Shown piece by piece: positions 1 through 64,000 of a stretch of 64,000 bases of DNA. The DNA is from Anaerolineales bacterium (GTDB lineage Bacteria; Chloroflexota; Anaerolineae; Anaerolineales; Villigracilaceae). The position numbers were made by a program, and so were the translations under genes. Location of the stretch: the NCBI GenBank assembly GCA_020851785.1, contig JADZCC010000065.1, positions 6,495 through 70,494 on the forward strand, in the 5' to 3' direction. Below the pieces are notes generated by a model. It ran no database searches. It saw only the letters and a list, made by a program, of their open reading frames with translations, and was not told the DNA's origin. Each line of letters starts with the position of its first letter. Positions within the stretch are counted from its first letter, which is position 1.

Positions 1-272
1 GCGTCGAAGATCTGCTTGTTGAAGATGGGATCCACCGCGTTCATAATCAGGTCAACATTGTATTTCTTCGCCAGCGCTTCCACGCTGGCGCTTTGGCTTG
101 CGTCCACAAATTCCACCGGGAAGCGCGCAGGGTCGCCAATTTTCTTTTGCACTTCTTCGGCGCGTTTCAGGTTATATTCCGCCAGGATCATTTGTTCGAC
201 CCAACCGCGCGATTTGGCCATGACGGCAATCGCCTCGCCCACTCCGCCTACTCCTACCAAAAGTACTTTCAT
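1..272 (-). CDS. saccharopine dehydrogenase-family NAD(P)-binding oxidoreductase, N-terminal fragment (gene runs off the left edge)
   Basis: Reverse-strand translation from ATG at 272 gives MKVLLVGVGGVGEAIAVMAKSRGWVEQMILAEYNLKRAEEVQKKIGDPARFPVEFVDASQSASVEALAKKYNVDLIMNAVDPIFNKQIFD. It has a GxGxxG Rossmann start typical of saccharopine/carboxynorspermidine dehydrogenases. The frame is open to the window edge, so it is absent from the ORF track. Confidence 0.65.
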   Translation of the reverse strand, partial: MKVLLVGVGGVGEAIAVMAKSRGWVEQMILAEYNLKRAEEVQKKIGDPARFPVEFVDASQSASVEALAKKYNVDLIMNAVDPIFNKQIFD

Positions 273-335
273 AAAATGAGATTCTCCATTTGGTTTTATA
301 ACCCGCAGAAGCGAGTTAGATTGACGTATAGAAAC

Positions 336-367
336 AAAAAGACGGCATAGTTTTATGCCGTCTTTTA
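336..367 (-). terminator. rho-independent terminator hairpin (A-run/T-run on both sides, could act bidirectionally)
   Basis: AAAA-GACGGCATA-gttt-TATGCCGTC-TTTT. On the minus strand it is followed by TTTTTGTTT. Confidence 0.6.
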
Positions 368-598
368 TCTGAATTAGTAGCGGTTTGGCGTTTTGGACTG
401 CGCGCTGGGGGCGACCACAATCATCAACGACGTTAAATACGCTTTCACAAACGCATCCCCCACTTTTCTTAAACTAGATACGAGCGCTTTCATTTTTTAC
501 CTTTCAGGTTGGTTCTGCCTTGCGCCAGGATTGGGAGGCAGTCAAAAGTTTTTGGAAGCTTCAGCAGGCCCGGGCGGGGCGCGAAGCGAATTCCCATT

Positions 599-1066
599 CT
601 AAAAATAAATCTCTTTGGCAATCTTCAAGTAGATGAAGGATTCGGTCTCGCGGACGCCGTCCACTTTGGCCAGTTTTTCGGTCATAAACTTGAGCAGGTC
701 TTCGTGGTCTTTGCAAAAGACTTCGGCCATGATGTCGTACCCGCCGCTGACGAAGACGACGTAGATGACTTCGTCCAACTTGGAGAGGTATTCGGCGACG
801 GCGAGCATTTTTTTGGCTTCGGTGCGAATGCCGATCAGCGACATGGAGCGCTTGCCCATGAGCAAGGGGTTGGTGGCGGCGACCACTTTGAGGTAGCCAA
901 GCTCTACGAGGCGGTTGTAGCGCTGACGGATCATGCCGGGGGAAACTTTGAGTTGCTCGGCAATTTGAGCAAAGGCCGCGCGCCCGTCTTTGCGAAGCGC
1001 CTCGATGATGTAAACGTCAATCGCGTCGAGCTTTTCTGGAATGTCGTTGACGATTTCGTTTGACAT
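599..1066 (-). CDS. Lrp/AsnC family transcriptional regulator
   Basis: 155 aa. N-terminal HTH (LDAIDVYIIEALRKDGRAAFAQIAEQLKVSPGMIRQRYNRL) plus a C-terminal RAM/ACT-like domain. Confidence 0.85.
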   Translation of the reverse strand: MSNEIVNDIPEKLDAIDVYIIEALRKDGRAAFAQIAEQLKVSPGMIRQRYNRLVELGYLKVVAATNPLLMGKRSMSLIGIRTEAKKMLAVAEYLSKLDEVIYVVFVSGGYDIMAEVFCKDHEDLLKFMTEKLAKVDGVRETESFIYLKIAKEIYF

Positions 1067-1149
1067 ACGAGCATTGTATAACGATTATTTATTTTTGTCA
1101 ATGGTTTCGTGCTGATTTGTTATAAAATGGCTTTCTTTTTTGATATTTT

Positions 1150-1219
1150 TACAGGTTGAAGGTTGCAGGTTACAGGTTGAAGGTTGCAGGTGTCAGGTGT
1201 CAGGTGTCAGGTGTCAGGT
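1150..1219. repeat. tandem repeat array: 2 x 21 nt (TACAGGTTGAAGGTTGCAGGT) followed by 4 x 7 nt (GTCAGGT)
   Basis: Perfect copies read directly at 1150-1170 and 1171-1191. Heptamers run 1192-1219. The array lies in the promoter-side intergenic region of the Lrp gene. Confidence 0.95.
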
Positions 1220-1293
1220 AGAGCGGTTCGAGGCTAGGGTTTTCGTTGTAAATTGACTACGCGAAGGGAAATCTACTCCTACCCTGCCTTTTG

Positions 1294-1330
1294 TAAAAAA
1301 ACATCCCCGAAGATGATCGTCTTCGGGGAT
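1294..1330 (-). terminator. rho-independent terminator downstream of potD
   Basis: CATCCCCGAAG-atgatcgt-CTTCGGGGATG, with a run of 7 T after it on the minus strand. Confidence 0.8.
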
Positions 1331-1357
1331 GTCTGCAATCTATTTCAACAAGCGAGG

Positions 1358-2509
1358 CTAGTTGCCGCCTTTAACTTCCACCCAAATGTTGTCGTACAAA
1401 ACAGCCGCATCGCCCACATCCACACTGCGATGCCCTTTTTTGATGACATCCGCAGGGACGTTGGTAATCGAAGAATCCATGTAGGCTTTGTATAAATCGG
1501 GATGATCTGTCTTGGCAAATTCCAGGGCCGCGTCGTTGGGGTTGATGTAGGGGAACTCGCGGAGCATCATCCAGAAGACGTCGCCCTGCATGGAGTAGTT
1601 GAGCCAGGCGTAGGCCGCGTCTGCATGAGGCGCGCCAGCCAGCATGACCCAGTTATCCTGCCAGAGGATCGCGCCTTCGGTTGGGTAGATAAATTGAATG
1701 GCGGGATTCTCCTGTTGCGCGAGCAGAGCTTCGGCAGTCCAGACGAAGCCTAAATCCGCTTCGCCAGCGATTAAGGCCGTCTTGGGGCTGTCGCTATCGA
1801 AGACGCGGATGTTGGGGATGAGCTCCTGAAGTTTAACTTTGGCTTCTTCCAACTCGGTGGGGTTGGTCGTGTTGACGTCGTAACCCAAAGTCAGCAAGGC
1901 AATGCCAATGACGGCGCGCGAATCGTCAATGAAGACCATTCTGCCTTTGTATTCCGGGTTCCATAAATCGGCATACGATTTCGGCACGTCCTTCACCTTA
2001 TCCGTGTTGACGACAATTGAGTCAATGCCCGCCTGATACGGGATGCTGTATTTGTTACCCGGGTCAAATTCAAAATCCAGGTAGCTGGAGTTGAAGTTCT
2101 TCATCACCGGCAGTTTGGAGTGATCCAATTCCTGCAAAAGGCCCTGACGAATCATCGGCGGGATGATGTAGTCGGTGGGCTGAACCAGGTCATAGTTCGA
2201 GCCGCCCGCGTTGACCTTGGCATACATTTCTTCGTTCGCGGAATATTCGTCGCGGTTGATCTTCACGCCATAGACCAATTCAAAACATTCGATCATGTCT
2301 TGCGGGATGTATTCCGTCCAGACGAAGATGTTGAGTTCCTTGGAAGTGACCTTTACATCGAACTGAGGAGCCGGGCAAACGTACCCACTGGAAGTCACCT
2401 TCTGGTCGCTACCTTGCGTGGGACTTTCCGACGCGCCTTTACAGGCGCTTAAGACCAGGCTGGCGGTAATCAGCAGGCTTAAGAGGGACATGATTTTGTA
2501 CTTGTTCAT
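1358..2509 (-). CDS. potD: spermidine/putrescine ABC transporter substrate-binding lipoprotein
   Basis: 383 aa. Lipoprotein signal (LLITASLVLSAC). PotD/PotF-like core (FVWTEYIPQDMIECFELVYGVKINRDEYSANEEMYAKV...YDLVQPTDY). RBS GAAGGAGAAG upstream. Confidence 0.8.
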   Translation of the reverse strand: MNKYKIMSLLSLLITASLVLSACKGASESPTQGSDQKVTSSGYVCPAPQFDVKVTSKELNIFVWTEYIPQDMIECFELVYGVKINRDEYSANEEMYAKVNAGGSNYDLVQPTDYIIPPMIRQGLLQELDHSKLPVMKNFNSSYLDFEFDPGNKYSIPYQAGIDSIVVNTDKVKDVPKSYADLWNPEYKGRMVFIDDSRAVIGIALLTLGYDVNTTNPTELEEAKVKLQELIPNIRVFDSDSPKTALIAGEADLGFVWTAEALLAQQENPAIQFIYPTEGAILWQDNWVMLAGAPHADAAYAWLNYSMQGDVFWMMLREFPYINPNDAALEFAKTDHPDLYKAYMDSSITNVPADVIKKGHRSVDVGDAAVLYDNIWVEVKGGN

Positions 2510-2575
2510 CTTACTTCTCCTTCATAAATAAAATGTTTGGCACACGTCGGCGACGCGAAATACCCGAATAAAAGA

Positions 2576-3472
2576 TTAGGCGCGTTCCTTGCTTTCCCGG
2601 TTTTGTAAAATATGCAGGGCAAGAACTGCCAAAAAGACGACCAAAATCCAGACCGTGGAAAGCGCGTTGACCTGCGGCGTGATGATGCGGCGCAACAAGC
2701 CATACACGTAGATTGGCAGGGTTGTGGAACCGGGCCCGTTGGTGAAGAACGTAATCACGAAATCGTCCAGCGATAAGGTAAAAGCCAGCAACCCGCCGGA
2801 AAGCACGCCGGGCAAGATCATCGGCAGGGTCACGCGACGAAAGGTCGTCCATTCGTTGGCGCCCAAGTCCATGGCCGCCTCTTCAAAAGATTTATCAAAG
2901 CCTTGCAGGCGGGCTTGCACCACCAGCGTGACAAATGGAACCATGAAGGCGATATGACTAATCGTCACCGTGGCAATGCCCATTGAAAGGCGCGCATCGC
3001 CGCTCAGGTTGAACGCCGTATTGGCCCAGGTAAACAACTGGCTGAACAAAGTCAGCACGCCGATACCCATCACAATTTCAGGAATCACGATTGGAATGTA
3101 CAAAGCCAACTGCGAGAACGGTTTGATCTTAAAATCGTAACGTTGAAGCGCAATCGCGGACATCGTGCCGATGATGGTGGAAATCAGCGTGGCGATGATG
3201 GCGATCTTGAGCGTATTGCCCGCCGCCGCCATCACGTCATCATTCTTGGCAAGGTCACAGTACCAGTGAAACGGCCCGCAGGGGCTGGAGACCACCAGAC
3301 TGCCGTCCATTTGCGTGTTTTCGCTAAACGAGGTGATAAATCCTTCAAAGGTGACGTTGGTGCGCGAGGCGTTGAAGGAATACAAAATCAGGCCGATAAT
3401 TGGGGCGTATAAGAAGACATAGACCAAAAAGGCGGCGAGACGAACGAGCGGAGCGCGACGATGGGGATTCAT
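2576..3472 (-). CDS. potC: spermidine/putrescine ABC transporter permease
   Basis: 298 aa polytopic protein. EAA-type loop ([21 protein letters not shown]). 4-nt overlap with the upstream permease gene. Confidence 0.8.
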
Positions 3473-4392
3473 GCGGCTACAATCTCCTCTCCAAAACCAA
3501 ATTTGCGCGTGTAGAAGTAGGTCACGATCAGGGTCAACACCATGAGGATGAGAGAAGCGGCCGAACCGAAGGCTGGGTCACGCGCGTCGAGAAATTGCCG
3601 CTGAATCAGGTTGCCGACCAAAATCACCTGCCGCCCACCGAGGATGTCGGAGACGATGAACGTGCCCATGACCGGAATGAAGACCAAAATGGTGCCAGCC
3701 ACCACGCCCGGCATCGAAAGCGGAAGCGTCACTTTGGCAAAGGTTTTGGAGGCGTTCGCGCCCAAGTCGGCGGCGGCTTCGTACAGCGAGTTGTCAATTT
3801 TTTCCAGCGACGTATAAATGGGCAAAATCATAAACGGTAAAAATTCGTAGACCATGCCCACCAAAACCGCGCCCGGCGTGTACAACATTTCCAGCGGGAC
3901 GAAATTGAATCCCAGCCAGTGCGCGATCGTGCCGATGATGATATTGATTGCGCCTTCCTTGCGCAGTAACACCATCCAGGCATAGACGCGGATGACGAAA
4001 TTCGTCCACAACGGAATCAAAACCATGAACAAATACGTACTGCGTTGTTTGGGGTTCGCGCGCGCAATAAAGTACGCCAGCGGGTACGCCAGCAAAATGA
4101 CCAACACGGTTGTGTTGAACGCCAGCGTTAACGAGCGCCATAAAATTTGCAGGTACAACGGGTCAAAACAAGTGGACTGCCCGGCCGCGCAATCTGTGCT
4201 AAAGCCTATCAAACGGGCGTAATTATCCAACGTAAACTTGAAGATCACGTTGCCGTCCGGACTACGTCCGCCAAAGCTCACGACCAGAGTCAAAAACAAC
4301 GGGACGATTAACAACACGAACAGCCAGATCGTGGTTGGCAGGGCCAGCAATGTGCCTTGCGCCGATTTATTTTCACGAAGACGCTTTAACAT
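3469..4392 (-). CDS. potB: spermidine/putrescine ABC transporter permease
   Basis: 307 aa. EAA loop ([21 protein letters not shown]). Confidence 0.8.
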
Positions 4393-4394
4393 GG

Positions 4395-5507
4395 CTAATC
4401 CTTTTTCAAGATCAAGGTGTTTTCCGGCGGGAAGGTAAACAGCACTTCCTCGTCTTTGACGTAAAACGTGTTCGGGTCAAGGCTGGAGATACGGTTTTGT
4501 TCCATCACCTTCAGGCGTGAGCCGTTCAAATCCAGATACAAATGCGTATTCGAGCCAATATAAACCGCCGTGCCAACTTTGGCTTTGAAAATTCCCGCGC
4601 CGCTTTGGTTTTCCACAATCCGAATTTTTTCAGGACGAATGGAAACAATCACATCCGAACCGTTGACCAGGTCCTTGTTCATCGGCAGGCCGGTCACTTC
4701 GGCGTTGAGGAGCGGGACGAAAACCACCGCCGCATTGCCAGACATGGACTTGAGCTTGCCTTCGAGGAAATTTGACTCGCCGATAAAATCCGCCACGAAC
4801 TTGTTGGCTGGACGCTCGTAAATTTCAACCGGCGTGGCGAGTTGCTGAACCTTGCCCTTGCTCATCACCGCAATCCGGTCAGACATCGTCAGAGCTTCTT
4901 CTTGATCGTGCGTGACGTAGATGAAGGTAATGCCCAGCCTTTGTTGAAGCGCCTTCAATTCAAGTTGCATTTCCTTGCGGAGTTTCAAATCCAACGCGCC
5001 GAGCGGTTCGTCGAGGAGCAAAACGCTGGGGGTTTTGACCAAACTTCGGGCGAGCGCGACGCGCTGTTGCTGTCCGCCGGAGAGTTGGCGCGGCTTGCGG
5101 CGATCCATGCCGGTTAATTGCACCATATCCAGCGCTTTGCCCACACGCTCTTTAATTTCGCTTTCGCCAACCCCTTCCATCTCCAAGCCAAAAGCCACAT
5201 TTTGGAAGATGGTCATGTGCTGGAACAAGGCATAACTCTGAAAGACCGTGTTCACCTTGCGCTGAAACGGCGGGGTGTGACCCATCGCCTGTCCTTCAAT
5301 ACAGACCTCGCCCTCCGTGGGCCATTCAAAACCGGCGATCATCCTCAGGGAAGTGGTCTTGCCGCAACCCGAAGAGCCAAGCATGGAGAAAAATTCCCCA
5401 TTCTTAATCTGCATGGTCACATGGTCCACGGCGGCCATTTCATTCCCCTCCGGCGTGATGAAGCGTTTTACTACGTCTTTCAATTCAACTGCAAATTCAC
5501 TGGCCAT
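4395..5507 (-). CDS. potA: spermidine/putrescine ABC transporter ATP-binding protein
   Basis: 370 aa. Walker [10 protein letters not shown], signature LSGGQQQRV, Walker B LLLDEP, C-terminal TOBE-like region. Confidence 0.85.
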
Positions 5508-5537
5508 CTATCTTCTCCTTGTTAATAGGGTATCGAA

Positions 5538-6896
5538 TTAGATTGTCCTGCTTATTTCTTTCAGCGTATCTTCCAGACGATTTAACAATAAATCCATTTG
5601 TTCTTTTGTGACCACCAGCGGCGGCTCAATCCGCACGGTTTGCGCGCTGGTGAGCGTGCCCGCTACCAGGATGTGCCGCTTGAACAACCCGGAAGCCACT
5701 TTGAAGCCCAACTCCGGCGTTTTGAAGTGCATTCCGATCAGGAGTCCTTTGCCGGTTATTTTCTCATAAATTTGGGGGTATTGCGCGACGAATTTTTCAA
5801 GTTGCGGAATTAAGTACACGCCTTTTTCCGCGGCTTGCTCCCAGAGCCTTTCACGCAAGGTGACGTGAATGGCCGAGATGGCCGCCGAGCAAGCCAACGC
5901 GCCGCCGCCGGTGGTGGTGGTGTGCATAAACGGATTGGGATACATCATCGGGCGGTAAATTTCCTCGGTGGTGGTCACGGCGCTGATCGGCATCACGCCG
6001 CCGCCCAACGACTTGGCTACAGTCAAAATATCCGGCGTCACGTTCCAATGCTCCACGCCCCATAATTTTCCAGTCCGGCCCAGCCCGGTCTGCACTTCGT
6101 CGGCGATGAGGAGCGCGCCGTATTTTTTCGTCGCGACGCGGATGCGCGGCCAGAAATCATCCGGCGGGACGATCGCGCCCGACTCGCCTTGAATGGGTTC
6201 AAACATCACCGCCGCCACGCCAATCCCCACCTTGTCGCAAATTTCAAGTTGCTTTTCCACCGCTTCGGCGTCGCCAAAGGGAACGTGATACACCTGACCG
6301 GCGTACATCTGCCCCATGGGGACGCGGAAATCCGCCTTGCCCATCAACGAAAGCGAACCCATCGTCTTGCCGTGAAAAGCGCGCACGCCGACGATGAAGG
6401 CGGTTTTGCCCGTGTACAGTTTGGCAATCTTCATCGCGGCTTCGTTGGCTTCCGTGCCGCTCGCGCCAAACCAGCTATATTTCAAATCGCCCGGCGTGAT
6501 GGAGGCGATTAACTTCGCCAGCACGCCGCGCAAGGGATCGAGCAATTCCTGCGAGGGCATGGGCGAACGCTCCAACTGCGCCTTGACCGTGTTAACCACA
6601 TCGGGATGACTCCAGCCCAAATCCATCATGCCAAAGCCGCCGAGAAAGTCCAGATACTCGCGGCCCAACACGTCTTTGAAGACTGCGCCGGAGCCGCCCC
6701 ACTCCACCGCCGCCCAGTCGCCAGACTCCGTGACCGACTTGCGATATTCCAGCCAGTTGCGGTTGTAATATTCGGCAAAGTTCGTTTTCGATTCGTCAAT
6801 AATTTCATAGGCGCGTTCTTTGGTCGGGAATTCATTCTTCTGAATCAAATCCATCCAATGCGCCGAGTAATCTAATGCGTCTTCGTAGTCAATCAT
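5538..6896 (-). CDS. class-III PLP aminotransferase, putrescine aminotransferase (YgjG/PatA)-like
   Basis: 452 aa. SQELLDPLRGVLAKLIASITPGDLKYSWFGASGTEANEAA, EPIQGESG and DEVQTGLGRTGKLW closely follow my recollection of E. coli PatA. Confidence 0.75.
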   Translation of the reverse strand: MIDYEDALDYSAHWMDLIQKNEFPTKERAYEIIDESKTNFAEYYNRNWLEYRKSVTESGDWAAVEWGGSGAVFKDVLGREYLDFLGGFGMMDLGWSHPDVVNTVKAQLERSPMPSQELLDPLRGVLAKLIASITPGDLKYSWFGASGTEANEAAMKIAKLYTGKTAFIVGVRAFHGKTMGSLSLMGKADFRVPMGQMYAGQVYHVPFGDAEAVEKQLEICDKVGIGVAAVMFEPIQGESGAIVPPDDFWPRIRVATKKYGALLIADEVQTGLGRTGKLWGVEHWNVTPDILTVAKSLGGGVMPISAVTTTEEIYRPMMYPNPFMHTTTTGGGALACSAAISAIHVTLRERLWEQAAEKGVYLIPQLEKFVAQYPQIYEKITGKGLLIGMHFKTPELGFKVASGLFKRHILVAGTLTSAQTVRIEPPLVVTKEQMDLLLNRLEDTLKEISRTI

Positions 6897-6908
6897 AAAA
6901 ATCCTTTT

Positions 6909-8375
6909 CTAAAACTTCCTCGTCCATTCTTTGGGCCAGCGTTCAATCACCACTTTCTTCTGTGTGAAGAATTCCACCGCATCCATGCCCTGACCGTGCA
7001 TATCGCCAAAGAACGAATCCTTCCAGCCGCTGAACGGGAAGAAGGCCATCGGCGCGGCGACGCCAATGTTGATGCCGATGTTGCCCGCTTCAGCTTCGTA
7101 CCTGAATTTGCGCGCGGCAGAACCCGACGACGTAAATAGACTCGCCTGATTGCCATATTGTCCGCTGTTGACCAACTCAATCGCATCTTCGACGGAGTTG
7201 ACGTGCATGAGACTCAGCACCGGCCCAAAAATTTCGGTCTTCGCGATTTCGCTTCCGGGCCGGACCTCGGAGAGGATCGTCGGGCGGACGAAGGCTCCAC
7301 GCTCGTAGCCTTTCACTTGCGTTCCGCGCCCATCCACTGGAACGCCCGCGCCTTCTTTCGCGCCCAGCGCAATTAATTGCTCCACGCGTTGTTGCGAAGC
7401 GACATTGATCAACGGGCCCATCTGCACGCCGGAGTCCATGCCATAACCAACGACGCGAGACGAAGCGGCATCGCAAATTAATTCGGTGAATTGGTTTTTG
7501 GCGTCGCCCACGGTCACAGCCAGAGAAACTGCCAGACAGCGCTGACCCGCACACCCGAAGGCCGAGTCGGCGACGATTCTCGTCGCCATCTCCATATCTG
7601 CATCCGGCAAGACGATCACCGGATTCTTCGCACCGCCCTGCGCCTGCACACGCTTGCCATGCGACGCGGCGGTGGCGTAAATATATTTAGCGATGTGGGT
7701 CGAGCCGACAAACGTGACGGCGCGAATGCTTGGATGTTCGAGAATGCCATCCACCGCTTCTTTGGCGCCGTTAACGAGGTTGATCACGCCTTTGGGAAAG
7801 CCGACCTGCTCGATGAGCTTCATAATGAATTGCATCGTCATCGGCACTTTTTCAGACGGCTTGATGATGTAGGTGTTGCCCGCCGCGACCGCGTAGGGCA
7901 GATACCAAAAGGGAATCATGCCGGGGAAGTTGAACGGCGCGATAGTGGCGCACACGCCCACAGGCTGACGAATCATCAACTCATCTATGCCGGAGGCGAT
8001 GTCTTCCGCAAATTCGCCTTTCATCATCATCGGCATCCCGCAGGCCACTTCGATATTTTCGTAAGCGCGCACCATTTCGGCTTTCGCTTCTTCAAACGTC
8101 TTGCCGCATTCGTCGGTGATGAGTTTGCCAATTTCATCGGCATTTTCGCGCATGAGATTTCGTAATTTGAATAAATATTGCACGCGGTCATTGACCGGCG
8201 TCCTGCGCCAGGCAGGGAGCGCCTCGCTCGCCGCTTTCGCCGCTGAGTCCACGTCCGCTTTCGTGCCGAGCGGCGTCCTGGCGATGACCTCTCCCGTTGC
8301 GGGGTTGATCACGTCAAAATATTCGGTGGCGTTGGGTTTTGTCCATTGGTTGTTGATGTAGTTGAGGATTTCCAT
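6909..8375 (-). CDS. aldehyde dehydrogenase, CoA-acylating methylmalonate/malonate-semialdehyde dehydrogenase-like
   Basis: 488 aa. Catalytic-Cys context [10 protein letters not shown] and a C-terminal [12 protein letters not shown] tail typical of the MmsA/IolA subfamily. Confidence 0.7.
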
Positions 8376-8390
8376 GAGTTCTCCAAAATC

Positions 8391-8438
8391 GGTTGAAGGT
8401 TGAAGGTCGCAAGTTAAAAACCTGCAACCTTCAACCTG
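8391..8438. repeat. intercistronic hairpin copy of the GGTTGAAGGT...ACCTTCAACC repeat family
   Basis: GGTTGAAGGT (8391-8400) pairs with ACCTTCAACC (8427-8436). The core GCAAGTTAAAAACC is shared with the copy at 9785-9845. Confidence 0.85.
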
Positions 8439-8443
8439 TGTCC

Positions 8444-9769
8444 TTAAACGAGTTTCCCGTCGGCCACTTCCAGCGCTTTCTCGATAATTGCCAATCCTTC
8501 ATCCAATTGCTCTTTGGTGATACATAACGGCGGAACGATGAAGAGCATACTGCCCATGGGATTGGCCATGATGAAGGTGAAGAGTCCATTTTGGCGCAAG
8601 ACCTTCCCCACTTCCGCCATAACGGCAGGCGAGAAAACTTCTTTCGTCTCCCGATTCGTCACCAACTCAATCGTTGAGAAAAGTCCGATATAGCGCACGT
8701 CGCCGACAGAGGGATGTTTGACCTTGATATCTTCGAGACATTCACCGAGGTAGTTTCCAAGTTTGCGCGCATTTTCAAGCAGATGATCTTCGGTGTAAAC
8801 GTCTATGGTGGCGAGCGCCGCCGCGCACGACAAGGCATGACCGTTATACGTCAGCCCGGCGTAGAGATATTTATCTTCAAAAAATTCGGCAATCTTGTCT
8901 GAAACAATCACCGCGCCGAGCGGAACGTATCCGCTGGTGATGCCTTTGGCGGTGGTGATGATGTCGGGGACGACGTTCCAGTTATCCACGGCGAACCATT
9001 CGCCGGTGCGGCCCCATCCGCTCATCACTTCGTCGGAAATTAACAGGATGCCGTACTTGTCGCAGACTTCGCGCACGCGCGGCCAGTAATCATCCGGCGG
9101 GACTATCAGTCCATTCGAGCCGACGACTCCTTCCATGATGATGGCGGCGATCTTGTCGGGGCCTTCGTACTTGATCACCTCTTCGAGATGTGAAATACAT
9201 TCACGCTTGCAAGATTCTTTCTTCTGCCCAAACGGACAGCGATAGCAATGCGGGTTCATGAAATGCACGCCGCCCGGCATGGTCGGTTCGACGGCAAGGC
9301 GGCGATAATCTCCCGTGAGGGCGATTGAGCCATGCGTCGCGCCGTGATAGGAACGATACTGCGCCAAAATTTTATGTCTGCCTGTGTAGAAGCGCGCGAT
9401 TTTGATGGCGTTCTCATTTGCTTCCGCGCCGCCGAGGGCAAAGAAGGTCTTCTTCAAATTTCCCGGCGTCACTTCCGCCAGTTTTTTGCCAAGCAAAGCG
9501 CGGACGTCGGTGGTATTGCCCGGATGCACAAAACAAAGTTTTGCGGCCTGCTCCTGAATGGCTTTGACCACTTTGGGATGTTGATGCCCGATATTGGTAT
9601 TCATCAACTGCGACGAAAAGTCCATGTAGCGTTTTCCATCGGTGTCCCAAAAATAAATTCCCTCCGCCTTTTCCACGGCCATGGGGCTTACCTGCCCCTG
9701 CACAGACCATGAAAAAAAGGTGTATTCCTTGCTGAGATCAACGATTTCTTGAGTGGTTAAGTTAGGCAT
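8444..9769 (-). CDS. class-III PLP aminotransferase (omega-amino acid / beta-alanine:pyruvate type)
   Basis: 441 aa. [53 protein letters not shown]. Confidence 0.7.
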
Positions 9770-9784
9770 AAGTTCCTCAGTTAT

Positions 9785-9845
9785 GGGTTGACAGGTTTGT
9801 AAAATTGCAGGTTAAAGGTTGCAAGTTATAAACCTTCAACCTGTC
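9785..9845. repeat. intercistronic hairpin copy of the same repeat family
   Basis: CAGGTTAAAGGTT (9808-9820) pairs with AACCTTCAACCTG (9831-9843) with one mismatch. Loop is GCAAGTTATA. Confidence 0.85.
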
Positions 9846-9853
9846 GCTTTCAA

Positions 9854-11152
9854 CTATCTTTTTACTTCCTTCACAATCTCGGCATAGACGTTCAAGGTTT
9901 CGTCAATATCCGCGTCAGAATGTGAGTAGGACAAAAACCACGGCTCGCGCGCGTCGTGATCGGGCATAATTCCCCGGGCAATGGCCTTTTCAACTAGGTC
10001 AATATATAGGGCATGGTCGCTCTTCGCCCATTCACGCTGATTCGTCACCTTCTCAATATTCAGCGAAAATGAGAACATAGCCGGATAGCCGGTGAACACT
10101 GCCGGAATATCATTTTCTTCAAAGATTTCCTTCAAGCCGTCCATCAGGCGCAGTCCGCGTTTTTCAATCGTTTTAAGAATTGGTTGCGTTTTGAGCAAAT
10201 TCAAGGTGGCGTACGCGCCTGCAATGCCTGGCTTGTTATTGGTGTACGTTCCACCCACCGCCACGCCTTGCCCAATGATGGACATGATTTCGCGCTTGCC
10301 GCCGAAGGCCGCCACAGGGTAGCCATTGCCGAGGGCTTTGGCGTAGGTGATCAGGTCCGGGGTGATGCGATAGTATTCCTGCGCGCCGCCGTTAGCGATG
10401 CGGAAGCCCGTCTTCACTTCATCCAGAATAAAGACACAGCCATATTCCTCAGTCTTTTTGCGGATGAGTTGTAGGAAGCCGTCCTGCGGATTAATCGCCG
10501 CGCAATTGCCCTGACATGGTTCGGTGATCACTGCGGCAATTTGCTCCCCGTAAGATTTCATCACGCGTTCAAAACCTTCTGCGTCGTTGAACGGCAGGGT
10601 GATGATGAAATCGCGCATCATTTTGGGGATTCCCGAAGACCCCGGCACAGCAATGGGACTGCGCGCATTGCCGTACGCCTCGACGGGCGCATAGGTGGAC
10701 CACAGCGTATGGTCGTGCATGCCGTGATAGTTGCCTTCAAATTTTAAAATCAAATCGCGCCCGGTATAAGCGCGCGCGACTCGGATGGCGTGCATGGTGG
10801 CCTCTGTTCCCGAACAGGCCATCCGCGCCATTTCAATGGCCGGAGATAACTCAACGATCAATTCCGCAACCGCCACTTCCAGTTCACTGGTCATGGCAAA
10901 CAAGACCCCATTTTGAATTTCCGCGATCACTTTTGAATCGACGGCCTCGTAGGCGTGACCTAAAATGATCGGACCAAAGGCCATGCGATAATCAATGTAT
11001 TTCTTTCCATCCACATCCCAAAGGTGGGCGCCTTTGGCTTTTTGAACATACGGCGTAATTTGCTCCCCCCAATATCGAAAATTAGAATTGACACCCAGCG
11101 GCAACACCCGTTCTGCGCGGCGCTGTAATGCCTGAGTTTTGGAACCAAACAT
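9854..11152 (-). CDS. class-III PLP aminotransferase, glutamate-1-semialdehyde aminomutase-like subgroup
   Basis: 432 aa. MACSGTEATMHAIRVARAYTGR, ITEPCQGN, LDEVKTGFR, YAKALGNGYPVAAFGG. Confidence 0.65.
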   Translation of the reverse strand: MFGSKTQALQRRAERVLPLGVNSNFRYWGEQITPYVQKAKGAHLWDVDGKKYIDYRMAFGPIILGHAYEAVDSKVIAEIQNGVLFAMTSELEVAVAELIVELSPAIEMARMACSGTEATMHAIRVARAYTGRDLILKFEGNYHGMHDHTLWSTYAPVEAYGNARSPIAVPGSSGIPKMMRDFIITLPFNDAEGFERVMKSYGEQIAAVITEPCQGNCAAINPQDGFLQLIRKKTEEYGCVFILDEVKTGFRIANGGAQEYYRITPDLITYAKALGNGYPVAAFGGKREIMSIIGQGVAVGGTYTNNKPGIAGAYATLNLLKTQPILKTIEKRGLRLMDGLKEIFEENDIPAVFTGYPAMFSFSLNIEKVTNQREWAKSDHALYIDLVEKAIARGIMPDHDAREPWFLSYSHSDADIDETLNVYAEIVKEVKR

Positions 11153-11172
11153 ACACTCTCCTTGAATAAATT

Positions 11173-11679
11173 TTATTTAGGCGCTGTGATTGATTCTTTC
11201 TCGGACAATTCATTGGCAATTCGTTCCGGCACTCTCCACTGGTAAACATCTTTCAGAATGATCGGCACAATCGAGGTCGTGGTCTTGCGAACGCCGGGAA
11301 CTTTACGCACCACTTCGGTAACGAAGTGATAAATTTCGGAAGTATCTTTGGCGACCACCTGAATGCTGATATCGTTCTGTCCAATGCCGCAGGCTACGTA
11401 CGTCACATTTTCGAAAGAGGCCATTTTCTTGGCGACCTCTAAAACCGCATCCGCTTCCACTTCCAGCCAGACGTCGGCTTTGATGTTGAAGCCTAACGCG
11501 GCCGGGTTGACCACCGCGCTGATCTGAATCACGCCTTCTTCCAGCATCCGATCCACGCGATAGCGAATGGCCCGCTCGGAAATCTCGCTCATCCGACGCG
11601 CCATCTCAGAGGCCGACATGCGGCCATCCTCAAGAAGAAAATTGATGATTTTTATATCGGTTCTGTCGAATTCATACAT
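11173..11679 (-). CDS. Lrp/AsnC family transcriptional regulator
   Basis: 168 aa. HTH (DIKIINFLLEDGRMSASEMARRMSEISERAIRYRVDRM) plus a RAM domain. It is the first gene of the minus-strand operon. Confidence 0.85.
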   Translation of the reverse strand: MYEFDRTDIKIINFLLEDGRMSASEMARRMSEISERAIRYRVDRMLEEGVIQISAVVNPAALGFNIKADVWLEVEADAVLEVAKKMASFENVTYVACGIGQNDISIQVVAKDTSEIYHFVTEVVRKVPGVRKTTTSIVPIILKDVYQWRVPERIANELSEKESITAPK

Positions 11680-11821
11680 GCTTTTCTCTTTGTTCTTCCG
11701 AAAAGGACACGCGCAATATACCTTAGAGGCTTTTCTCCGTCAAGGGCAAGATGAGGAATCGCCGGGGAAAGCCTAAAATCATTGTAAAATAAGCCCATCT
11801 CTTCTTACAGGTTCGGTCTTT

Positions 11822-13381
11822 ATGCAAAAAATCCGGCAGTCGAAAATCAAAGGGGCGGAAATTATCACAGCCAAACGCGTCCAAATTGAACTGGAGGCGA
11901 AGTCAATTCGCTACTATCGTCACGGCTGGCAATCCTGGTCGTTGGCAACCTGGAGCGACTTAACTCCCCTACCCCGTCAAAAGCCCGAAATTTTCTACCC
12001 GCTTCAGTTAGACGTTGAATACGCTTATGAAAAAAATCTGCATGGCTCATGGCTGGGCGCGGTGGAGTTTGAGGATGGCCAAATTCTTTTGCTCGGCGCG
12101 TTAGCCACAGACGCGCATGTCTTTCAGGCGCACGATCAACTCAACGGTCAAAGCGAAGCGGAGGCGCTGGAGTGGTTCGTCATGTTGGGGGATGAAGATC
12201 AGGTTTTCAGCGAGTACGTCAGGCAACTCAAGAGTCGCTTTGGTCACGTGGAAAAAAATCACGCGCCGCGCGTCTGGTGTTCATGGTACAGCTTATACAC
12301 CATGATTGATGAAGAAATTTTATTCAAGACTTTTGACGCGCTGGGCGATTTACCATTTGAGGTTTTACAAGTGGATGATGGCTGGCAAAAAAAGATTGGC
12401 GACTGGGAAGCGAATCAAAAATTTCCGGCGGGCATGTCCGCTCTGGCCGCCAAAATCAAATCAACGGGGCGCACGGCCGGTTTATGGCTGGCGCCCTTAA
12501 TCGCGACGAAATCATCACAACTCTTTCGCAATCATAAAGATTGGTTTTTGAAGGATGAACAGGGGCGCTTCGTTTCGGCGGGATTCAATTGGGGCGAACA
12601 ACTTTTTGCGCTGGACACCACGCATCCAGACGTACGCTCGTGGCTGGTAGCCCTCATCCAGCAGGTGCGCCGCTGGGGCTTTGACTACTTCAAGCTCGAC
12701 TTCTTATACGCAGGCGCTTTGAAGGGCAAGCGTCACAAGGATATGCCGCGCGAAAGCGCCTACCGTGAATGCCTAAAATTGCTTTACGAAGCCATGGGCG
12801 AAGACGCCTTCTTCCTGACTTGCGGCACGCCCATCCTACCGGCTTTGGGCGTTTGCGACGCCATTCGCATTGGCCCCGACGTTTCACACGAATGGGAAAA
12901 TTATCGCAACGAAACCCTGCTCTATAACCCCACTACGCCGGGCACAAGAAACGCCGTGCGAACCGTAGTCCATAGATTATGGCTCAAAGATTTGGCGCAC
13001 ATTGATCCAGACGTTGAGTATTTCGAATCAAAAGAAAATTCACTGGAAGAGAGCCACAAACTCCAACTGCAAGACCTGGCTTTGATTTGTAACTTCAAAG
13101 CCACTTCAGACCTGCCGCAATGGATGACGTCGGACGAGAGAGAACAGGTGCGAAATTTTCTATTAGCAGAACCAACCGTCAGGCGGCTGGATCGGTATCT
13201 TTATCAGGTTGACGACCGCATCGTGGATTTTTCGTCGGCCGTTGCATTGCCCGAAGAGCCAAAAGGAATCGCCAAACTATGGGGCGCTTTCCTCGGCTGG
13301 CTGGGAGATTTTCCATCCGTTTTACGGGTTTTCAAATGGCTGGACGATGGCAAACTAAGAAAGCGCAGGGCGAAGCTATAA
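11822..13381 (+). CDS. alpha-galactosidase-like glycoside hydrolase (GH36/melibiase family)
   Basis: 519 aa. CSWYSLY...FEVLQVDDGWQKKIGDWEAN.KFPAGM...GLWLAP...FDYFKLDFLY pattern. Confidence 0.65.
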   Translation: MQKIRQSKIKGAEIITAKRVQIELEAKSIRYYRHGWQSWSLATWSDLTPLPRQKPEIFYPLQLDVEYAYEKNLHGSWLGAVEFEDGQILLLGALATDAHVFQAHDQLNGQSEAEALEWFVMLGDEDQVFSEYVRQLKSRFGHVEKNHAPRVWCSWYSLYTMIDEEILFKTFDALGDLPFEVLQVDDGWQKKIGDWEANQKFPAGMSALAAKIKSTGRTAGLWLAPLIATKSSQLFRNHKDWFLKDEQGRFVSAGFNWGEQLFALDTTHPDVRSWLVALIQQVRRWGFDYFKLDFLYAGALKGKRHKDMPRESAYRECLKLLYEAMGEDAFFLTCGTPILPALGVCDAIRIGPDVSHEWENYRNETLLYNPTTPGTRNAVRTVVHRLWLKDLAHIDPDVEYFESKENSLEESHKLQLQDLALICNFKATSDLPQWMTSDEREQVRNFLLAEPTVRRLDRYLYQVDDRIVDFSSAVALPEEPKGIAKLWGAFLGWLGDFPSVLRVFKWLDDGKLRKRRAKL

Positions 13382-13412
13382 GCGTTTCGTCCACCAAATA
13401 CGCGAGACAGGG

Positions 13413-14372
13413 TTATCTTGAATAACGCCCCGAAGCCGCTTTGAAAATGCGATTAAAGAAGCCTCGATAGCCATCCTGATCGTAGAGGATCATATAATCC
13501 GCCGGGCCGTATTCTTCAGGCTTAAACATGATGCCCCCATTGGGATTAATTTCGAGGATATACAACTCACCCTTGTCGTTCATGCGGATATCACACCGCC
13601 CATAGCCCAAAACGCCCATCGCCAGAAACATTTGCTTCGCGGTCTGATGCAGACGCGCTACAAGCGCCGGGTCGGTGACTTGTTTGAAATCAAAAGGCAC
13701 ATCGTAATTCCATTTCACATCCACATGCCAAAACTCCTCATTGGGCGGAAAGACCAGTTCGGCGGGCGGATAGGCAAAGGGTTGTTGCGCGTCGTCTGCA
13801 TTTTCCACCACCAGCACATTGTATTCCTTGCCGACAATAAATTCTTCCATCCGCGCGGCTCCAAATTCAGCGCAGATTCTTTTTACTTGCGCGAGGACCT
13901 GATCCAACGTATCGGCGCGGGATTCTTTCGTCATGCCCGTACTGCCGTAACTTTTTGGGTGCTTGACCATGATTGGGTAGCGCAGGTTCTGCACGAGTTC
14001 GCGGGCTTCTTCCACGCTTTTGACATGGTAGCCTTTGGCAAAGCCAACGCCGTGCGCTTCGGCGGCGGCTTGCATTTCCTCACGGGTTGGGTCAAAGCAA
14101 TTACTGCCTGCGCCAGTAAACGGCAATTTTAGTTTTTCCAAAGCCTGCACAACTTCAATGGCCTGATAGCCAATGTCGTCATCTTCGTCGTCTTCAAACT
14201 CATAGCCTTCGCAGATGTTTAGGTAAACGTCATAACGTCCGCTTTCAGCCAGCGCGCGAATCTTCTCCTCCACCGGCGCGGACATGGTAATCAGTTCCCA
14301 TTCAAAATCTTTTAAGTAAGGAGAGGGGTCGAAGCGATCTATGGTTTCATCGGAAAGGACGCACACGCGCAT
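13413..14372 (-). CDS. ATP-grasp domain protein (D-Ala-D-Ala-ligase-like fold)
   Basis: Core is IMVKHPKSYGSTG...EEFIVGKEYNVLVV...GYGRCDIRMNDKGELYILEINPNGG. I place the start at ATG 14372 (MRVCVLSD), preceded by AGGAG. The track ORF extends to 14432. Confidence 0.7.
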   Translation of the reverse strand: MRVCVLSDETIDRFDPSPYLKDFEWELITMSAPVEEKIRALAESGRYDVYLNICEGYEFEDDEDDDIGYQAIEVVQALEKLKLPFTGAGSNCFDPTREEMQAAAEAHGVGFAKGYHVKSVEEARELVQNLRYPIMVKHPKSYGSTGMTKESRADTLDQVLAQVKRICAEFGAARMEEFIVGKEYNVLVVENADDAQQPFAYPPAELVFPPNEEFWHVDVKWNYDVPFDFKQVTDPALVARLHQTAKQMFLAMGVLGYGRCDIRMNDKGELYILEINPNGGIMFKPEEYGPADYMILYDQDGYRGFFNRIFKAASGRYSR

Positions 14373-14448
14373 GAATGAACTCCTGAGTTTGATGAAGGTA
14401 TTATTCCATAAAACCGCGCGTTGACAAGACACAAGAACTTAAAATATT

Positions 14449-14477
14449 CAAAAAGAGCCGCCCAAGTGGGCGGCTCT
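14449..14477 (-). terminator. rho-independent terminator ending the GlcNAc operon
   Basis: AGAGCCGCCC-aagt-GGGCGGCTCT, followed on the minus strand by TTTTT. Confidence 0.8.
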
Positions 14478-14480
14478 GCT

Positions 14481-15518
14481 TTATTTGGTTTCAGTCACCT
14501 TGCGGATGCTCCGCGGCTGTTCGGTGTTATAACCCTTGGCGACGGTTAGGTGATGCGCGAAGAGTTGCGCAGGCAGGATATTTACCAGCGGGGTTAACCA
14601 TTCTGGCACATCGTTGGGAATGGCGATTGGGACTTGAGCCAAAGCCAGGGCGCGCTTGTCATTTGAAATCACGACCAATTCCGCCTGAATATCGGAACGT
14701 AACCGCTGAAGCATGTCCAGCATCGAATTAAAGACCTTCCCCTTTGGCGCCACCGCGAAGACGGGATAACCCGGTTCGACCATGGCGATTGGCCCGTGGG
14801 CAAAATCTGCCGAGGAGTATGGTTCGGCGATGATGTAGGTTAGTTCCTTTAGCTTGAGGGCCCACTCAAAGGCAGTCGAATAGTTGTAGCCGCGGCCCAA
14901 GACAACGGTTTGATCAATGTAGCGGTAGCGCTGAACCGCCTCTTTGATCAGCGCGTCCTGCTTTAGGACTTGTTTCATCCAGGCGGAGACTTTGCTCAAC
15001 TCCGCCCAACTTTTTGAGTTGCCGCTCAAAGCGGCAGAGAGCATGGCTACGGCCATCAATTCGGTGGTGTAAGTTTTCGTGGCCGCCACGGCCTTTTCTG
15101 CTCCAGCCTGGATATCAATCACGAAATCCGAAGCCTGCGCGAGCGGGGATTCTGAAGCGTTGGTGATCGAGAGCGTCACACAGCCCTGACGTTTCCCCTC
15201 CTCCAGCACGCTGACAATATCCGGCGATTTGCCCGATTGTGAAATGCCAACGACGAGCGCGTTTTTTAGGACAGGCGGTTTTTTATAATAAGTAAACAAA
15301 GACGGCGTGGCTAAAGCCAGCGGCAGTCCATTGGCCGCGCCCAGCAGATAATTGGCGTAACGCCCGGCGTTGTCTGAAGTGCCGCGCGCCGCGAGGAACA
15401 CGTAGTGAATATCATGCGCGCGAAGTTTTGCGGCAAGCTGTTCGATCTGCTTTCTTTGCGAACCAAGCAGGTCTTTAATCCGTTCGGGTTGTTCAAAAAT
15501 TTCGGAAAGCAGGGTCAT
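14481..15518 (-). CDS. SIS-domain sugar-phosphate isomerase/deaminase (GlmS isomerase-domain-like, AgaS/GlmD type)
   Basis: Two SIS repeats (FLAARGTSDNAG...GISQSGKSPD). Start chosen at ATG 15518 (MTLLSEIF), 1 nt after the upstream stop. The track start 15536 is a TTG. Confidence 0.75.
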   Translation of the reverse strand: MTLLSEIFEQPERIKDLLGSQRKQIEQLAAKLRAHDIHYVFLAARGTSDNAGRYANYLLGAANGLPLALATPSLFTYYKKPPVLKNALVVGISQSGKSPDIVSVLEEGKRQGCVTLSITNASESPLAQASDFVIDIQAGAEKAVAATKTYTTELMAVAMLSAALSGNSKSWAELSKVSAWMKQVLKQDALIKEAVQRYRYIDQTVVLGRGYNYSTAFEWALKLKELTYIIAEPYSSADFAHGPIAMVEPGYPVFAVAPKGKVFNSMLDMLQRLRSDIQAELVVISNDKRALALAQVPIAIPNDVPEWLTPLVNILPAQLFAHHLTVAKGYNTEQPRSIRKVTETK

Positions 15519-15519
15519 A

Positions 15520-17109
15520 TTAGAATTTAGCCTCAACCATTCCGGGGATGGACGCAGGCAATTGCCCGGTCATTGGGCTGTGCCCAAAAAGGGCTTTGGC
15601 GACTGCGCGCATGGATGGTTCTAAAATGCTGTAGGTGCAAACATAGGTCTGGGTTTGAGGAACAGCCGCGAGGTCGTATGGGAGGCGCATGGCCACCACG
15701 ACCGTGGGGAGGTTCAATTTCAGACTCTGGTTAATCAAATCCGCCTGTTTTCGTTCCGCATAGGCGTTGATTGTGCCGAAGATCAGCAAATCATATTTGA
15801 CCAATTGTAAAAGCAGGCTGGCAATTTCATTTTCGTCCGGCGCAAAGGGAATGATGAATTCATCCACGTTGGGATGGTATTGACGAATGGATTCGGCTAA
15901 CTTGGGCGTAATGTAGGATGAAGTGTCGGCGGGCGTCAAATCCAACGGCTTGGGAACCACGACGGCGATCTTTTGATGGCGCTCAAGGTTTAGCGGCAAA
16001 AGCCCGGCTTGGTCGCGGACCAAAGTGATTGAGCGCTCCGCGATTTGGTTGGCAACTTGCAGATGAGCGGCGCTTTGAATCACGCTTAAATCCGGCGCGC
16101 TGGAGAAACCCGCCAGCCAGGTTTTCAAACGCGCAATGCGTTCCACGGATTTCTGTAATTCGTTTGCTAAAAGTTTTCCATTTTGCGCGCCTTGAAGCAA
16201 GGCTTCGTAGACTCGTTTTTGATCTTCAGGGTCGCTGGTGACTAGCAGTAAATCCGCGCCGGATTGCGCGGAACGCAGGGCGTCTTCACGCAGTAACTCG
16301 CCCTGACGAATCGCGCGCATGTCCAGCGCGTCTGTAATCACCACGCCTTCATACTTCAACTCGTGGCGCAATAGGTCGGTCAAAATTTTTCGGGATAACG
16401 TAGCAGGCGGGGCGTCTGGCCCATCAATGGAGGTCACGCCTAAATGCGCGGTCATCATCATTTTTGCGTCGGCTTGAATGGCGGCGGTAAACGGAACCAA
16501 TTCCACCGCGTGGAAGCGCTCCAAAGAATGCGCGACCGTTCCAAAGCCATGGTGCGAATCGCTGGCGGTATCGCCATGCCCGGGGAAGTGCTTCACCGTG
16601 GCGGCCACACCCTGAGATTGAATCCCCTCAATCATGGCGGCGGTTAATTCGGCGACCAAATTTTGGTTTTCGCCAAACGAACGCACGCCCACCACCGGGT
16701 TTTGCGGGTTGATGTTCACGTCGGCGCAGGGCGCGTAATTGACGTTCACGCCCAAGGCTCGCATTTCGAGGCCCAACACTTCGCCCGCTGAACGCGCCAA
16801 CTCTTTTGAGCGCGTGGCGCCCAGGGCCATGTTGCCGGGCAAGGGCGTGCCATCGCCAATCGCCATTAATTGCCCGCCTTCTTGATCGGCGGCGATTAAC
16901 AACTCTGGTAGATTCAAGTCTTTGGCCAGCGACTGCAGAGCCGCGTTCAACGCTCGAACCTGATACAACGACCCGATATTTAAGCTCCGAAAGAGCGTGA
17001 TGCCGCCTGGTTGGTACTTTTGAAACGCCTGTTTAATTTCGGGCGATAGTTCCTCTTTGCCGTGAAAGGCAAATAATAATTTCTGACCGATCTGCTGTTC
17101 GAGGTTCAC
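15520..17109 (-). CDS. GH3 beta-N-acetylhexosaminidase / beta-glucosidase-like hydrolase
   Basis: 529 aa. KHFPGHGDTASDSH and VITDALDM motifs of GH3 NagZ-type enzymes, plus a C-terminal alpha/beta domain. Confidence 0.75.
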   Translation of the reverse strand: MNLEQQIGQKLLFAFHGKEELSPEIKQAFQKYQPGGITLFRSLNIGSLYQVRALNAALQSLAKDLNLPELLIAADQEGGQLMAIGDGTPLPGNMALGATRSKELARSAGEVLGLEMRALGVNVNYAPCADVNINPQNPVVGVRSFGENQNLVAELTAAMIEGIQSQGVAATVKHFPGHGDTASDSHHGFGTVAHSLERFHAVELVPFTAAIQADAKMMMTAHLGVTSIDGPDAPPATLSRKILTDLLRHELKYEGVVITDALDMRAIRQGELLREDALRSAQSGADLLLVTSDPEDQKRVYEALLQGAQNGKLLANELQKSVERIARLKTWLAGFSSAPDLSVIQSAAHLQVANQIAERSITLVRDQAGLLPLNLERHQKIAVVVPKPLDLTPADTSSYITPKLAESIRQYHPNVDEFIIPFAPDENEIASLLLQLVKYDLLIFGTINAYAERKQADLINQSLKLNLPTVVVAMRLPYDLAAVPQTQTYVCTYSILEPSMRAVAKALFGHSPMTGQLPASIPGMVEAKF

Positions 17110-17110
17110 G

Positions 17111-17953
17111 TTAACCTTTCAATCCGGAAATGACGACGCTTTCAAGGATATAACGCTGAGCCACGAAGAACACCGCGATCAACGGAACAGTAGTCAGCAC
17201 AGCGGCGGTCATAATCGTCGGCCAGGGCTGGGTGGTTTGATTGATGTTGTATAACGTGGAAACATACACTGGCAGGGTGTACAAATCAATCGTCTGCAAA
17301 TACATCAAGGGAGTTAGCAAACTGTTCCATAAACCGACAAACAGGAATGTGGCAATCGTCGCCAGCGGAGCTTTGAGGAGCGGCAGGATAATCTCCCACC
17401 ACACTTGCAGGTGCGTCGCCCCATCCACAAACGCGGATTCGTCCAATTCCTTTGGAATTTGAGCCATGGACTGGCGCAGTAAAAAGATCATCGCCGCGCC
17501 GCCTGCAAAATAGCCAGGAATCACAATCGGGTTGAACGTTCCGATCCAGTTCAATTTGTTGAAGAACACATATTGCGGGACGATCAGCGCCTGCGCCGGA
17601 ATCATCATCGTCGAAAGCATTAGGAAGAAGAAGAAGTTCCGACCGGGCCATTCAATACGACTGAAGGCATACGAAACCGCCGCGATGGAGATGAGCGTGC
17701 CAAACATAGACAAGGTGACGTAAAAGACCGAGTTGAAATACGAGCGTAAAAAGTTCGTATTATGAAAGATGTCCAAGTAAGCCTGCAAGGTTGGCTGGTC
17801 GGGAATCCAGACGATCCCGGCGGAATTGGTCTCGCTCAAGGTCTTCAACGAGGAGGAAATCATCCAAAACAACGGGAAACTCATCAGCACTGTTGCGCCG
17901 GTGAGCAGAATATACAAGACCGAACTTTTAATTAAGTAGAAGTATTGTTTCAT
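17111..17953 (-). CDS. carbohydrate ABC transporter permease (CUT1 family)
   Basis: 280 aa, 6 TM. EAA loop (DESAFVDGATHLQVWWEIILP). Confidence 0.8.
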   Translation of the reverse strand: MKQYFYLIKSSVLYILLTGATVLMSFPLFWMISSSLKTLSETNSAGIVWIPDQPTLQAYLDIFHNTNFLRSYFNSVFYVTLSMFGTLISIAAVSYAFSRIEWPGRNFFFFLMLSTMMIPAQALIVPQYVFFNKLNWIGTFNPIVIPGYFAGGAAMIFLLRQSMAQIPKELDESAFVDGATHLQVWWEIILPLLKAPLATIATFLFVGLWNSLLTPLMYLQTIDLYTLPVYVSTLYNINQTTQPWPTIMTAAVLTTVPLIAVFFVAQRYILESVVISGLKG

Positions 17954-17965
17954 GCGCCCAGGTCC

Positions 17966-19120
17966 TTAATACACGTCGTATGTCACCCAGCGATCCTGCA
18001 GTTTGAACTGGATCACCGTCACGATCATAATAATCACTAACACCAGCCACGAGATCGCCGAGCCGTAGCCAATTTCAAAATGGCTGAAGGTTTTTTGCCA
18101 GAGATAGTACACCATCGAAATCGTCGAGGAAACAATCGGCTGATTGTCCCGATACAAAACGAAGATGGGCTCAAATATCTGAAGGGAGGCAATCAATCCA
18201 ACCACGAGGTTATAAAACAGATACGGCGTGAGGAGTGGAAATGAAATTTTCCAGAAGCGTTGCCAGCCCGTCGCACCGTCCACTTCGGCTGATTCGTGCA
18301 ATTCCTTGGGGATGCTGTTCAGCCCGGCCAAAAAGATTAACATCATCGTCCCGCACCCCCACACCATCAACATCACCACGGACATTTTCGTCCATAAAGG
18401 GCTTTGCACCCACAAAGGCACGCGGACTTCCGTCGGAAAACCGGCTTCGATCACTTTGGTCAATAAATTATATTTTCCGGTGTTCAAGCCGAGGAAAACC
18501 GCCGCGACCACTTCCTGAGCAAAAATAAAAGCGCGATTGAGATAACCAAACGGCGGGAAGGCCGCAGACAATGCGCGAATAATCTGATTAATGATGCCGG
18601 TGCCGGTATTCAACATCAAACGCCAGCATAACAAGACGGCGGTGTTGAAACCTAAAATAACCGGTAAATAAAATGCCATACGAAAGAGCTTCTCACCCCA
18701 CATTTTTTGATTGAGCAAAACCGCCAAAAACAAGGCCACGCCAATTTGGAGCGGCAGACCGATTACGGTCAAATACAAAGTGTTGATTAACGAAGCGCGA
18801 AACGATGTGTCTTTGAGTATCAGCGTGGTGTAATTCTCCAAGCCCACCCAATTGACCGGCGCGGAAGAAGCGATGCGATAGTCTGTAAAACTCCAATAGA
18901 GCGAAAAGCCCAGCGGGATCAGCACAAAAATCAAAAAGCCAACAATCCACGGCGCGGCGAAGAAATAACCGGCAAACGTATTTTCTTGAACTTTCGGGGT
19001 TCCGCCTCTAAGTTTAATAATCAACCGAGCCAGCGCCCCCAAGCCGTAGCTACTCGCAATGATAAAAATCACAGTGAGCGCCGCAATCACTAAGACATTC
19101 AAATATGGATTTGTTGGCAT
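17966..19120 (-). CDS. carbohydrate ABC transporter permease (CUT1 family, long N-terminal extension)
   Basis: 384 aa. EAA loop (HESAEVDGATGWQRFWKISFP). Confidence 0.8.
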   Translation of the reverse strand: MPTNPYLNVLVIAALTVIFIIASSYGLGALARLIIKLRGGTPKVQENTFAGYFFAAPWIVGFLIFVLIPLGFSLYWSFTDYRIASSAPVNWVGLENYTTLILKDTSFRASLINTLYLTVIGLPLQIGVALFLAVLLNQKMWGEKLFRMAFYLPVILGFNTAVLLCWRLMLNTGTGIINQIIRALSAAFPPFGYLNRAFIFAQEVVAAVFLGLNTGKYNLLTKVIEAGFPTEVRVPLWVQSPLWTKMSVVMLMVWGCGTMMLIFLAGLNSIPKELHESAEVDGATGWQRFWKISFPLLTPYLFYNLVVGLIASLQIFEPIFVLYRDNQPIVSSTISMVYYLWQKTFSHFEIGYGSAISWLVLVIIMIVTVIQFKLQDRWVTYDVY

Positions 19121-19138
19121 AGTTCCATCCTATTTAGG

Positions 19139-19195
19139 ATTGTAGGAACACAGCGATTTAGTCCTTTAAGGAGCAATCAACCGTGTTCCTACAAT
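19139..19195 (-). other. intercistronic stem-loop between the binding-protein and permease genes
   Basis: 13-bp perfect inverted repeat: ATTGTAGGAACAC (19139-19151) and GTGTTCCTACAAT (19183-19195). Confidence 0.6.
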
Positions 19196-19233
19196 TTTAC
19201 TCAAAATCTACGAACTCAAACAGTCAGGCTTTT

Positions 19234-20613
19234 TTATTTGCCCAAAGCGGCAAGATATTGTTCCTGAATGGTGGCATTGACTTCTTCCGGGGTTAATTCC
19301 TCGGTGACGAGTTTGCCCAGCGCGTCTTGCATGATGGTGGAGAGTTTGGCGGCTTCAAAGATGCCCGCGAAACCCACGCCGTATTGGGAGGCCAATTCGG
19401 CTTCGCGCTTCAATTGCGCAGATTCGGTCACGTAGCCGTATTGGGAATCGTTACGAGCGGGGATCAAGCTCATGGTCTCGTTCCACTTGTTGTTGGCTTC
19501 CTTGCTGAAAGCAAGTTTCAACCACTCAGCGGCCAATTCCTTGTTCGGGCTGTAATCCGCAACGGCCAACCAGTCGTTGAAGGCTAACACAACGGGCTTG
19601 CTGTTGGGGAAGTTGGCGGGGTCGCCATAGAACGGATCAATCGTGATGTCGGACCAGATCGGGCGATCGAAGGCAGGAGCGGCCCAACCGGAGTGAGCCA
19701 AACAAACGCCGCCGTTGTCTTTTTGGGTGGCATCGTCCTTGTCAATCACCGAGCCTTGGCCAGCGGGCAAAGAACCAACCGCATTCGCGGCAGGGCCGTA
19801 GGTGGCCTGGCGCATCTTGAGGATGTATTCGGTGGTGGCTAAAGCTTCAGGTGAATCGAAGTTCGGGGTGCCGTCGGCTTTGTAGAGTTCGCCGCCCAGG
19901 GAGTAGTACACCAACAGCCAGAATTGCCAGTCGGCCATGGTGCCGGAATCCACAGGGATCAAAGCTTGTTGGGTCAGGGAGTTGGTCGCGGAGTCAATCT
20001 TGGAAAGTTGACCGGCAAATTTTTCCCATTCAGCGAAGTCTTTCGGGGTGCCGGTGGTCCAGCCGCCAGCTTCCATCAAGTCGGTGCGGCAGAACACATA
20101 GCGCGGAGCGGTGAAGATCGGTAAACCGCGGAGTTTGCCGTCATACTTAGCGTTCTCGAGAGCGGGGCCAAAGTTCTTGATATCCGGCCAGGCGCTTTCG
20201 CCCAGGTAAGAATCCATATCGGCCAGGCTTTCGCCGTAGAGGGTGTTCATTTCGGAGCCGAGGTTGATGATGTCGGGGCCAGCGCCAGCGGCAAAGAAGC
20301 CAGCGAAGGTGGTGTCCCAGCCAGACCAGGAGCCTTCGGTAATTTCAACGGTCACGCCAGGGTGAGCCGCTTCGAAAGCGGGGTTGATGTCGCTCTTGAG
20401 CCAGGCGATCGTGTCGGGGGTGTAGTCCAACAGGTAGATCTTCAAGGTCGTGGCTTCAGCGGGAGCGTCAGTCGCGGGGGCTTCGGTGGCCGGAGCGGCA
20501 GTCGCCGGGGCATCCGTCGCCGGAGCGGCAGTCGTCGCCGCGGCGCCACATGCGGTCAAGACCATGCTGACCAGCACGAGCAAAGACAACAAAGTAAACA
20601 GTTTCTTATTCAT
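19234..20613 (-). CDS. carbohydrate ABC transporter substrate-binding lipoprotein
   Basis: 459 aa. Lipobox LTAC followed by an Ala/Thr/Pro linker (AAATTAAPATDAPATAAPATEAPATDAPAE), then a family-1 solute-binding fold. Confidence 0.8.
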   Translation of the reverse strand: MNKKLFTLLSLLVLVSMVLTACGAAATTAAPATDAPATAAPATEAPATDAPAEATTLKIYLLDYTPDTIAWLKSDINPAFEAAHPGVTVEITEGSWSGWDTTFAGFFAAGAGPDIINLGSEMNTLYGESLADMDSYLGESAWPDIKNFGPALENAKYDGKLRGLPIFTAPRYVFCRTDLMEAGGWTTGTPKDFAEWEKFAGQLSKIDSATNSLTQQALIPVDSGTMADWQFWLLVYYSLGGELYKADGTPNFDSPEALATTEYILKMRQATYGPAANAVGSLPAGQGSVIDKDDATQKDNGGVCLAHSGWAAPAFDRPIWSDITIDPFYGDPANFPNSKPVVLAFNDWLAVADYSPNKELAAEWLKLAFSKEANNKWNETMSLIPARNDSQYGYVTESAQLKREAELASQYGVGFAGIFEAAKLSTIMQDALGKLVTEELTPEEVNATIQEQYLAALGK

Positions 20614-20717
20614 TTCTTCTCCTTAATAAATGTTTGAAACGATCCATTTGAATTAACCAATTGTATAGAAATCTCTGAATGCGCTCCTTTCTGGAAGACG
20701 ATCGGAATTTAGAACGT

Positions 20718-21566
20718 TCAAATCATCCTGCCGACTCGCTCGCGAACATCGCCTGCAAAGCGTTGGATAAACTCCTCCACAAATTCTATGGGGTTCAAAC
20801 TGCGGTTATGGATCAAAGGAGTCATATCCATTGCATAGGACAAACCCGTCGCCGCGTCCACTTCATGCGATTCAAAGTAGGTCGCGTTTGCGCGACGGCG
20901 TCCCATCGAAGCCAGGTCGTAGCGTTTACCGCCCACGATCTGGGAATCGAACACGCCCAACAACGCCAACTGCAGGTTTTCATGCGTGGAAAGATTCATC
21001 ACAACCTTGTCCGAATCGACCATCCAATCCAACCCGCGCCAGACTTCGCATCCCACGCATCGTTCGGGACGTTCAGCCTGGTCCAGCCTGCGTAAAGCTT
21101 CGATCACCCGTAAAGTAACCCCAATATGGGTATCGTGTTTATCCGCCAAATTATGAGTGTAGACATACTTTGGCCGGGTCGCTTTCAAAATTTTCAGAAT
21201 ATCTTCAACGGGCTCATTCTTTGAAGCGTCTTTGATCATCTTGCTGGGAATATCCAGCATGATCTGCGCCGCAAACTCGCCGACCACCGCCGCGCGATAT
21301 TGCTCGCGGAAGCGGACCCGGCGCATTTCCTCGTCGTCATAATCGGTATAAATGCTGTTGCGCGGCGAACCGCGCCCATCCGTAATCACCACGCCCGTAA
21401 ACCAGAGGTCCTTTTTCTGGAAGCACTCAATGATCGGTTGCGCCGCCATGATCTCAATATCATCCTGGTGTGCCGCCAGACATAAATGCGTGGTGCGCGC
21501 CAAAGCCTCTTCAAGCGGCACATTGTCCGGGACGTAAATTTCAGCCGTATCCAAATGGAATTTCAT
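20718..21566 (-). CDS. PIG-L/LmbE family N-acetylglucosaminyl deacetylase
   Basis: 282 aa. LCLAAHQDDIEIM matches the AHPDDE zinc-site motif of the PIG-L family. Confidence 0.7.
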   Translation of the reverse strand: MKFHLDTAEIYVPDNVPLEEALARTTHLCLAAHQDDIEIMAAQPIIECFQKKDLWFTGVVITDGRGSPRNSIYTDYDDEEMRRVRFREQYRAAVVGEFAAQIMLDIPSKMIKDASKNEPVEDILKILKATRPKYVYTHNLADKHDTHIGVTLRVIEALRRLDQAERPERCVGCEVWRGLDWMVDSDKVVMNLSTHENLQLALLGVFDSQIVGGKRYDLASMGRRRANATYFESHEVDAATGLSYAMDMTPLIHNRSLNPIEFVEEFIQRFAGDVRERVGRMI

Positions 21567-21569
21567 CTT

Positions 21570-22952
21570 CTATTTCTCCGCAATCGTGGGTAAACTCGCC
21601 GCCGCAATGGACTGGCCAACGCGACGTAATTTTTCGCTGGGTAAATTAATTTCGATCTTGTTCAACAATTCAGGAAACTCAGCTTCAAAAACCTGCTTCA
21701 CGCCTTCCAGCAACAAATCGCCGCCGCTCCCGGAAGTGCAACGTCCCAAAATCAGCACGTGTTTAATCTCGTAAAACTCCGCATAGTGGGCAATGCCATA
21801 GCCCAAATAAATGCCCATGCTTTGCCAAATCTTCTTCGCGCCGTCGTGTCCCGCTTCCAACTTCTCCTGCACGGACTTTAATTTCTCGGCGTCGGTCACA
21901 TCCACCGGCAGTTCAATCCCCGCGTTGGGCGCAAGCCGAAAGGCGCACTGTTGCGAGAAATAAGTCGCGCCGCAACCCAGGTCGCCAGACCACTCCTCCA
22001 ACGGAGCCGTTGAGCTGTAATCAATTGGGGCAAAGGCCAGTTCATTCAGCCAGCCCATAATCTTGCCTTCCATGTTCACATATCCAGCCGCTTCGCTGGA
22101 GCCAAGCGCAATGCCGAGGATGCCGTTATCTTCAATGGACATCGAACCCGCCAAAGCGGTCACGTCGCCATCGTTGATAATCTCCAGCGGCACGCCCATC
22201 TCGTCGCGAATCCGCAAAAACATATTCCGAATTTCATCAAAGCGCTCTTCTGGAATGGCGCGAAACAGAGAAGCCACCATCGGACGGTTGTCAATGTAAA
22301 TGCCCGCCGAACTGCCGCCAATTGCATCCACGCGCGGCAATTTGCTGGCCGCAGTTTTCAACGCCTGCATCACTTCGTTATAGTGATATTGCGGGTCGGC
22401 ATGCTTCTTCGGCTCCCAAACCACTTCTTCGCTATAAATCGGCGTTCCGTCAATCACGGCGCTCACTTTTCGATCCGAAGCGCCCAGGTCAAACCCAATC
22501 CGATTGCCCTGCATGTGACGCCCCAAAGCTTTTCCAATTTCACGCGCGGCGGGGATTTTGTCTTCGCTCGCAAAGATCACCGTGAAATCTTTTTGATAGA
22601 CCTTGCCCATAAAGTCATAATCAAATTGGCGCGCGCCCTTGGCGGAATACGTCTCGCGTAAATGGTCTGCAACTTTTTGACTGCCGCTCACATAGAGCGT
22701 ATGCCCGCCGCGTTGCCAAAGTAAAAACTTAACGATCCGCTCGATATATTGATAGTTTTCGTCAAAATTTGGATGACCTTCGGGATAGATGAACGTCTCA
22801 AAGCGCGAGAATTCCTCCGCGCTTCTTTCCAAGCCGATTACGGCTCGCACGCCAACTGGCTTAACCGCCAGCTGAAAATTTCGATTCGCCAAAATCGCCG
22901 GGCGAAACGCTTCATCCAAGGGGGGAACAACTTTGGGCTTAATTAAGTGCAT
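21570..22952 (-). CDS. ROK/actin-fold sugar kinase-like protein
   Basis: IGFDLGASDRKVS, AIGGSSAGIY, INDGDVTALAG and GIALGSSEAAGY phosphate/adenosine motifs. Start taken at ATG 22952 (MHLIKPK). The track start 22985 would overlap the upstream gene by 47 nt. Confidence 0.65.
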   Translation of the reverse strand: MHLIKPKVVPPLDEAFRPAILANRNFQLAVKPVGVRAVIGLERSAEEFSRFETFIYPEGHPNFDENYQYIERIVKFLLWQRGGHTLYVSGSQKVADHLRETYSAKGARQFDYDFMGKVYQKDFTVIFASEDKIPAAREIGKALGRHMQGNRIGFDLGASDRKVSAVIDGTPIYSEEVVWEPKKHADPQYHYNEVMQALKTAASKLPRVDAIGGSSAGIYIDNRPMVASLFRAIPEERFDEIRNMFLRIRDEMGVPLEIINDGDVTALAGSMSIEDNGILGIALGSSEAAGYVNMEGKIMGWLNELAFAPIDYSSTAPLEEWSGDLGCGATYFSQQCAFRLAPNAGIELPVDVTDAEKLKSVQEKLEAGHDGAKKIWQSMGIYLGYGIAHYAEFYEIKHVLILGRCTSGSGGDLLLEGVKQVFEAEFPELLNKIEINLPSEKLRRVGQSIAAASLPTIAEK

Positions 22953-24099
22953 GAGTGTTTTCCTGAAATAAGAGTGAGTAATCATCGAGCATTAAAAACG
23001 CAGACGCGCCGAGGATACATGCGCGATAATCCAATTTGCCAAGTTCAAGTTTTGTGCCTTGATACATCTTCTCCAGCGAAGCCTTGCGGATCGAGTTCTT
23101 GACCGCTTCAAACCAAAGGTCGCCAAGCTGAATCATGTCGCCGGTTAAGACAATTTTTTGAATGTTCAGAATGCCAATCAAGTTCGCCAGCGAAATGCCC
23201 AAATATTTCCCCGCCGCAGTAACCACCTTCCGAGCCTGTTCATTCTCCGCGGAGAACTTCGCAACCACCTGATCGAACGAAGCCACGCCCACCTGATTCA
23301 TCAAAGCGCGCGCGCCCGCCACCGTTTCCAAACAACCAAATTTTCCACAACGACACTGGAGACCATCTTCCTGCACCACCACATGCCCAATTTCACCCGC
23401 GCCGCCGCCATCGCCTTGAAACAAACGGCCGTTCACAAGGATGCCTGCGCCAATGCCGTGTTGAATATTGACGACGATCAAATTTTCGTCCACCGCATGT
23501 TCGCCGCCATAGACAAATTCGCCAATCGCAGTGGCCTGACTGTCATTCAAAATAGAAACCGGGGTTTTGTATTTCTCTTCAAGCAAACCAGCCAGGGGCA
23601 AATCTTTCCACGCCAAATTCACCGCATTGACAATCACCCCTTCGCGGGTATTCACCAAGCCGGGCGTCCCCACGCCAATGCCCACAATGGGGCGAATATC
23701 TTTATTAAATAATTGATCCAAAATTTGATAAATTAGCTCAAGCGCGTTATCCCCATCGCTGTCATTGACTTTAATTTCGACCGTCTCTTTGATCTCGCCC
23801 CGTAAATTGACGATGGCGCCGATAAATTTGTCCTGCCCTAAATTTAAACCGATCAAATGCCTTGCATCTGGAACCACGCTAAGCAGGATTGGCGTTTTAC
23901 CGCCCAAGGATTCCCCACGGCCCACCTCATCCACCAGGCCCTCTTTAAGCAAGCCGCTGACCACATCTGAAACCGTGGTGCGCGTCAGGTTCGTCACCCG
24001 CGCAATTTCAGCGCGGCTAATCGACTCGTGCGAAAAGATTGTCCGCAAGACTAAATCGCGATTATGTTGTTTAGTTTGCTGATGAGTAGCCTTCTTCAC
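22939..24099 (-). CDS. ROK family transcriptional repressor (NagC/XylR type)
   Basis: 386 aa. N-terminal wHTH (ISRAEIARVTNLTRTTVSDVVSGLLKEGLV) plus a ROK domain with the Cys motif CRCGKFGCLE. Confidence 0.85.
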   Translation of the reverse strand: MKKATHQQTKQHNRDLVLRTIFSHESISRAEIARVTNLTRTTVSDVVSGLLKEGLVDEVGRGESLGGKTPILLSVVPDARHLIGLNLGQDKFIGAIVNLRGEIKETVEIKVNDSDGDNALELIYQILDQLFNKDIRPIVGIGVGTPGLVNTREGVIVNAVNLAWKDLPLAGLLEEKYKTPVSILNDSQATAIGEFVYGGEHAVDENLIVVNIQHGIGAGILVNGRLFQGDGGGAGEIGHVVVQEDGLQCRCGKFGCLETVAGARALMNQVGVASFDQVVAKFSAENEQARKVVTAAGKYLGISLANLIGILNIQKIVLTGDMIQLGDLWFEAVKNSIRKASLEKMYQGTKLELGKLDYRACILGASAFLMLDDYSLLFQENTHALN

Positions 24100-24220
24100 G
24101 CGCCATTCCTTGCCTACACGAAGATAATTATGGACTTACTCTTTCCGAAACTTTGTAAATTCAATGGACTAACAAAGTTCATTTTACAGACTTCGTTCTC
24201 AAGAGTCAAGCGCCAACTTC

Positions 24221-24250
24221 TTGACAGAATTTAGGTATAGGGTATATAAT
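24221..24250 (+). promoter_or_regulatory. sigma-70-type promoter (TTGACA - 18 nt - TATAAT)
   Basis: TTGACA at 24221-24226 and TATAAT at 24245-24250, both consensus hexamers. Confidence 0.7.
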
Positions 24251-24282
24251 AATTTAGGTAAGACTAAATTATTATATACCCT
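24239..24282. promoter_or_regulatory. perfect 19-6-19 palindrome, candidate DtxR/MntR-family operator
   Basis: AGGGTATATAATAATTTAG (24239-24257), gtaaga, then CTAAATTATTATATACCCT (24264-24282). It overlaps the -10 box and sits upstream of the operon that encodes the DtxR-family regulator. Confidence 0.6.
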
Positions 24283-24303
24283 TTCAAAATAGGCTTGATT
24301 CAA

Positions 24304-24996
24304 ATGGAACATCTCCCCCTCCGCATTACTGGATTACTCGGTTTTCTCGGCGCGTTCATGTATGCCATTGGCGATGTGTTATTGCTCGCAAATAAAATAA
24401 ACAAAGACGATTATCCCAAACTTAAGCCATTTGCCAAACTGCTGTCAGGCGCAGAAATTATGGCGACACTTCCTCCCAACCGAATGATCTGGGGCGCATT
24501 GCTCGGCGTCTTTGCAACGCCTTTGTATGTGGTTGGATATTGGCACATCTATCAAGGTCTGGGCGGCGCGAATGCTTCAGTAGCGCTGGCAGTAATCGGC
24601 TTGTTTGGAAGCGCGTCCATCATCGGCGCGTTCGTGCACGGCTCTTTTTATTACATGGGCGAATACGTCCAGGCGCTGAATAACGTCAACGAAGAGTCGC
24701 AAGCGGTGATTGTCAAAATGATCGAGCGTCATAAAAAAGCTCTGATCATTTCCTATGCGCCTGTGATGATCTTCATCGTTATTGCTTCCATCCTATTTTC
24801 CGTTTTGGTTGCATCGGGCAACACGGCGTTCCCAATCTGGATGATCTGGATCACGCCGTTGACGATGACCATCGCGTGGCTGGTTCTCAAACGCATCCTG
24901 CCGCAATTCGTGCGCGACACAACGGAAGGCGCGGGCTTCAACATCGCGTTCATGGCTTTCTTTGCCTGCACGCTTACTACACTTTGGAACGGATGA
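24304..24996 (+). CDS. hypothetical polytopic membrane protein (about 6-7 TM)
   Basis: Start at ATG 24304 (MEHLPL) or TTG 24295. Hydrophobic throughout. The stop overlaps the regulator start (ATGATGA). Confidence 0.6.
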   Translation: MEHLPLRITGLLGFLGAFMYAIGDVLLLANKINKDDYPKLKPFAKLLSGAEIMATLPPNRMIWGALLGVFATPLYVVGYWHIYQGLGGANASVALAVIGLFGSASIIGAFVHGSFYYMGEYVQALNNVNEESQAVIVKMIERHKKALIISYAPVMIFIVIASILFSVLVASGNTAFPIWMIWITPLTMTIAWLVLKRILPQFVRDTTEGAGFNIAFMAFFACTLTTLWNG

Positions 24997-25664
24997 TGAA
25001 ACAAACGCTCACCATCTCAATTCAGGATTATCTGAAACATATTTACGAACTGACTGACGACGGCAAGCCCGCCAGCACAAACGCGCTCGCCGAACGGCTG
25101 AAGATCAAACCTGCGTCTGTGACTGGCATGGTGCAAAAACTTGCCTCGGCGAAGCCTGCGCTGGTTGAATATCAAAAACATCAGGGCGTCACGCTCACCA
25201 AAGAAGGCGAAAGAGCCGCGCTCGAAGTGATTCGCCATCATCGCCTGCTGGAGGCATGGCTTGTGCAAACGCTCGGCTATTCATGGGATGAAGTCCACGA
25301 TGAGGCGGAACGACTCGAACATGTGATTTCAGAAGACTTTGAGCGCCGCATTGCCGCGGCCATGGGACACCCGCTTCGCGACCCACACGGCGAGCCAATC
25401 CCCACTGCCGATCTTAAGATGCCGCTGGAAGATTCGACACCGCTCTCCGCGTTTCGCCCCAATCAAACCGGCGTAGTTCAATCGGTCAAATCCGCAGACG
25501 ATGATTTACTGCGTTATCTTGAAGCGCTCGGCATTACGCCTGGCGCGCAGTTTGAAGTGAAAGACTACTCTTCGTACGACCACAATCTCACCATGAAAAT
25601 CGGAAAGAAAACGTCTGTGCTTGGGTTGAACATCACAAGCAAAATTTTTGTTGAAGAAAGTTGA
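24993..25664 (+). CDS. DtxR/MntR family metal-dependent transcriptional regulator with a C-terminal FeoA/SH3-like domain
   Basis: MMKQTLTISIQDYLKHIYEL...ALAERLKIKPASVTGMVQKL...HHRLLEAWL...WDEVHDEAERLEH. The longer track ORF (24876) overlaps the preceding gene. Confidence 0.85.
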   Translation: MMKQTLTISIQDYLKHIYELTDDGKPASTNALAERLKIKPASVTGMVQKLASAKPALVEYQKHQGVTLTKEGERAALEVIRHHRLLEAWLVQTLGYSWDEVHDEAERLEHVISEDFERRIAAAMGHPLRDPHGEPIPTADLKMPLEDSTPLSAFRPNQTGVVQSVKSADDDLLRYLEALGITPGAQFEVKDYSSYDHNLTMKIGKKTSVLGLNITSKIFVEES

Positions 25665-25680
25665 AACGACCATAGACGAT

Positions 25681-25719
25681 AGACCATTGACCATTTTTAT
25701 AGTCAGCGGTCAATGGTCT
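25681..25719 (+). terminator. inverted repeat after the regulator gene (possible terminator, no T-run)
   Basis: AGACCATTGACC (25681-25692) and GGTCAATGGTCT (25708-25719). Confidence 0.35.
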
Positions 25720-25762
25720 AAGAAATCTGTACTCCGAAAATTATCAATACAGAAAAAAAATC

Positions 25763-26113
25763 ATGCTTGAACAATCGCTTCTATTCTCCTCACACCCATC
25801 AGTCAGTCTGACAGAAATCCTAATCGTCTTCACGATCGCGAGTCTCGCCTACTTTGTGGTCTTCAACAAATTTGAAAAACACGTCCCGTTGCAACGAAGA
25901 ATCGTCAAACTCTTTATCGTTGTCGGCGTACTTTCGATCATTGGCATCTTATTCAGCAGATACGCCTTCTGGGGAATGATCGCGTTGATGACCCTCCGGC
26001 AAGTTTATTTGCATGGCGTGTATTTCCCCAAACATGGAGTTAACGGCTTAACCGCCGAACCGTACGACAAATATTTAGAACTAACAGAAAGAATGAAAGG
26101 TAAAAAATCGTGA
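25763..26113 (+). CDS. small hypothetical membrane protein (3 TM)
   Basis: 116 aa with hydrophobic segments. 4-nt overlap with the next gene. Confidence 0.5.
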   Translation: MLEQSLLFSSHPSVSLTEILIVFTIASLAYFVVFNKFEKHVPLQRRIVKLFIVVGVLSIIGILFSRYAFWGMIALMTLRQVYLHGVYFPKHGVNGLTAEPYDKYLELTERMKGKKS

Positions 26114-26703
26114 ACGAAAACATTTTTCGCATTTTCGCCGCTCTCATGCTGTTTACAGGAGTCGGCATTTCAAGTTATTTCCGCCACAAAGCGGACAAGG
26201 AAACAAGCGAAAGCGTCTCGCGCAAAGTAGACGGTAGCGCAATGATGACAGCCATCAAGTTCGGCGGTCTGATCCTCTGGCTGAGTCCACTTGTGTATCT
26301 GATCAATCCCGCGTGGATGGACTGGTCAAAAATCGGCTTACCCGAATCGATTCGCTGGCTTGGAGTTGGGACAGGTATCCTCTGCACATTCGGCATCTAC
26401 TGGCTGTTCAGCAGTATCGGGCGTGGAATCACCCCCACCAGCGCCACGCGCAAAGAGCACAGGCTCGTCACGCACGGGATTTACAAATACATCCGACATC
26501 CGCTGTACACAATCGGTTCATCTTTCATCTTATCTTTCGGCGTCATGGCGGACAACTGGTTCATCGCCATGTTCGGGATTTTGGCTTTCATCCTCATGGC
26601 GATCCGCGCCCCAAAAGAGGAAGCTAATCTGATCGAGAAATTCGGCGACGAGTACCGCGAGTACATGAAGCGCACGGGAAAATTTCTGCCGAGGCTATTT
26701 TAA
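26110..26703 (+). CDS. isoprenylcysteine carboxyl methyltransferase (ICMT)/phospholipid methyltransferase family membrane protein
   Basis: 197 aa. LVTHGIYKYIRHPLYTIG and EEANLIEKFGDEYREYMKRT motifs. Confidence 0.7.
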   Translation: MNENIFRIFAALMLFTGVGISSYFRHKADKETSESVSRKVDGSAMMTAIKFGGLILWLSPLVYLINPAWMDWSKIGLPESIRWLGVGTGILCTFGIYWLFSSIGRGITPTSATRKEHRLVTHGIYKYIRHPLYTIGSSFILSFGVMADNWFIAMFGILAFILMAIRAPKEEANLIEKFGDEYREYMKRTGKFLPRLF

Positions 26704-26705
26704 GC

Positions 26706-27173
26706 ATGCTTGTAAAAATCTCAACCATCCTTCCTGCAAAACCCGAATTGGTTTGCCAGGAAGTTCAAAAGACAAAACTCCTACATTATGTCGGCAGTCC
26801 CCTTTTCAAATTCATTCCGTTGGATCAAACGCCTCTGCCTGAGCTTTGGCAAACCGGCGAATATATTGTGGACATGAAATTCTTTGGAGTTCTCTCATTC
26901 GGCAAACAAACCATTCGAATCAAGCCTACGCCAGAGCGTGAACGTCATCATTTACATACCATGTTAGACGATGGCGGGGGCGAACTCATTAAAACCTGGC
27001 GTCATCTCATCACAATTGACCAAGTCAGCGACGAGAAAACGCGCTATACCGATCAGGTGGAAGTAGAAGCAGGCGTATTAACTTTTTTTGCCTGGCTTTT
27101 TGCCAATGTCTTCTTCTGGCATCGGCAAAGACGCTGGCAGAAATTAATCCGCAATCATTTTAACTATCAATAA
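26706..27173 (+). CDS. hypothetical protein (possibly SRPBCC-like fold with a C-terminal hydrophobic helix)
   Basis: 155-aa ORF, same strand, tightly spaced with its neighbours. No motif recognised with confidence. Confidence 0.45.
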   Translation: MLVKISTILPAKPELVCQEVQKTKLLHYVGSPLFKFIPLDQTPLPELWQTGEYIVDMKFFGVLSFGKQTIRIKPTPERERHHLHTMLDDGGGELIKTWRHLITIDQVSDEKTRYTDQVEVEAGVLTFFAWLFANVFFWHRQRRWQKLIRNHFNYQ

Positions 27174-27192
27174 CTCTAGCAGAGGAAATTTT

Positions 27193-29091
27193 ATGAAAAA
27201 AAATCCGCACGTCTCTCTTTCTGAAGTGCACGAGACCGTCATCGTCCCGGCCAAAATCTCGTCCTGGAAGCGCTGGCTGGCCATCGCCGGGCCGGCCTTG
27301 ATGGTCTCCGTCGGCTATATGGACCCGGGCAACTGGGCAACGGACATCGCTGGCGGAAGTCGCTACAGCTACGCCCTGATCTGGGTCTTGCTCATGTCCA
27401 ATTTGATGGCCATCCTCCTGCAAAGCCTCGCGGCGCGACTGGGCATCGTCAGCCGCCGCGATCTGGCCCAAATCTGTCACGAAGATTATCCGCCGATTGT
27501 CAACATCCCGCTGTACATTCTCGCGGAAATCGCCATCACCGCCTGCGACCTCGCGGAAGTGATCGGCTCGGCCATCGCCTTGCAATTGCTCTTTGGCATT
27601 CCACTGTTCTACGGCGTAATTCTCACCGCGCTGGACACCTTTTTGTTGTTGCTCTTATCTCATGCCGGGATTCGCAAACTGGAAAGCGTGGTTATCTCGC
27701 TGGTTGGGACGATCGGCGTGGCCTTCTTTATTGAAATCATCTTGGGGCAACCAGACTGGGGCGGAATCGTGCGCGGCTTTGTCCCCACCCTACCAGACGC
27801 AAACGCCTTATACATCGCCATCGGCATTTTAGGCGCAACGGTCATGCCGCATAATTTATATTTACATTCTTCGCTCGTGCAAACCAGAAAAATTGGGCGC
27901 GATTCGGAAGAGGTCAAAAAGACCCTGCGTTGGAACACGATTGACACCACCTTCTCGCTGAACATCGCCTTCTTCATCAACGCCGCAATTCTGGTCATGG
28001 CCGCTTCCGTCTTTCATAAAAACGGTTATTTTGAAGTGGCTGAAATTCAAGACGCTTATCACCTGCTGGAGCCGCTGGTCGGCGCCTCCATCGCGCCGAT
28101 TGCGTTTGCCATCGCGCTCCTTGCCTCGGGGCAAAGTTCCACGATCACTGGCACGCTCGCCGGTCAAATTGTGATGGAGGGTTACCTCAACCTGCGGATT
28201 CGCCCCTGGCTCCGCCGCTTAATTACCCGATTATTGGCCGTCGTCCCCGCAGTTTTGGTCATCGCCCATTTTGGAGAAAACGCCACCGGCGCCATGCTGG
28301 TGCTTAGCCAGGTTGTGCTTTCGCTTCAACTCCCCTTTGCGATCATTCCATTAATCAACGCCGTGGCAGATAAACGCCGGATGGGCGAATTCACCATCGG
28401 GCGCAAGATTCAAGCGCTGGCCTGGCTCGTCGCCGGAGTCATCCTGGCGCTGAACATCAAGCTGATTATTGACCAGCTCAACGAGTGGATTGCCGAAGCT
28501 GGAACAAACGCTTGGATGATTCAGCTAACGGTTATTCCACTCATCATTGGGCTTGGACTCTTATTGTTATACGTCATTCTGCATCCCTGGCTTCGCAAGC
28601 AAAACGGATTTCATGTCGGCGGCATTCACCGCGCAACTTCGCAAGCCAACGTCCCGCTTCAGCGCCCGGAGCCCTATCAGCGCATCGCCGTGGCTTTGGA
28701 TTTCTCAGGAAAAGACGAGAAACTCCTCGCTGAAAGTTTACGCTTCATTGATAAAACCGAAACACAACTAACGCTTTTACACGTTGTGGAAAGTCCGGTG
28801 GCCCGCAGGCTTGGCGCCGAAGGCGAAGATTCTGAAACGCTGGCAGACCGCGAGCGCCTGGAGACTATCACGCAACAAATGCTCGAAAATGGCGTGCAGG
28901 CCAACTGGCAGGTTGGGAGCGGCGAACCCGGCAAAGAACTGGCCAAAATGATTAACGACTTAAAGATAGAATTGGTCGTCGTCGGCGGGCATGGTCATTC
29001 CGGCGTTTCCGACCTAATTCATGGAACGGTGATCAGCGATTTACGGCATCACATCAAAGCCAGCGTGATGATCGTGCCAATTGGGGATTAA
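27193..29091 (+). CDS. mntH: NRAMP-family divalent metal (Mn2+/Fe2+) transporter fused to a C-terminal universal stress protein (USP) domain
   Basis: 632 aa. GPALMVSVGYMDPGNWATDIAGGS and ATVMPHNLYLHS NRAMP motifs. The last ~145 aa (RIAVALDFSGKDEKLL...LVVVGGHGHSGVSDLIHGTVISDLRHHIKASVMIVP) are UspA-like. Confidence 0.85.
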   Translation: MKKNPHVSLSEVHETVIVPAKISSWKRWLAIAGPALMVSVGYMDPGNWATDIAGGSRYSYALIWVLLMSNLMAILLQSLAARLGIVSRRDLAQICHEDYPPIVNIPLYILAEIAITACDLAEVIGSAIALQLLFGIPLFYGVILTALDTFLLLLLSHAGIRKLESVVISLVGTIGVAFFIEIILGQPDWGGIVRGFVPTLPDANALYIAIGILGATVMPHNLYLHSSLVQTRKIGRDSEEVKKTLRWNTIDTTFSLNIAFFINAAILVMAASVFHKNGYFEVAEIQDAYHLLEPLVGASIAPIAFAIALLASGQSSTITGTLAGQIVMEGYLNLRIRPWLRRLITRLLAVVPAVLVIAHFGENATGAMLVLSQVVLSLQLPFAIIPLINAVADKRRMGEFTIGRKIQALAWLVAGVILALNIKLIIDQLNEWIAEAGTNAWMIQLTVIPLIIGLGLLLLYVILHPWLRKQNGFHVGGIHRATSQANVPLQRPEPYQRIAVALDFSGKDEKLLAESLRFIDKTETQLTLLHVVESPVARRLGAEGEDSETLADRERLETITQQMLENGVQANWQVGSGEPGKELAKMINDLKIELVVVGGHGHSGVSDLIHGTVISDLRHHIKASVMIVPIGD

Positions 29092-29101
29092 CGGATGATT
29101 C

Positions 29102-29143
29102 AAACGGAGAAACGGATGAACATGCCCATCCGCTTCTCCGTTT
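29102..29143 (+). terminator. stem-loop after mntH
   Basis: AAACGGAGAAACGGAT pairs with ATCCGCTTCTCCGTTT (16 bp, one mismatch). Confidence 0.55.
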
Positions 29144-29173
29144 CCTATCCGCTAAAAACAGAAGCAACTCTAG

Positions 29174-29219
29174 TAACCAACCCTTGCCTCTTGACAAGGG
29201 TTGGTTAATCCCGTAATAT
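29174..29219 (+). promoter_or_regulatory. promoter (TTGACA-17-TAATAT) overlapped by a 13-8-13 perfect palindrome; candidate ArsR/SmtB operator
   Basis: TAACCAACCCTTG (29174-29186) and CAAGGGTTGGTTA (29195-29207). -35 at 29191-29196, -10 at 29214-29219. Confidence 0.55.
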
Positions 29220-29245
29220 ATGAACACTTGCTCAACTATTCAACT

Positions 29246-29536
29246 ATGACGCTCACCGAACTCAAAGCCATCCAACTTGCCGAACTCTTCAGCGCCCTCA
29301 GCGATGCCAGCCGCGTGCGGATCATCTCCCTACTTCTCGATGGAGAATTGGGCGTTAATGCGCTTGCTGAAAAGCTGACCATGACTGAATCCGCCGTGTC
29401 GCATCAACTGCGCGGGCTGAGGCAGATGCGCTTCGTCCGCGCGCGCAAAGCAGGCAGACAAGTCTTCTATCGCCTCGACGACGATCACATAGAAAAACTT
29501 TACCGTATGGGGCTTGAGCATGTGGAACACAAATAA
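29246..29536 (+). CDS. ArsR/SmtB family metal-sensing repressor with an alpha5-type site
   Basis: HTH is RVRIISLLLDGELGVNALAEKLTMTESAVSHQLRGL. C-terminal DDHIEKLYRMGLEHVEH fits DxHx10Hx2H. Start at ATG 29246 (the track start 29201 is a TTG lying in the promoter). Confidence 0.8.
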   Translation: MTLTELKAIQLAELFSALSDASRVRIISLLLDGELGVNALAEKLTMTESAVSHQLRGLRQMRFVRARKAGRQVFYRLDDDHIEKLYRMGLEHVEHK

Positions 29537-29553
29537 CCTACAAGGAATCATTC

Positions 29554-31902
29554 ATGGAACAAACCATTGACATTGACATCCCGTTATTGCTCCCTGGCGT
29601 CGAGAACGAAAAAGACGAATGTCTCGCGCGGCTTGAAACGGCGCTTCAAAATAAAAAAGGGATCTTCCGCGCCCACGTGGAACGCGACAAAACGCCGATT
29701 GACCTGTGCCTGCACTACGACCCCAACCTGCTGACTCTATCCGACGTGAAGCGGTTCGCCGAACTGGCGGGCGCGCAGATCGTCAACCGCTATCATCACG
29801 AAGCGATTCCCATCGAAAACATGGATTGCTCCGATTGCAGTCTGGTCATCGAACATAGCGTTGGACGCATGGATGGCGTGTTGTCGGTCAACGTCAACTA
29901 TCCCACCGAAACGATGTGGATCGAATACGACAATCACAAAATCAATCGCGCCGCCGTTGAAAAGCGAGTCCGCTCGCTAGGGTATCAAATTCCGCTCAAT
30001 GAATTTCAGGCGCGCTTGCAAGAGAATCGAGAATTGCTATTCAGCCTGCTTTCGGGCTTGTTCCTGCTCGTCGGCTGGCTCGGCGATTCGTTCTTTGGAT
30101 TTCCCACCTATCTCAGCATCGGACTCTTCGCCACCGCATACCTCCTCGGCGGATGGGATATTTCGCGCCATGCGTGGCACGCGCTCCGCGAACGCCGCTT
30201 GGACACAGACGGACTCATGGTCGTTGCCGCCATCGGCGCGGCACTCCTCGGTGAATTTGCCGAAGGCGCTCTGCTCCTCTTTTTATTCAGCCTCGGTCAC
30301 GCCTTGGAAGAACGCGCGTTAGACCGCGCGCGCCGCGCCGTCCGCGCATTGGCGGACCTTGCGCCAAAAACCGCATTGGTGAAACGCGACGGCAAAGAGC
30401 AGGAACTCCCCGTTGAGTCGTTGCAACTCAACGATGTCGTCATCGTCCGCCCTGGCGTGCGGATTCCCGTTGACGGAATCATCCTCGACGGAGATTCTGG
30501 CATTGACCAATCTTCCGTCACGGGCGAATCGCTTCCCGTTGATAAAACAACGGGCGATCAGGTCTTCGCCAGCACGGTCAACGGCGAAGGCGCGTTGGAA
30601 GTGAAAGTGACTCGTCTCGCAAAAGACTCCACGCTGGCGCGGGTGATGAAAATGGTCGAAGAGGCACAAGCGCAAAAATCGCCGACTCAGCAAACGGTCG
30701 AGAAATTTGAACGGGTCTTCGTCCCAGCCGTTCTCGTTCTCACCGCGCTCGTCATTGTTGTTCCTCCCCTCTTTGGTTTTCCATTCCGTGAATCATTTTT
30801 ACGCGCAATGACTCTTCTGGTCGCCGCGTCGCCATGCGCCCTCGCGCTCGGCGCACCATCTGCAATTCTCGCGGGCGTGGCGCAAGCCGCGCGAAATGGC
30901 GTGTTGGTCAAAGGCGGCGCGCATCTTGAAAACCTCGGTTTGCTCAAAGCCATCGCTTTCGACAAAACTGGAACCGTGACTCACGGTCAGCCCGAGGTGA
31001 CGGATGTGGTGGCGATTCAGCCGTCGGCGTGGAAAGAAGCGGATGTACTTTCCATCGCGGCAGGATTGGAATCGCGCTCCGCGCATCCGTTGGCGCAGGC
31101 GGTCGTCCGCGCGGCTCAGACGCAGGGTCTGCCTGTCTCCGCCGTGGACGATGTCGAGTCGCTGACGGGACGCGGCTTGCGCGCCGCGTCGAACGGCAAA
31201 ACGATTTGGATCGGCAATCAAAAGTTGATGAACGAAGCAGGCGTAACGCTTTCGCCTGAAGCGATTGCGCGCGCCGAGGCTTTGCAAGGACAAGGCAAAA
31301 CGTTGATGTGGATCGCGGTGGACAAAACGCTGGCGGGTTTGATCGCGCTGGCAGACACGTTGCGCCGTGAAGCCGCGCCGACGATGCAGGCGCTCAAAAA
31401 TTCTGGCGTGGCGCACACCATCATGCTCACAGGCGATAACGCGCGTTCCGCATCCGCGATTGCAAACGAGATCGGCTTGACCGAATTTCGCGCCGACCTG
31501 ATGCCCGAAAATAAATTGACGATCATCCGCGAGTTGGTGAAAGAATATGGGCAGGTCGCCATGATCGGCGATGGAGTCAACGATGCGCCCGCTTTGGCAA
31601 ACGCAACTGTTGGAATCGCAATGGGCGGCGCAGGAACGGATGTCGCATTGGAGACTGCCGATGTTGCATTGATGGGCGATGACCTGAGTAAACTGCCCTT
31701 CGCCGTCGGCTTGGGTCGCGCCACACGCGCGATCATCATTCAAAATCTGGTTATCGCGCTCGGCGTGATCGCTTTGTTGATTATCACCTCTGTGACAGGA
31801 ATCATCAGCATCGGAATCGCCGTCGTCTTTCACGAGGGAAGCACACTGGTGGTTGTGGCGAATACGTTGAGGTTGTTGAGGTATAAAAATCCCTCACCCT
31901 AA
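29554..31902 (+). CDS. heavy-metal P1B-type ATPase (SPC / HEGST signature, Co/Zn-type) with N-terminal HMA-like domain
   Basis: 782 aa. TGES, SPC in the TM preceding DKTGT, GDGVNDAPAL, HEGST in the last TM. N-terminal MDCSDCS ferredoxin-like domain. Confidence 0.85.
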   Translation: MEQTIDIDIPLLLPGVENEKDECLARLETALQNKKGIFRAHVERDKTPIDLCLHYDPNLLTLSDVKRFAELAGAQIVNRYHHEAIPIENMDCSDCSLVIEHSVGRMDGVLSVNVNYPTETMWIEYDNHKINRAAVEKRVRSLGYQIPLNEFQARLQENRELLFSLLSGLFLLVGWLGDSFFGFPTYLSIGLFATAYLLGGWDISRHAWHALRERRLDTDGLMVVAAIGAALLGEFAEGALLLFLFSLGHALEERALDRARRAVRALADLAPKTALVKRDGKEQELPVESLQLNDVVIVRPGVRIPVDGIILDGDSGIDQSSVTGESLPVDKTTGDQVFASTVNGEGALEVKVTRLAKDSTLARVMKMVEEAQAQKSPTQQTVEKFERVFVPAVLVLTALVIVVPPLFGFPFRESFLRAMTLLVAASPCALALGAPSAILAGVAQAARNGVLVKGGAHLENLGLLKAIAFDKTGTVTHGQPEVTDVVAIQPSAWKEADVLSIAAGLESRSAHPLAQAVVRAAQTQGLPVSAVDDVESLTGRGLRAASNGKTIWIGNQKLMNEAGVTLSPEAIARAEALQGQGKTLMWIAVDKTLAGLIALADTLRREAAPTMQALKNSGVAHTIMLTGDNARSASAIANEIGLTEFRADLMPENKLTIIRELVKEYGQVAMIGDGVNDAPALANATVGIAMGGAGTDVALETADVALMGDDLSKLPFAVGLGRATRAIIIQNLVIALGVIALLIITSVTGIISIGIAVVFHEGSTLVVVANTLRLLRYKNPSP

Positions 31903-31968
31903 CCCTCTCCCAAAGGGAGAGGGAAGTCAACACCCTTCTCCAACGGGAGAAGGGTTGGGGATGAGGGG
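31891..31968. repeat. REP-like double-hairpin element (CCCTCACCCTAACCCTCTCCC family)
   Basis: Hairpins CCCTCTCCCaaaGGGAGAGGG and CCCTTCTCCaacGGGAGAAGGG, flanked by CCCTCACCCTAACCC / GGGTTGGGGATGAGGG. An inverted copy lies at 43973-44045. Confidence 0.9.
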
Positions 31969-32065
31969 TCTTTTACGAATTTCCCAAAACTATACAAGAT
32001 GAGATGATAGAATTTCACAAGGGCGTGACAATCCCGCCCTGCATTTTTATCTTATTGGAGGATAA

Positions 32066-32731
32066 ATGTCTGTCGCAAAATTCCAGCCCTTGAGTTTCAC
32101 CGAATATCCGCCCGAAGAAATGTCTCGCCGCGCAACGGACTTCCGCGCCCACATGCAACGCCGCCGAACGGTTCGCCATTTTTCAGACAAGCCTGTTCCG
32201 CGCGAAGTGATCGAGGAATGTCTCGTCACCGCAGGGACTGCGCCCAGCGGGGCGAACTTTCAACCCTGGCATTTTGTCGTGGTCAGCGACCCGAAGGTCA
32301 AACATGAAATCCGCGTGGCGGCAGAGGAAGAAGAAAAAGAGTTTTATCAGCGCAAAGCGCCGAAGGAGTGGCTCGAAGCCCTCGCCCCGCTCGGCACGGA
32401 CGAACACAAGCCATTTCTTGAAGACGCTCCGTATTTGATCGCCATCTTTGGAAAGAATCACAGCGCTCTGCCCGACGGACGCAAGGTGAAAAATTATTAC
32501 GTCCACGAATCGGTTGGGATTGCGACGGGCTTTTTGATCGCGGCGATCTATAACGCAGGCTTGGTCTCGCTGACGCACACCCCCAGCCCAATGGGATTCC
32601 TCAACACGATTCTGAATCGCCCGTCAGACGAAAAACCGTTTCTTTTGTTGGTAACAGGCTTCCCGGCGAAAGATGCAGACGTCCCCACGATTACCAAAAA
32701 GCCGCTAAACGAGATTGCGACGTTCATCTAA
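32066..32731 (+). CDS. nitroreductase-family flavoprotein, iodotyrosine-deiodinase-like subgroup
   Basis: 221 aa. [51 protein letters not shown]. Confidence 0.65.
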
Positions 32732-32768
32732 AAAAATTTGCGAAGGAGTTATCCTTCGCAAATTTTTC
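32731..32768. terminator. bidirectional terminator between convergent genes
   Basis: AAAA-AATTTGCGAAGGA-gtta-TCCTTCGCAAATT-TTT. Confidence 0.8.
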
Positions 32769-32770
32769 GT

Positions 32771-34798
32771 TTACTCTTCGCCGGTAAGCAGTTTAATCCG
32801 CTCCCAGGGTTTCAGGCTTTCATCTTCCGCCAGCAAACTTTTCAAGTCGTATAACTCGTCGCGCAGAGCGGCCGCTTTTTCAAATTCCAAATTCTTGGCG
32901 GCGTCCTTCATTTGCTTTTCCATTTCATGGACAATCTGCCGCAGTTCGTTGCGCGGAATATCCGTCTTGACGCGATACTCGCCCTTGGCTTCGCCGACTT
33001 TCGAAGTCAACTCTTCGGTCAGGTCGTGAATGGCTTTGGTGATGCTGATTGGCACGATGCCATGCTCTTCGTTATATTTCACCTGCTTGGCGCGGCGACG
33101 ATTCGTTTCGTCAATTGCGCGCTTCATCGAATCGGTTGTCCGATCTGCATACATGATCACCGTGCCGTTGGCGTTGCGCGCCGCGCGCCCAATCGTCTGC
33201 AATAGCGCGGTATCCGAACGCAGAAACCCTTCCTTGTCCGCATCCAAAATCGCCACCAATGAAACTTCGGGCAAGTCCAGCCCTTCGCGCAGTAAATTGA
33301 TGCCGACCAACACGTCAAACGTCCCCAAGCGCAGGTCGCGCAAAATGCTAATGCGCTCCAGCGTCTCCACCTCCGAATGCAAATACTGAACCTTGATGCC
33401 CAACTCATGCAGGTATTTCGTCAAATCTTCCGACATGCGTTTAGTGAGCGTAGTGACCAAAACGCGCTCGCGCTTTTCAACGCGCTGATTGATTTCGCCC
33501 ACCAAGTCGTCAATCTGCCCTTTGGTCGGGCGCACTGAAACCTGCGGATCTACCAAACCGGTTGGGCGGATGATTTGCTCCACGGTTTGCTCGGCGTGTT
33601 CCAATTCATACGGGCCGGGCGTGGCGGAAGTGTAAATGGTATGGCCCATCACTTCTTCAAACTCGTCAAATTTGAGCGGGCGATTATCCATCGCGCTCGG
33701 CAAACGAAAGCCATACTCAACCAGCGTTTCCTTGCGGGCGCGGTCGCCGTTATACATGCCGCGAATTTGCGGAATGGTCATGTGACTTTCGTCAATCACC
33801 AGCAAATAGTCGCTGGGCAGGAAGTCAATCATCGTCCACGGATGCGTGCCAGCCGCACGCCGATCAAAATGACGGGAATAATTTTCAATGCCCGAGCAAT
33901 AACCCACTTCCTTGAGCATTTCCAAATCGTAGCGCGTCCTTTGTTCCAGCCGCTGGGCTTCTAAAATCTTTCCAGCCTGTCGAAACTGGGCGGTACGCTC
34001 CTCCAGTTCCTGTTCAATGTCTGCAATCGCATCTTTCGTTTTATCTGCATCGGTTAAATATTGTTTGGCGGGGAAAATCGCAATCTCTTGCGGCTCTTCA
34101 AAAATCTCGCCAGTCAACGGGCTGAATTGCGTAATCCGCTCCACCTCATCGCCAAAGAAGGCAACGCGATAGCCGCGCTTATCTTCATAGGCGGGGATGA
34201 TCTCCAACGTGTCGCCGCGCACGCGAAAGGTCCCGGAGCGCAATTCCAGATCATTGCGTTGATATTGCGACTCAATCAGCCGCCTCAGCAGGGCATTGCG
34301 CCGATACAACTCCCCCACCTTTAAATTTACGGAGCCTTTGTTAAATTCTTCGGGGTTGCCCAACCCGTAAATACAGGAAACCGAAGCGACGATGATCACG
34401 TCGCGCCGCGAAACCAGCGCAGTCGTGGCCGCAAGCCGCAGACGCTCAATCTCCTCATTGATTTCCGTCTCCTTTTCAATGAACAGGTCGCGCCGCGGCA
34501 CATAGGCTTCCGGCTGATAATAATCATAATAAGAGACGAAATAGGAAACTGCGTTCTGTGGAAAGAATTCCTTGAACTCGGCATATAACTGCGCGGCCAG
34601 CGTTTTGTTGTGCGCCATAATCAGCGCCGGTTTTTGCAATTCCTGAATCACCGACGCGATGGCAAAGGTCTTCCCTGTGCCGGTGGCGCCGAGCAAAACC
34701 TGATGTTTCTTTCCGGCCTGCACGCCGCCCACCAATCCGCGGATGGCTTCGGGCTGATCGCCCATTGGTTGAAAAGGAGCTTGAAGTTTGAATTCCAT
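32771..34798 (-). CDS. uvrB: excinuclease ABC subunit B
   Basis: 675 aa. Walker [13 protein letters not shown] box, C-terminal UVR motif ([13 protein letters not shown]). Confidence 0.97.
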
Positions 34799-34823
34799 GG
34801 TTACCTATATTTGAGCAATTGAG

Positions 34824-34837
34824 CGAACGAGTGTTCT
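34824..34837. promoter_or_regulatory. LexA (Cheo-type SOS) box
   Basis: CGAACGAGTGTTCT matches CGAACRNRYGTTYC except at the last base. It abuts a TAAAAT -10 candidate (34838-34843, minus strand), 26-39 nt upstream of the uvrB ATG. Confidence 0.65.
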
Positions 34838-34891
34838 ATTTTACCGCGAAAAATGCAAATTCCACGTCCGCCATGCTATACTTGAATCAAG

Positions 34892-35296
34892 ATGAAATCT
34901 CAAAAACTCACCCATGCAGGCTGTGTCGTCTTTCAGGAAAAGGGCAAACGGAAGACTTATCTGATTGTTGAGTCATCCTCCGGCGAGCATTGGATCCTGC
35001 CGAAGGGACATATCGAAAAAGGCGAGACCCCGCGAAAAGCCGCATTGAGAGAATTACGAGAGGAAGCGGGAGTCGTTGGGAAGGTTATCCAAAAAGGCCC
35101 GACACAATCATATCCAATGAAAAATGAAGAAATTACCGTCCAATACTATATTGTGCAATACATAAAGACGACCACAGCGGACGAGGATCGCGCGCTTCAA
35201 TGGGTATCGCAAAAAAAGGCCTTGGAGATTCTATCGTTTGAAGAAGGCAAGCAGGCTCTGCGAGACGCGGCGCAAACGATCAGGCGGACCGGATGA
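34892..35296 (+). CDS. NUDIX hydrolase (Ap4A/diphosphoinositol-polyphosphate hydrolase-like)
   Basis: 134 aa. Nudix box GHIEKGETPRKAALRELREEAGV. Confidence 0.85.
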   Translation: MKSQKLTHAGCVVFQEKGKRKTYLIVESSSGEHWILPKGHIEKGETPRKAALRELREEAGVVGKVIQKGPTQSYPMKNEEITVQYYIVQYIKTTTADEDRALQWVSQKKALEILSFEEGKQALRDAAQTIRRTG

Positions 35297-36150
35297 ATAC
35301 TGCCCAAGTTAGCATTGAACTCATTTTGGCGGGCATTCTCGCCCTGAGCGCCTTCGTCCTGCCGTTTTGGAAGGGTCAAGGGATTGATCCGGCGTTTTTA
35401 CAAAACGAAGCGCTGATCGGATTTCTAGGCCTGGCCTATTTGCTGGGAGTCGTCTTCGACAAGTTGGCAGATACGATGCTCACCCCCGCGGAACACCTGC
35501 TACGCATCAAACAGGGCGCGAAATATCTTGACGAACACCCCAACTTCAAAGGGAGCGATCCCTTTCCGCAAAATGACCTTGAATTTAGTTTGAAAAAAGC
35601 AAAAGATGGGCGCCTGGATTGGATGAACTCACTCAAGAGTCGCATCCGTACCAGCCGCGAGTTGGCGATTTTAGGTCTGCCCGCCGTCATGGGGCTGACG
35701 ACCTACATGGGAGTCACAAAGAACTGCGTAGCAAATCAACCCGCCTGCGCCACAGGGTGGGTCTATCTCCCCGTCGTCTTGAATATGATTTTCTTTATCG
35801 CCGCAATCTATCTCGATTCAAAAACCTCCGACGAAGACTCAACGGACAAAAGCGTCTCGCCAAAACTGAAGACGCATCAACTTTCGCATGACCGCAAAAC
35901 GCGGGAGCGGCAACTTCAGCAAACCAAACGACAAGTTCATAGCGCTTCCATTCCATATTACTTACTGCTCGCCAATTCCATCCTCACCACAGGAACCATC
36001 GCGGCGTTCAATTTCGACAACTCAACCATCGTTTTGGTCGCCGTTGGGGGCGCCATGATTTCCCTGCTGGCGCTCTGGTCGTGCCTGCGAATCACGCGCA
36101 CGTATTTGAAGTTCGTCGCCAGAGAGATGGCTTCCTTGCCAAAAAAATAA
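35293..36150 (+). CDS. hypothetical polytopic membrane protein
   Basis: 285 aa, about 6 TM, with a soluble insert and a highly charged loop. Its ATG overlaps the NUDIX stop (ATGA). Confidence 0.6.
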   Translation: MNTAQVSIELILAGILALSAFVLPFWKGQGIDPAFLQNEALIGFLGLAYLLGVVFDKLADTMLTPAEHLLRIKQGAKYLDEHPNFKGSDPFPQNDLEFSLKKAKDGRLDWMNSLKSRIRTSRELAILGLPAVMGLTTYMGVTKNCVANQPACATGWVYLPVVLNMIFFIAAIYLDSKTSDEDSTDKSVSPKLKTHQLSHDRKTRERQLQQTKRQVHSASIPYYLLLANSILTTGTIAAFNFDNSTIVLVAVGGAMISLLALWSCLRITRTYLKFVAREMASLPKK

Positions 36151-36176
36151 CCCGAGACCGAATGGGGAAAACAGAT

Positions 36177-36214
36177 GCCCCCGCTCTAAATTAATCAGAG
36201 TGGGGGCGCTTTTT
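36177..36214 (+). terminator. rho-independent terminator
   Basis: GCCCCCGCTCT-aaattaatc-AGAGTGGGGGC followed by GCTTTTT. Confidence 0.65.
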
Positions 36215-36238
36215 GAAACAGAGTCAGCCTTCCGTTTG

Positions 36239-36811
36239 TTATTGAGCCGGCATGGGCGGGAAGCTACCTTCCGGCGCGTACCAATCCTGCGGGTTGATAT
36301 TTTGAGTCACCTCATCGGCCGTAACTGTTACCGAAATCAAGCTATGGTCTGGGCAATCCACCGAAAGTCCGCAGGGAACCGCTTGCGAATATCCAGCGGA
36401 AAGTTCGCCATCCATCGTATAAGCGACGACTTGATAAGTCCCGACGGGCAGGTTGTCCATTTGATAAACGCCCTCGCCGGCCATGGTGAGGATGTAGTTG
36501 TAATAGCCATCCTCGCCATAGGCGACAATCATCAGCGGCGGAATTTGTTCCGACGGGTAACTCAACGTCCCGGCGATGCTCCCCAAAGGTTCGGTGGTTG
36601 GAACAGACTCAGAGGTGGCAGGTTGTTCAGCAGGTTGCGTGGCGGTGGCTAAAGGCTCAGCCGTTGCAACGGTTGCCGCCTGAGCGGTGAGCGCGGCAAA
36701 GGTCGCTTGCACAACCGCGTCCAAATCCGCGGGTTGTTCGGTAGCTGGCGGGCCTCCGGCGCAAGCCAGCGATACGCCGACCAATACCAATAAACACAAA
36801 AACTTCTTCAT
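36239..36811 (-). CDS. hypothetical secreted lipoprotein
   Basis: 190 aa. Signal plus lipobox (LVLVGVSLAC) and an Ala/Thr/Pro-rich linker. Lies 21 nt downstream of mfd. Confidence 0.6.
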   Translation of the reverse strand: MKKFLCLLVLVGVSLACAGGPPATEQPADLDAVVQATFAALTAQAATVATAEPLATATQPAEQPATSESVPTTEPLGSIAGTLSYPSEQIPPLMIVAYGEDGYYNYILTMAGEGVYQMDNLPVGTYQVVAYTMDGELSAGYSQAVPCGLSVDCPDHSLISVTVTADEVTQNINPQDWYAPEGSFPPMPAQ

Positions 36812-36832
36812 CTCTCTCTCTTCTCCTATTTT

Positions 36833-39800
36833 TTATTTTCCAGCGTTCAACTGGGCTAATACATTCAGTAACTTCGCCGTCCAAATTTCTTCTTTGGAGA
36901 TGGCAACCCAATAAGCGGATTTTCCGCCACGCACGCCGTTTCCCAAATCTGGCAGACGCTTCGCTTCGGACCCTTCGGCGGCTGTCGGATACTTGAGCAG
37001 AATCTGCCCCGCTTCCCAACTGACCGCAGAAAGCTCCGCTTTTTCGGCGCGCAGTTTCACCCGAATTTGATAAAACAAATTTTGAACCATTTCCGGCAGT
37101 TGACCGAAGCGATCTCTAAATTCAGAGCCGAGCGCGTCGAGTTCAGTTTCATCGCGCAAATCTGCAATGCGCCGATACAGGCGCAAGCGTAAATCCTGAT
37201 CGGCAATATAGCTATTCGGAATGCCCACCGCCAGCGGCAGATCCACATTGACCGGCACGGAAATTGGCAGACTAAACGCTCCAAAAGCGCCATCCAAATT
37301 GGAGAGGTCCAACTTTAGATGGTCCCCCGCCAATTTTCGCAAGCGCCTCACCGCATCCGCCAACATGCGCGTATAAAGGTGAAAGCCAACGGATTGAATG
37401 TAACCGTGCTGGCGCGTGCCGAGCAATTCACCCGCTCCGCGAATTTCCAGATCACGCATGGCGATGGAGTAGCCCGCGCCAAGTTGCGTGTTCTCGGCGA
37501 TTACCTCCAGCCTTTGCTGGCCTTCCTGCGTGGGTGACATTTTATTATGTCGGAAGAAATAGGCATAGGCTCGCAACGCGCCGCGCCCCACCCGGCCGCG
37601 CAGTTGATAGAGTTGCGCCAACCCAAAGGTATCCGCACGATCCACGATCAGCGTATTGGCGTTGGGAATATCCAACCCCGATTCGATGATCGTCGTGGCC
37701 AACAAAATATCAATTTCGCCGGACGTAAAGCGGCGCATCACGGCGGCCAGTTGCTGTTCCGCCATTTGTCCATGTCCAATATCCACGCGGGCTGACGGCA
37801 CAAGTTGATTGAGATGGGCCTTCATCGCTTCAATGGTGTTCACGCGGTTATGGACGAAGAAGATTTGCCCGCCGCGTTCCAGTTCGCGCAAAATGGCCTG
37901 ACGCACCAAACGCGGAGAGTACGGGCCGACGTGCGTCACAATCGGCAGGCGTTCTTCGGGCGGCGTGTTTAGGTTGGAAATATCGCGCACGCCGGTCAGC
38001 GCCATGTATAACGTGCGCGGAATCGGCGTGGCGGTGAGCGTCAACACGTCCACCTCAGTCCGCAGTTTCTTCAGGTGTTCTTTGTGCGTCACGCCAAAGC
38101 GCTGTTCTTCGTCAATAATCGCCAGCCCCAAATCTTTGAATTGCACATCCGCCGAAATTAAACGATGCGTGCCAATCACAATGTCCACCTCGCCTTGCGC
38201 GAGCTTGTATAAAATTTCAGTCTGTTCGCGCGGCGTGCGAAAGCGCGAAAGCATCTCTACTTTAACGGGAAAAGCCGCCAGCCGTTGAGAGAAAGTTTCA
38301 AAGTGTTGTTGCGCCAGCACTGTGGTGGGGACGAGGATCGCCGCCTGCCGCCCGCCCATCACCGCTTTGAAAGCGGCCCGCAAGGCCACTTCCGTTTTGC
38401 CGTAGCCCACATCGCCGCAGAGTAGGCGATCCATTGGGCGGGCGCGTTCCATGTCGCGTTTAATTTCCGTCAGCGCCCGTTTTTGGTCTTCAGTTTCAAC
38501 GTAGGGAAAACTATCTTCCAATTCCTTTTGCCATTGCGTATCTTCAGCAAAGGCGAAGCCCGTCACGACCTGACGACGCGCGTATAAATCCAGCAAATCT
38601 TCGGCGACTTTTTGAACCGCTTCTTTGACCTTTGCTTTGGTCTCCTGCCAGGCCTGCCCGCCGAGGTTATCCAGGCCGGGCGCGCCGCCCTCCGCGCCCA
38701 CATAGCGCGTCAGACGATCGGCTTGATGCACCGGCACATACAAAATATCGCCGCGCTCATATTCCACCGCCAGATATTCTCTTTCATGGCCGTCCAACTG
38801 ACGCTGAATCAGCCCGTTGAACTTTCCAACGCCATGATCCACATGGACGACATAATCGCCCGTTTGTAAATCCGCATAAATCGACTCTGGCGTCTCGGCG
38901 ACCTGGCGCTGTCGAATGCGCGGTTGCGGGCGCTCCCAGCCGAAGATTTCAGAATCGGTAATTAAATGAATCGGAGCAAGCGCATCGGCAGTTAAGGTGA
39001 AGCCTTCGGAAAGCGAAGCCTCCACAAACTGCAGGTTGGCCGGCTCGGAGTTGGGATAATGCTCGGTCCACAACTCCTGCAAACGCGGAGTCTGCCGCGA
39101 GACAATCCAGGTTAAATCGCCGCGCTCCACAATCTTCGCCAGGTAATCCACAAACGGTTTCAGCCGTCCGCCAAAGCGCTCGTCGTGCCCAAAGCGTCCG
39201 CCAAGTTCAATGCCCGCTTCATGTTCCGCCAACTCGGTGGAATGTCCCAACTCCAACGTGGGCAGGTTTTGCAAAGCGTCGCTCAATTCCGACCACGGCA
39301 CATACGGCACGGGAAACGACGCGGCCAGCGCGCCTTCGGCAAGGCTCTCCTGCCTAAACTTTACCGCCTGTTCTTCAATTTCATTGGCGCTGGTTTCAAT
39401 CAAACTTAAATCATCAAACAAAATCAAGGCGTTTTGCGGAAGATAATCTACCAAAGATGCAGACTGTGGATGCAAAAGCGGCAAATGAAATTCGCTTAAA
39501 TTTTCAGCGACCTCGCCCGCCGGTTGCAAATACTCGCGCGCCGGAGTGACCAAAACGCTCTCCAACTTTTGGAGGGTCTGTTGCGAAGCTGGGTCAAAAC
39601 TGCGGATGGTTTCAATTTCATCGCCGAAGAAATCCAAACGTGTGGGGTTTAATTCGGTTGGCGCCCAAATATCCAGAATGCCGCCGCGATGTGAAAACTG
39701 ACCGGCTTCCAAAACGGTATTCACGCGTTGATAGCCGCTTCGCGTCCATTCGCGCAGAAGGGCTTCGGGTTGGCTGGTCTGGTTGACTGAAAGTTTTTTA

Positions 39801-40237
39801 CACGCTTTGAGATAGTCGCGGCGCGGCAGGGTGCGCGTCATCAGCGAGCGCACCGAAGCGACAATCACCGGCGGCTCTTGCGGCTTGGAGATAAACGGCA
39901 AATGATACGCCGACAGGGCCGTTAAGGCCTGCAAGCGCGCACGGCGCGTGGAAACGCCCCAGGCCGCTTCTTCATAAAACAAGGGGTTGGGTTCCGCAAA
40001 CAAAAAGCGCGCAGGCTTTAACCAAAAGCCCAATTCGTCAAACAAGGCCAGGGCGTGATCGGCGCGGTCGGTGACGAACAAAATCGGGACGGGCAAATTC
40101 TCCCTGAGCGCCGTCAAAACAGGTAAACGCGCAGAACGCGGCAGGCCCAGGCCGGAGAGTCGTTTACCCGCCGAGAGATTCGTCAGCAGGTTTTGATATT
40201 CTGGAAGCGCGCGAAGTGAATCGAGAAGGGATTGCAT
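36833..40237 (-). CDS. mfd: transcription-repair coupling factor
   Basis: 1134 aa. UvrB-homology N-terminus, CarD/RID region, superfamily-2 helicase motifs (GDVGYGKTEVA, DEEQRFGV), TRG motif. Confidence 0.97.
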   Translation of the reverse strand: MQSLLDSLRALPEYQNLLTNLSAGKRLSGLGLPRSARLPVLTALRENLPVPILFVTDRADHALALFDELGFWLKPARFLFAEPNPLFYEEAAWGVSTRRARLQALTALSAYHLPFISKPQEPPVIVASVRSLMTRTLPRRDYLKACKKLSVNQTSQPEALLREWTRSGYQRVNTVLEAGQFSHRGGILDIWAPTELNPTRLDFFGDEIETIRSFDPASQQTLQKLESVLVTPAREYLQPAGEVAENLSEFHLPLLHPQSASLVDYLPQNALILFDDLSLIETSANEIEEQAVKFRQESLAEGALAASFPVPYVPWSELSDALQNLPTLELGHSTELAEHEAGIELGGRFGHDERFGGRLKPFVDYLAKIVERGDLTWIVSRQTPRLQELWTEHYPNSEPANLQFVEASLSEGFTLTADALAPIHLITDSEIFGWERPQPRIRQRQVAETPESIYADLQTGDYVVHVDHGVGKFNGLIQRQLDGHEREYLAVEYERGDILYVPVHQADRLTRYVGAEGGAPGLDNLGGQAWQETKAKVKEAVQKVAEDLLDLYARRQVVTGFAFAEDTQWQKELEDSFPYVETEDQKRALTEIKRDMERARPMDRLLCGDVGYGKTEVALRAAFKAVMGGRQAAILVPTTVLAQQHFETFSQRLAAFPVKVEMLSRFRTPREQTEILYKLAQGEVDIVIGTHRLISADVQFKDLGLAIIDEEQRFGVTHKEHLKKLRTEVDVLTLTATPIPRTLYMALTGVRDISNLNTPPEERLPIVTHVGPYSPRLVRQAILRELERGGQIFFVHNRVNTIEAMKAHLNQLVPSARVDIGHGQMAEQQLAAVMRRFTSGEIDILLATTIIESGLDIPNANTLIVDRADTFGLAQLYQLRGRVGRGALRAYAYFFRHNKMSPTQEGQQRLEVIAENTQLGAGYSIAMRDLEIRGAGELLGTRQHGYIQSVGFHLYTRMLADAVRRLRKLAGDHLKLDLSNLDGAFGAFSLPISVPVNVDLPLAVGIPNSYIADQDLRLRLYRRIADLRDETELDALGSEFRDRFGQLPEMVQNLFYQIRVKLRAEKAELSAVSWEAGQILLKYPTAAEGSEAKRLPDLGNGVRGGKSAYWVAISKEEIWTAKLLNVLAQLNAGK

Positions 40238-40238
40238 G

Positions 40239-40286
40239 GAATTAGAGAATTAGAGAATTAGAGAATTAGAGAATTAGAGAATAGAA
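40239..40286. repeat. octamer tandem repeat (GAATTAGA x5 plus a degenerate sixth copy)
   Basis: Read directly. It fills the pth-mfd spacer and ends 1 nt from the mfd ATG. Confidence 0.95.
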
Positions 40287-40299
40287 AGAAGCGTGCGCG

Positions 40300-40887
40300 T
40301 TACTTTTTACTCTCTCCATCTCCATTAAATTTATTCATGGCGGCATTGAGGCCTTTGAGCATAAACTCAATCGTCGCGTCCGCGGCGCGATCCAACACCT
40401 CTGGCAGGGCTTTTGTCTCATCTTTTGAAAAATCCTGCAGGACGTAATCTTTTGGATCCATCCTGCCGGGCGGGCGGCCAATGCCTAAACGCAAACGTGG
40501 AAATTCCTGCGTGCCGAGCTTTTCAATTGTGGAGGCCATGCCGCGTTGCCCGCCGGGACCGCCGCCCGGACGAATGCGAAGCGTGCCGAAGGGCAGGTCT
40601 AAATCGTCATGCGCCACGAGCAAATTTTCTATGGGGACTTTGTAGAAATGCAAAAGCCCCTGCACGGATTGGCCGGATAGGTTCATGTACGTTTGCGGCT
40701 TGGCCAAAATAACCGTGCGTTCTTCGTAATGCGTGGAAATGACAATGGCGTTGGATTGCATTTTCATGCCCCGCGCATTCAGGCGAATCGTTAACCGGTC
40801 AACAAGCATAAAGCCAATATTGTGGCGGGTGTTGAGATATTCGCGTCCGGGGTTGCCGAGGCCAATCAGGAGGTAGGTGTCTGTCAT
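40300..40887 (-). CDS. pth: peptidyl-tRNA hydrolase
   Basis: 195 aa. LIGLGNPGREYLNTRHNIGF and VAHDDLDLPFG. Confidence 0.95.
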   Translation of the reverse strand: MTDTYLLIGLGNPGREYLNTRHNIGFMLVDRLTIRLNARGMKMQSNAIVISTHYEERTVILAKPQTYMNLSGQSVQGLLHFYKVPIENLLVAHDDLDLPFGTLRIRPGGGPGGQRGMASTIEKLGTQEFPRLRLGIGRPPGRMDPKDYVLQDFSKDETKALPEVLDRAADATIEFMLKGLNAAMNKFNGDGESKK

Positions 40888-40890
40888 GGG

Positions 40891-40930
40891 GTCAGGTTGA
40901 AGGTTACAGGTTAGAGGTTGAAGGTTGGGT
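40891..40930. repeat. copy of the GGTTGAAGGTT(A/G)CAGGT repeat family
   Basis: GTCAGGTTGAAGGTTACAGGTTAGAGGTTGAAGGTTGGGTT, lying between pth and the upstream gene. Confidence 0.85.
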
Positions 40931-41541
40931 TAGATTTTTTTACGCAGGTATAAAAGCAAGGCGGCGCAAAGGAAGACGATGATGACGGTTAAGGCTCCGC
41001 GCAAAAAGGCGGCGGGGATGGCGGCGCTATTCAGCGAAGCGGGGTTGGCGGGCAGGTCGGTAGGCTGGGCGAAGAAAAGCGTGGCGGTAGGCTGGGGAAG
41101 TTGCGTCGCTTCGGCTTGCGGCGCGGCGGACGCGGCAATTTCAAAGACTTCGGTTGGGGTTTGCGTGGCCAGCGGAACTTCGTTCTGGATTTTCAAACCT
41201 TTGATCACAGCGTCCTGCACGGAACCGTCTTGAAAGTGGACGCGCAAGTGCAAATCATATTCGCCGTCGGTGATGGCGGTGGTGTCCCAAATGGCGAGCG
41301 GCGAATCCGCTTTGGGCTGGGGAAAGGTTTGGATGACGAACCAACTTTGAGCGGAGTCTGAAGCGAAGGAGAACGCCAGTTCGGCTGAAGAGAAGTTGGG
41401 TAAATCCATCGTGCCGTGAATCTCAACCTGCCCGCGCAAAACCTCGCCGGGCTGTGGCGCAGTGAGCGTCGCTGTGGCGTTTTGAAAAAAGAGGGTTAAA
41501 AGCAAAAATGCTTGGAGCATGGCAATCGGTAAGTTTAACAT
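40930..41541 (-). CDS. hypothetical exported protein with a C-terminal membrane anchor
   Basis: 203 aa. N-terminal signal-like segment, a beta-rich middle, and a C-terminal TM (ALTVIIVFLCAALLLYLRKK). Confidence 0.55.
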   Translation of the reverse strand: MLNLPIAMLQAFLLLTLFFQNATATLTAPQPGEVLRGQVEIHGTMDLPNFSSAELAFSFASDSAQSWFVIQTFPQPKADSPLAIWDTTAITDGEYDLHLRVHFQDGSVQDAVIKGLKIQNEVPLATQTPTEVFEIAASAAPQAEATQLPQPTATLFFAQPTDLPANPASLNSAAIPAAFLRGALTVIIVFLCAALLLYLRKKI

Positions 41542-41659
41542 GAAGCGGAGGGCGGGTCAAATCTCGCCAGTTTTCGGAATTGAAATGCGCGGGCAATACT
41601 CGAAATTTTCTTTTTCTGGTAAACTCTGTGCGTGATAAATACGATGAGGAGATCGCGTC

Positions 41660-42034
41660 ATGGCAAAATCCCGTTCTGAACAAATGGTGGAGCGCTTACG
41701 AAACATGCAGGCTTCTGCGCCGGATATTGAAGCTTCGGCCGTCGTCTCGGTGGACGGGCTGATTATGGCCTCCGCTTTGCAACAAGGCGTGGAGGAAGAC
41801 CGCGTTTCGGCGATGTCTGCGGCGATGCTCTCGCTGGGCGAGCGCATTTCAGGCGAATTGGGGCGCGGCGGGCTGGAACAGGTTTACATTAAGGGCGATA
41901 AAGGCGCCATTGTGTTAACCTCCATCGGCGACGAAGCGGTTTTGACCGCCATGGCCCGGCAGGACGCCAAACTGGGCATGATCTTCCTCGAAATGCGCCG
42001 CGCGGCGGAAGACCTGACCAAACTGGTCGGATGA
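41660..42034 (+). CDS. Roadblock/LC7 (MglB-like) domain protein
   Basis: 124 aa. The pattern IEASAVVSVDGLIMAS...AAMSAAMLSLGERI...IVLTSIGDEAVLTAMA is typical of Robl_LC7. Confidence 0.75.
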   Translation: MAKSRSEQMVERLRNMQASAPDIEASAVVSVDGLIMASALQQGVEEDRVSAMSAAMLSLGERISGELGRGGLEQVYIKGDKGAIVLTSIGDEAVLTAMARQDAKLGMIFLEMRRAAEDLTKLVG

Positions 42035-42073
42035 AACGCAAACCAATTCTCACCCACAACGCAACACAATCCC

Positions 42074-42103
42074 GAATGGGAGGGCTTAAACGCCCTCCCA
42101 TTC
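42074..42103 (+). terminator. rho-independent terminator
   Basis: GAATGGGAGGGC-ttaaac-GCCCTCCCATTC followed by TCTCTTTGT. Confidence 0.7.
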
Positions 42104-42143
42104 TCTTTGTCTGGGAACTGGATCAATCAGGTTTATAAAACTT

Positions 42144-42258
42144 GACTTACGCAGATCAAAATCTTTTGTCGCGAATTACACGAATTTCGCTAATTTTAAA
42201 AAACAATTCGCGTGAATTAGCGAAATTCGCGGCTTGGCCTTGGGGTTTTGCGTAAGTC
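42144..42258. mobile_element. 115-bp MITE-like element with 10-bp terminal inverted repeats (GACTTACGCA / TGCGTAAGTC)
   Basis: The termini were read directly. It has an internal 14-bp stem (GAATTTCGCTAATT / AATTAGCGAAATTC). TATAAAA words lie on both flanks. Confidence 0.5.
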
Positions 42259-42298
42259 CTATAAAAAATCATTGGATGGAGCTTGAAAGGAATTAAAC

Positions 42299-43918
42299 AT
42301 GGCAACAAAATATTTATTTTTCACCGGCGGCGTGGTCTCTTCGGTTGGCAAGGGCGTAACGGCCGCGGCCCTGGGGCTATTGCTTAAGGAACGCGGCTTC
42401 AAAGTCGGCGTGCAAAAGCTGGATCCGTATATCAACGTGGACCCGGGGACGATGAGTCCGTATCAGCATGGCGAAGTGTACGTGCTAGACGACGGCGCAG
42501 AAACCGATTTGGATTTAGGCCATTACGAGCGCTTCATTGATAACCGCTTAAGCCGTTCGAGCAACTTCACCACGGGGCAGGTCTATGCCGAGATCATCTC
42601 CAACGAGCGGCGCGGCGATTATTTAGGCGGGACGATTCAAGTGATTCCGCACATCACCAACGAAATCAAACGGCGCATTGGGCTGGTCGCCAAAGAGACC
42701 AATGCGGAGATCGTCATTTTGGAAGTTGGCGGAACGGTCGGCGACATTGAATCGCAACCGTTTCTCGAAGCTTTGCGCCAACTTCGCAACGAAGTCGGCC
42801 GCGAGAACTGCCTGTTTGTGCACGTCACCTGGCTCCCGACCATCGGCGCGACGGGCGAAATTAAAACCAAGCCCACCCAACATTCCGTGGCGGCCTTGCG
42901 TTCGATTGGCATTTCTCCCAACCTAATCATCGCCCGCGCCGACCAGCCGATTGAAAAAAGTTTATGCGACAAAATCGCCCTCTTCTGCGACGTTGAAAAA
43001 GACGCAGTCATCCCCATGCCCACCGCGCAGGTTTTATACGAAGTTCCCCTGCTCCTCGAAACGCTCGGCGTGGGCGAATACGTCGTTCAAAAATTGGGGC
43101 TGACTTCCAAACAAAAACCCAATATGAATCCCTGGAAGAAACTGGTGGCGGAAGTTAAAAAGGAAAAGCCCACTGTGCAGGTGGCCTTGGTTGGGAAATA
43201 TGTCGAACTGCAAGACGCGTACATGTCCGTGCGCGAGGCGCTGAAACATGCGGCCCTCGTCAACGGCGTGGAAGTTGAAATCAGTTGGATTCATTCCGTT
43301 GACCTTGAGAAGCCCAAAGATAAAAGTTGGGACGCGCTCAAAAAGGCGGACGCGATCCTCGTGCCGGGCGGCTTCGGTTCGCGCGGCATTGAAGGCAAAA
43401 TCTTTGCGGCGCGTTATGCCCGCGAGCATAAAATTCCCTACCTCGGCTTGTGTCTCGGAATGCAAGTGATGTGCATTGATTTTGCGCGCGGCGTGTTGGA
43501 TTTGGAAGACGCCAACTCCGCAGAATTTGACCGCGCCACCGAACATCCGGTCATTGATTTGATGACCGATCAGCGCTCAATCACCGACCTGGGCGGAACC
43601 ATGCGCCTCGGGCTGTACCCGTGCCTGCTGGCCAAGGGGACGAAAGCCGCCAACGCCTACGCAGTCTCTCGCGTGGACGAAAGACATCGCCATCGGTTTG
43701 AATTCAACAACGCCTATCGCCAACAGTTTGAAGACGCGGGCATGGTCTTCTCCGGGTTATCGCCAGACGGGCGGCTGGTGGAAATTGTGGAGTTGAAAGA
43801 TCATCCCTACATGGTGGCGAGTCAATTTCACCCGGAATTTTTATCGCGCCCGATGAAGCCGCACCCACTCTTTGCGGGGTTGATGAAAGCGGCCAAGGAA
43901 AAGAGCAAGGGAGCGTAA
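42299..43918 (+). CDS. pyrG: CTP synthase
   Basis: 539 aa. FFTGGVVSSVGKG N-terminus and a glutamine amidotransferase domain with GLCLGMQ. Confidence 0.97.
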   Translation: MATKYLFFTGGVVSSVGKGVTAAALGLLLKERGFKVGVQKLDPYINVDPGTMSPYQHGEVYVLDDGAETDLDLGHYERFIDNRLSRSSNFTTGQVYAEIISNERRGDYLGGTIQVIPHITNEIKRRIGLVAKETNAEIVILEVGGTVGDIESQPFLEALRQLRNEVGRENCLFVHVTWLPTIGATGEIKTKPTQHSVAALRSIGISPNLIIARADQPIEKSLCDKIALFCDVEKDAVIPMPTAQVLYEVPLLLETLGVGEYVVQKLGLTSKQKPNMNPWKKLVAEVKKEKPTVQVALVGKYVELQDAYMSVREALKHAALVNGVEVEISWIHSVDLEKPKDKSWDALKKADAILVPGGFGSRGIEGKIFAARYAREHKIPYLGLCLGMQVMCIDFARGVLDLEDANSAEFDRATEHPVIDLMTDQRSITDLGGTMRLGLYPCLLAKGTKAANAYAVSRVDERHRHRFEFNNAYRQQFEDAGMVFSGLSPDGRLVEIVELKDHPYMVASQFHPEFLSRPMKPHPLFAGLMKAAKEKSKGA

Positions 43919-43963
43919 ATCCGGCGCAGGTTTTGCGATTATACTTATCGCATTATTTACACA

Positions 43964-45390
<1,427 letters not shown>

Positions 45391-45401
45391 GCTTGTTTCG
45401 C

Positions 45402-45431
45402 AAAAACGGGCGGGTAATTCCGCCCGTTTTT
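45402..45431 (+). terminator. rho-independent terminator
   Basis: AAAAACGGGCGG-gtaatt-CCGCCCGTTTTT. Confidence 0.85.
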
Positions 45432-45535
45432 GCTTTAATCCAGTCTCACGAATTGCCCCGCCAAAACCATCCCGGATTTGCGCTTCTGGAATATAATCGA
45501 GCCACTATATTCTACCGACTGGAGGATTGTTTAGC

Positions 45536-46636
45536 ATGGCAAGCGTTACGTATCATCACATTCAAAAGAAGTTTGGCGATCTCACGATCATCAAAGACCT
45601 GAACATTGAGGTTCAGGACAAGGAATTCCTTGTATTAGTGGGCCCCTCAGGGTGCGGCAAAACCACCGCCCTGCGCCTGTTGGCCGGGCTGGAAGAAATT
45701 ACCGGCGGCGAAATCACCATTGGCGACCGCGTGGTTAACGACGTGGCCCCCAAAGACCGCGACATTGCCATGGTATTTCAATCCTACGCTTTGTACCCGC
45801 ACCTTTCCGTGTTCGACAACATGGCCTTCGGCTTAAAGCTTCGCAAAACACCGAAGGAAGAAATCAAACGCCGCGTCAACGAAGCCGCTGAAATCCTCGG
45901 CATTGTGGAATTGTTAGATCGCAAACCGCGCCAACTCTCTGGCGGTCAACGTCAACGTGTGGCGGTCGGTCGCGCCATCGTCCGCGAACCGAAGGTCTTC
46001 CTCTTCGACGAACCGCTCTCCAACCTGGACGCCAAACTGCGCGTCCAAATGCGCGCCGAAATCAGCAAACTGCACCAGCGCCTCAAGACCACGTTCATCT
46101 ACGTGACGCACGATCAAACCGAAGCCATGACCATGGCCACGCGCATCGCCGTCATCAACAAAGGCGACCTACAACAACTGGATACCCCGCAAAACCTGTA
46201 CGATCACCCCAACAACTTATTCGTGGCCGGCTTCATCGGCTCCCCCGCCATGAACTTCTTCCCCGCCAAGATTGTCAAAACCGGCGATAAATTCATTGTG
46301 GACACCGGCGACTTCCAGGTTCAAATCCCGGCCAGCCGCGTCGGAGCGTATAAAGACTCCGTCGGCAAGGACGTGGTCCTCGGCCTGCGCCCGGAAAACA
46401 TCCACGACCCGGAATTTGCCCCGCAAAACATCAGCGCCCAAAGCGTGGTGGCCAAAGTGGACGTGACCGAACTGATGGGCAACGAAACCCTGCTCTACCT
46501 CGTCAGCGGAAAAAACTCCTTCGTCGCCCGCGTAGACCCGCGCTCCAAACTGCGCGTGGGCAACTCCCCGCAAATGGTCTTCGACATGGACAATTTCCAC
46601 ATCTTCGACGCGGTGACGGAAAAAGCCATTCGCTAA
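45536..46636 (+). CDS. sugar ABC transporter ATP-binding protein (MalK/UgpC/MsiK type), not adjacent to any permease
   Basis: GPSGCGKTT, LSGGQRQRVAV, FLFDEPLS, C-terminal TOBE. Start at ATG 45536 (MASVTYHH), 10 nt after GGAGG. The track start 45527 is a TTG. Confidence 0.85.
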   Translation: MASVTYHHIQKKFGDLTIIKDLNIEVQDKEFLVLVGPSGCGKTTALRLLAGLEEITGGEITIGDRVVNDVAPKDRDIAMVFQSYALYPHLSVFDNMAFGLKLRKTPKEEIKRRVNEAAEILGIVELLDRKPRQLSGGQRQRVAVGRAIVREPKVFLFDEPLSNLDAKLRVQMRAEISKLHQRLKTTFIYVTHDQTEAMTMATRIAVINKGDLQQLDTPQNLYDHPNNLFVAGFIGSPAMNFFPAKIVKTGDKFIVDTGDFQVQIPASRVGAYKDSVGKDVVLGLRPENIHDPEFAPQNISAQSVVAKVDVTELMGNETLLYLVSGKNSFVARVDPRSKLRVGNSPQMVFDMDNFHIFDAVTEKAIR

Positions 46637-46652
46637 AATCAATTTTACAGAC

Positions 46653-46687
46653 GAGACGCGCGGGTCAAACTCCCGCGCGTCTCTTTT
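46653..46687 (+). terminator. rho-independent terminator
   Basis: GAGACGCGCGGG-tcaaact-CCCGCGCGTCTC followed by TTTT. Confidence 0.85.
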
Positions 46688-46713
46688 ATAGCCAGCTTAT
46701 TTATAGGAAATTT

Positions 46714-48198
46714 ATGTCGGCTCCTACATGGGTTAAGGACGCGGTCTTCTATCAAATTTTTCCAGATCGTTTCGCAAAAAGCGCCCTCAACTCCGCCAAA
46801 AATTTATCATTCGAGAGTTGGGATTCAGCGCCAACCACGTATGGCTTCAAAGGCGGCGATTTATACGGCATCGTCGAAAAATTGGGGTATCTGCAAGAAC
46901 TGGGGATTAACGCGCTCTACCTTAACCCGATCTTTGCTTCCGCTTCCAATCATCGTTATCACACCTACGACTATTACAACGTAGACCCGCTCCTCGGCGG
47001 CAACGCGGCGTTGAAGAAATTAATCGCCGCGGCGCATCGGCGCAACATCCGCATTGTGCTGGATGGCGTCTTCAACCATGCCTCGCGCGGATTTTGGCAA
47101 TTTCATCACGTCCTCGAAACCGGCGCCGCCTCGCCTTACCGCGATTGGTTTTATTTCGACGAAGAGCGGCTGAACGGCAAAAGGCATTGGGGAGCCTACC
47201 CCACGCACCACGAAGAACATGCCCTCAGACACGAAGACAGCCTGACGGCCATTGGCTATCGCGCCTGGTGGAATTTACCCGCCCTGCCCAAGTTCAACAC
47301 CCACACGCCCGCCGTGCGCGAATTCATCTTTGACGTGGCGGAACATTGGATTAAATTTGGCGTTGACGGCTGGCGGCTGGATGTGCCTGCCGAAATTGAC
47401 GACGACGAATTTTGGCGCGAGTTTCGTGTCCGGGTTCGCAAGGCCAACCCGGAGGCATACCTGGTCGGCGAGATTTGGCACGAAGCCCAACGCTGGCTAA
47501 AAGGCGATCAATTCGACGCGGTGATGAATTACCCCATCACGGCCGCCGCGCTGGGATTTTTTGCGGCAGAACATTTGAACCTGCCCATCGTCCAGCAGGC
47601 AGGCGGGATTAAAGACCGCATCCGCCCACTCCAGGCTGGCGACTTCGCCAACGAAATAGATCGCCTCCTCAGCCTTTACCCGCCAGAAGCAAACTTCGCC
47701 CAACTCAACCTGCTGGACAGCCACGATATGCCGCGCTTCCTCACTTGCGCCAGCGGAAACAAAGCCGCGCTCAAACTGGCCTGGCTTTTCGTCTTCACCT
47801 TCCCCGGCGCGCCGTGCATTTACTACGGCGACGAAATTGGGCTGGATGGCGGCCACGACCCGGACTGTCGCAAATCCTTCCCCTGGCAAAAGAGCAAATG
47901 GGATCAGGACTTGCTCCAATTTGCAAAGGCCTGCATCCAACTCCGCGCAGAACATGCCGCGCTTCGTTCCGGAAGCTATCAGCGCCTGTGGGCCGAAGGC
48001 TCAATTTTGGCGTATTCCCGTTCGTCTAAAAATAAAAACGTGATCGTCGTTTTCAACGTCTCAGAAGCGGAGCAAACCATCCACCTGCCGTGGACGGGTA
48101 AACCGCGCATTTTATTTGGCAGTCCCAAATTCAGCGGAGACCAAACCGTCATTCCGGCGCGAAGCGGGGTCGTCCTCGAAGCGCGTTTGATAAAGTAA
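46714..48198 (+). CDS. GH13 alpha-amylase-family hydrolase (neopullulanase/cyclomaltodextrinase-like)
   Basis: 494 aa. FYQIFPDRF, DGVFNHAS, GWRLDVPAE, EIWH, LLDSHD conserved regions. Confidence 0.85.
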   Translation: MSAPTWVKDAVFYQIFPDRFAKSALNSAKNLSFESWDSAPTTYGFKGGDLYGIVEKLGYLQELGINALYLNPIFASASNHRYHTYDYYNVDPLLGGNAALKKLIAAAHRRNIRIVLDGVFNHASRGFWQFHHVLETGAASPYRDWFYFDEERLNGKRHWGAYPTHHEEHALRHEDSLTAIGYRAWWNLPALPKFNTHTPAVREFIFDVAEHWIKFGVDGWRLDVPAEIDDDEFWREFRVRVRKANPEAYLVGEIWHEAQRWLKGDQFDAVMNYPITAAALGFFAAEHLNLPIVQQAGGIKDRIRPLQAGDFANEIDRLLSLYPPEANFAQLNLLDSHDMPRFLTCASGNKAALKLAWLFVFTFPGAPCIYYGDEIGLDGGHDPDCRKSFPWQKSKWDQDLLQFAKACIQLRAEHAALRSGSYQRLWAEGSILAYSRSSKNKNVIVVFNVSEAEQTIHLPWTGKPRILFGSPKFSGDQTVIPARSGVVLEARLIK

Positions 48199-48321
48199 AC
48201 TACAGATCGTAGCTCGAATTTTACAGGTTGAAAGTTTTTGGCATTTATGACGCATCGCTTTAGCGGATAATGGGCGCATTCTAAAAAGTTTCTCAGAACA
48301 TCTGACAGAAGCGAGGTAAAC

Positions 48322-51300
48322 ATGCCGCAAGACGATCATCCCAATTCAGTTCCGCTGGACGCATCTTTGTATTTCAAGAACATGAGTCAGCAGGAAATTC
48401 TGAATGCAATCTTAAGCAGGTTAAAAAGCGCCAAGCCGTCCACTCAACTGGAAGGGTTGAGGCTCCTGCACGGAATTAGATACAGCAGTGTCGCCATCCG
48501 TCAGCGGGTGGAAGCGCTGGCCGTGGACAGCGACGACTCACAGGTCCAGAAAGAAGCGCTGGAAACTCTGGGGCTGGAAACGCATCAAGCCGTTCAAAGA
48601 AGCGCCAATCTGGCCAAACTCAATCAAGAGGTTCGGAAAATCCTCCTCGGCGAAATCAGCGCCTGGGTCATGGGCGGGGTGATTAATAGCAAAGTTGCCG
48701 ACGTTTTGCGCCGCCGCTACGATTTTGACCTGGTCGCTCCGGCCAAGCCTCAGCCGGCTCCTCAACCTTCAGCAAAGCCCGCGCCGACGGCAGAGTCCGC
48801 CCCTGCACAACCTCCTCAACCCGTGGAAATTTCCACGCCAACAGAAGACGCGCAGGCCGCGCAAATTCTCCAACCTGAACCTATTCAAACTCCCCAGCCG
48901 GCACAAGTTCAAGTTCCTCAACCTAAGCCTGTGCGTAGCGTTCAACCTGCGAAAATTCCAGCACCTGCGCCCAAACCGCGAGAACCCGAAGGCCCGCGCC
49001 CCACGCTCCTGCAAACGCTCACCAGCGAAGCCAGCATCAAAATTTATTTATATCTCGGCGCATTTTTTGTGATTGCCGCCGCCGCAATTTTAGGCGCGGC
49101 AGTTCCCGGAGCGCGCTTGCCGATTTTAATCATCGGCACGTTAATCTTTGGCGGACTGGCCGTAGCCATCAAGAAACGCCTTCCACAGCCCAGTTTTGCT
49201 TTATTCATCGTTTTTTCGTTTCTACTCCCCATCACCGGCAACAGCCTTGAAGAATCTTTGCGTTCCGCGTTGAATTACTCGGCAGATGGAACCACCTTTA
49301 TCTGGACCATCCTGTTTCTCCTCATGGCGCTGTTCTGGAGCGGCGGGGTTTATCTCTATCAGTCGCGCCTGTTTAGCGTCACCGCGTTTGGCGCATTGCT
49401 CCTTTCCGCCTACAGCCTCGCCAAACTGCTCGCCACCGAACCCGAACTGTACACGCTGACGCTTGCGCTGGCGACGCTCCTCGGTTGGGTTGGCGTCCGC
49501 TTCTTAAGAAAATGGCAGGATGCAAAATTCGCGCTTCCGCTTTTCATTTCAACGCAAGCGGTTCAAGCGATCGTCCTGCTCGCTTCAATTTCAATTTTCA
49601 GCGCAAAACTAGTCAATGGGAGCGCATCCAGCCCCACTTGGCATTTGGTCTCTCTTGGCGTTTGGATTCTAGCAAGCCTCTTCTACGCGCTCTCAGCGCA
49701 GACCGAACCGAAGTTTATTTTTGAATGGCTCTCCACTGCGGCGCTCATTCCCCTGCCCTGGTTCATCATCGCCGCATTTAACCTTCAGGCGCTTGGTTCC
49801 AGTTTGGTCTTTTTCCTGTGGGGAGCGATTTTAACCGTAGCCAGCGAAGGCTTTTGGCGTTTCAAATTTGCGACCAAATTCAGCCTGCCGTTCCTCCTGG
49901 CTGGGCTCTTCACTTTGGCCAGCAGTTCAGTGGCCGCCCTCGGTCACAAGGCTTGGCTGGTGTTGCTAGTGACCGCCGGAAGCGGCGCGATCCTCACCGC
50001 GCTTCACGTCCTGCGCACAAGATGGCCCTTGTGGACTTTGGCCCTGCTCAATTTCATCATCGCCTATTTTGCCTTCTTCAACCTGGAGTTCATTCGCGCC
50101 TTGATTCCGGGAAGTTACCAAGTCTTCCTCGTCAGCCTCTTGCTCCTGCTCCCCGACCTATTCCTCAAGAAGGACTGGCGGGATTTGGCCAGTTGGCGCA
50201 TTCCTATGCGAGCCTACGGAATTCTCCTCGCCGCCTGTGCATATCTTTATACAATTACAGTCGCCGTCGCTGGGGAGTACAACGCCTCACTCGACGCGGC
50301 TGTGATCTTTGCCGTGTACGCAGGCTTTACCGGCGTTTACGCGCTGGCTTATCGCACCGCGTGGCTGGGCTATGTTTCCACCGCCACCCTGCCGCTGGCT
50401 TTCATCTTCATCTTCAACCACTTCAACCTGAACGCCTGGCTCCCAACGCTGACCGTCCTTGCCATTTTCTATTTCCTGCTTGGGTTGGCCATCCACGCCC
50501 GCGCAAACTGGTCGCTCATGCTTCGCAACAGCGCCCTGATTTTAGGCGCGCTCGTTTCGCTGACTGCTCTGGTCCTGCTCAAACCACACAGCGGATGGTA
50601 TGTGCTTGTCATCGGCTTACTCTTCGTCGCGGAAATGTATCTGTACAAAAACAGCCTGTTTGAAATGGGCGCGCCGGTTTTCTTCACGATTGGAGCATTT
50701 CTCGTCCTGCGCGATTTCAACGTCACCCGCATCACCATACATCTGCTGATTTATAGCCTCATCTGGCTGTCCGCCGACCTAATCGCACACCTCGCCTACA
50801 AACATCCCCGCCTGTTGAGCGCAGGAATCCGCTTCATTGGCGGCTCGCTCGCCCTGATTAACTACCTCCTCCTACTCGGAGCGCCAAGCGGCTCTGCCGC
50901 CATCAGCTTTGCGATTTACACAGCTTTTACCGGCGTGTACGCGTTGGCTTATCGCCGCGCATGGCTGGGTTACATCCCCGCCGCCACCCTGCCGCTGGCG
51001 TTCATCTTCACATTCAACCATTTCAAGTTGGATGCCTGGCTCCCAACGCTAACAGTCCTTTCCATCCTCTATTTCCTGCTTGGGTTGGCCATCCAGTTCC
51101 GTGCAAGTTGGTCGTTCATGCTTCGCAATAGCGCCCTGATTTTAGGCGCGCTCATTTCGCTGAATTCTTTGATCTTTCTAAAAGAACACGGCGGATGGTA
51201 TGTTCTCGTAATCGGCTTGCTCTTCGTCGCGGAAATGCTTTTACGCAAGAACGGCCTGTTTGAAGCGGGCGCGCCAACCTTCTTCACAATTGGGGCGTTC

Positions 51301-52962
51301 CTTATCCTGAACGATTTCAAAGTGGCGCAAGCCACTATTCACTTGCTGATTTACAGCCTCATCTGGCTGTCCGCCGACTTGATCGCGCATCTCGCCTTCA
51401 AACATCCCCGCCCATTAAGCGCAATCATCCGCGTCATTGGCGGCTCGCTCACCCTGATCAACTACCTCCTCTTACTGGGCGCTTCAAGCGGTTCTGCCGC
51501 CATCAGCTTTGCGATTTACACAGCGTTTACCGGCGTGTACGCGCTGGCTTACCGCCGTGCATGGCTGGGTTACATCCCCGCCGCCACTTTGCCGCTGGCG
51601 TTCATCTTCACGTTCAACTACTTCAAATTGGATGCCTGGCTCCCGGTTCTGACCATCCTTTCCATCTTCTACCTCTTGCTGGGTCTAGCTATTCGCTCCC
51701 GCACAAACTGGTCGCTCATGCTTCGCAACAGCGCCCTAATTTTAGGCGCGCTCATTTCGCTGAGTTCCCTGGCTTTGCTCAAAGAAACCAGCGGATGGTA
51801 TATCTTCGTCATCAGCTTGCTCTTCGTCGCAGAAATGTTCCTCCGCAAAAACGGCTTGTTTGAAGTAGGCGCCCCGACCCTGTTCAGCATTGGCGCATTC
51901 CTCGTCCTGCGCGATTTCAAAGTCACCCAAATCTCCATGCACTTGCTGGCTTATAGCCTCATCTGGCTGTCCGCCGACTTGCTCGCCCATCTCACCTTCA
52001 AACATCCGCGCCCGTTACGCATCCCCCTGCGCGCCCTGGGCGGTTTGCTGGCTTTGATTAATTACTTCTTCCTGTTTGGAGCTTCGAACGGCTTAGCCAC
52101 ATTTGGCTTTGCGGCCTACACGCTCTTCTTCCTGACCTATAGCCTGCTCTACAAAAACCCGACGCTTTTCTACGCCTTCACATTGACCCTGCCCATCTTC
52201 TCCGCGTTCTTATTCCGCCTGATTGGTTTCAACAAATGGATTCATCCGGTGGCGATCATTGCCCTGGCGCATTACGCCGCTGGCTACCTAGTGCAGAAGC
52301 AAACCCGCCTGGCGCAATGGGGCCTGACGCTGATGCGGAGCGGGCTGGGGCTGGGGGTTTTGGTCTCCTGCGCCGCGCCATTCTTCACAGGGGCAGACGT
52401 GGCCATCCCGGTGGCAATAGCGGCCACGCTGTGGGCCGCCGAGGCTTTCACCAAGAAGAACGTCTATTTGGCCTTTCCCGCCAACGGCTTATATTTATGG
52501 TCGTACTTTATCCTGCTCTATAAGTTAAACGTCACTCAGCCGCAGTTCTTCTCCATTGGAGCCGCCTTGTTGGGGCTGTTCCAACACTATCTGTTGACTC
52601 GCGCCGGTAGCAAAGCCGGAGCGTTCATCATGGGCATGCTCTCGCAATTCATCCTGATCGGCACAAGTTACGTTCAAATGGTCCAGCAAAACCAACTGAT
52701 TTACTTCTTTGCCCTCTTCATCCAATCCATCACAGTTCTGGGCTACGGAATCATCGTCCGCTCGCGAAGCCTGACCTTTTTCCCGATTGGCTTTGTCATC
52801 ATCGCCGTGATTACAGTGGTTCTGGGACAATTACAAGGCATTGCCACCATCCTGCTGGTGGGATGCGCGGGCGTCGTTCTACTCACGCTTGGCGTTGTCG
52901 CTGTTTTGCTTCGTGAGCGCATTGCCGCGCTGGGCGAAAAACTCAGCAGTTGGCAGGCATAA
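48322..52962 (+). CDS. giant polytopic membrane protein of unknown function (soluble N-terminal head, P/Q/A-rich linker, roughly 50 TM helices with 8-TM repeat modules)
   Basis: Uninterrupted 1546-codon ORF with RBS GAGGTAAAC before the ATG. It is hydrophobic from about residue 235 to the end. See findings. Confidence 0.8.
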   Translation: MPQDDHPNSVPLDASLYFKNMSQQEILNAILSRLKSAKPSTQLEGLRLLHGIRYSSVAIRQRVEALAVDSDDSQVQKEALETLGLETHQAVQRSANLAKLNQEVRKILLGEISAWVMGGVINSKVADVLRRRYDFDLVAPAKPQPAPQPSAKPAPTAESAPAQPPQPVEISTPTEDAQAAQILQPEPIQTPQPAQVQVPQPKPVRSVQPAKIPAPAPKPREPEGPRPTLLQTLTSEASIKIYLYLGAFFVIAAAAILGAAVPGARLPILIIGTLIFGGLAVAIKKRLPQPSFALFIVFSFLLPITGNSLEESLRSALNYSADGTTFIWTILFLLMALFWSGGVYLYQSRLFSVTAFGALLLSAYSLAKLLATEPELYTLTLALATLLGWVGVRFLRKWQDAKFALPLFISTQAVQAIVLLASISIFSAKLVNGSASSPTWHLVSLGVWILASLFYALSAQTEPKFIFEWLSTAALIPLPWFIIAAFNLQALGSSLVFFLWGAILTVASEGFWRFKFATKFSLPFLLAGLFTLASSSVAALGHKAWLVLLVTAGSGAILTALHVLRTRWPLWTLALLNFIIAYFAFFNLEFIRALIPGSYQVFLVSLLLLLPDLFLKKDWRDLASWRIPMRAYGILLAACAYLYTITVAVAGEYNASLDAAVIFAVYAGFTGVYALAYRTAWLGYVSTATLPLAFIFIFNHFNLNAWLPTLTVLAIFYFLLGLAIHARANWSLMLRNSALILGALVSLTALVLLKPHSGWYVLVIGLLFVAEMYLYKNSLFEMGAPVFFTIGAFLVLRDFNVTRITIHLLIYSLIWLSADLIAHLAYKHPRLLSAGIRFIGGSLALINYLLLLGAPSGSAAISFAIYTAFTGVYALAYRRAWLGYIPAATLPLAFIFTFNHFKLDAWLPTLTVLSILYFLLGLAIQFRASWSFMLRNSALILGALISLNSLIFLKEHGGWYVLVIGLLFVAEMLLRKNGLFEAGAPTFFTIGAFLILNDFKVAQATIHLLIYSLIWLSADLIAHLAFKHPRPLSAIIRVIGGSLTLINYLLLLGASSGSAAISFAIYTAFTGVYALAYRRAWLGYIPAATLPLAFIFTFNYFKLDAWLPVLTILSIFYLLLGLAIRSRTNWSLMLRNSALILGALISLSSLALLKETSGWYIFVISLLFVAEMFLRKNGLFEVGAPTLFSIGAFLVLRDFKVTQISMHLLAYSLIWLSADLLAHLTFKHPRPLRIPLRALGGLLALINYFFLFGASNGLATFGFAAYTLFFLTYSLLYKNPTLFYAFTLTLPIFSAFLFRLIGFNKWIHPVAIIALAHYAAGYLVQKQTRLAQWGLTLMRSGLGLGVLVSCAAPFFTGADVAIPVAIAATLWAAEAFTKKNVYLAFPANGLYLWSYFILLYKLNVTQPQFFSIGAALLGLFQHYLLTRAGSKAGAFIMGMLSQFILIGTSYVQMVQQNQLIYFFALFIQSITVLGYGIIVRSRSLTFFPIGFVIIAVITVVLGQLQGIATILLVGCAGVVLLTLGVVAVLLRERIAALGEKLSSWQA
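50296..52095 (+). repeat. three in-frame tandem copies of a 600-bp (200-aa) unit inside the giant gene
   Basis: Copy starts are at 50296, 50896 and 51496. For example, GCCGCCATCAGCTTTGCGATTTACACAGC occurs at both 50896 and 51496. A degenerate fourth copy starts at 52096. Confidence 0.95.
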
Positions 52963-52980
52963 TTCATCTCACTCCACATC

Positions 52981-53022
52981 CTTCAACTCGCGGTGGCTAA
53001 AACAAGCCACCGCGAGTTGAAG
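52981..53022 (+). terminator. 18-bp perfect stem-loop after the giant gene
   Basis: CTTCAACTCGCGGTGGCT-aaaaca-AGCCACCGCGAGTTGAAG. A T-run (CTTTTTTC) lies 12 nt downstream. Confidence 0.55.
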
Positions 53023-53131
53023 CGTATTTGAGCTTTTTTCTCTCAGAAGCCTTCGCGGCTAAGGGGTTTTCAGATACTTGATTCGTCACTTTCCCTTAAA
53101 CCAACTTGCCGGTTAATAGTATCATTGCGAA

Positions 53132-54370
53132 ATGCTCAATCGCATCTTCCGTCAAACGGACGTTCCTAAAAAATTCCATTCCAACTTCATCCACCTGTAT
53201 TTCGACATCGCCTGGTTTGGGGTGTTGAGCGGGTCCGCGGTTAACTTTCTCAACATCTACGCGGCGCGGCTGGGAGCCAACGCCATCCAAATTGGCTTAA
53301 TTGCGGCGGCTTCAGCGGTGGTGAACTTATTCATCGCCATCCCTTCCGCCCATTGGGTTGAAAAACGTAACATCAACCGCGCCGTATTTTGGTCTTCAGT
53401 CGTTTATCGCTTTGGCTACGCGCTCTGGATTCTCGTCCCCCTCCTCAAAAGCTCAGAAGCGCAAATTTGGTCGCTGATCGCCATCACCTTTTTGATGGCC
53501 ATTCCGCTCACGCCGCTGGGCGTGGGCTTCAACGCCCTCTTCGCCGAATCTGTGCCAGTCAACTATCGCGCCCACGTCGCCGGAATCCGCAACGTCGTCT
53601 TTGCCTTCACCTACATGGCCAGTTCACTCGTCAGCGGCTTCATCCTGGAGCAAACTTCCTTCGTCCTCGGCTATCAAATCATCTTCGGAATCGGCTTCCT
53701 CGGCGCGGCCATGAGCAGTTTGCACCTGCACTTCATCAAGCCGCTCGAAGCGACACAACCCACGCCCGCGCCGCAAACCAAACCCAAAGAATCCCTGCGC
53801 GGCATTCTCGCCCACTTTCGCGTGGATATTTTACAAAGCCCATTTCGCCGCGTCTTGCTCCTGCTCTTTGGCTTTCACTTCGCGCACAACATCACCACGC
53901 CGCTTTATCCGCTCTACAACGTCAACATCCTGCGCTTAAACGACAACAACATTGGCATTGGCACGGCTTTGTATTACTTCAGCATGTTCCTATTTTCCAT
54001 GCAACTGAATCGGGTGGTGCGCCGCTCGAACCATAAAAGCGTCACCGGCTGGGGCGTGATCGGGCTGGCCATTTATCCGCTCATCCTGGCCTTCTCCACT
54101 CACGTTTGGGAGTTTTACGCCATCTCCATCCTCGGCGGCATTGCCTGGGCTTTTGCGGGCGGCGCCTACGCCAACTACATCCTCGAAAAAATTCCGCCCG
54201 ACGACCGCCCTTCACATTTAGCCTGGTACAACATGGCGCTCAACGGCGCAATCCTGCTTAGTTCATTCGTCGGCCCATTAATCGGCGACGCCATGGGACT
54301 CTTCGCGGCGTTAATTCTCTTTGGCGTCTTACGCGCCCTGGCGGGCTTCTCCATCCTCAAATGGGGTTGA
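53132..54370 (+). CDS. MFS transporter
   Basis: 412 aa, about 12 TM in a two-fold 6+6 organisation. Confidence 0.75.
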   Translation: MLNRIFRQTDVPKKFHSNFIHLYFDIAWFGVLSGSAVNFLNIYAARLGANAIQIGLIAAASAVVNLFIAIPSAHWVEKRNINRAVFWSSVVYRFGYALWILVPLLKSSEAQIWSLIAITFLMAIPLTPLGVGFNALFAESVPVNYRAHVAGIRNVVFAFTYMASSLVSGFILEQTSFVLGYQIIFGIGFLGAAMSSLHLHFIKPLEATQPTPAPQTKPKESLRGILAHFRVDILQSPFRRVLLLLFGFHFAHNITTPLYPLYNVNILRLNDNNIGIGTALYYFSMFLFSMQLNRVVRRSNHKSVTGWGVIGLAIYPLILAFSTHVWEFYAISILGGIAWAFAGGAYANYILEKIPPDDRPSHLAWYNMALNGAILLSSFVGPLIGDAMGLFAALILFGVLRALAGFSILKWG

Positions 54371-54391
54371 TATTCATGCTACAATCGCTTT

Positions 54392-54850
54392 ATGACTGAA
54401 GACATTAAAATCGTCGCCAACAACCGCAAAGCCAGTTTTGAATATTTTCTGCTTGAAAAATTTGAAGCCGGGCTGGTTTTACAAGGAACTGAAATTAAAT
54501 CCCTGCGCGCCGGTCAGGCCAGCATTCAGGAAGCCTATGTGGATATTTTAGACGGCAAAGAAGCCTGGCTGATCGAAGCCCACATCGCGCCGTATGAACA
54601 GGCCAACCGCAACAACCACGACCCCAAACGCAAACGCAAACTTTTGCTTCACAAAAAACAAATCCTGGAACTTTGGAACAACGTCCGCATTAAGGGGATG
54701 ACGATCGTGCCGGTTCAAATCTACCTGAAGCAGGGTCGGGCCAAAATAGAAATTGCCCTGGCGAAAGGCAAAAAAGCCTACGACAAGCGCGCCACGATTG
54801 CCAAACGCGACGAAGCCCGTGACAAAGACCGCGCTATGCGAGTGAGGTAA
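54392..54850 (+). CDS. smpB: SsrA-binding protein
   Basis: 152 aa. NRKASFEYFLLEKFEAGLVLQGTEIKSLR and KLLLHKKQI. Confidence 0.97.
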   Translation: MTEDIKIVANNRKASFEYFLLEKFEAGLVLQGTEIKSLRAGQASIQEAYVDILDGKEAWLIEAHIAPYEQANRNNHDPKRKRKLLLHKKQILELWNNVRIKGMTIVPVQIYLKQGRAKIEIALAKGKKAYDKRATIAKRDEARDKDRAMRVR

Positions 54851-54858
54851 ATTCTTTT

Positions 54859-55641
54859 ATGCCTCCTTCCACCATCGGCGGAATCAACCTACTGCCTGAA
54901 GCCGAAAAAAGGGCCTTATATTCGCGTTACATCCCCAAGCCTTTGATTGAAAAATACAACCTGCCCCCGCTTGATTCGGGGCCAGGGCGCGACCTTCTGC
55001 AATTTCGTTTTGCCAACGGCTCCACCGACGTGGAAATGCGGCTCTATCACCAGATGGATTTTCCAGACCCCATCTTATACGCTCATCTGACCGATACCAT
55101 GAATGGGCAGATTCACGTCCTGCTTTACATTTTGAACGACCCGGATTCGCCGCGCTTTGATGTGGACAAAATGCCCGACGGCTCAACCACCAAGTTTGGG
55201 ACGCTCCAAAGAAATGTGGCGGCGGAGAAAATGTCGCTCGCGGCTGGGCTGGCTCCCGGTCAGGTGCGGCGCGGACTGCGCTTGCTCGGCCCGGCCATCC
55301 AAGCGTTTGAAACCTTCGTCACAGAACTGGGCCACGATCTATATTTCGTCGAACCGTTGTATTATCACAACGCCGTCATCTTTGAGCGCTATGGCTTCGC
55401 CTATCAAATGGGGCGGCGTTTGATGGAGCGCATTCATTTGGGCTTTCAACCCGGCGGCGAACTGCTGACCAAATTGGACGGCTCAAACGAATTTCGGCAG
55501 GCGGAAGCGGCGTTGAAAATTCGCAAACGCTCATGGGCGATTCACGACGGTCTGTTGGGCGAGCCGTTTACCAACGTCACCATGTACAAGCGCATTGGTA
55601 AAGACGCGGGGATTAACACCACGCCCGATTGTGAATGGTGA
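54859..55641 (+). CDS. hypothetical protein (possible GNAT-like C-terminal half)
   Basis: 260 aa, starting 8 nt after the smpB stop. VRRGLRLLGPA...YYHNAVIFERYGFAY is weakly reminiscent of the acetyltransferase motif A/B. Confidence 0.6.
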   Translation: MPPSTIGGINLLPEAEKRALYSRYIPKPLIEKYNLPPLDSGPGRDLLQFRFANGSTDVEMRLYHQMDFPDPILYAHLTDTMNGQIHVLLYILNDPDSPRFDVDKMPDGSTTKFGTLQRNVAAEKMSLAAGLAPGQVRRGLRLLGPAIQAFETFVTELGHDLYFVEPLYYHNAVIFERYGFAYQMGRRLMERIHLGFQPGGELLTKLDGSNEFRQAEAALKIRKRSWAIHDGLLGEPFTNVTMYKRIGKDAGINTTPDCEW

Positions 55642-55675
55642 GCGCTTTGGATGCAGACCCCCATGAATACATGAT

Positions 55676-56707
55676 ATGTCAACGCAAACTTTTTTAGTCC
55701 CAAAAGACCACGTCTTGGAAAAAATTCTGGACTTCGGGAATGAACTTGCGCTCCATTCAGGCCAGACGGATCAATTTATATTTGATTTTCAGGGAAAAGG
55801 CCTCGACACGCCTTTTGGAATGCTCTCGATTGCGTTTGCAATCCATAAGTTTATGGACGAACGCCCAAAGGCGCAATGTCTACCAATCAATTATGAAGAG
55901 CGCTGGTACGCGTCGCATATGGGGTACTTCCAAGCCTGTGGTTTTAAAATTGGAAAGCTTCCCGGGCAGGCACACGGTAGCGACACCTATATTCCAATCA
56001 CCGTAATGCAAGTTGCAGAACTGCAGGAACAGGCCCGGCGGGAAATTCGGGAAATGGGCAACATCATTGAGGATCATTCCAAAAGGCTCTCGGCGGTTTT
56101 GTTACAACAAACGGAAGGCCCTGCTTTTGAAATTCTGGCCTACAGTTTACGCGAAATGCTCAGAAACATCGTCGAGCACAGTCAATCTGAAACCCTGGCC
56201 TTCTGCGCCCAATTTCGTCAAAGGGCCAAGCAGGCGGAAATTGCGATTCTAGATACGGGCATTGGGATTCGTTCCGCGCTTGCCAACAATCCGCATTTGA
56301 GCATTGAAGCAGATCGTCAGGCGCTTAATCTTGCGATTATGCCGGGGATCTCCGGAAAAATGTTCAAAGGCGTAAAAAAGAATCCCTACGATGACTGGCA
56401 AAATTCTGGTTACGGGTTATATGCCGTCAGCCGTTTGTGCGGGCATGGCGGAAAGTTCACCCTTTGTAGCGGCGATACTGCGCTGGCGCTTAAACCGGAA
56501 AGCCGGGAATATCATCGAGCCAGCCACCAAGGCACGGCGTTGAGAATCATCCTTTCCGCTTCCGAATTCAAAGACGCCAAATCCACACTGGCAAAGATCA
56601 TGAAAGAAGGCGACAAGCAAGCCAAAGAATTTGGGATTCAAGGCGCAAAAGCCTCGGCCGCATCCAGGGCGCTCGCATCAGAATTTCAAAAAAAGGGAAC
56701 GTCTTAA
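55676..56707 (+). CDS. GHKL-superfamily ATPase / anti-sigma-factor-type Ser kinase-like protein with a novel N-terminal domain
   Basis: 343 aa. N box LREMLRNIVEHS, G1 box ILDTGIGI, G2 box NSGYGLYAV. The first ~130 aa are unassigned (possibly STAS-like). The region is AT-richer than its neighbours. Confidence 0.65.
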   Translation: MSTQTFLVPKDHVLEKILDFGNELALHSGQTDQFIFDFQGKGLDTPFGMLSIAFAIHKFMDERPKAQCLPINYEERWYASHMGYFQACGFKIGKLPGQAHGSDTYIPITVMQVAELQEQARREIREMGNIIEDHSKRLSAVLLQQTEGPAFEILAYSLREMLRNIVEHSQSETLAFCAQFRQRAKQAEIAILDTGIGIRSALANNPHLSIEADRQALNLAIMPGISGKMFKGVKKNPYDDWQNSGYGLYAVSRLCGHGGKFTLCSGDTALALKPESREYHRASHQGTALRIILSASEFKDAKSTLAKIMKEGDKQAKEFGIQGAKASAASRALASEFQKKGTS

Positions 56708-56711
56708 AATC

Positions 56712-56737
56712 AAAAAACCGCCAACCGGCGGTTTTTT
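56712..56737. terminator. bidirectional rho-independent terminator
   Basis: AAAAAACCGCC-aacc-GGCGGTTTTTT. Confidence 0.85.
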
Positions 56738-56747
56738 GATTATTTAG

Positions 56748-56819
56748 TAGCGGGGACAGGACTTGAACCTGTGACCTTCGGGTTATGAGCCCGACGAGCT
56801 GCCACTGCTCCACCCCGCA
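56748..56819 (-). tRNA. tRNA-Met (CAT), initiator type
   Basis: The reverse complement is TGCGGGGTGGAGCAGTGGCAGCTCGTCGGGCTCATAACCCGAAGGTCACAGGTTCAAGTCCTGTCCCCGCTA. This is nearly colinear with E. coli tRNA-fMet. It has three G:C pairs closing the anticodon stem and a 1:72 mismatch. CCA is not encoded. Confidence 0.9.
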
Positions 56820-56832
56820 TCGAAGAGCGCAG

Positions 56833-56862
56833 ATAATACCACAAGCCCAAGGGAAGAGTCAA
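56833..56862 (-). promoter_or_regulatory. promoter of the tRNA gene (TTGACT-18-TATTAT, GC-rich discriminator)
   Basis: Minus-strand TTGACT at 56862-56857 and TATTAT at 56838-56833, followed by CTGCGCTC before the tRNA 5' end. Confidence 0.6.
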
Positions 56863-56930
56863 GCGTGCAAATTTAACCGCCATTCGCAATATTCCAAAAC
56901 GGTTTCTTGACTACAATCAGTCAAGTTGCA

Positions 56931-59681
56931 ATGCATAAAAATAATTTTCTCAAACTTCTATTGATTGGGACGCTGAGTCTGCTTGCTGGAAGTCAGCGAA
57001 ACATCGCCCGCGCCCAAAACGAGCGGATCGTCTTTGCCGTGATCAGCGACTATGGCGTGGCCGGGCAACCCGCCGCGGATGTGGCCACGCTGGTCAAAAG
57101 CTGGAATCCGGATTTCATCGTCACTTCGGGGGATAACAATCAAATTGGCGGAAAGCTCGAAATGGACGCCAACATCGGGCAGTATTATCACGAATACTTA
57201 TTCAACTACGCCGGAGACTACGGAGCCGGTTCGCCAACGCGACGCTTTTTTCCCGTCTTGGGAAATCACGATTGGTCTGGCGAAGGCGTGGAGGCCTATC
57301 TGGCTTATTTTCGTCTGCGCGATTTTCAGCGTTACTATGAATTCACGCAAGGCCCCGTTCATTTTTTTATGCTGGATAGCGACAGAAACGAACCAGATGG
57401 CGCACAAGCAAATTCACAACAAGCCCTGTGGCTCAAAAAAGCGTTGGCCGCCTCCACCTCTCCATTTAACCTCGTTGTCTTTCATCATCCGCCCTACACT
57501 TCGGGCTGGCACAAGCCCAGCGAATACATGCGCTGGCCATTCAAGGAATGGGGCGCAGATGCAGTCCTTTCCGGGCACAATCATTTATACGAACGCCTAA
57601 CGGTAGATGGATTGCCTTATTTCATTAACGGCTTGGGCGGCGCAAAGATCTATAAGTTTGAAACGGTCGTTCCAGAAAGCCAGGTACGCTTTAATTTAGA
57701 TTATGGGGCCATGCGCGTCGAAGCCACCGATACCACGATCAAATTTCAAATGTACACGCGCGCCGGAATGCTGGTGGACGAATACGCCATCGGGCAGACA
57801 ATTCCGCTGGTCGCCACGATCACGCCTGTAAACCCAACGCTCACCAACGCCAACGTTGTTGAATACGCGGTGCATTTCTCCGAGCCGGTCAGCGGCGTGG
57901 ACCTTTCGGATTTTTCACTCGCCACAACCATCGGCGATGCGACGATTAACGCAGTGAACGGAAGCGGCGCAGACTATCGCGTCTCCATCAATACCGGCAC
58001 AGTCAGCGGAACGCTTCAACTTAACCTGATGGATGACGACTCGATCTTCGGCGCTTCCAGCCCGTTGGGCGGAGCAGGCTCAACCAACGGAAACTTCTCC
58101 AGCCCAGACCTGTACACGCTCGATAAAACGCCGCCAGCCATTACGTCCATCACGCGGATGAGCGCCGACCAAACCAACGCCAACAGCGTGGATTACTCCG
58201 TCCGATTTTCAGAACCAGTAATCGGCGTGGATGGGAGCGATTTCTCAATCTATTTCAGCAATTCCAGCGGAGCCTTCATCAGCGCGATCAGCGGATCAAA
58301 TGATGCCTACGTCATCACGCTGAACGCCGGAAGCGGCGACACAACCCTTCGGCTGGACGGACTGAACGACGGCTCAATTTTGGACGCGGCGGGCAACGCC
58401 ATCAACAGCAGTTTTACCAATGGCGAAAGTTACACCATTACAAAAAACATCTCCACCGTTACATCCATCGTGCGCGTTGGAAATGCGTTGACTAATTCTG
58501 CCAGCGTGGATTTTATCGTCACGTTTTCAGAGCCGGTCAACGGCGTGAACGCTGAGGATTTTTCATTAAGCGCGCCACCCGGCGCATTCATCAGCGCCGT
58601 CGCCAATTCCAATCCTTTCTATATCGTCACCGTCAACAGCGGCACAGGCGATGGAACGCTACGCCTCAATTTAACGGACGACGACAGCATTATCAATTTA
58701 GCCGGAGCCAATTTAGGCGGCGTCGGGCTGGGCAACGGAAACTTCTTCAACGGCGAAACTTATATGCTCGATAAAACCGCCCCGCTGGTCACGTCCATTC
58801 AAAGCGTAAACCCAAGTCCTAGCGCCGCGCAAAGCATGGATTTTATTGTCACATTTTCAGAACCCGTCAACAACGTGGACGCTGGGGATTTTTCCTTAAA
58901 CACAAACCTAATCAACGCCTCAATCACCAACGTCACAAACGCCAATCCGTTTTATGTCATTTCAATCAGCGCTGGTTCGGGGTCTGGTTCGCTGCAACTA
59001 ACGCTCGCCGATAACGATAGCGTGATGGACGCGGCGGGCAATCCGCTGGGCGGCTGGGGCGTAGGCAATGCCAGCTTCTCGGCCAGCCCGCTCACGATCA
59101 CAAAAGCGGCGGTGGACTTTCCCGCGCCCACTCTGGTGGAACCGCGTCGCAATTTATTGACGACCAACGCCACGCCGTCTTTCTCGTGGACGCCTGTGCG
59201 CAACGCCCGCGCTTATGAAATCAGCCTGGCGTTGGATGAAAATTTTTCGCAAATCGTCTTCAGTCAAATTGTGGAGCGAACTACGCTTCAACTCGCCGCG
59301 CCCTTGAACGACGGAATTTATTTTTGGAAACTCCGCGCCTACACTGCGGATTTTCTACCCGGAAAAGATAGCATGGTGTACACACTCAAAGTGGATCGAA
59401 CGCCGCCCGCCCCGCCCCAGCCTGTCAGCCCGGCCGATCATTCGCCTGCGCCTCGGCGCCCCTGGCTGAAATGGACGGCTGATTCTGACGCGGTTTTATT
59501 TCAAATTCAAGTGGATAACAATTCAAATTTCTCCAGCCCGGAATTTGTTGGCTCTTCAAAAGAGGTTTTCGTCCGCGCCGAAAACCTTGGCAAAGGGGTT
59601 TATTATTGGCGCATCGTCGCCAAAGACGCGGCCGGCAATTGGGGAAATTGGTCGCCCGCGTTTACGTTCGCCACACAATAA
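56931..59681 (+). CDS. secreted calcineurin-like metallophosphoesterase with four Ig-like repeats and two FN3-like C-terminal domains
   Basis: Signal peptide (MHKNNFLKLLLIGTLSLLAGS). Motifs VISDYG, GDNN, GNHD, FHHPPY, GHNHLYER. Four ~105-aa repeats carry F(S/T)EPV.GV...DFS. Start at ATG 56931 (the track start is TTG 56907). Confidence 0.8.
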   Translation: MHKNNFLKLLLIGTLSLLAGSQRNIARAQNERIVFAVISDYGVAGQPAADVATLVKSWNPDFIVTSGDNNQIGGKLEMDANIGQYYHEYLFNYAGDYGAGSPTRRFFPVLGNHDWSGEGVEAYLAYFRLRDFQRYYEFTQGPVHFFMLDSDRNEPDGAQANSQQALWLKKALAASTSPFNLVVFHHPPYTSGWHKPSEYMRWPFKEWGADAVLSGHNHLYERLTVDGLPYFINGLGGAKIYKFETVVPESQVRFNLDYGAMRVEATDTTIKFQMYTRAGMLVDEYAIGQTIPLVATITPVNPTLTNANVVEYAVHFSEPVSGVDLSDFSLATTIGDATINAVNGSGADYRVSINTGTVSGTLQLNLMDDDSIFGASSPLGGAGSTNGNFSSPDLYTLDKTPPAITSITRMSADQTNANSVDYSVRFSEPVIGVDGSDFSIYFSNSSGAFISAISGSNDAYVITLNAGSGDTTLRLDGLNDGSILDAAGNAINSSFTNGESYTITKNISTVTSIVRVGNALTNSASVDFIVTFSEPVNGVNAEDFSLSAPPGAFISAVANSNPFYIVTVNSGTGDGTLRLNLTDDDSIINLAGANLGGVGLGNGNFFNGETYMLDKTAPLVTSIQSVNPSPSAAQSMDFIVTFSEPVNNVDAGDFSLNTNLINASITNVTNANPFYVISISAGSGSGSLQLTLADNDSVMDAAGNPLGGWGVGNASFSASPLTITKAAVDFPAPTLVEPRRNLLTTNATPSFSWTPVRNARAYEISLALDENFSQIVFSQIVERTTLQLAAPLNDGIYFWKLRAYTADFLPGKDSMVYTLKVDRTPPAPPQPVSPADHSPAPRRPWLKWTADSDAVLFQIQVDNNSNFSSPEFVGSSKEVFVRAENLGKGVYYWRIVAKDAAGNWGNWSPAFTFATQ

Positions 59682-59719
59682 TCAGCGCGCCTGAATATTT
59701 ATGATAATTATCTAGTATA

Positions 59720-59748
59720 TTGACATAACCCCGCGACTTGGGTATACT
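59720..59748 (+). promoter_or_regulatory. promoter TTGACA-17-TATACT placed 7 nt before the ATG (leaderless transcript predicted)
   Basis: TTGACA at 59720-59725, TATACT at 59743-59748, ATG at 59756. Confidence 0.6.
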
Positions 59749-59755
59749 CCCCCGC

Positions 59756-60379
59756 ATGACTTCAACGCGCGACAAGATTTTACAAACCCTGCTCAAAAAA
59801 CCGCGCTCCACCATCAACGATCTGGCGGAAGCGGTGGGCATTAACCCAATCTCTGTGCGTCACCACCTGACGAATTTACAAATTGAAGGGCTGGTGGCAG
59901 GTCAGGAAGAACGGCACGGCGTGGGCCGCCCGCGCCTGGCCTATGTGTTAACCGAAGCTGGCATGGAAAAATTCCCAACGCGCTACATGAAACTCACCAC
60001 GCGTTTACTTTCGCAAATCAAAGAGACCCTGCCCGCCGCCACCACGAAGAAACTCTTCAGCCAAATTGGCGAAACGTTGGCCAACCAGTACGCGGACGAA
60101 CTCAAACACCTAAGCATTGAAGAACGTCTGGACTTCGTCAAAAGCGTTCTGGCGCAGGAAGGCTTCAACGTGGAGTGGGAAAAGAAAGACGGTCAATATC
60201 AAATTCACGAAGTGACCTGCCCGTATTATCAAATTGGCATTACCCACCCGGAAGTTTGCACGGTGGATCAGACGGTTATTTCAAAAATGCTGGCTCTGCC
60301 CGCCAGTAAAGTACAATGTATTTTAAGCGGCAACGCCCAATGCACCTACGTGGTTCAACCCGTTACAGCCAAAAAATAA
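59756..60379 (+). CDS. SufR-like wHTH transcriptional regulator with a C-terminal Cys cluster
   Basis: TSTRDKILQTLLKKPRSTINDLAEAVGINPISVRHHLTNLQIEGLV. The C-terminus has CPYYQ...C...C...C spacing, suggesting an Fe-S sensor. Confidence 0.6.
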   Translation: MTSTRDKILQTLLKKPRSTINDLAEAVGINPISVRHHLTNLQIEGLVAGQEERHGVGRPRLAYVLTEAGMEKFPTRYMKLTTRLLSQIKETLPAATTKKLFSQIGETLANQYADELKHLSIEERLDFVKSVLAQEGFNVEWEKKDGQYQIHEVTCPYYQIGITHPEVCTVDQTVISKMLALPASKVQCILSGNAQCTYVVQPVTAKK

Positions 60380-60402
60380 GACTTTTATACAAGAGGTAAA
60401 CA

Positions 60403-60750
60403 ATGAGCGACTCTGGAATTAACGAAATTCAATGGACAATCCACACCACTCACCCGGAACTGGTCAAGCAGGCCCGCGCCAGCCTTTCGGAAGTGATTGA
60501 CCCGGAAATTGGAATGGACATCATTCAGTTGGGGCTGATTCGCGATGTGGAAATCAACAACGGCGTCGGGCTGATTAAGATGATCCTCACCACCCCTTTC
60601 TGCCCTTACGGCCCGGCTATGATTGAAATGACCAAAGCCAAAGCCACCGAAGGCCTCAACATGCCCATCACGATCGAAATGGGCATGGAGATGTGGGACT
60701 TCTCCATGATGGAAGACCCCTCCGCGCTGGATTGGGGCATGTACGCCTAG
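60403..60750 (+). CDS. DUF59/MIP18 (SufT/PaaD-like) Fe-S assembly family protein
   Basis: 115 aa. VIDPEIGMDIIQLGLIRDVEI...TTPFCP. Confidence 0.75.
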   Translation: MSDSGINEIQWTIHTTHPELVKQARASLSEVIDPEIGMDIIQLGLIRDVEINNGVGLIKMILTTPFCPYGPAMIEMTKAKATEGLNMPITIEMGMEMWDFSMMEDPSALDWGMYA

Positions 60751-60771
60751 GCAACTAATAAATAGAATAAT

Positions 60772-60800
60772 CAAAGCCGTTGACCTTCGTCAACGGCTTT
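60772..60800. terminator. bidirectional terminator between convergent genes
   Basis: AAAGCCGTTGAC-cttc-GTCAACGGCTTT followed by T. Confidence 0.8.
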
Positions 60801-60812
60801 TACTTTTATGCG

Positions 60813-61520
60813 CTATTTCGTAATCGTAACCGATTCGATCGCATCGCCGGTGAAGGTTGGGTTGGTTTCCGGGTCGCGGCGGGTAATGCCATTGACCACG
60901 TCCATGCCCTCCACAACCTGTCCAAAAATGGTGTAGCCGCCGTTCAAAAATTCCGCCGGAGCAAAGGTGATGAAGAACTGACTGCCGTTGGTATCGCGTC
61001 CAGCATTGGCCATGGCCAGTACGCCTGCCTTGTCAAACGTCAGGTCGCTGTCTTCGTTCACAAATTCATAGCCGGGGCCGCCGCTCCCTGAGCCGCTGGG
61101 ATCGCCACCCTGCGCCATAAAGCCTTCCAACACGCGATGAAAAGTCACGCCGTTGAAGAATCCCTTGCAGGCCAAAAAGACAAAGCTGTTCACGGTAATC
61201 GGCGCTTTCGCCGTGTACAACTCCACCACAAACTCCCCGCCTTTGGCCATTTTGAAGGTGGCAAAATAATCGGTCTGCTGATCCACCAACAGGTCCGGCG
61301 CAGAGGCGTACTGCGGCGCGGCGGGTATCGCGTCAAACATGGAGCAGGCTTCGCCCGCGCCAACCGTCACGTTTCCGGCCGGGGTTGCGGCGGCAGGCTT
61401 GGGCCAGGGGATGTACTTCCACGCAAAAAAGCCAATCACCAAAACAATCGCGCCAAGCGCCACGTATTGAATTATCTTCTCTGAACTCTGAGCCTGCTCT
61501 ACTTGCTGTTTCTTCGCCAT
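60813..61520 (-). CDS. cyclophilin-type peptidyl-prolyl cis-trans isomerase with an N-terminal membrane anchor
   Basis: 235 aa. FHRVLEGFMAQGGDP and LAMANAGRDTNGSQFFITF. TM segment YVALGAIVLVIGFFAW. Confidence 0.9.
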   Translation of the reverse strand: MAKKQQVEQAQSSEKIIQYVALGAIVLVIGFFAWKYIPWPKPAAATPAGNVTVGAGEACSMFDAIPAAPQYASAPDLLVDQQTDYFATFKMAKGGEFVVELYTAKAPITVNSFVFLACKGFFNGVTFHRVLEGFMAQGGDPSGSGSGGPGYEFVNEDSDLTFDKAGVLAMANAGRDTNGSQFFITFAPAEFLNGGYTIFGQVVEGMDVVNGITRRDPETNPTFTGDAIESVTITK

Positions 61521-61632
61521 GCCACTTCTCCTTGAAATAAGATTCGCCTATTTTACTTGAAACTCCACTTCGCTCCTCTCTTGCACTGTCCGCCTTTTTC
61601 ATTTATGCTAGGCCGCACAGGAGAATAAAATA

Positions 61633-62784
61633 ATGAACTTTGACTTAGATCAGGAACGTCAGGCTTGGAAAAAAGTCGTCCATGATTTTGTGGCGAAGGA
61701 AATTAAACCGAAAGCGCGGGAAGTGGACGAAACCGAATCGTTTAACTGGGACGCGGTGCGCAAAGGCGGGCCAATTGGCTTGCTGGGCATGAGCATCCCC
61801 GAAGCGTACGGCGGTTCAAACGTCGGCATGATCGCCAACGCAATCGCCCTCGAAGAACTCGGCTGGGGGTGCGGCTCCACGGCTTTGGCTTTTACGGCTC
61901 ACAATGGGCTGGGCACGGCGCCCATCGCCATTTATGGAAGCGAAGAACTGAAACAGAAATGGCTTCCGCTCGTCGCCAGCGGAAAGAACAAACTGGGCGC
62001 GCTCGCGCTCACCGAACCCGGCGCCGGTTCAGACTTGCAAGGCGGCGTCATCACCCGGGCGGAAAAACAAGGCGATGAATGGGTCATCAACGGCGCGAAG
62101 ATGTGGTGCACCAACGCCGGCATTGCGGAATATATCATCACGCTCGTGCGCACCGACCCTGCGGGCGGCTCCAAATCCCTGAGCATGATCCTCGTCCCGA
62201 CCCATTCGGCCGGTTTACACATCGGCTCTCCCGAAAAGAAGATGGGCTTGCGCGGCTCGCCCACTTACGCGGTGAGCTACGACAACGTTCGCGTGCCTTT
62301 GGGCAACTTGATTGGCGCGGAAGGCCGCGGCTTGCAACAAACGCTCTCCACACTGGACGCCGGGCGCGTCAGCATCGGCGCAATTTCCGTTGGGCTGGCG
62401 CAGGCGGCGTTTGAAGCCGCCGTGACCTACGCCCGCGAACGAAAAGCCTTTGGACAAAGCCTCGCGGACTTTCAAGCGACGCAATTCAAACTTGCCAACA
62501 TGGCCACCGAAATTGAACTGGCCCGCACCATGATTCACAAAGCCGCCTGGCTCAAAGAACAAAACCGCCCCATTAACAAAGAGGCGGCGATGGCGAAGTT
62601 ATACGCCACCGAAATGGCGGAACGGGTTTGCCATCAGGCGATTCAAATTCACGGCGGCAACGGCTACAGCCGCGAATACAACGTGGAGCGGATGTATCGC
62701 GACGCGCGCCTGATGACGATTGGCGAAGGCACGAGCGAAATTCAAAGACTGGTCATCGCCCGCCATGTATTGGCAGACGAATAA
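61633..62784 (+). CDS. acyl-CoA dehydrogenase
   Basis: 383 aa. [10 protein letters not shown] and [34 protein letters not shown]. Confidence 0.92.
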
Positions 62785-62806
62785 AGTTTATCCATAAAGA
62801 AAAACG

Positions 62807-62853
62807 CCCGCTTGATTTATCCAAAAACAGCTACTTCAGATAAATCAAGCGGG
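62807..62853. terminator. 15-bp stem-loop between convergent genes
   Basis: CCCGCTTGATTTATC (62807-62821) and GATAAATCAAGCGGG (62839-62853). Confidence 0.5.
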
Positions 62854-62883
62854 AGCTATAGCTTCGCAAGGCGAATATGGCGC

Positions 62884-63174
62884 TTATGTCATATTTTGAG
62901 CGTCTGCCATGGCAGATGAAATAACGTCCTCTTTTACGCCTTTTTTTCGCAGGCTTTCAATAAAAGCAGAAACTTCCACGCTATTTTCAAGGCGCTCCAT
63001 GTCAGTTCTTAAGCCCTGACCAACATAGGCCTTAATCAAAGCTTGATAACCTAAAAAACCAAGCACAGGCGCAATACGCTTTAAGTCTTTAATTACATCG
63101 TCAGGGATACGAATGCTTACCATAGTCATTGGACGGTCTTTTTGCAAACGTCGGGCAATTTTATTGATTTTCAT
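62884..63174 (-). CDS. brnA: BrnA-type antitoxin (RHH/CopG-like)
   Basis: MKINKIARRLQKDRPMTMVSIRIPDDVIKDLKRIA... Start taken at ATG 63174, which has a purine-rich stretch upstream and a 14-nt overlap with brnT. The track ORF begins at 63201. Confidence 0.65.
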   Translation of the reverse strand: MKINKIARRLQKDRPMTMVSIRIPDDVIKDLKRIAPVLGFLGYQALIKAYVGQGLRTDMERLENSVEVSAFIESLRKKGVKEDVISSAMADAQNMT

Positions 63175-63457
63175 ATATTTCTCTTTCTTCTCTCGTGGCA
63201 TGGCGAGCTGAGATAATGCGAATAACGTCGCCGCGGATTACATAAACGATATAGAGCATTAGCCAGGTGGTTGTTAACCCAACCAGCCGTTCTCGAAGTT
63301 CAGAACCAACAATTTCTTCGTCAAGATAACAAACAAATGGATCAAAGAAGGCCTCGCACGCCAGTTCGAATTTCACCTTATGTTTACGAACATTCACAAC
63401 GGACTTCTGACTATCCCACTCAAAATCAATACCCTGCAAAAAATACCGAACGTTCAT
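63161..63457 (-). CDS. brnT: BrnT-family (DUF497) toxin
   Basis: MNVRYFLQGIDFEWDSQKSVVNVRKHKVKFELACEAFFDP...IRIISARHATREEREIYE. Start at ATG 63457. The track start 63493 is the TTG of a -35 box. Confidence 0.75.
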   Translation of the reverse strand: MNVRYFLQGIDFEWDSQKSVVNVRKHKVKFELACEAFFDPFVCYLDEEIVGSELRERLVGLTTTWLMLYIVYVIRGDVIRIISARHATREEREIYENQ

Positions 63458-63464
63458 AGAGAGA

Positions 63465-63493
63465 AGTATATCTCTCCGTATATATTGCGTCAA
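63465..63493 (-). promoter_or_regulatory. promoter TTGACG-17-TATACT, 7 nt upstream of the brnT ATG (leaderless predicted)
   Basis: Minus-strand TTGACG at 63493-63488 and TATACT at 63470-63465. A GAGAGA/TCTCTC inverted repeat spans the -10 region. Confidence 0.55.
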
Positions 63494-63520
63494 TACGCCC
63501 CGTTTTTGATATCCTTACTT

Positions 63521-64000
63521 CTACACCGTAATTAAATCCTTAATTTCCTCAAACGTGGCAGGGCCAACTCCAGAAACGTTGGTAATGTCCTCAATCACGT
63601 TAAATGGGCCATTCGCCTCGCGGTAGTCAATAATTTTCTGGGCAGTCGTGGGGCCAATGCCCGGGAGCGAATCCAACTCCTCTAAATTGGCCGTGTTGAT
63701 ATTAATCAACTCCGAGTTCGCAGAGGACGAAGCCTCAGCGGTGGGAAGCTCAACGTCTGAGTCGCCAATCGTCCGCGGCGTTTGCCCCTGATCCGCGCCA
63801 TACGGGATCTCCAACTGTTGGCCGTCCATCAACAACGCGGCCAAATTAACGCCATCCACATTCGCAGAAGCCAGCAAACCGCCCGCCGCGTCTATCGCAT
63901 CTTGCACGCGCGCGCCAGCGCTAAATTCATACAAGCCCGGGCGCGGCACCGCGCCAATCACATGCACGGCGATCGGCGCTTCGGTTGGCGCGGCTTCCAA
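63521..64000 (-). CDS. comEA: ComEA-family DNA-binding competence protein, C-terminal part (gene continues beyond the right edge)
   Basis: SLBB-like segment (VHVIGAVPRPGLYEFSAGARVQDAIDAAGG) plus tandem helix-hairpin-helix (LDSLPGIGPTTAQKII...NVSGVGPATFEEI). The frame is open to the window end. Confidence 0.85.
   Translation of the reverse strand: MEAAPTEAPIAVHVIGAVPRPGLYEFSAGARVQDAIDAAGGLLASANVDGVNLAALLMDGQQLEIPYGADQGQTPRTIGDSDVELPTAEASSSANSELININTANLEELDSLPGIGPTTAQKIIDYREANGPFNVIEDITNVSGVGPATFEEIKDLITV

Follow-up and report, generated by a model that had tools for sequence, protein, structure and literature searches.

Here, we describe a giant bacterial membrane protein of 1546 residues in which a HEAT-like cytoplasmic head, a disordered tether and about 50 predicted transmembrane helices are joined in a single chain, and in which the middle of the membrane part consists of three homologous 8-helix modules whose number varies among relatives. 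Its gene lies in a 64,000-nucleotide stretch of an Anaerolineales genome, referred to below as the window. The function that we tentatively favor, with low confidence, is scaffolding: a helical-repeat array that spans the membrane and is adjustable in length would use its tethered head to recruit a cytoplasmic partner, which may be the MalK-type ATPase or the GH13 enzyme encoded just upstream.

A single, conserved gene encodes the giant protein

As a preliminary description of this DNA had stated, the protein is specified by one uninterrupted reading frame equipped with a ribosome-binding site and its own 18-bp terminator stem, all of which we find in the sequence, and it is indeed the largest in the window, the runner-up being 1134 aa long. 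The arms of the terminator stem (52981-52998 and 53005-53022) form a perfect inverted repeat 3' of the stop codon. The features of the gene and its product are as follows.

48313..48316, + strand: ribosome-binding site GAGG, 5 nt ahead of the ATG (direct reading of the sequence)
48322..52962, + strand: whole giant open reading frame, 1546 codons plus stop, frame open throughout (open reading frame list and translation)
48322..48732, + strand: predicted cytoplasmic helical head, aa 1-137 (HEAT_2 scores, PDB profile matches, homologue model)
48733..48996, + strand: Pro/Gln/Ala-rich tether, predicted disordered, aa 138-225 (low-complexity sequence, homologue model)
48997..50301, + strand: N-terminal membrane block, aa 226-660, 15 helices (helix mapping, invariant columns)
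50302..50901, + strand: module 1, aa 661-860, 8 predicted transmembrane helices (direct DNA repeat; module HMM, 385 bits)
50902..51501, + strand: module 2, aa 861-1060, 8 predicted transmembrane helices (DNA repeat, module HMM, AlphaFold2)
51502..52101, + strand: module 3, aa 1061-1260, 8 predicted transmembrane helices (DNA repeat, module HMM)
52102..52551, + strand: diverged three-quarter module, aa 1261-1410 (module HMM, hhalign)
52552..52959, + strand: conserved C-terminal membrane block, aa 1411-1529, and charged, predicted cytoplasmic tail, aa 1530-1546 (invariant columns, helix mapping)
52981..53039, + strand: intrinsic-terminator-like element with 18-bp stem, 6-nt loop and T-rich tail (direct reading)

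The protein is 100% identical to P0001, hypothetical protein IT310_09770 of an Anaerolineales metagenome-assembled genome, and its family comprises more than 415 clusters at 90% identity, with 151 matching stretches in species-representative genomes. Among the matches listed, the family occurs in Chloroflexota records only, mostly Anaerolineales; the exhaustive homologue search was read for the best 150 of 378 representatives, and the remaining 228, the weakest, are the likeliest links to other families. Full-length homologues are found on contigs as long as 4.1-4.9 Mb, one of them labeled as a chromosome, and three-module relatives are present in other assemblies. These data confirm that the giant protein is a real, conserved bacterial membrane protein and not an artefact or a gene fusion; the concern raised in the preliminary description that the frame might be an assembly artefact or a fusion of smaller genes is thus answered by the more than 415 clusters, the megabase-scale contigs and the divergence of the repeats.

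The membrane part is a predicted array of duplicated helix modules

Mapping of model helices onto the window protein places 50 hydrophobic helices of ~26 aa each, joined by very short turns, between aa 236 and 1529, and an independent count of hydropathy peaks also gives about 50, in agreement with the raft of roughly 50 transmembrane helices originally described. Loops on the head side hold 33 Lys and Arg residues vs 11 on the opposite side. Two AlphaFold2 models, with pLDDT of 84 and 92, were available for structural interpretation: one of the homologue P0112, a one-module protein of 1072 aa that has the same head-tether-membrane layout as the window protein, and one of the window's module 2. 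The membrane region of the P0112 model mostly exceeds pLDDT 90, and module 2 (pLDDT 91.6, pTM 0.83) is predicted as eight membrane-length helices plus one 4-residue helix. Together, the models show a polytopic inner-membrane protein with a HEAT-like cytoplasmic head, a ~90-residue tether and 50 up-and-down helices, with both ends predicted to be cytoplasmic, and they show the membrane part as a helical-repeat array of stacked antiparallel hairpins rather than a compact bundle.

Helices 16-39 make up three 200-residue, 8-helix modules, encoded by direct DNA repeats spaced 600 nt apart that were found by a separate repeat search, Tandem Repeats Finder having missed them because of its period limit of 500. 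A self-against-self blastp of the giant protein returned the identity match alone, and homology among the modules was established with a module HMM and with hhalign on alignment blocks. The modules share 78% identity, with ranges of 70-79% in protein and 77-82% in DNA, and have pairwise dS of 0.5-0.66 and dN/dS of 0.21-0.31; judged by this divergence, they are diverged copies under purifying selection and not a collapsed or duplicated assembly. The nearest relative of each window module is another module of the same protein, and by this measure the three were duplicated within their own lineage; independent duplications are seen in the window protein, P0002 and P0006. Two flanking stretches are relics of the same unit. 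The three-quarter module aligns over aa 1263-1410 to positions 3-147 of the module HMM (E 2.7e-10; hhalign of block B3 vs B4, probability 99.5%), and the last ~100 aa of the N-terminal block are homologous to the second half of a module (hhalign of B2 vs B3, probability 92.8%).

Across 120 homologues, one full module is present in 70, two in 42 and three in 8, and other relatives carry zero full modules or five half-modules, with the helix count ranging from about 26 to 63 across the family. This modular build and its copy-number variation, which were absent from the preliminary description, are in our view the most informative feature of the protein.

The two ends of the membrane part are the most conserved. 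The first three helices of the N-terminal block (aa 236-305, nt 49027-49236; columns L173-T235 of P0112) are nearly invariant family-wide, and the C-terminal block (columns Q933-W1070 of P0112) holds invariant polar or small residues (Q, S, H, R, G), among which Q933, S936, H947, R952, S966, Q967 and R1007 (P0112 numbering) lie mostly within helices. Each module also contains an Asp, D159, that never varies and a Glu, E111, that almost never does, both inside predicted helices toward their cytoplasmic ends. The end blocks are the lowest-confidence membrane stretches of the P0112 model, with ten-residue mean pLDDT of 62-74 in the N-terminal block and of 77 falling to 54 in the C-terminal block.

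The head is HEAT-like and is held by a disordered tether

The head and tether sequences quoted earlier are present in the translation, and the proposal of a small soluble head on a tether stands as far as a helical head and a disordered tether are predicted by the homologue model; the head can now be placed, as it is HEAT-like. In the window protein, a HEAT-like stretch at aa 28-85 is followed by a conserved terminal hairpin (W115...R132-Y133-x-F135 in alignment columns). Against Pfam HEAT_2 (PF13646), the window head itself reaches 16.3 bits (E 0.012), short of the 27.7-bit gathering threshold; among 53 homologous heads, 36 are hit by HEAT_2 at E<=0.01 (best E 2.8e-8), and two relatives, P0020 (28.3 bits) and P0224 (28.9 bits), exceed that cut-off. 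The top PDB matches of the head profile, at E of about 1e-3, are alphaRep proteins, artificial repeat proteins that we take to be HEAT-like. The P0112 head is modeled as seven consecutive helices (aa 9-117, pLDDT 83-91), and this model and the alphaRep matches both indicate an array of paired antiparallel helices. We infer from the HEAT_2 and alphaRep matches that the head may serve as an interaction module. The stretch of the homologue model equivalent to the tether has pLDDT below 50, and tether length differs among homologues.

Searches link the membrane part to no known family or solved fold

Consistent with the earlier statement that the membrane part has no recognizable motif or nameable family, searches of Pfam, NCBIfam, PDB sequences and PDB folds return neither a family nor a solved fold for it. 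The whole giant protein hit 0 Pfam families at E<=1, and noise alone (E >0.2) in NCBIfam; pieces of the membrane part retrieved only DUF7144 from Pfam, at 15.4 bits vs a cut-off of 27. A PDB sequence profile search with the whole family returned nothing in the membrane region, its best match (E 0.12) being in the head. The profile and Foldseek searches proposed in the preliminary description thus left the membrane part without a match and the head HEAT-like. Foldseek of the whole-protein model against the PDB found only soluble TPR/HEAT solenoids, weakly (TM-scores 0.07-0.22), and the single module found only designed helical-repeat proteins (8f6q, TM 0.54; 5cwn, TM 0.55), with no match at E<=0.001; no natural membrane protein was among the PDB matches of either. 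No paper on the giant family turned up in literature searches covering DUF2157, transmembrane solenoids, Villigracilis, and maltodextrin in Anaerolineae.

A loose resemblance to DUF2157 had also been suggested. That family likewise has no known function, and presumably, like the giant protein, begins with a short helical motif (W...G-hydrophobic...Y) that precedes many transmembrane helices. The resemblance did not survive profile searching: DUF2157 (PF09925) gave no match at E<=10 to the head, the membrane blocks or constructs with the tether deleted, for the window protein or P0112. Sub-threshold matches were confined to a divergent relative (18.2 bits vs a 32.4 cut-off, in a membrane stretch and not in the motif) and to 1 of 53 heads.

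Used as a structural description and not a curated family, the term transmembrane alpha-solenoid fits the predicted structures: the three modules and two relics are homologous, the predicted helices are hydrophobic with alternating loop charge, and the fold matches are to helical repeats. Soluble alpha-solenoids (HEAT, TPR and designed proteins such as DHR71), the giant protein's sole Foldseek matches, resemble it in the predicted stacking of antiparallel hairpins and in changing length by the addition of repeat units, and its own head is HEAT-like. Unlike theirs, its repeat helices are hydrophobic, cross the membrane and follow the positive-inside pattern of charge, and there is no sequence relationship, with whole-protein TM-scores staying at the values given above.

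The gene is usually found downstream of a GH13 gene

The giant gene had been said to stand alone. Instead, a comparison of the neighborhood across relatives, one of the checks proposed at the outset, found that 52 of 61 related loci have a GH13 gene upstream of the giant gene and on its strand, and that none has one downstream, making a GH13-adjacent position the rule in most related genomes. The upstream features in the window are as follows.

45527..46636, + strand: MalK/UgpC-type sugar ABC ATPase gene, part of the conserved upstream cluster
46653-46683: terminator-like hairpin after the MalK/UgpC-type gene
46714..48198, + strand: GH13 gene, neopullulanase/cyclomaltodextrinase-like (Pfam Alpha-amylase, E 2.7e-72)

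The closest solved structures to the GH13 product are 2wc7 (1.2e-141) and 2z1k (5.6e-141). The spacer between the GH13 and giant genes is 123 bp in the window, and the median across loci is also 123 bp. Of the 46 loci in which the upstream DNA extends for at least 9 kb, 31 encode MalK there. Judging from distances, three arrangements exist 5' of the GH13-giant junction, with MalK near, with a permease near, or with room for a further GH13 gene, which was seen directly in two loci; the junction is retained across all three and down to 38% protein identity.

The spacer itself offers few signals. A terminator-like hairpin with a T tail is present in 27 of 46 GH13-giant spacers, making co-transcription of the two genes doubtful in many genomes. 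The spacer alignment is poorly conserved, no sigma-70-like promoter was flagged in the window's copy, and Rfam found nothing in it, the two Rfam matches in the region searched falling far below gathering scores, one inside the GH13 gene and one on the terminator stem.

The downstream side is conserved as well. Convergent genes for a SIR2-like protein and a putative lipoprotein family recur there, with SIR2 downstream in 33 of 47 loci vs GH13 upstream in 39 of 47. As this conservation about equals that of GH13, the adjacency may be inherited synteny rather than selected. In the window, the downstream synteny is lost, and genes for a substrate-binding protein and permeases are absent nearby. The nine loci without GH13 have no shared partner, their upstream ORFs of ~210 aa being mutually unrelated except for one putative lipoprotein pair. 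Two divergent relatives are found away from GH13 genes: P0142 is beside Flp pilin genes, and P0224 follows a polysaccharide-synthesis cluster.

Candidate functions

The roles offered in the preliminary description (scaffold, membrane shaping or sensing, transporter, anchor) all figure among the candidates below. In the scaffold reading that we tentatively favor, the array would serve as a scaffold or anchor within the membrane, and the number of modules would set its length. The nearly invariant N- and C-terminal blocks would be contact surfaces, for the protein itself or for other membrane proteins, and the variable middle between them would gain 8-helix modules by tandem duplication. The tethered head would catch a cytoplasmic partner and keep it at the membrane; because gene order is conserved, the likeliest partner would come from the neighboring genes for maltodextrin uptake and breakdown, as either the MalK ATPase or the GH13 enzyme of neopullulanase type. 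Purifying selection on the modules and a copy number of 0-3 full modules are consistent with a scaffold, and the insertion of 8-16 helices in mid-protein is probably easier to reconcile with one than with a fixed translocation pathway. Against this reading stand the terminator-like hairpins in 27 of 46 spacers, the about equal conservation of the convergent downstream genes and the divergent relatives away from GH13; the C-terminal block's invariant polar residues could also belong to a site for binding or transport.

A possible precedent for the link to sugar uptake is MusI of Corynebacterium glutamicum, which is small, has few helices and is not known to have a HEAT head or a repeat array. 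In MusEFGK2I, a maltodextrin ABC importer, MusI is an additional membrane protein encoded with the importer and reported to be essential for it, although its function is unknown (PMC13008276), and the giant protein may be in a comparable position. The giant protein is possibly such an importer accessory, as suggested by the gene order in 52 of 61 loci, but hairpins in the spacers, conservation of both flanks and the loci that form exceptions weigh against it.

The same tethered scaffold may instead have nothing to do with maltodextrin and act as a general organizer of the membrane or envelope (a fence, domain former or anchor), with GH13 adjacency simply inherited, which we regard as a possible, if rather doubtful, explanation. 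It would accommodate the synteny of both flanks (GH13 in 39 and SIR2 in 33 of 47 loci), the hairpin in 27 of 46 spacers, the pilin or polysaccharide genes adjoining divergent relatives, and a window lacking downstream synteny and nearby binding-protein and permease genes; abstracts describe these Chloroflexota as filamentous. It fits less well with a GH13-giant junction kept to 38% identity through several upstream arrangements, always on the same strand and with a short spacer.

Somewhat further from the scaffold, the protein could be a transporter or channel of a kind not yet described, or an enzyme in the membrane, with a site formed by the three nearly invariant N-terminal helices and the polar C-terminal block and with the modules as a peripheral expansion. 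The strong conservation of the end blocks, their invariant polar residues mostly inside helices, the module residues D159 and E111, and the location of the gene in a sugar-uptake cluster all agree with such a role. We nonetheless consider it unlikely: neither sequence nor fold searches link the protein to a transporter, channel or enzyme family, its middle can gain or lose 8-24 helices, and the end blocks that would form the site are the least confident part of the model's membrane region.

An improbable alternative is that the protein senses the tension, area or curvature of the membrane, with a Piezo-blade-like array deforming the bilayer or registering its state and the head passing this on to a cytoplasmic target. 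That long repeat arrays can work like this is shown by Piezo, which has 38 helices per chain, and its blades resemble the giant protein in having very many helices per chain in an extended membrane array of repeated helix units with a very large membrane footprint. The giant protein differs in being bacterial, in lacking a pore module or cap domain, in its larger number of helices per chain (about 50, rising to about 63 in relatives) and in using an 8-helix module of variable copy number as its unit. No Piezo fold is among the 50 best-ranked Foldseek PDB matches for either model, and there is no sequence match; Pfam finds no kinase or cyclase output domain, and a ~90-residue disordered tether would probably be poorly suited to relaying conformational change.

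Finally, the notion that misassembly, a joining of smaller genes or a functionless expansion of repeats gave rise to the frame, as a metagenome-assembled source and 600-nt direct repeats might suggest, is scarcely credible and already contradicted by the full-length homologues in more than 415 clusters and on 4.1-4.9 Mb contigs, by repeats just 77-82% identical in DNA with dN/dS of 0.21-0.31, by three-module relatives in other assemblies and by a frame open throughout.

Implications

If the predicted architecture is right, the giant protein is a type of membrane protein without a characterized counterpart, with an array sized by module duplication and more passes per chain than the 38 of Piezo. 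A review calls Piezo, which forms a trimer of 114 helices, the membrane protein with the largest known number of transmembrane passes (PMC9256749). The solenoid principle of soluble scaffolds would then also work inside bilayers, and the family would offer a natural template for designing large membrane scaffolds. More speculatively, and in our estimation unlikely in its entirety, the models could represent a new structural class, a membrane-embedded alpha-solenoid in which duplications of 4 or 8 helices tune length and in which the ends close arcs or rings, or chain fences, that corral lipids or partners such as a sugar ABC importer, the geometry of the array (ribbon, arc or ring) being drawn solely from the kinds of Foldseek match; if true, this would be a new principle of bacterial membrane organization. 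Because the family is compact, well sampled and confidently modeled, these ideas are directly testable by heterologous expression and cryo-EM. The giant family occurs in Anaerolineales including Candidatus Villigracilis, and as filamentous Chloroflexota have been described as abundant in activated sludge, the giant protein may bear on membrane organization or alpha-glucan uptake there.

The giant gene and its family

The largest reading frame in the window's ORF list (the runner-up encodes 1134 aa) is open throughout and flanked by signals of its own, much as the preliminary description had it, with a good ribosome-binding site and a putative 18-bp terminator stem:

48313-48316, +, GAGG ribosome-binding site, 5 nt upstream of the ATG, read from the sequence
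48322..52962, +, giant ORF, uninterrupted, 1546 aa
52981-52998 and 53005-53022, 3' of the stop codon, perfect 18-bp inverted repeat with a 6-nt loop and a T-rich tail

Codon 21 is also an in-frame ATG; as it lacks a comparable ribosome-binding site, we prefer the first ATG as the start on this reading of the sequence. The G+C content of the gene is similar to that of the surrounding DNA, and its strong excess of T over A is in line with a membrane protein rich in Phe and Leu.

At 100% identity the product matches P0001, which an Anaerolineales MAG encodes on a 91-kb contig and which is annotated as hypothetical. Matching clusters at 90% identity number more than 415, the named ones all from Anaerolineales or Chloroflexi/Chloroflexota and all annotated "hypothetical protein", while a profile search of 1.84 billion representatives returned only 378 proteins at E<=0.001. 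Scanning one genome per species gave 151 stretches encoding relatives; of the 80 loci retained, 78 belong by name to Chloroflexota (Candidatus Villigracilis and Brevefilum among them) and two are labelled just "bacterium" and "metagenome". Family genes of full length are also found on contigs of 4.1-4.9 Mb, one of which is titled chromosome. Given these many homologues and full-length genes on such contigs, the giant ORF is almost certainly neither an assembly artefact nor a fusion of smaller genes, a possibility that the preliminary description had named as one that would refute its reading.

Domain architecture and predicted fold

Features of the giant protein and of two structure models (P0112 is a one-module homologue with the same head-tether-membrane layout)

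aa 1-137, head, HEAT-like, seven helices in the P0112 model
aa 138-225, tether, Pro/Gln/Ala low-complexity stretch
aa 236-1529, membrane region, 50 hydrophobic helices of ~26 aa each
100 aa preceding module 1, half-module-like stretch resembling a module's second half, hhalign probability 92.8%
aa 661-860, module 1, 8 helices
aa 861-1060, module 2, 8 helices
aa 1061-1260, module 3, 8 helices
150 aa after module 3, diverged three-quarter module, HMM E 2.7e-10, hhalign probability 99.5%
P0112 model, 1072 aa, mean pLDDT 83.8, 533 residues at or above 90, pTM 0.62
Module 2 model, 200 aa, mean pLDDT 91.6, pTM 0.83

The head was initially described as hydrophilic and helical; the AlphaFold2 model of P0112 shows seven helices there (pLDDT 83-91), and the domain is recognisably HEAT-like. 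Against the window head, Pfam HEAT_2 reaches 16.3 bits, under the 27.7-bit cut-off; of the 53 homologous heads, 36 give a match at E<=0.01, with P0020 and P0224 exceeding the cut-off. The top PDB matches of the head profile are alphaRep proteins, which are artificial HEAT-like repeat proteins. The W-x3-G...RRRYDF motif, noticed in the preliminary description, forms the final hairpin of the head and ranks with its most conserved columns; the DUF2157 resemblance once suggested for this region found no match at E<=10, with the tether or after its deletion. In some relatives (P0020-type, e.g. P0003, P0019 and P0020; aa 1-250) the head is preceded by an additional stretch of ~110-250 aa that contains transmembrane helices and matches DUF4870 in 2 of 53 sequences, and the head does not form their N-terminus; P0020 also has a second HEAT-like stretch. 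The P/Q/A tether, recognised from the outset as low-complexity, is disordered in the P0112 model (pLDDT <50) and differs in length among homologues.

The 50 membrane helices come from placing the helices of the P0112 and module 2 models on the window protein, and an independent count of hydropathy peaks gives ~50, in keeping with the ~1300 aa of near-continuous helices reported at first. Loops on the head side hold 33 Lys and Arg residues vs 11 on the opposite side, and a predicted regular up-and-down topology, with the head and the charged C-terminal tail both cytoplasmic, fits. DNA repeats spaced 600 nt correspond to the three 200-aa modules (protein identity 70-79%, dS 0.5-0.66, dN/dS 0.21-0.31), and from the homology of the modules, three-quarter module and half-module a single ancestral unit accounts for about 34 of the 50 helices. 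Each window module is 78% identical to its two siblings vs at most 68% to any module elsewhere, and the modules were duplicated within this lineage; separate duplications occurred in the homologues P0002 (76%) and P0006 (92%). A 22-nt tandem repeat within module 3 (51527-51573, 2.2 copies, 80% matches) is probably incidental.

Among 120 homologues, full modules number one in 70, two in 42 and three in 8; other relatives have none (~855 aa) or five 100-aa half-modules, the largest among the matches listed reach 1917-2002 aa, and estimated helix numbers run from ~26 to ~63. The family is near-invariant in its first three helices and its last ~140 aa, the C-terminal block having invariant polar and small residues. 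These end blocks are also the lowest-confidence membrane parts of the P0112 model (ten-residue block means of pLDDT 62-74 in the N-terminal block, and dropping from 77 to 54 along the C-terminal one), which would fit surfaces needing a partner.

Foldseek against the PDB returned only soluble TPR/HEAT solenoids for the P0112 model (TM-scores 0.07-0.22) and nothing at E<=0.001 for module 2, whose top matches are designed helical-repeat proteins (8f6q, TM 0.54; 5cwn, TM 0.55). The 50 best-ranked matches per model include no convincing natural membrane protein, EmrE and YiiP being the sole membrane proteins (E >1, TM-scores 0.23-0.24). As Pfam and NCBIfam likewise gave nothing in the membrane part, nor did the family profile against PDB sequences, the early impression of a protein without recognisable motif or family holds for this region. 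It counts as new by comparison with Pfam (DUF2157 specifically included), NCBIfam, PDB sequences and PDB folds, the best 150 of the 378 profile-search proteins having been covered, and on the models it is best described as a transmembrane helical-repeat (solenoid-like) array. Its nearest analogues, soluble and designed helical-repeat proteins, share the fold principle but differ in environment.

Genomic neighbourhood and the maltodextrin cluster

The gene order in the window is enolase, MalK-type ABC ATPase, GH13, giant gene, MFS transporter and SmpB, within a wider neighbourhood of chromosomal housekeeping genes (Mfd, UvrB, Pth, PyrG):

27193-29091, +, Nramp metal transporter fused to a C-terminal universal stress protein (Usp) domain
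29554-31902, P-type ATPase with HMA domain, adjoining the Nramp-Usp gene
35293-36150, +; 40930-41541, -; and 54859-55641, +, three ORFs of 203-285 aa without Pfam match
45527-46636, +, MalK-type ATPase
46653-46683, strong terminator-like hairpin after the MalK-type ATPase
46714..48198, +, GH13 gene

Among solved structures the GH13 enzyme is closest to 2wc7, whose deposited name is just "alpha amylase, catalytic region", and to 2z1k, a (neo)pullulanase; cyclomaltodextrinases and neopullulanases come next. The MalK-type ATPase resembles a shared, stand-alone sugar ABC ATPase; maltodextrin-type sugar-binding protein and permease genes are absent nearby, and permease genes that are distantly related occur on the minus strand at about 2.6-5.5 kb and 17-19 kb, as parts of other ABC clusters. 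Of the three ORFs without Pfam match, the 260-aa one after SmpB has relatives in just 3 of the related loci.

The giant gene was thought to stand alone, a view that comparison overturns: of the 61 related loci whose upstream DNA spans 2.5 kb or more, GH13 precedes the giant gene in 52, in every case on its strand, and follows it in none; in 45 of the 52 it is no more than 1 kb from the alignment start. The median distance from GH13 stop to giant ATG is 123 bp, as in the window. Where at least 9 kb of upstream DNA is available (n=46), MalK is present in 31 loci, a sugar-binding protein in 25 and permeases in 28. Distances imply a variable gene directly upstream of GH13 (MalK, a permease, or space for another GH13), a further GH13 gene is seen there directly in two loci, and the GH13-giant junction is kept through all these arrangements.

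A GC-rich hairpin with a T tail straight after the GH13 stop, found in 27 of 46 spacers (e.g. L005, L006, L013, L018, L020, L022, L029 and L043) and lacking from the window spacer (48199-48321), looks like an intrinsic terminator within an otherwise conserved gene pair. Within 5 kb downstream, a convergent SIR2-like gene occurs in 33 of 47 two-flank loci (GH13 lies upstream in 39 of these 47), and ORFs of one family (~228 aa, lipoprotein-like N-termini, Pro/Thr-rich stretches), often in two copies, in 36 of 58; in L006, for example, minus-strand convergent genes lie 479-1234 and 1275-1961 bases past the giant gene. Neither family has a homologue in the window. Divergent relatives sit elsewhere: P0142 (858 aa, ~26 helices; L084 8001-10577, L085 1406-3982) with two or three Flp/Fap pilin genes immediately downstream of it and, in L084, T2SSE/T2SSF genes (secretion/pilus-assembly type) at a greater distance upstream, and P0224 (2002 aa, about 63 helices; L086 8001-14009) after a Bac_transf/DegT/GT2 polysaccharide-synthesis cluster. 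In view of the spacer hairpins, the downstream conservation and these divergent relatives, a functional link to maltodextrin use is plausible rather than established.

Possible roles

In the giant protein a HEAT-like head is tethered to 50 membrane helices, of which the middle part is built of repeats and varies in length and the ends are invariant. Since the middle tolerates and repeatedly gains 8-24 extra helices, a structural array is more likely than a machine with one fixed pathway, and the ~90-residue disordered tether would suit partner capture or retention, not conformational signalling; these two points favour a scaffold or anchor. We tentatively suggest that the membrane array may be a scaffold or anchor adjustable in length and that the head may recruit a cytoplasmic partner, gene order making MalK or GH13 the best candidates. 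A precedent is MusI, an additional membrane protein reported to be essential for a maltodextrin ABC importer (PMC13008276).

An identical scaffold without the maltodextrin link, with which the loci of the divergent relatives would agree, is a somewhat less probable reading. A transporter, channel or enzyme working through the polar conserved end blocks seems unlikely; no enzyme or transporter signature is present in the giant protein. Decidedly improbable is a Piezo-like sensor of tension or area. Piezo has 38 helices per chain, a number surpassed in the giant family. The Piezo blade is an analogue in its long repeat array but not in its fold, and Piezo is absent from the 50 best-ranked PDB matches of either model. 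In a review, no known membrane protein is credited with more passes than Piezo (PMC9256749).

The preliminary description was thus largely right in its tethered raft of helices, if not in its DUF2157 hint or the isolation of the gene, and gains in precision from a HEAT-like head, a repeat array built of modules and a conserved synteny. What emerges is a confident, well-sampled and structurally unusual protein family.
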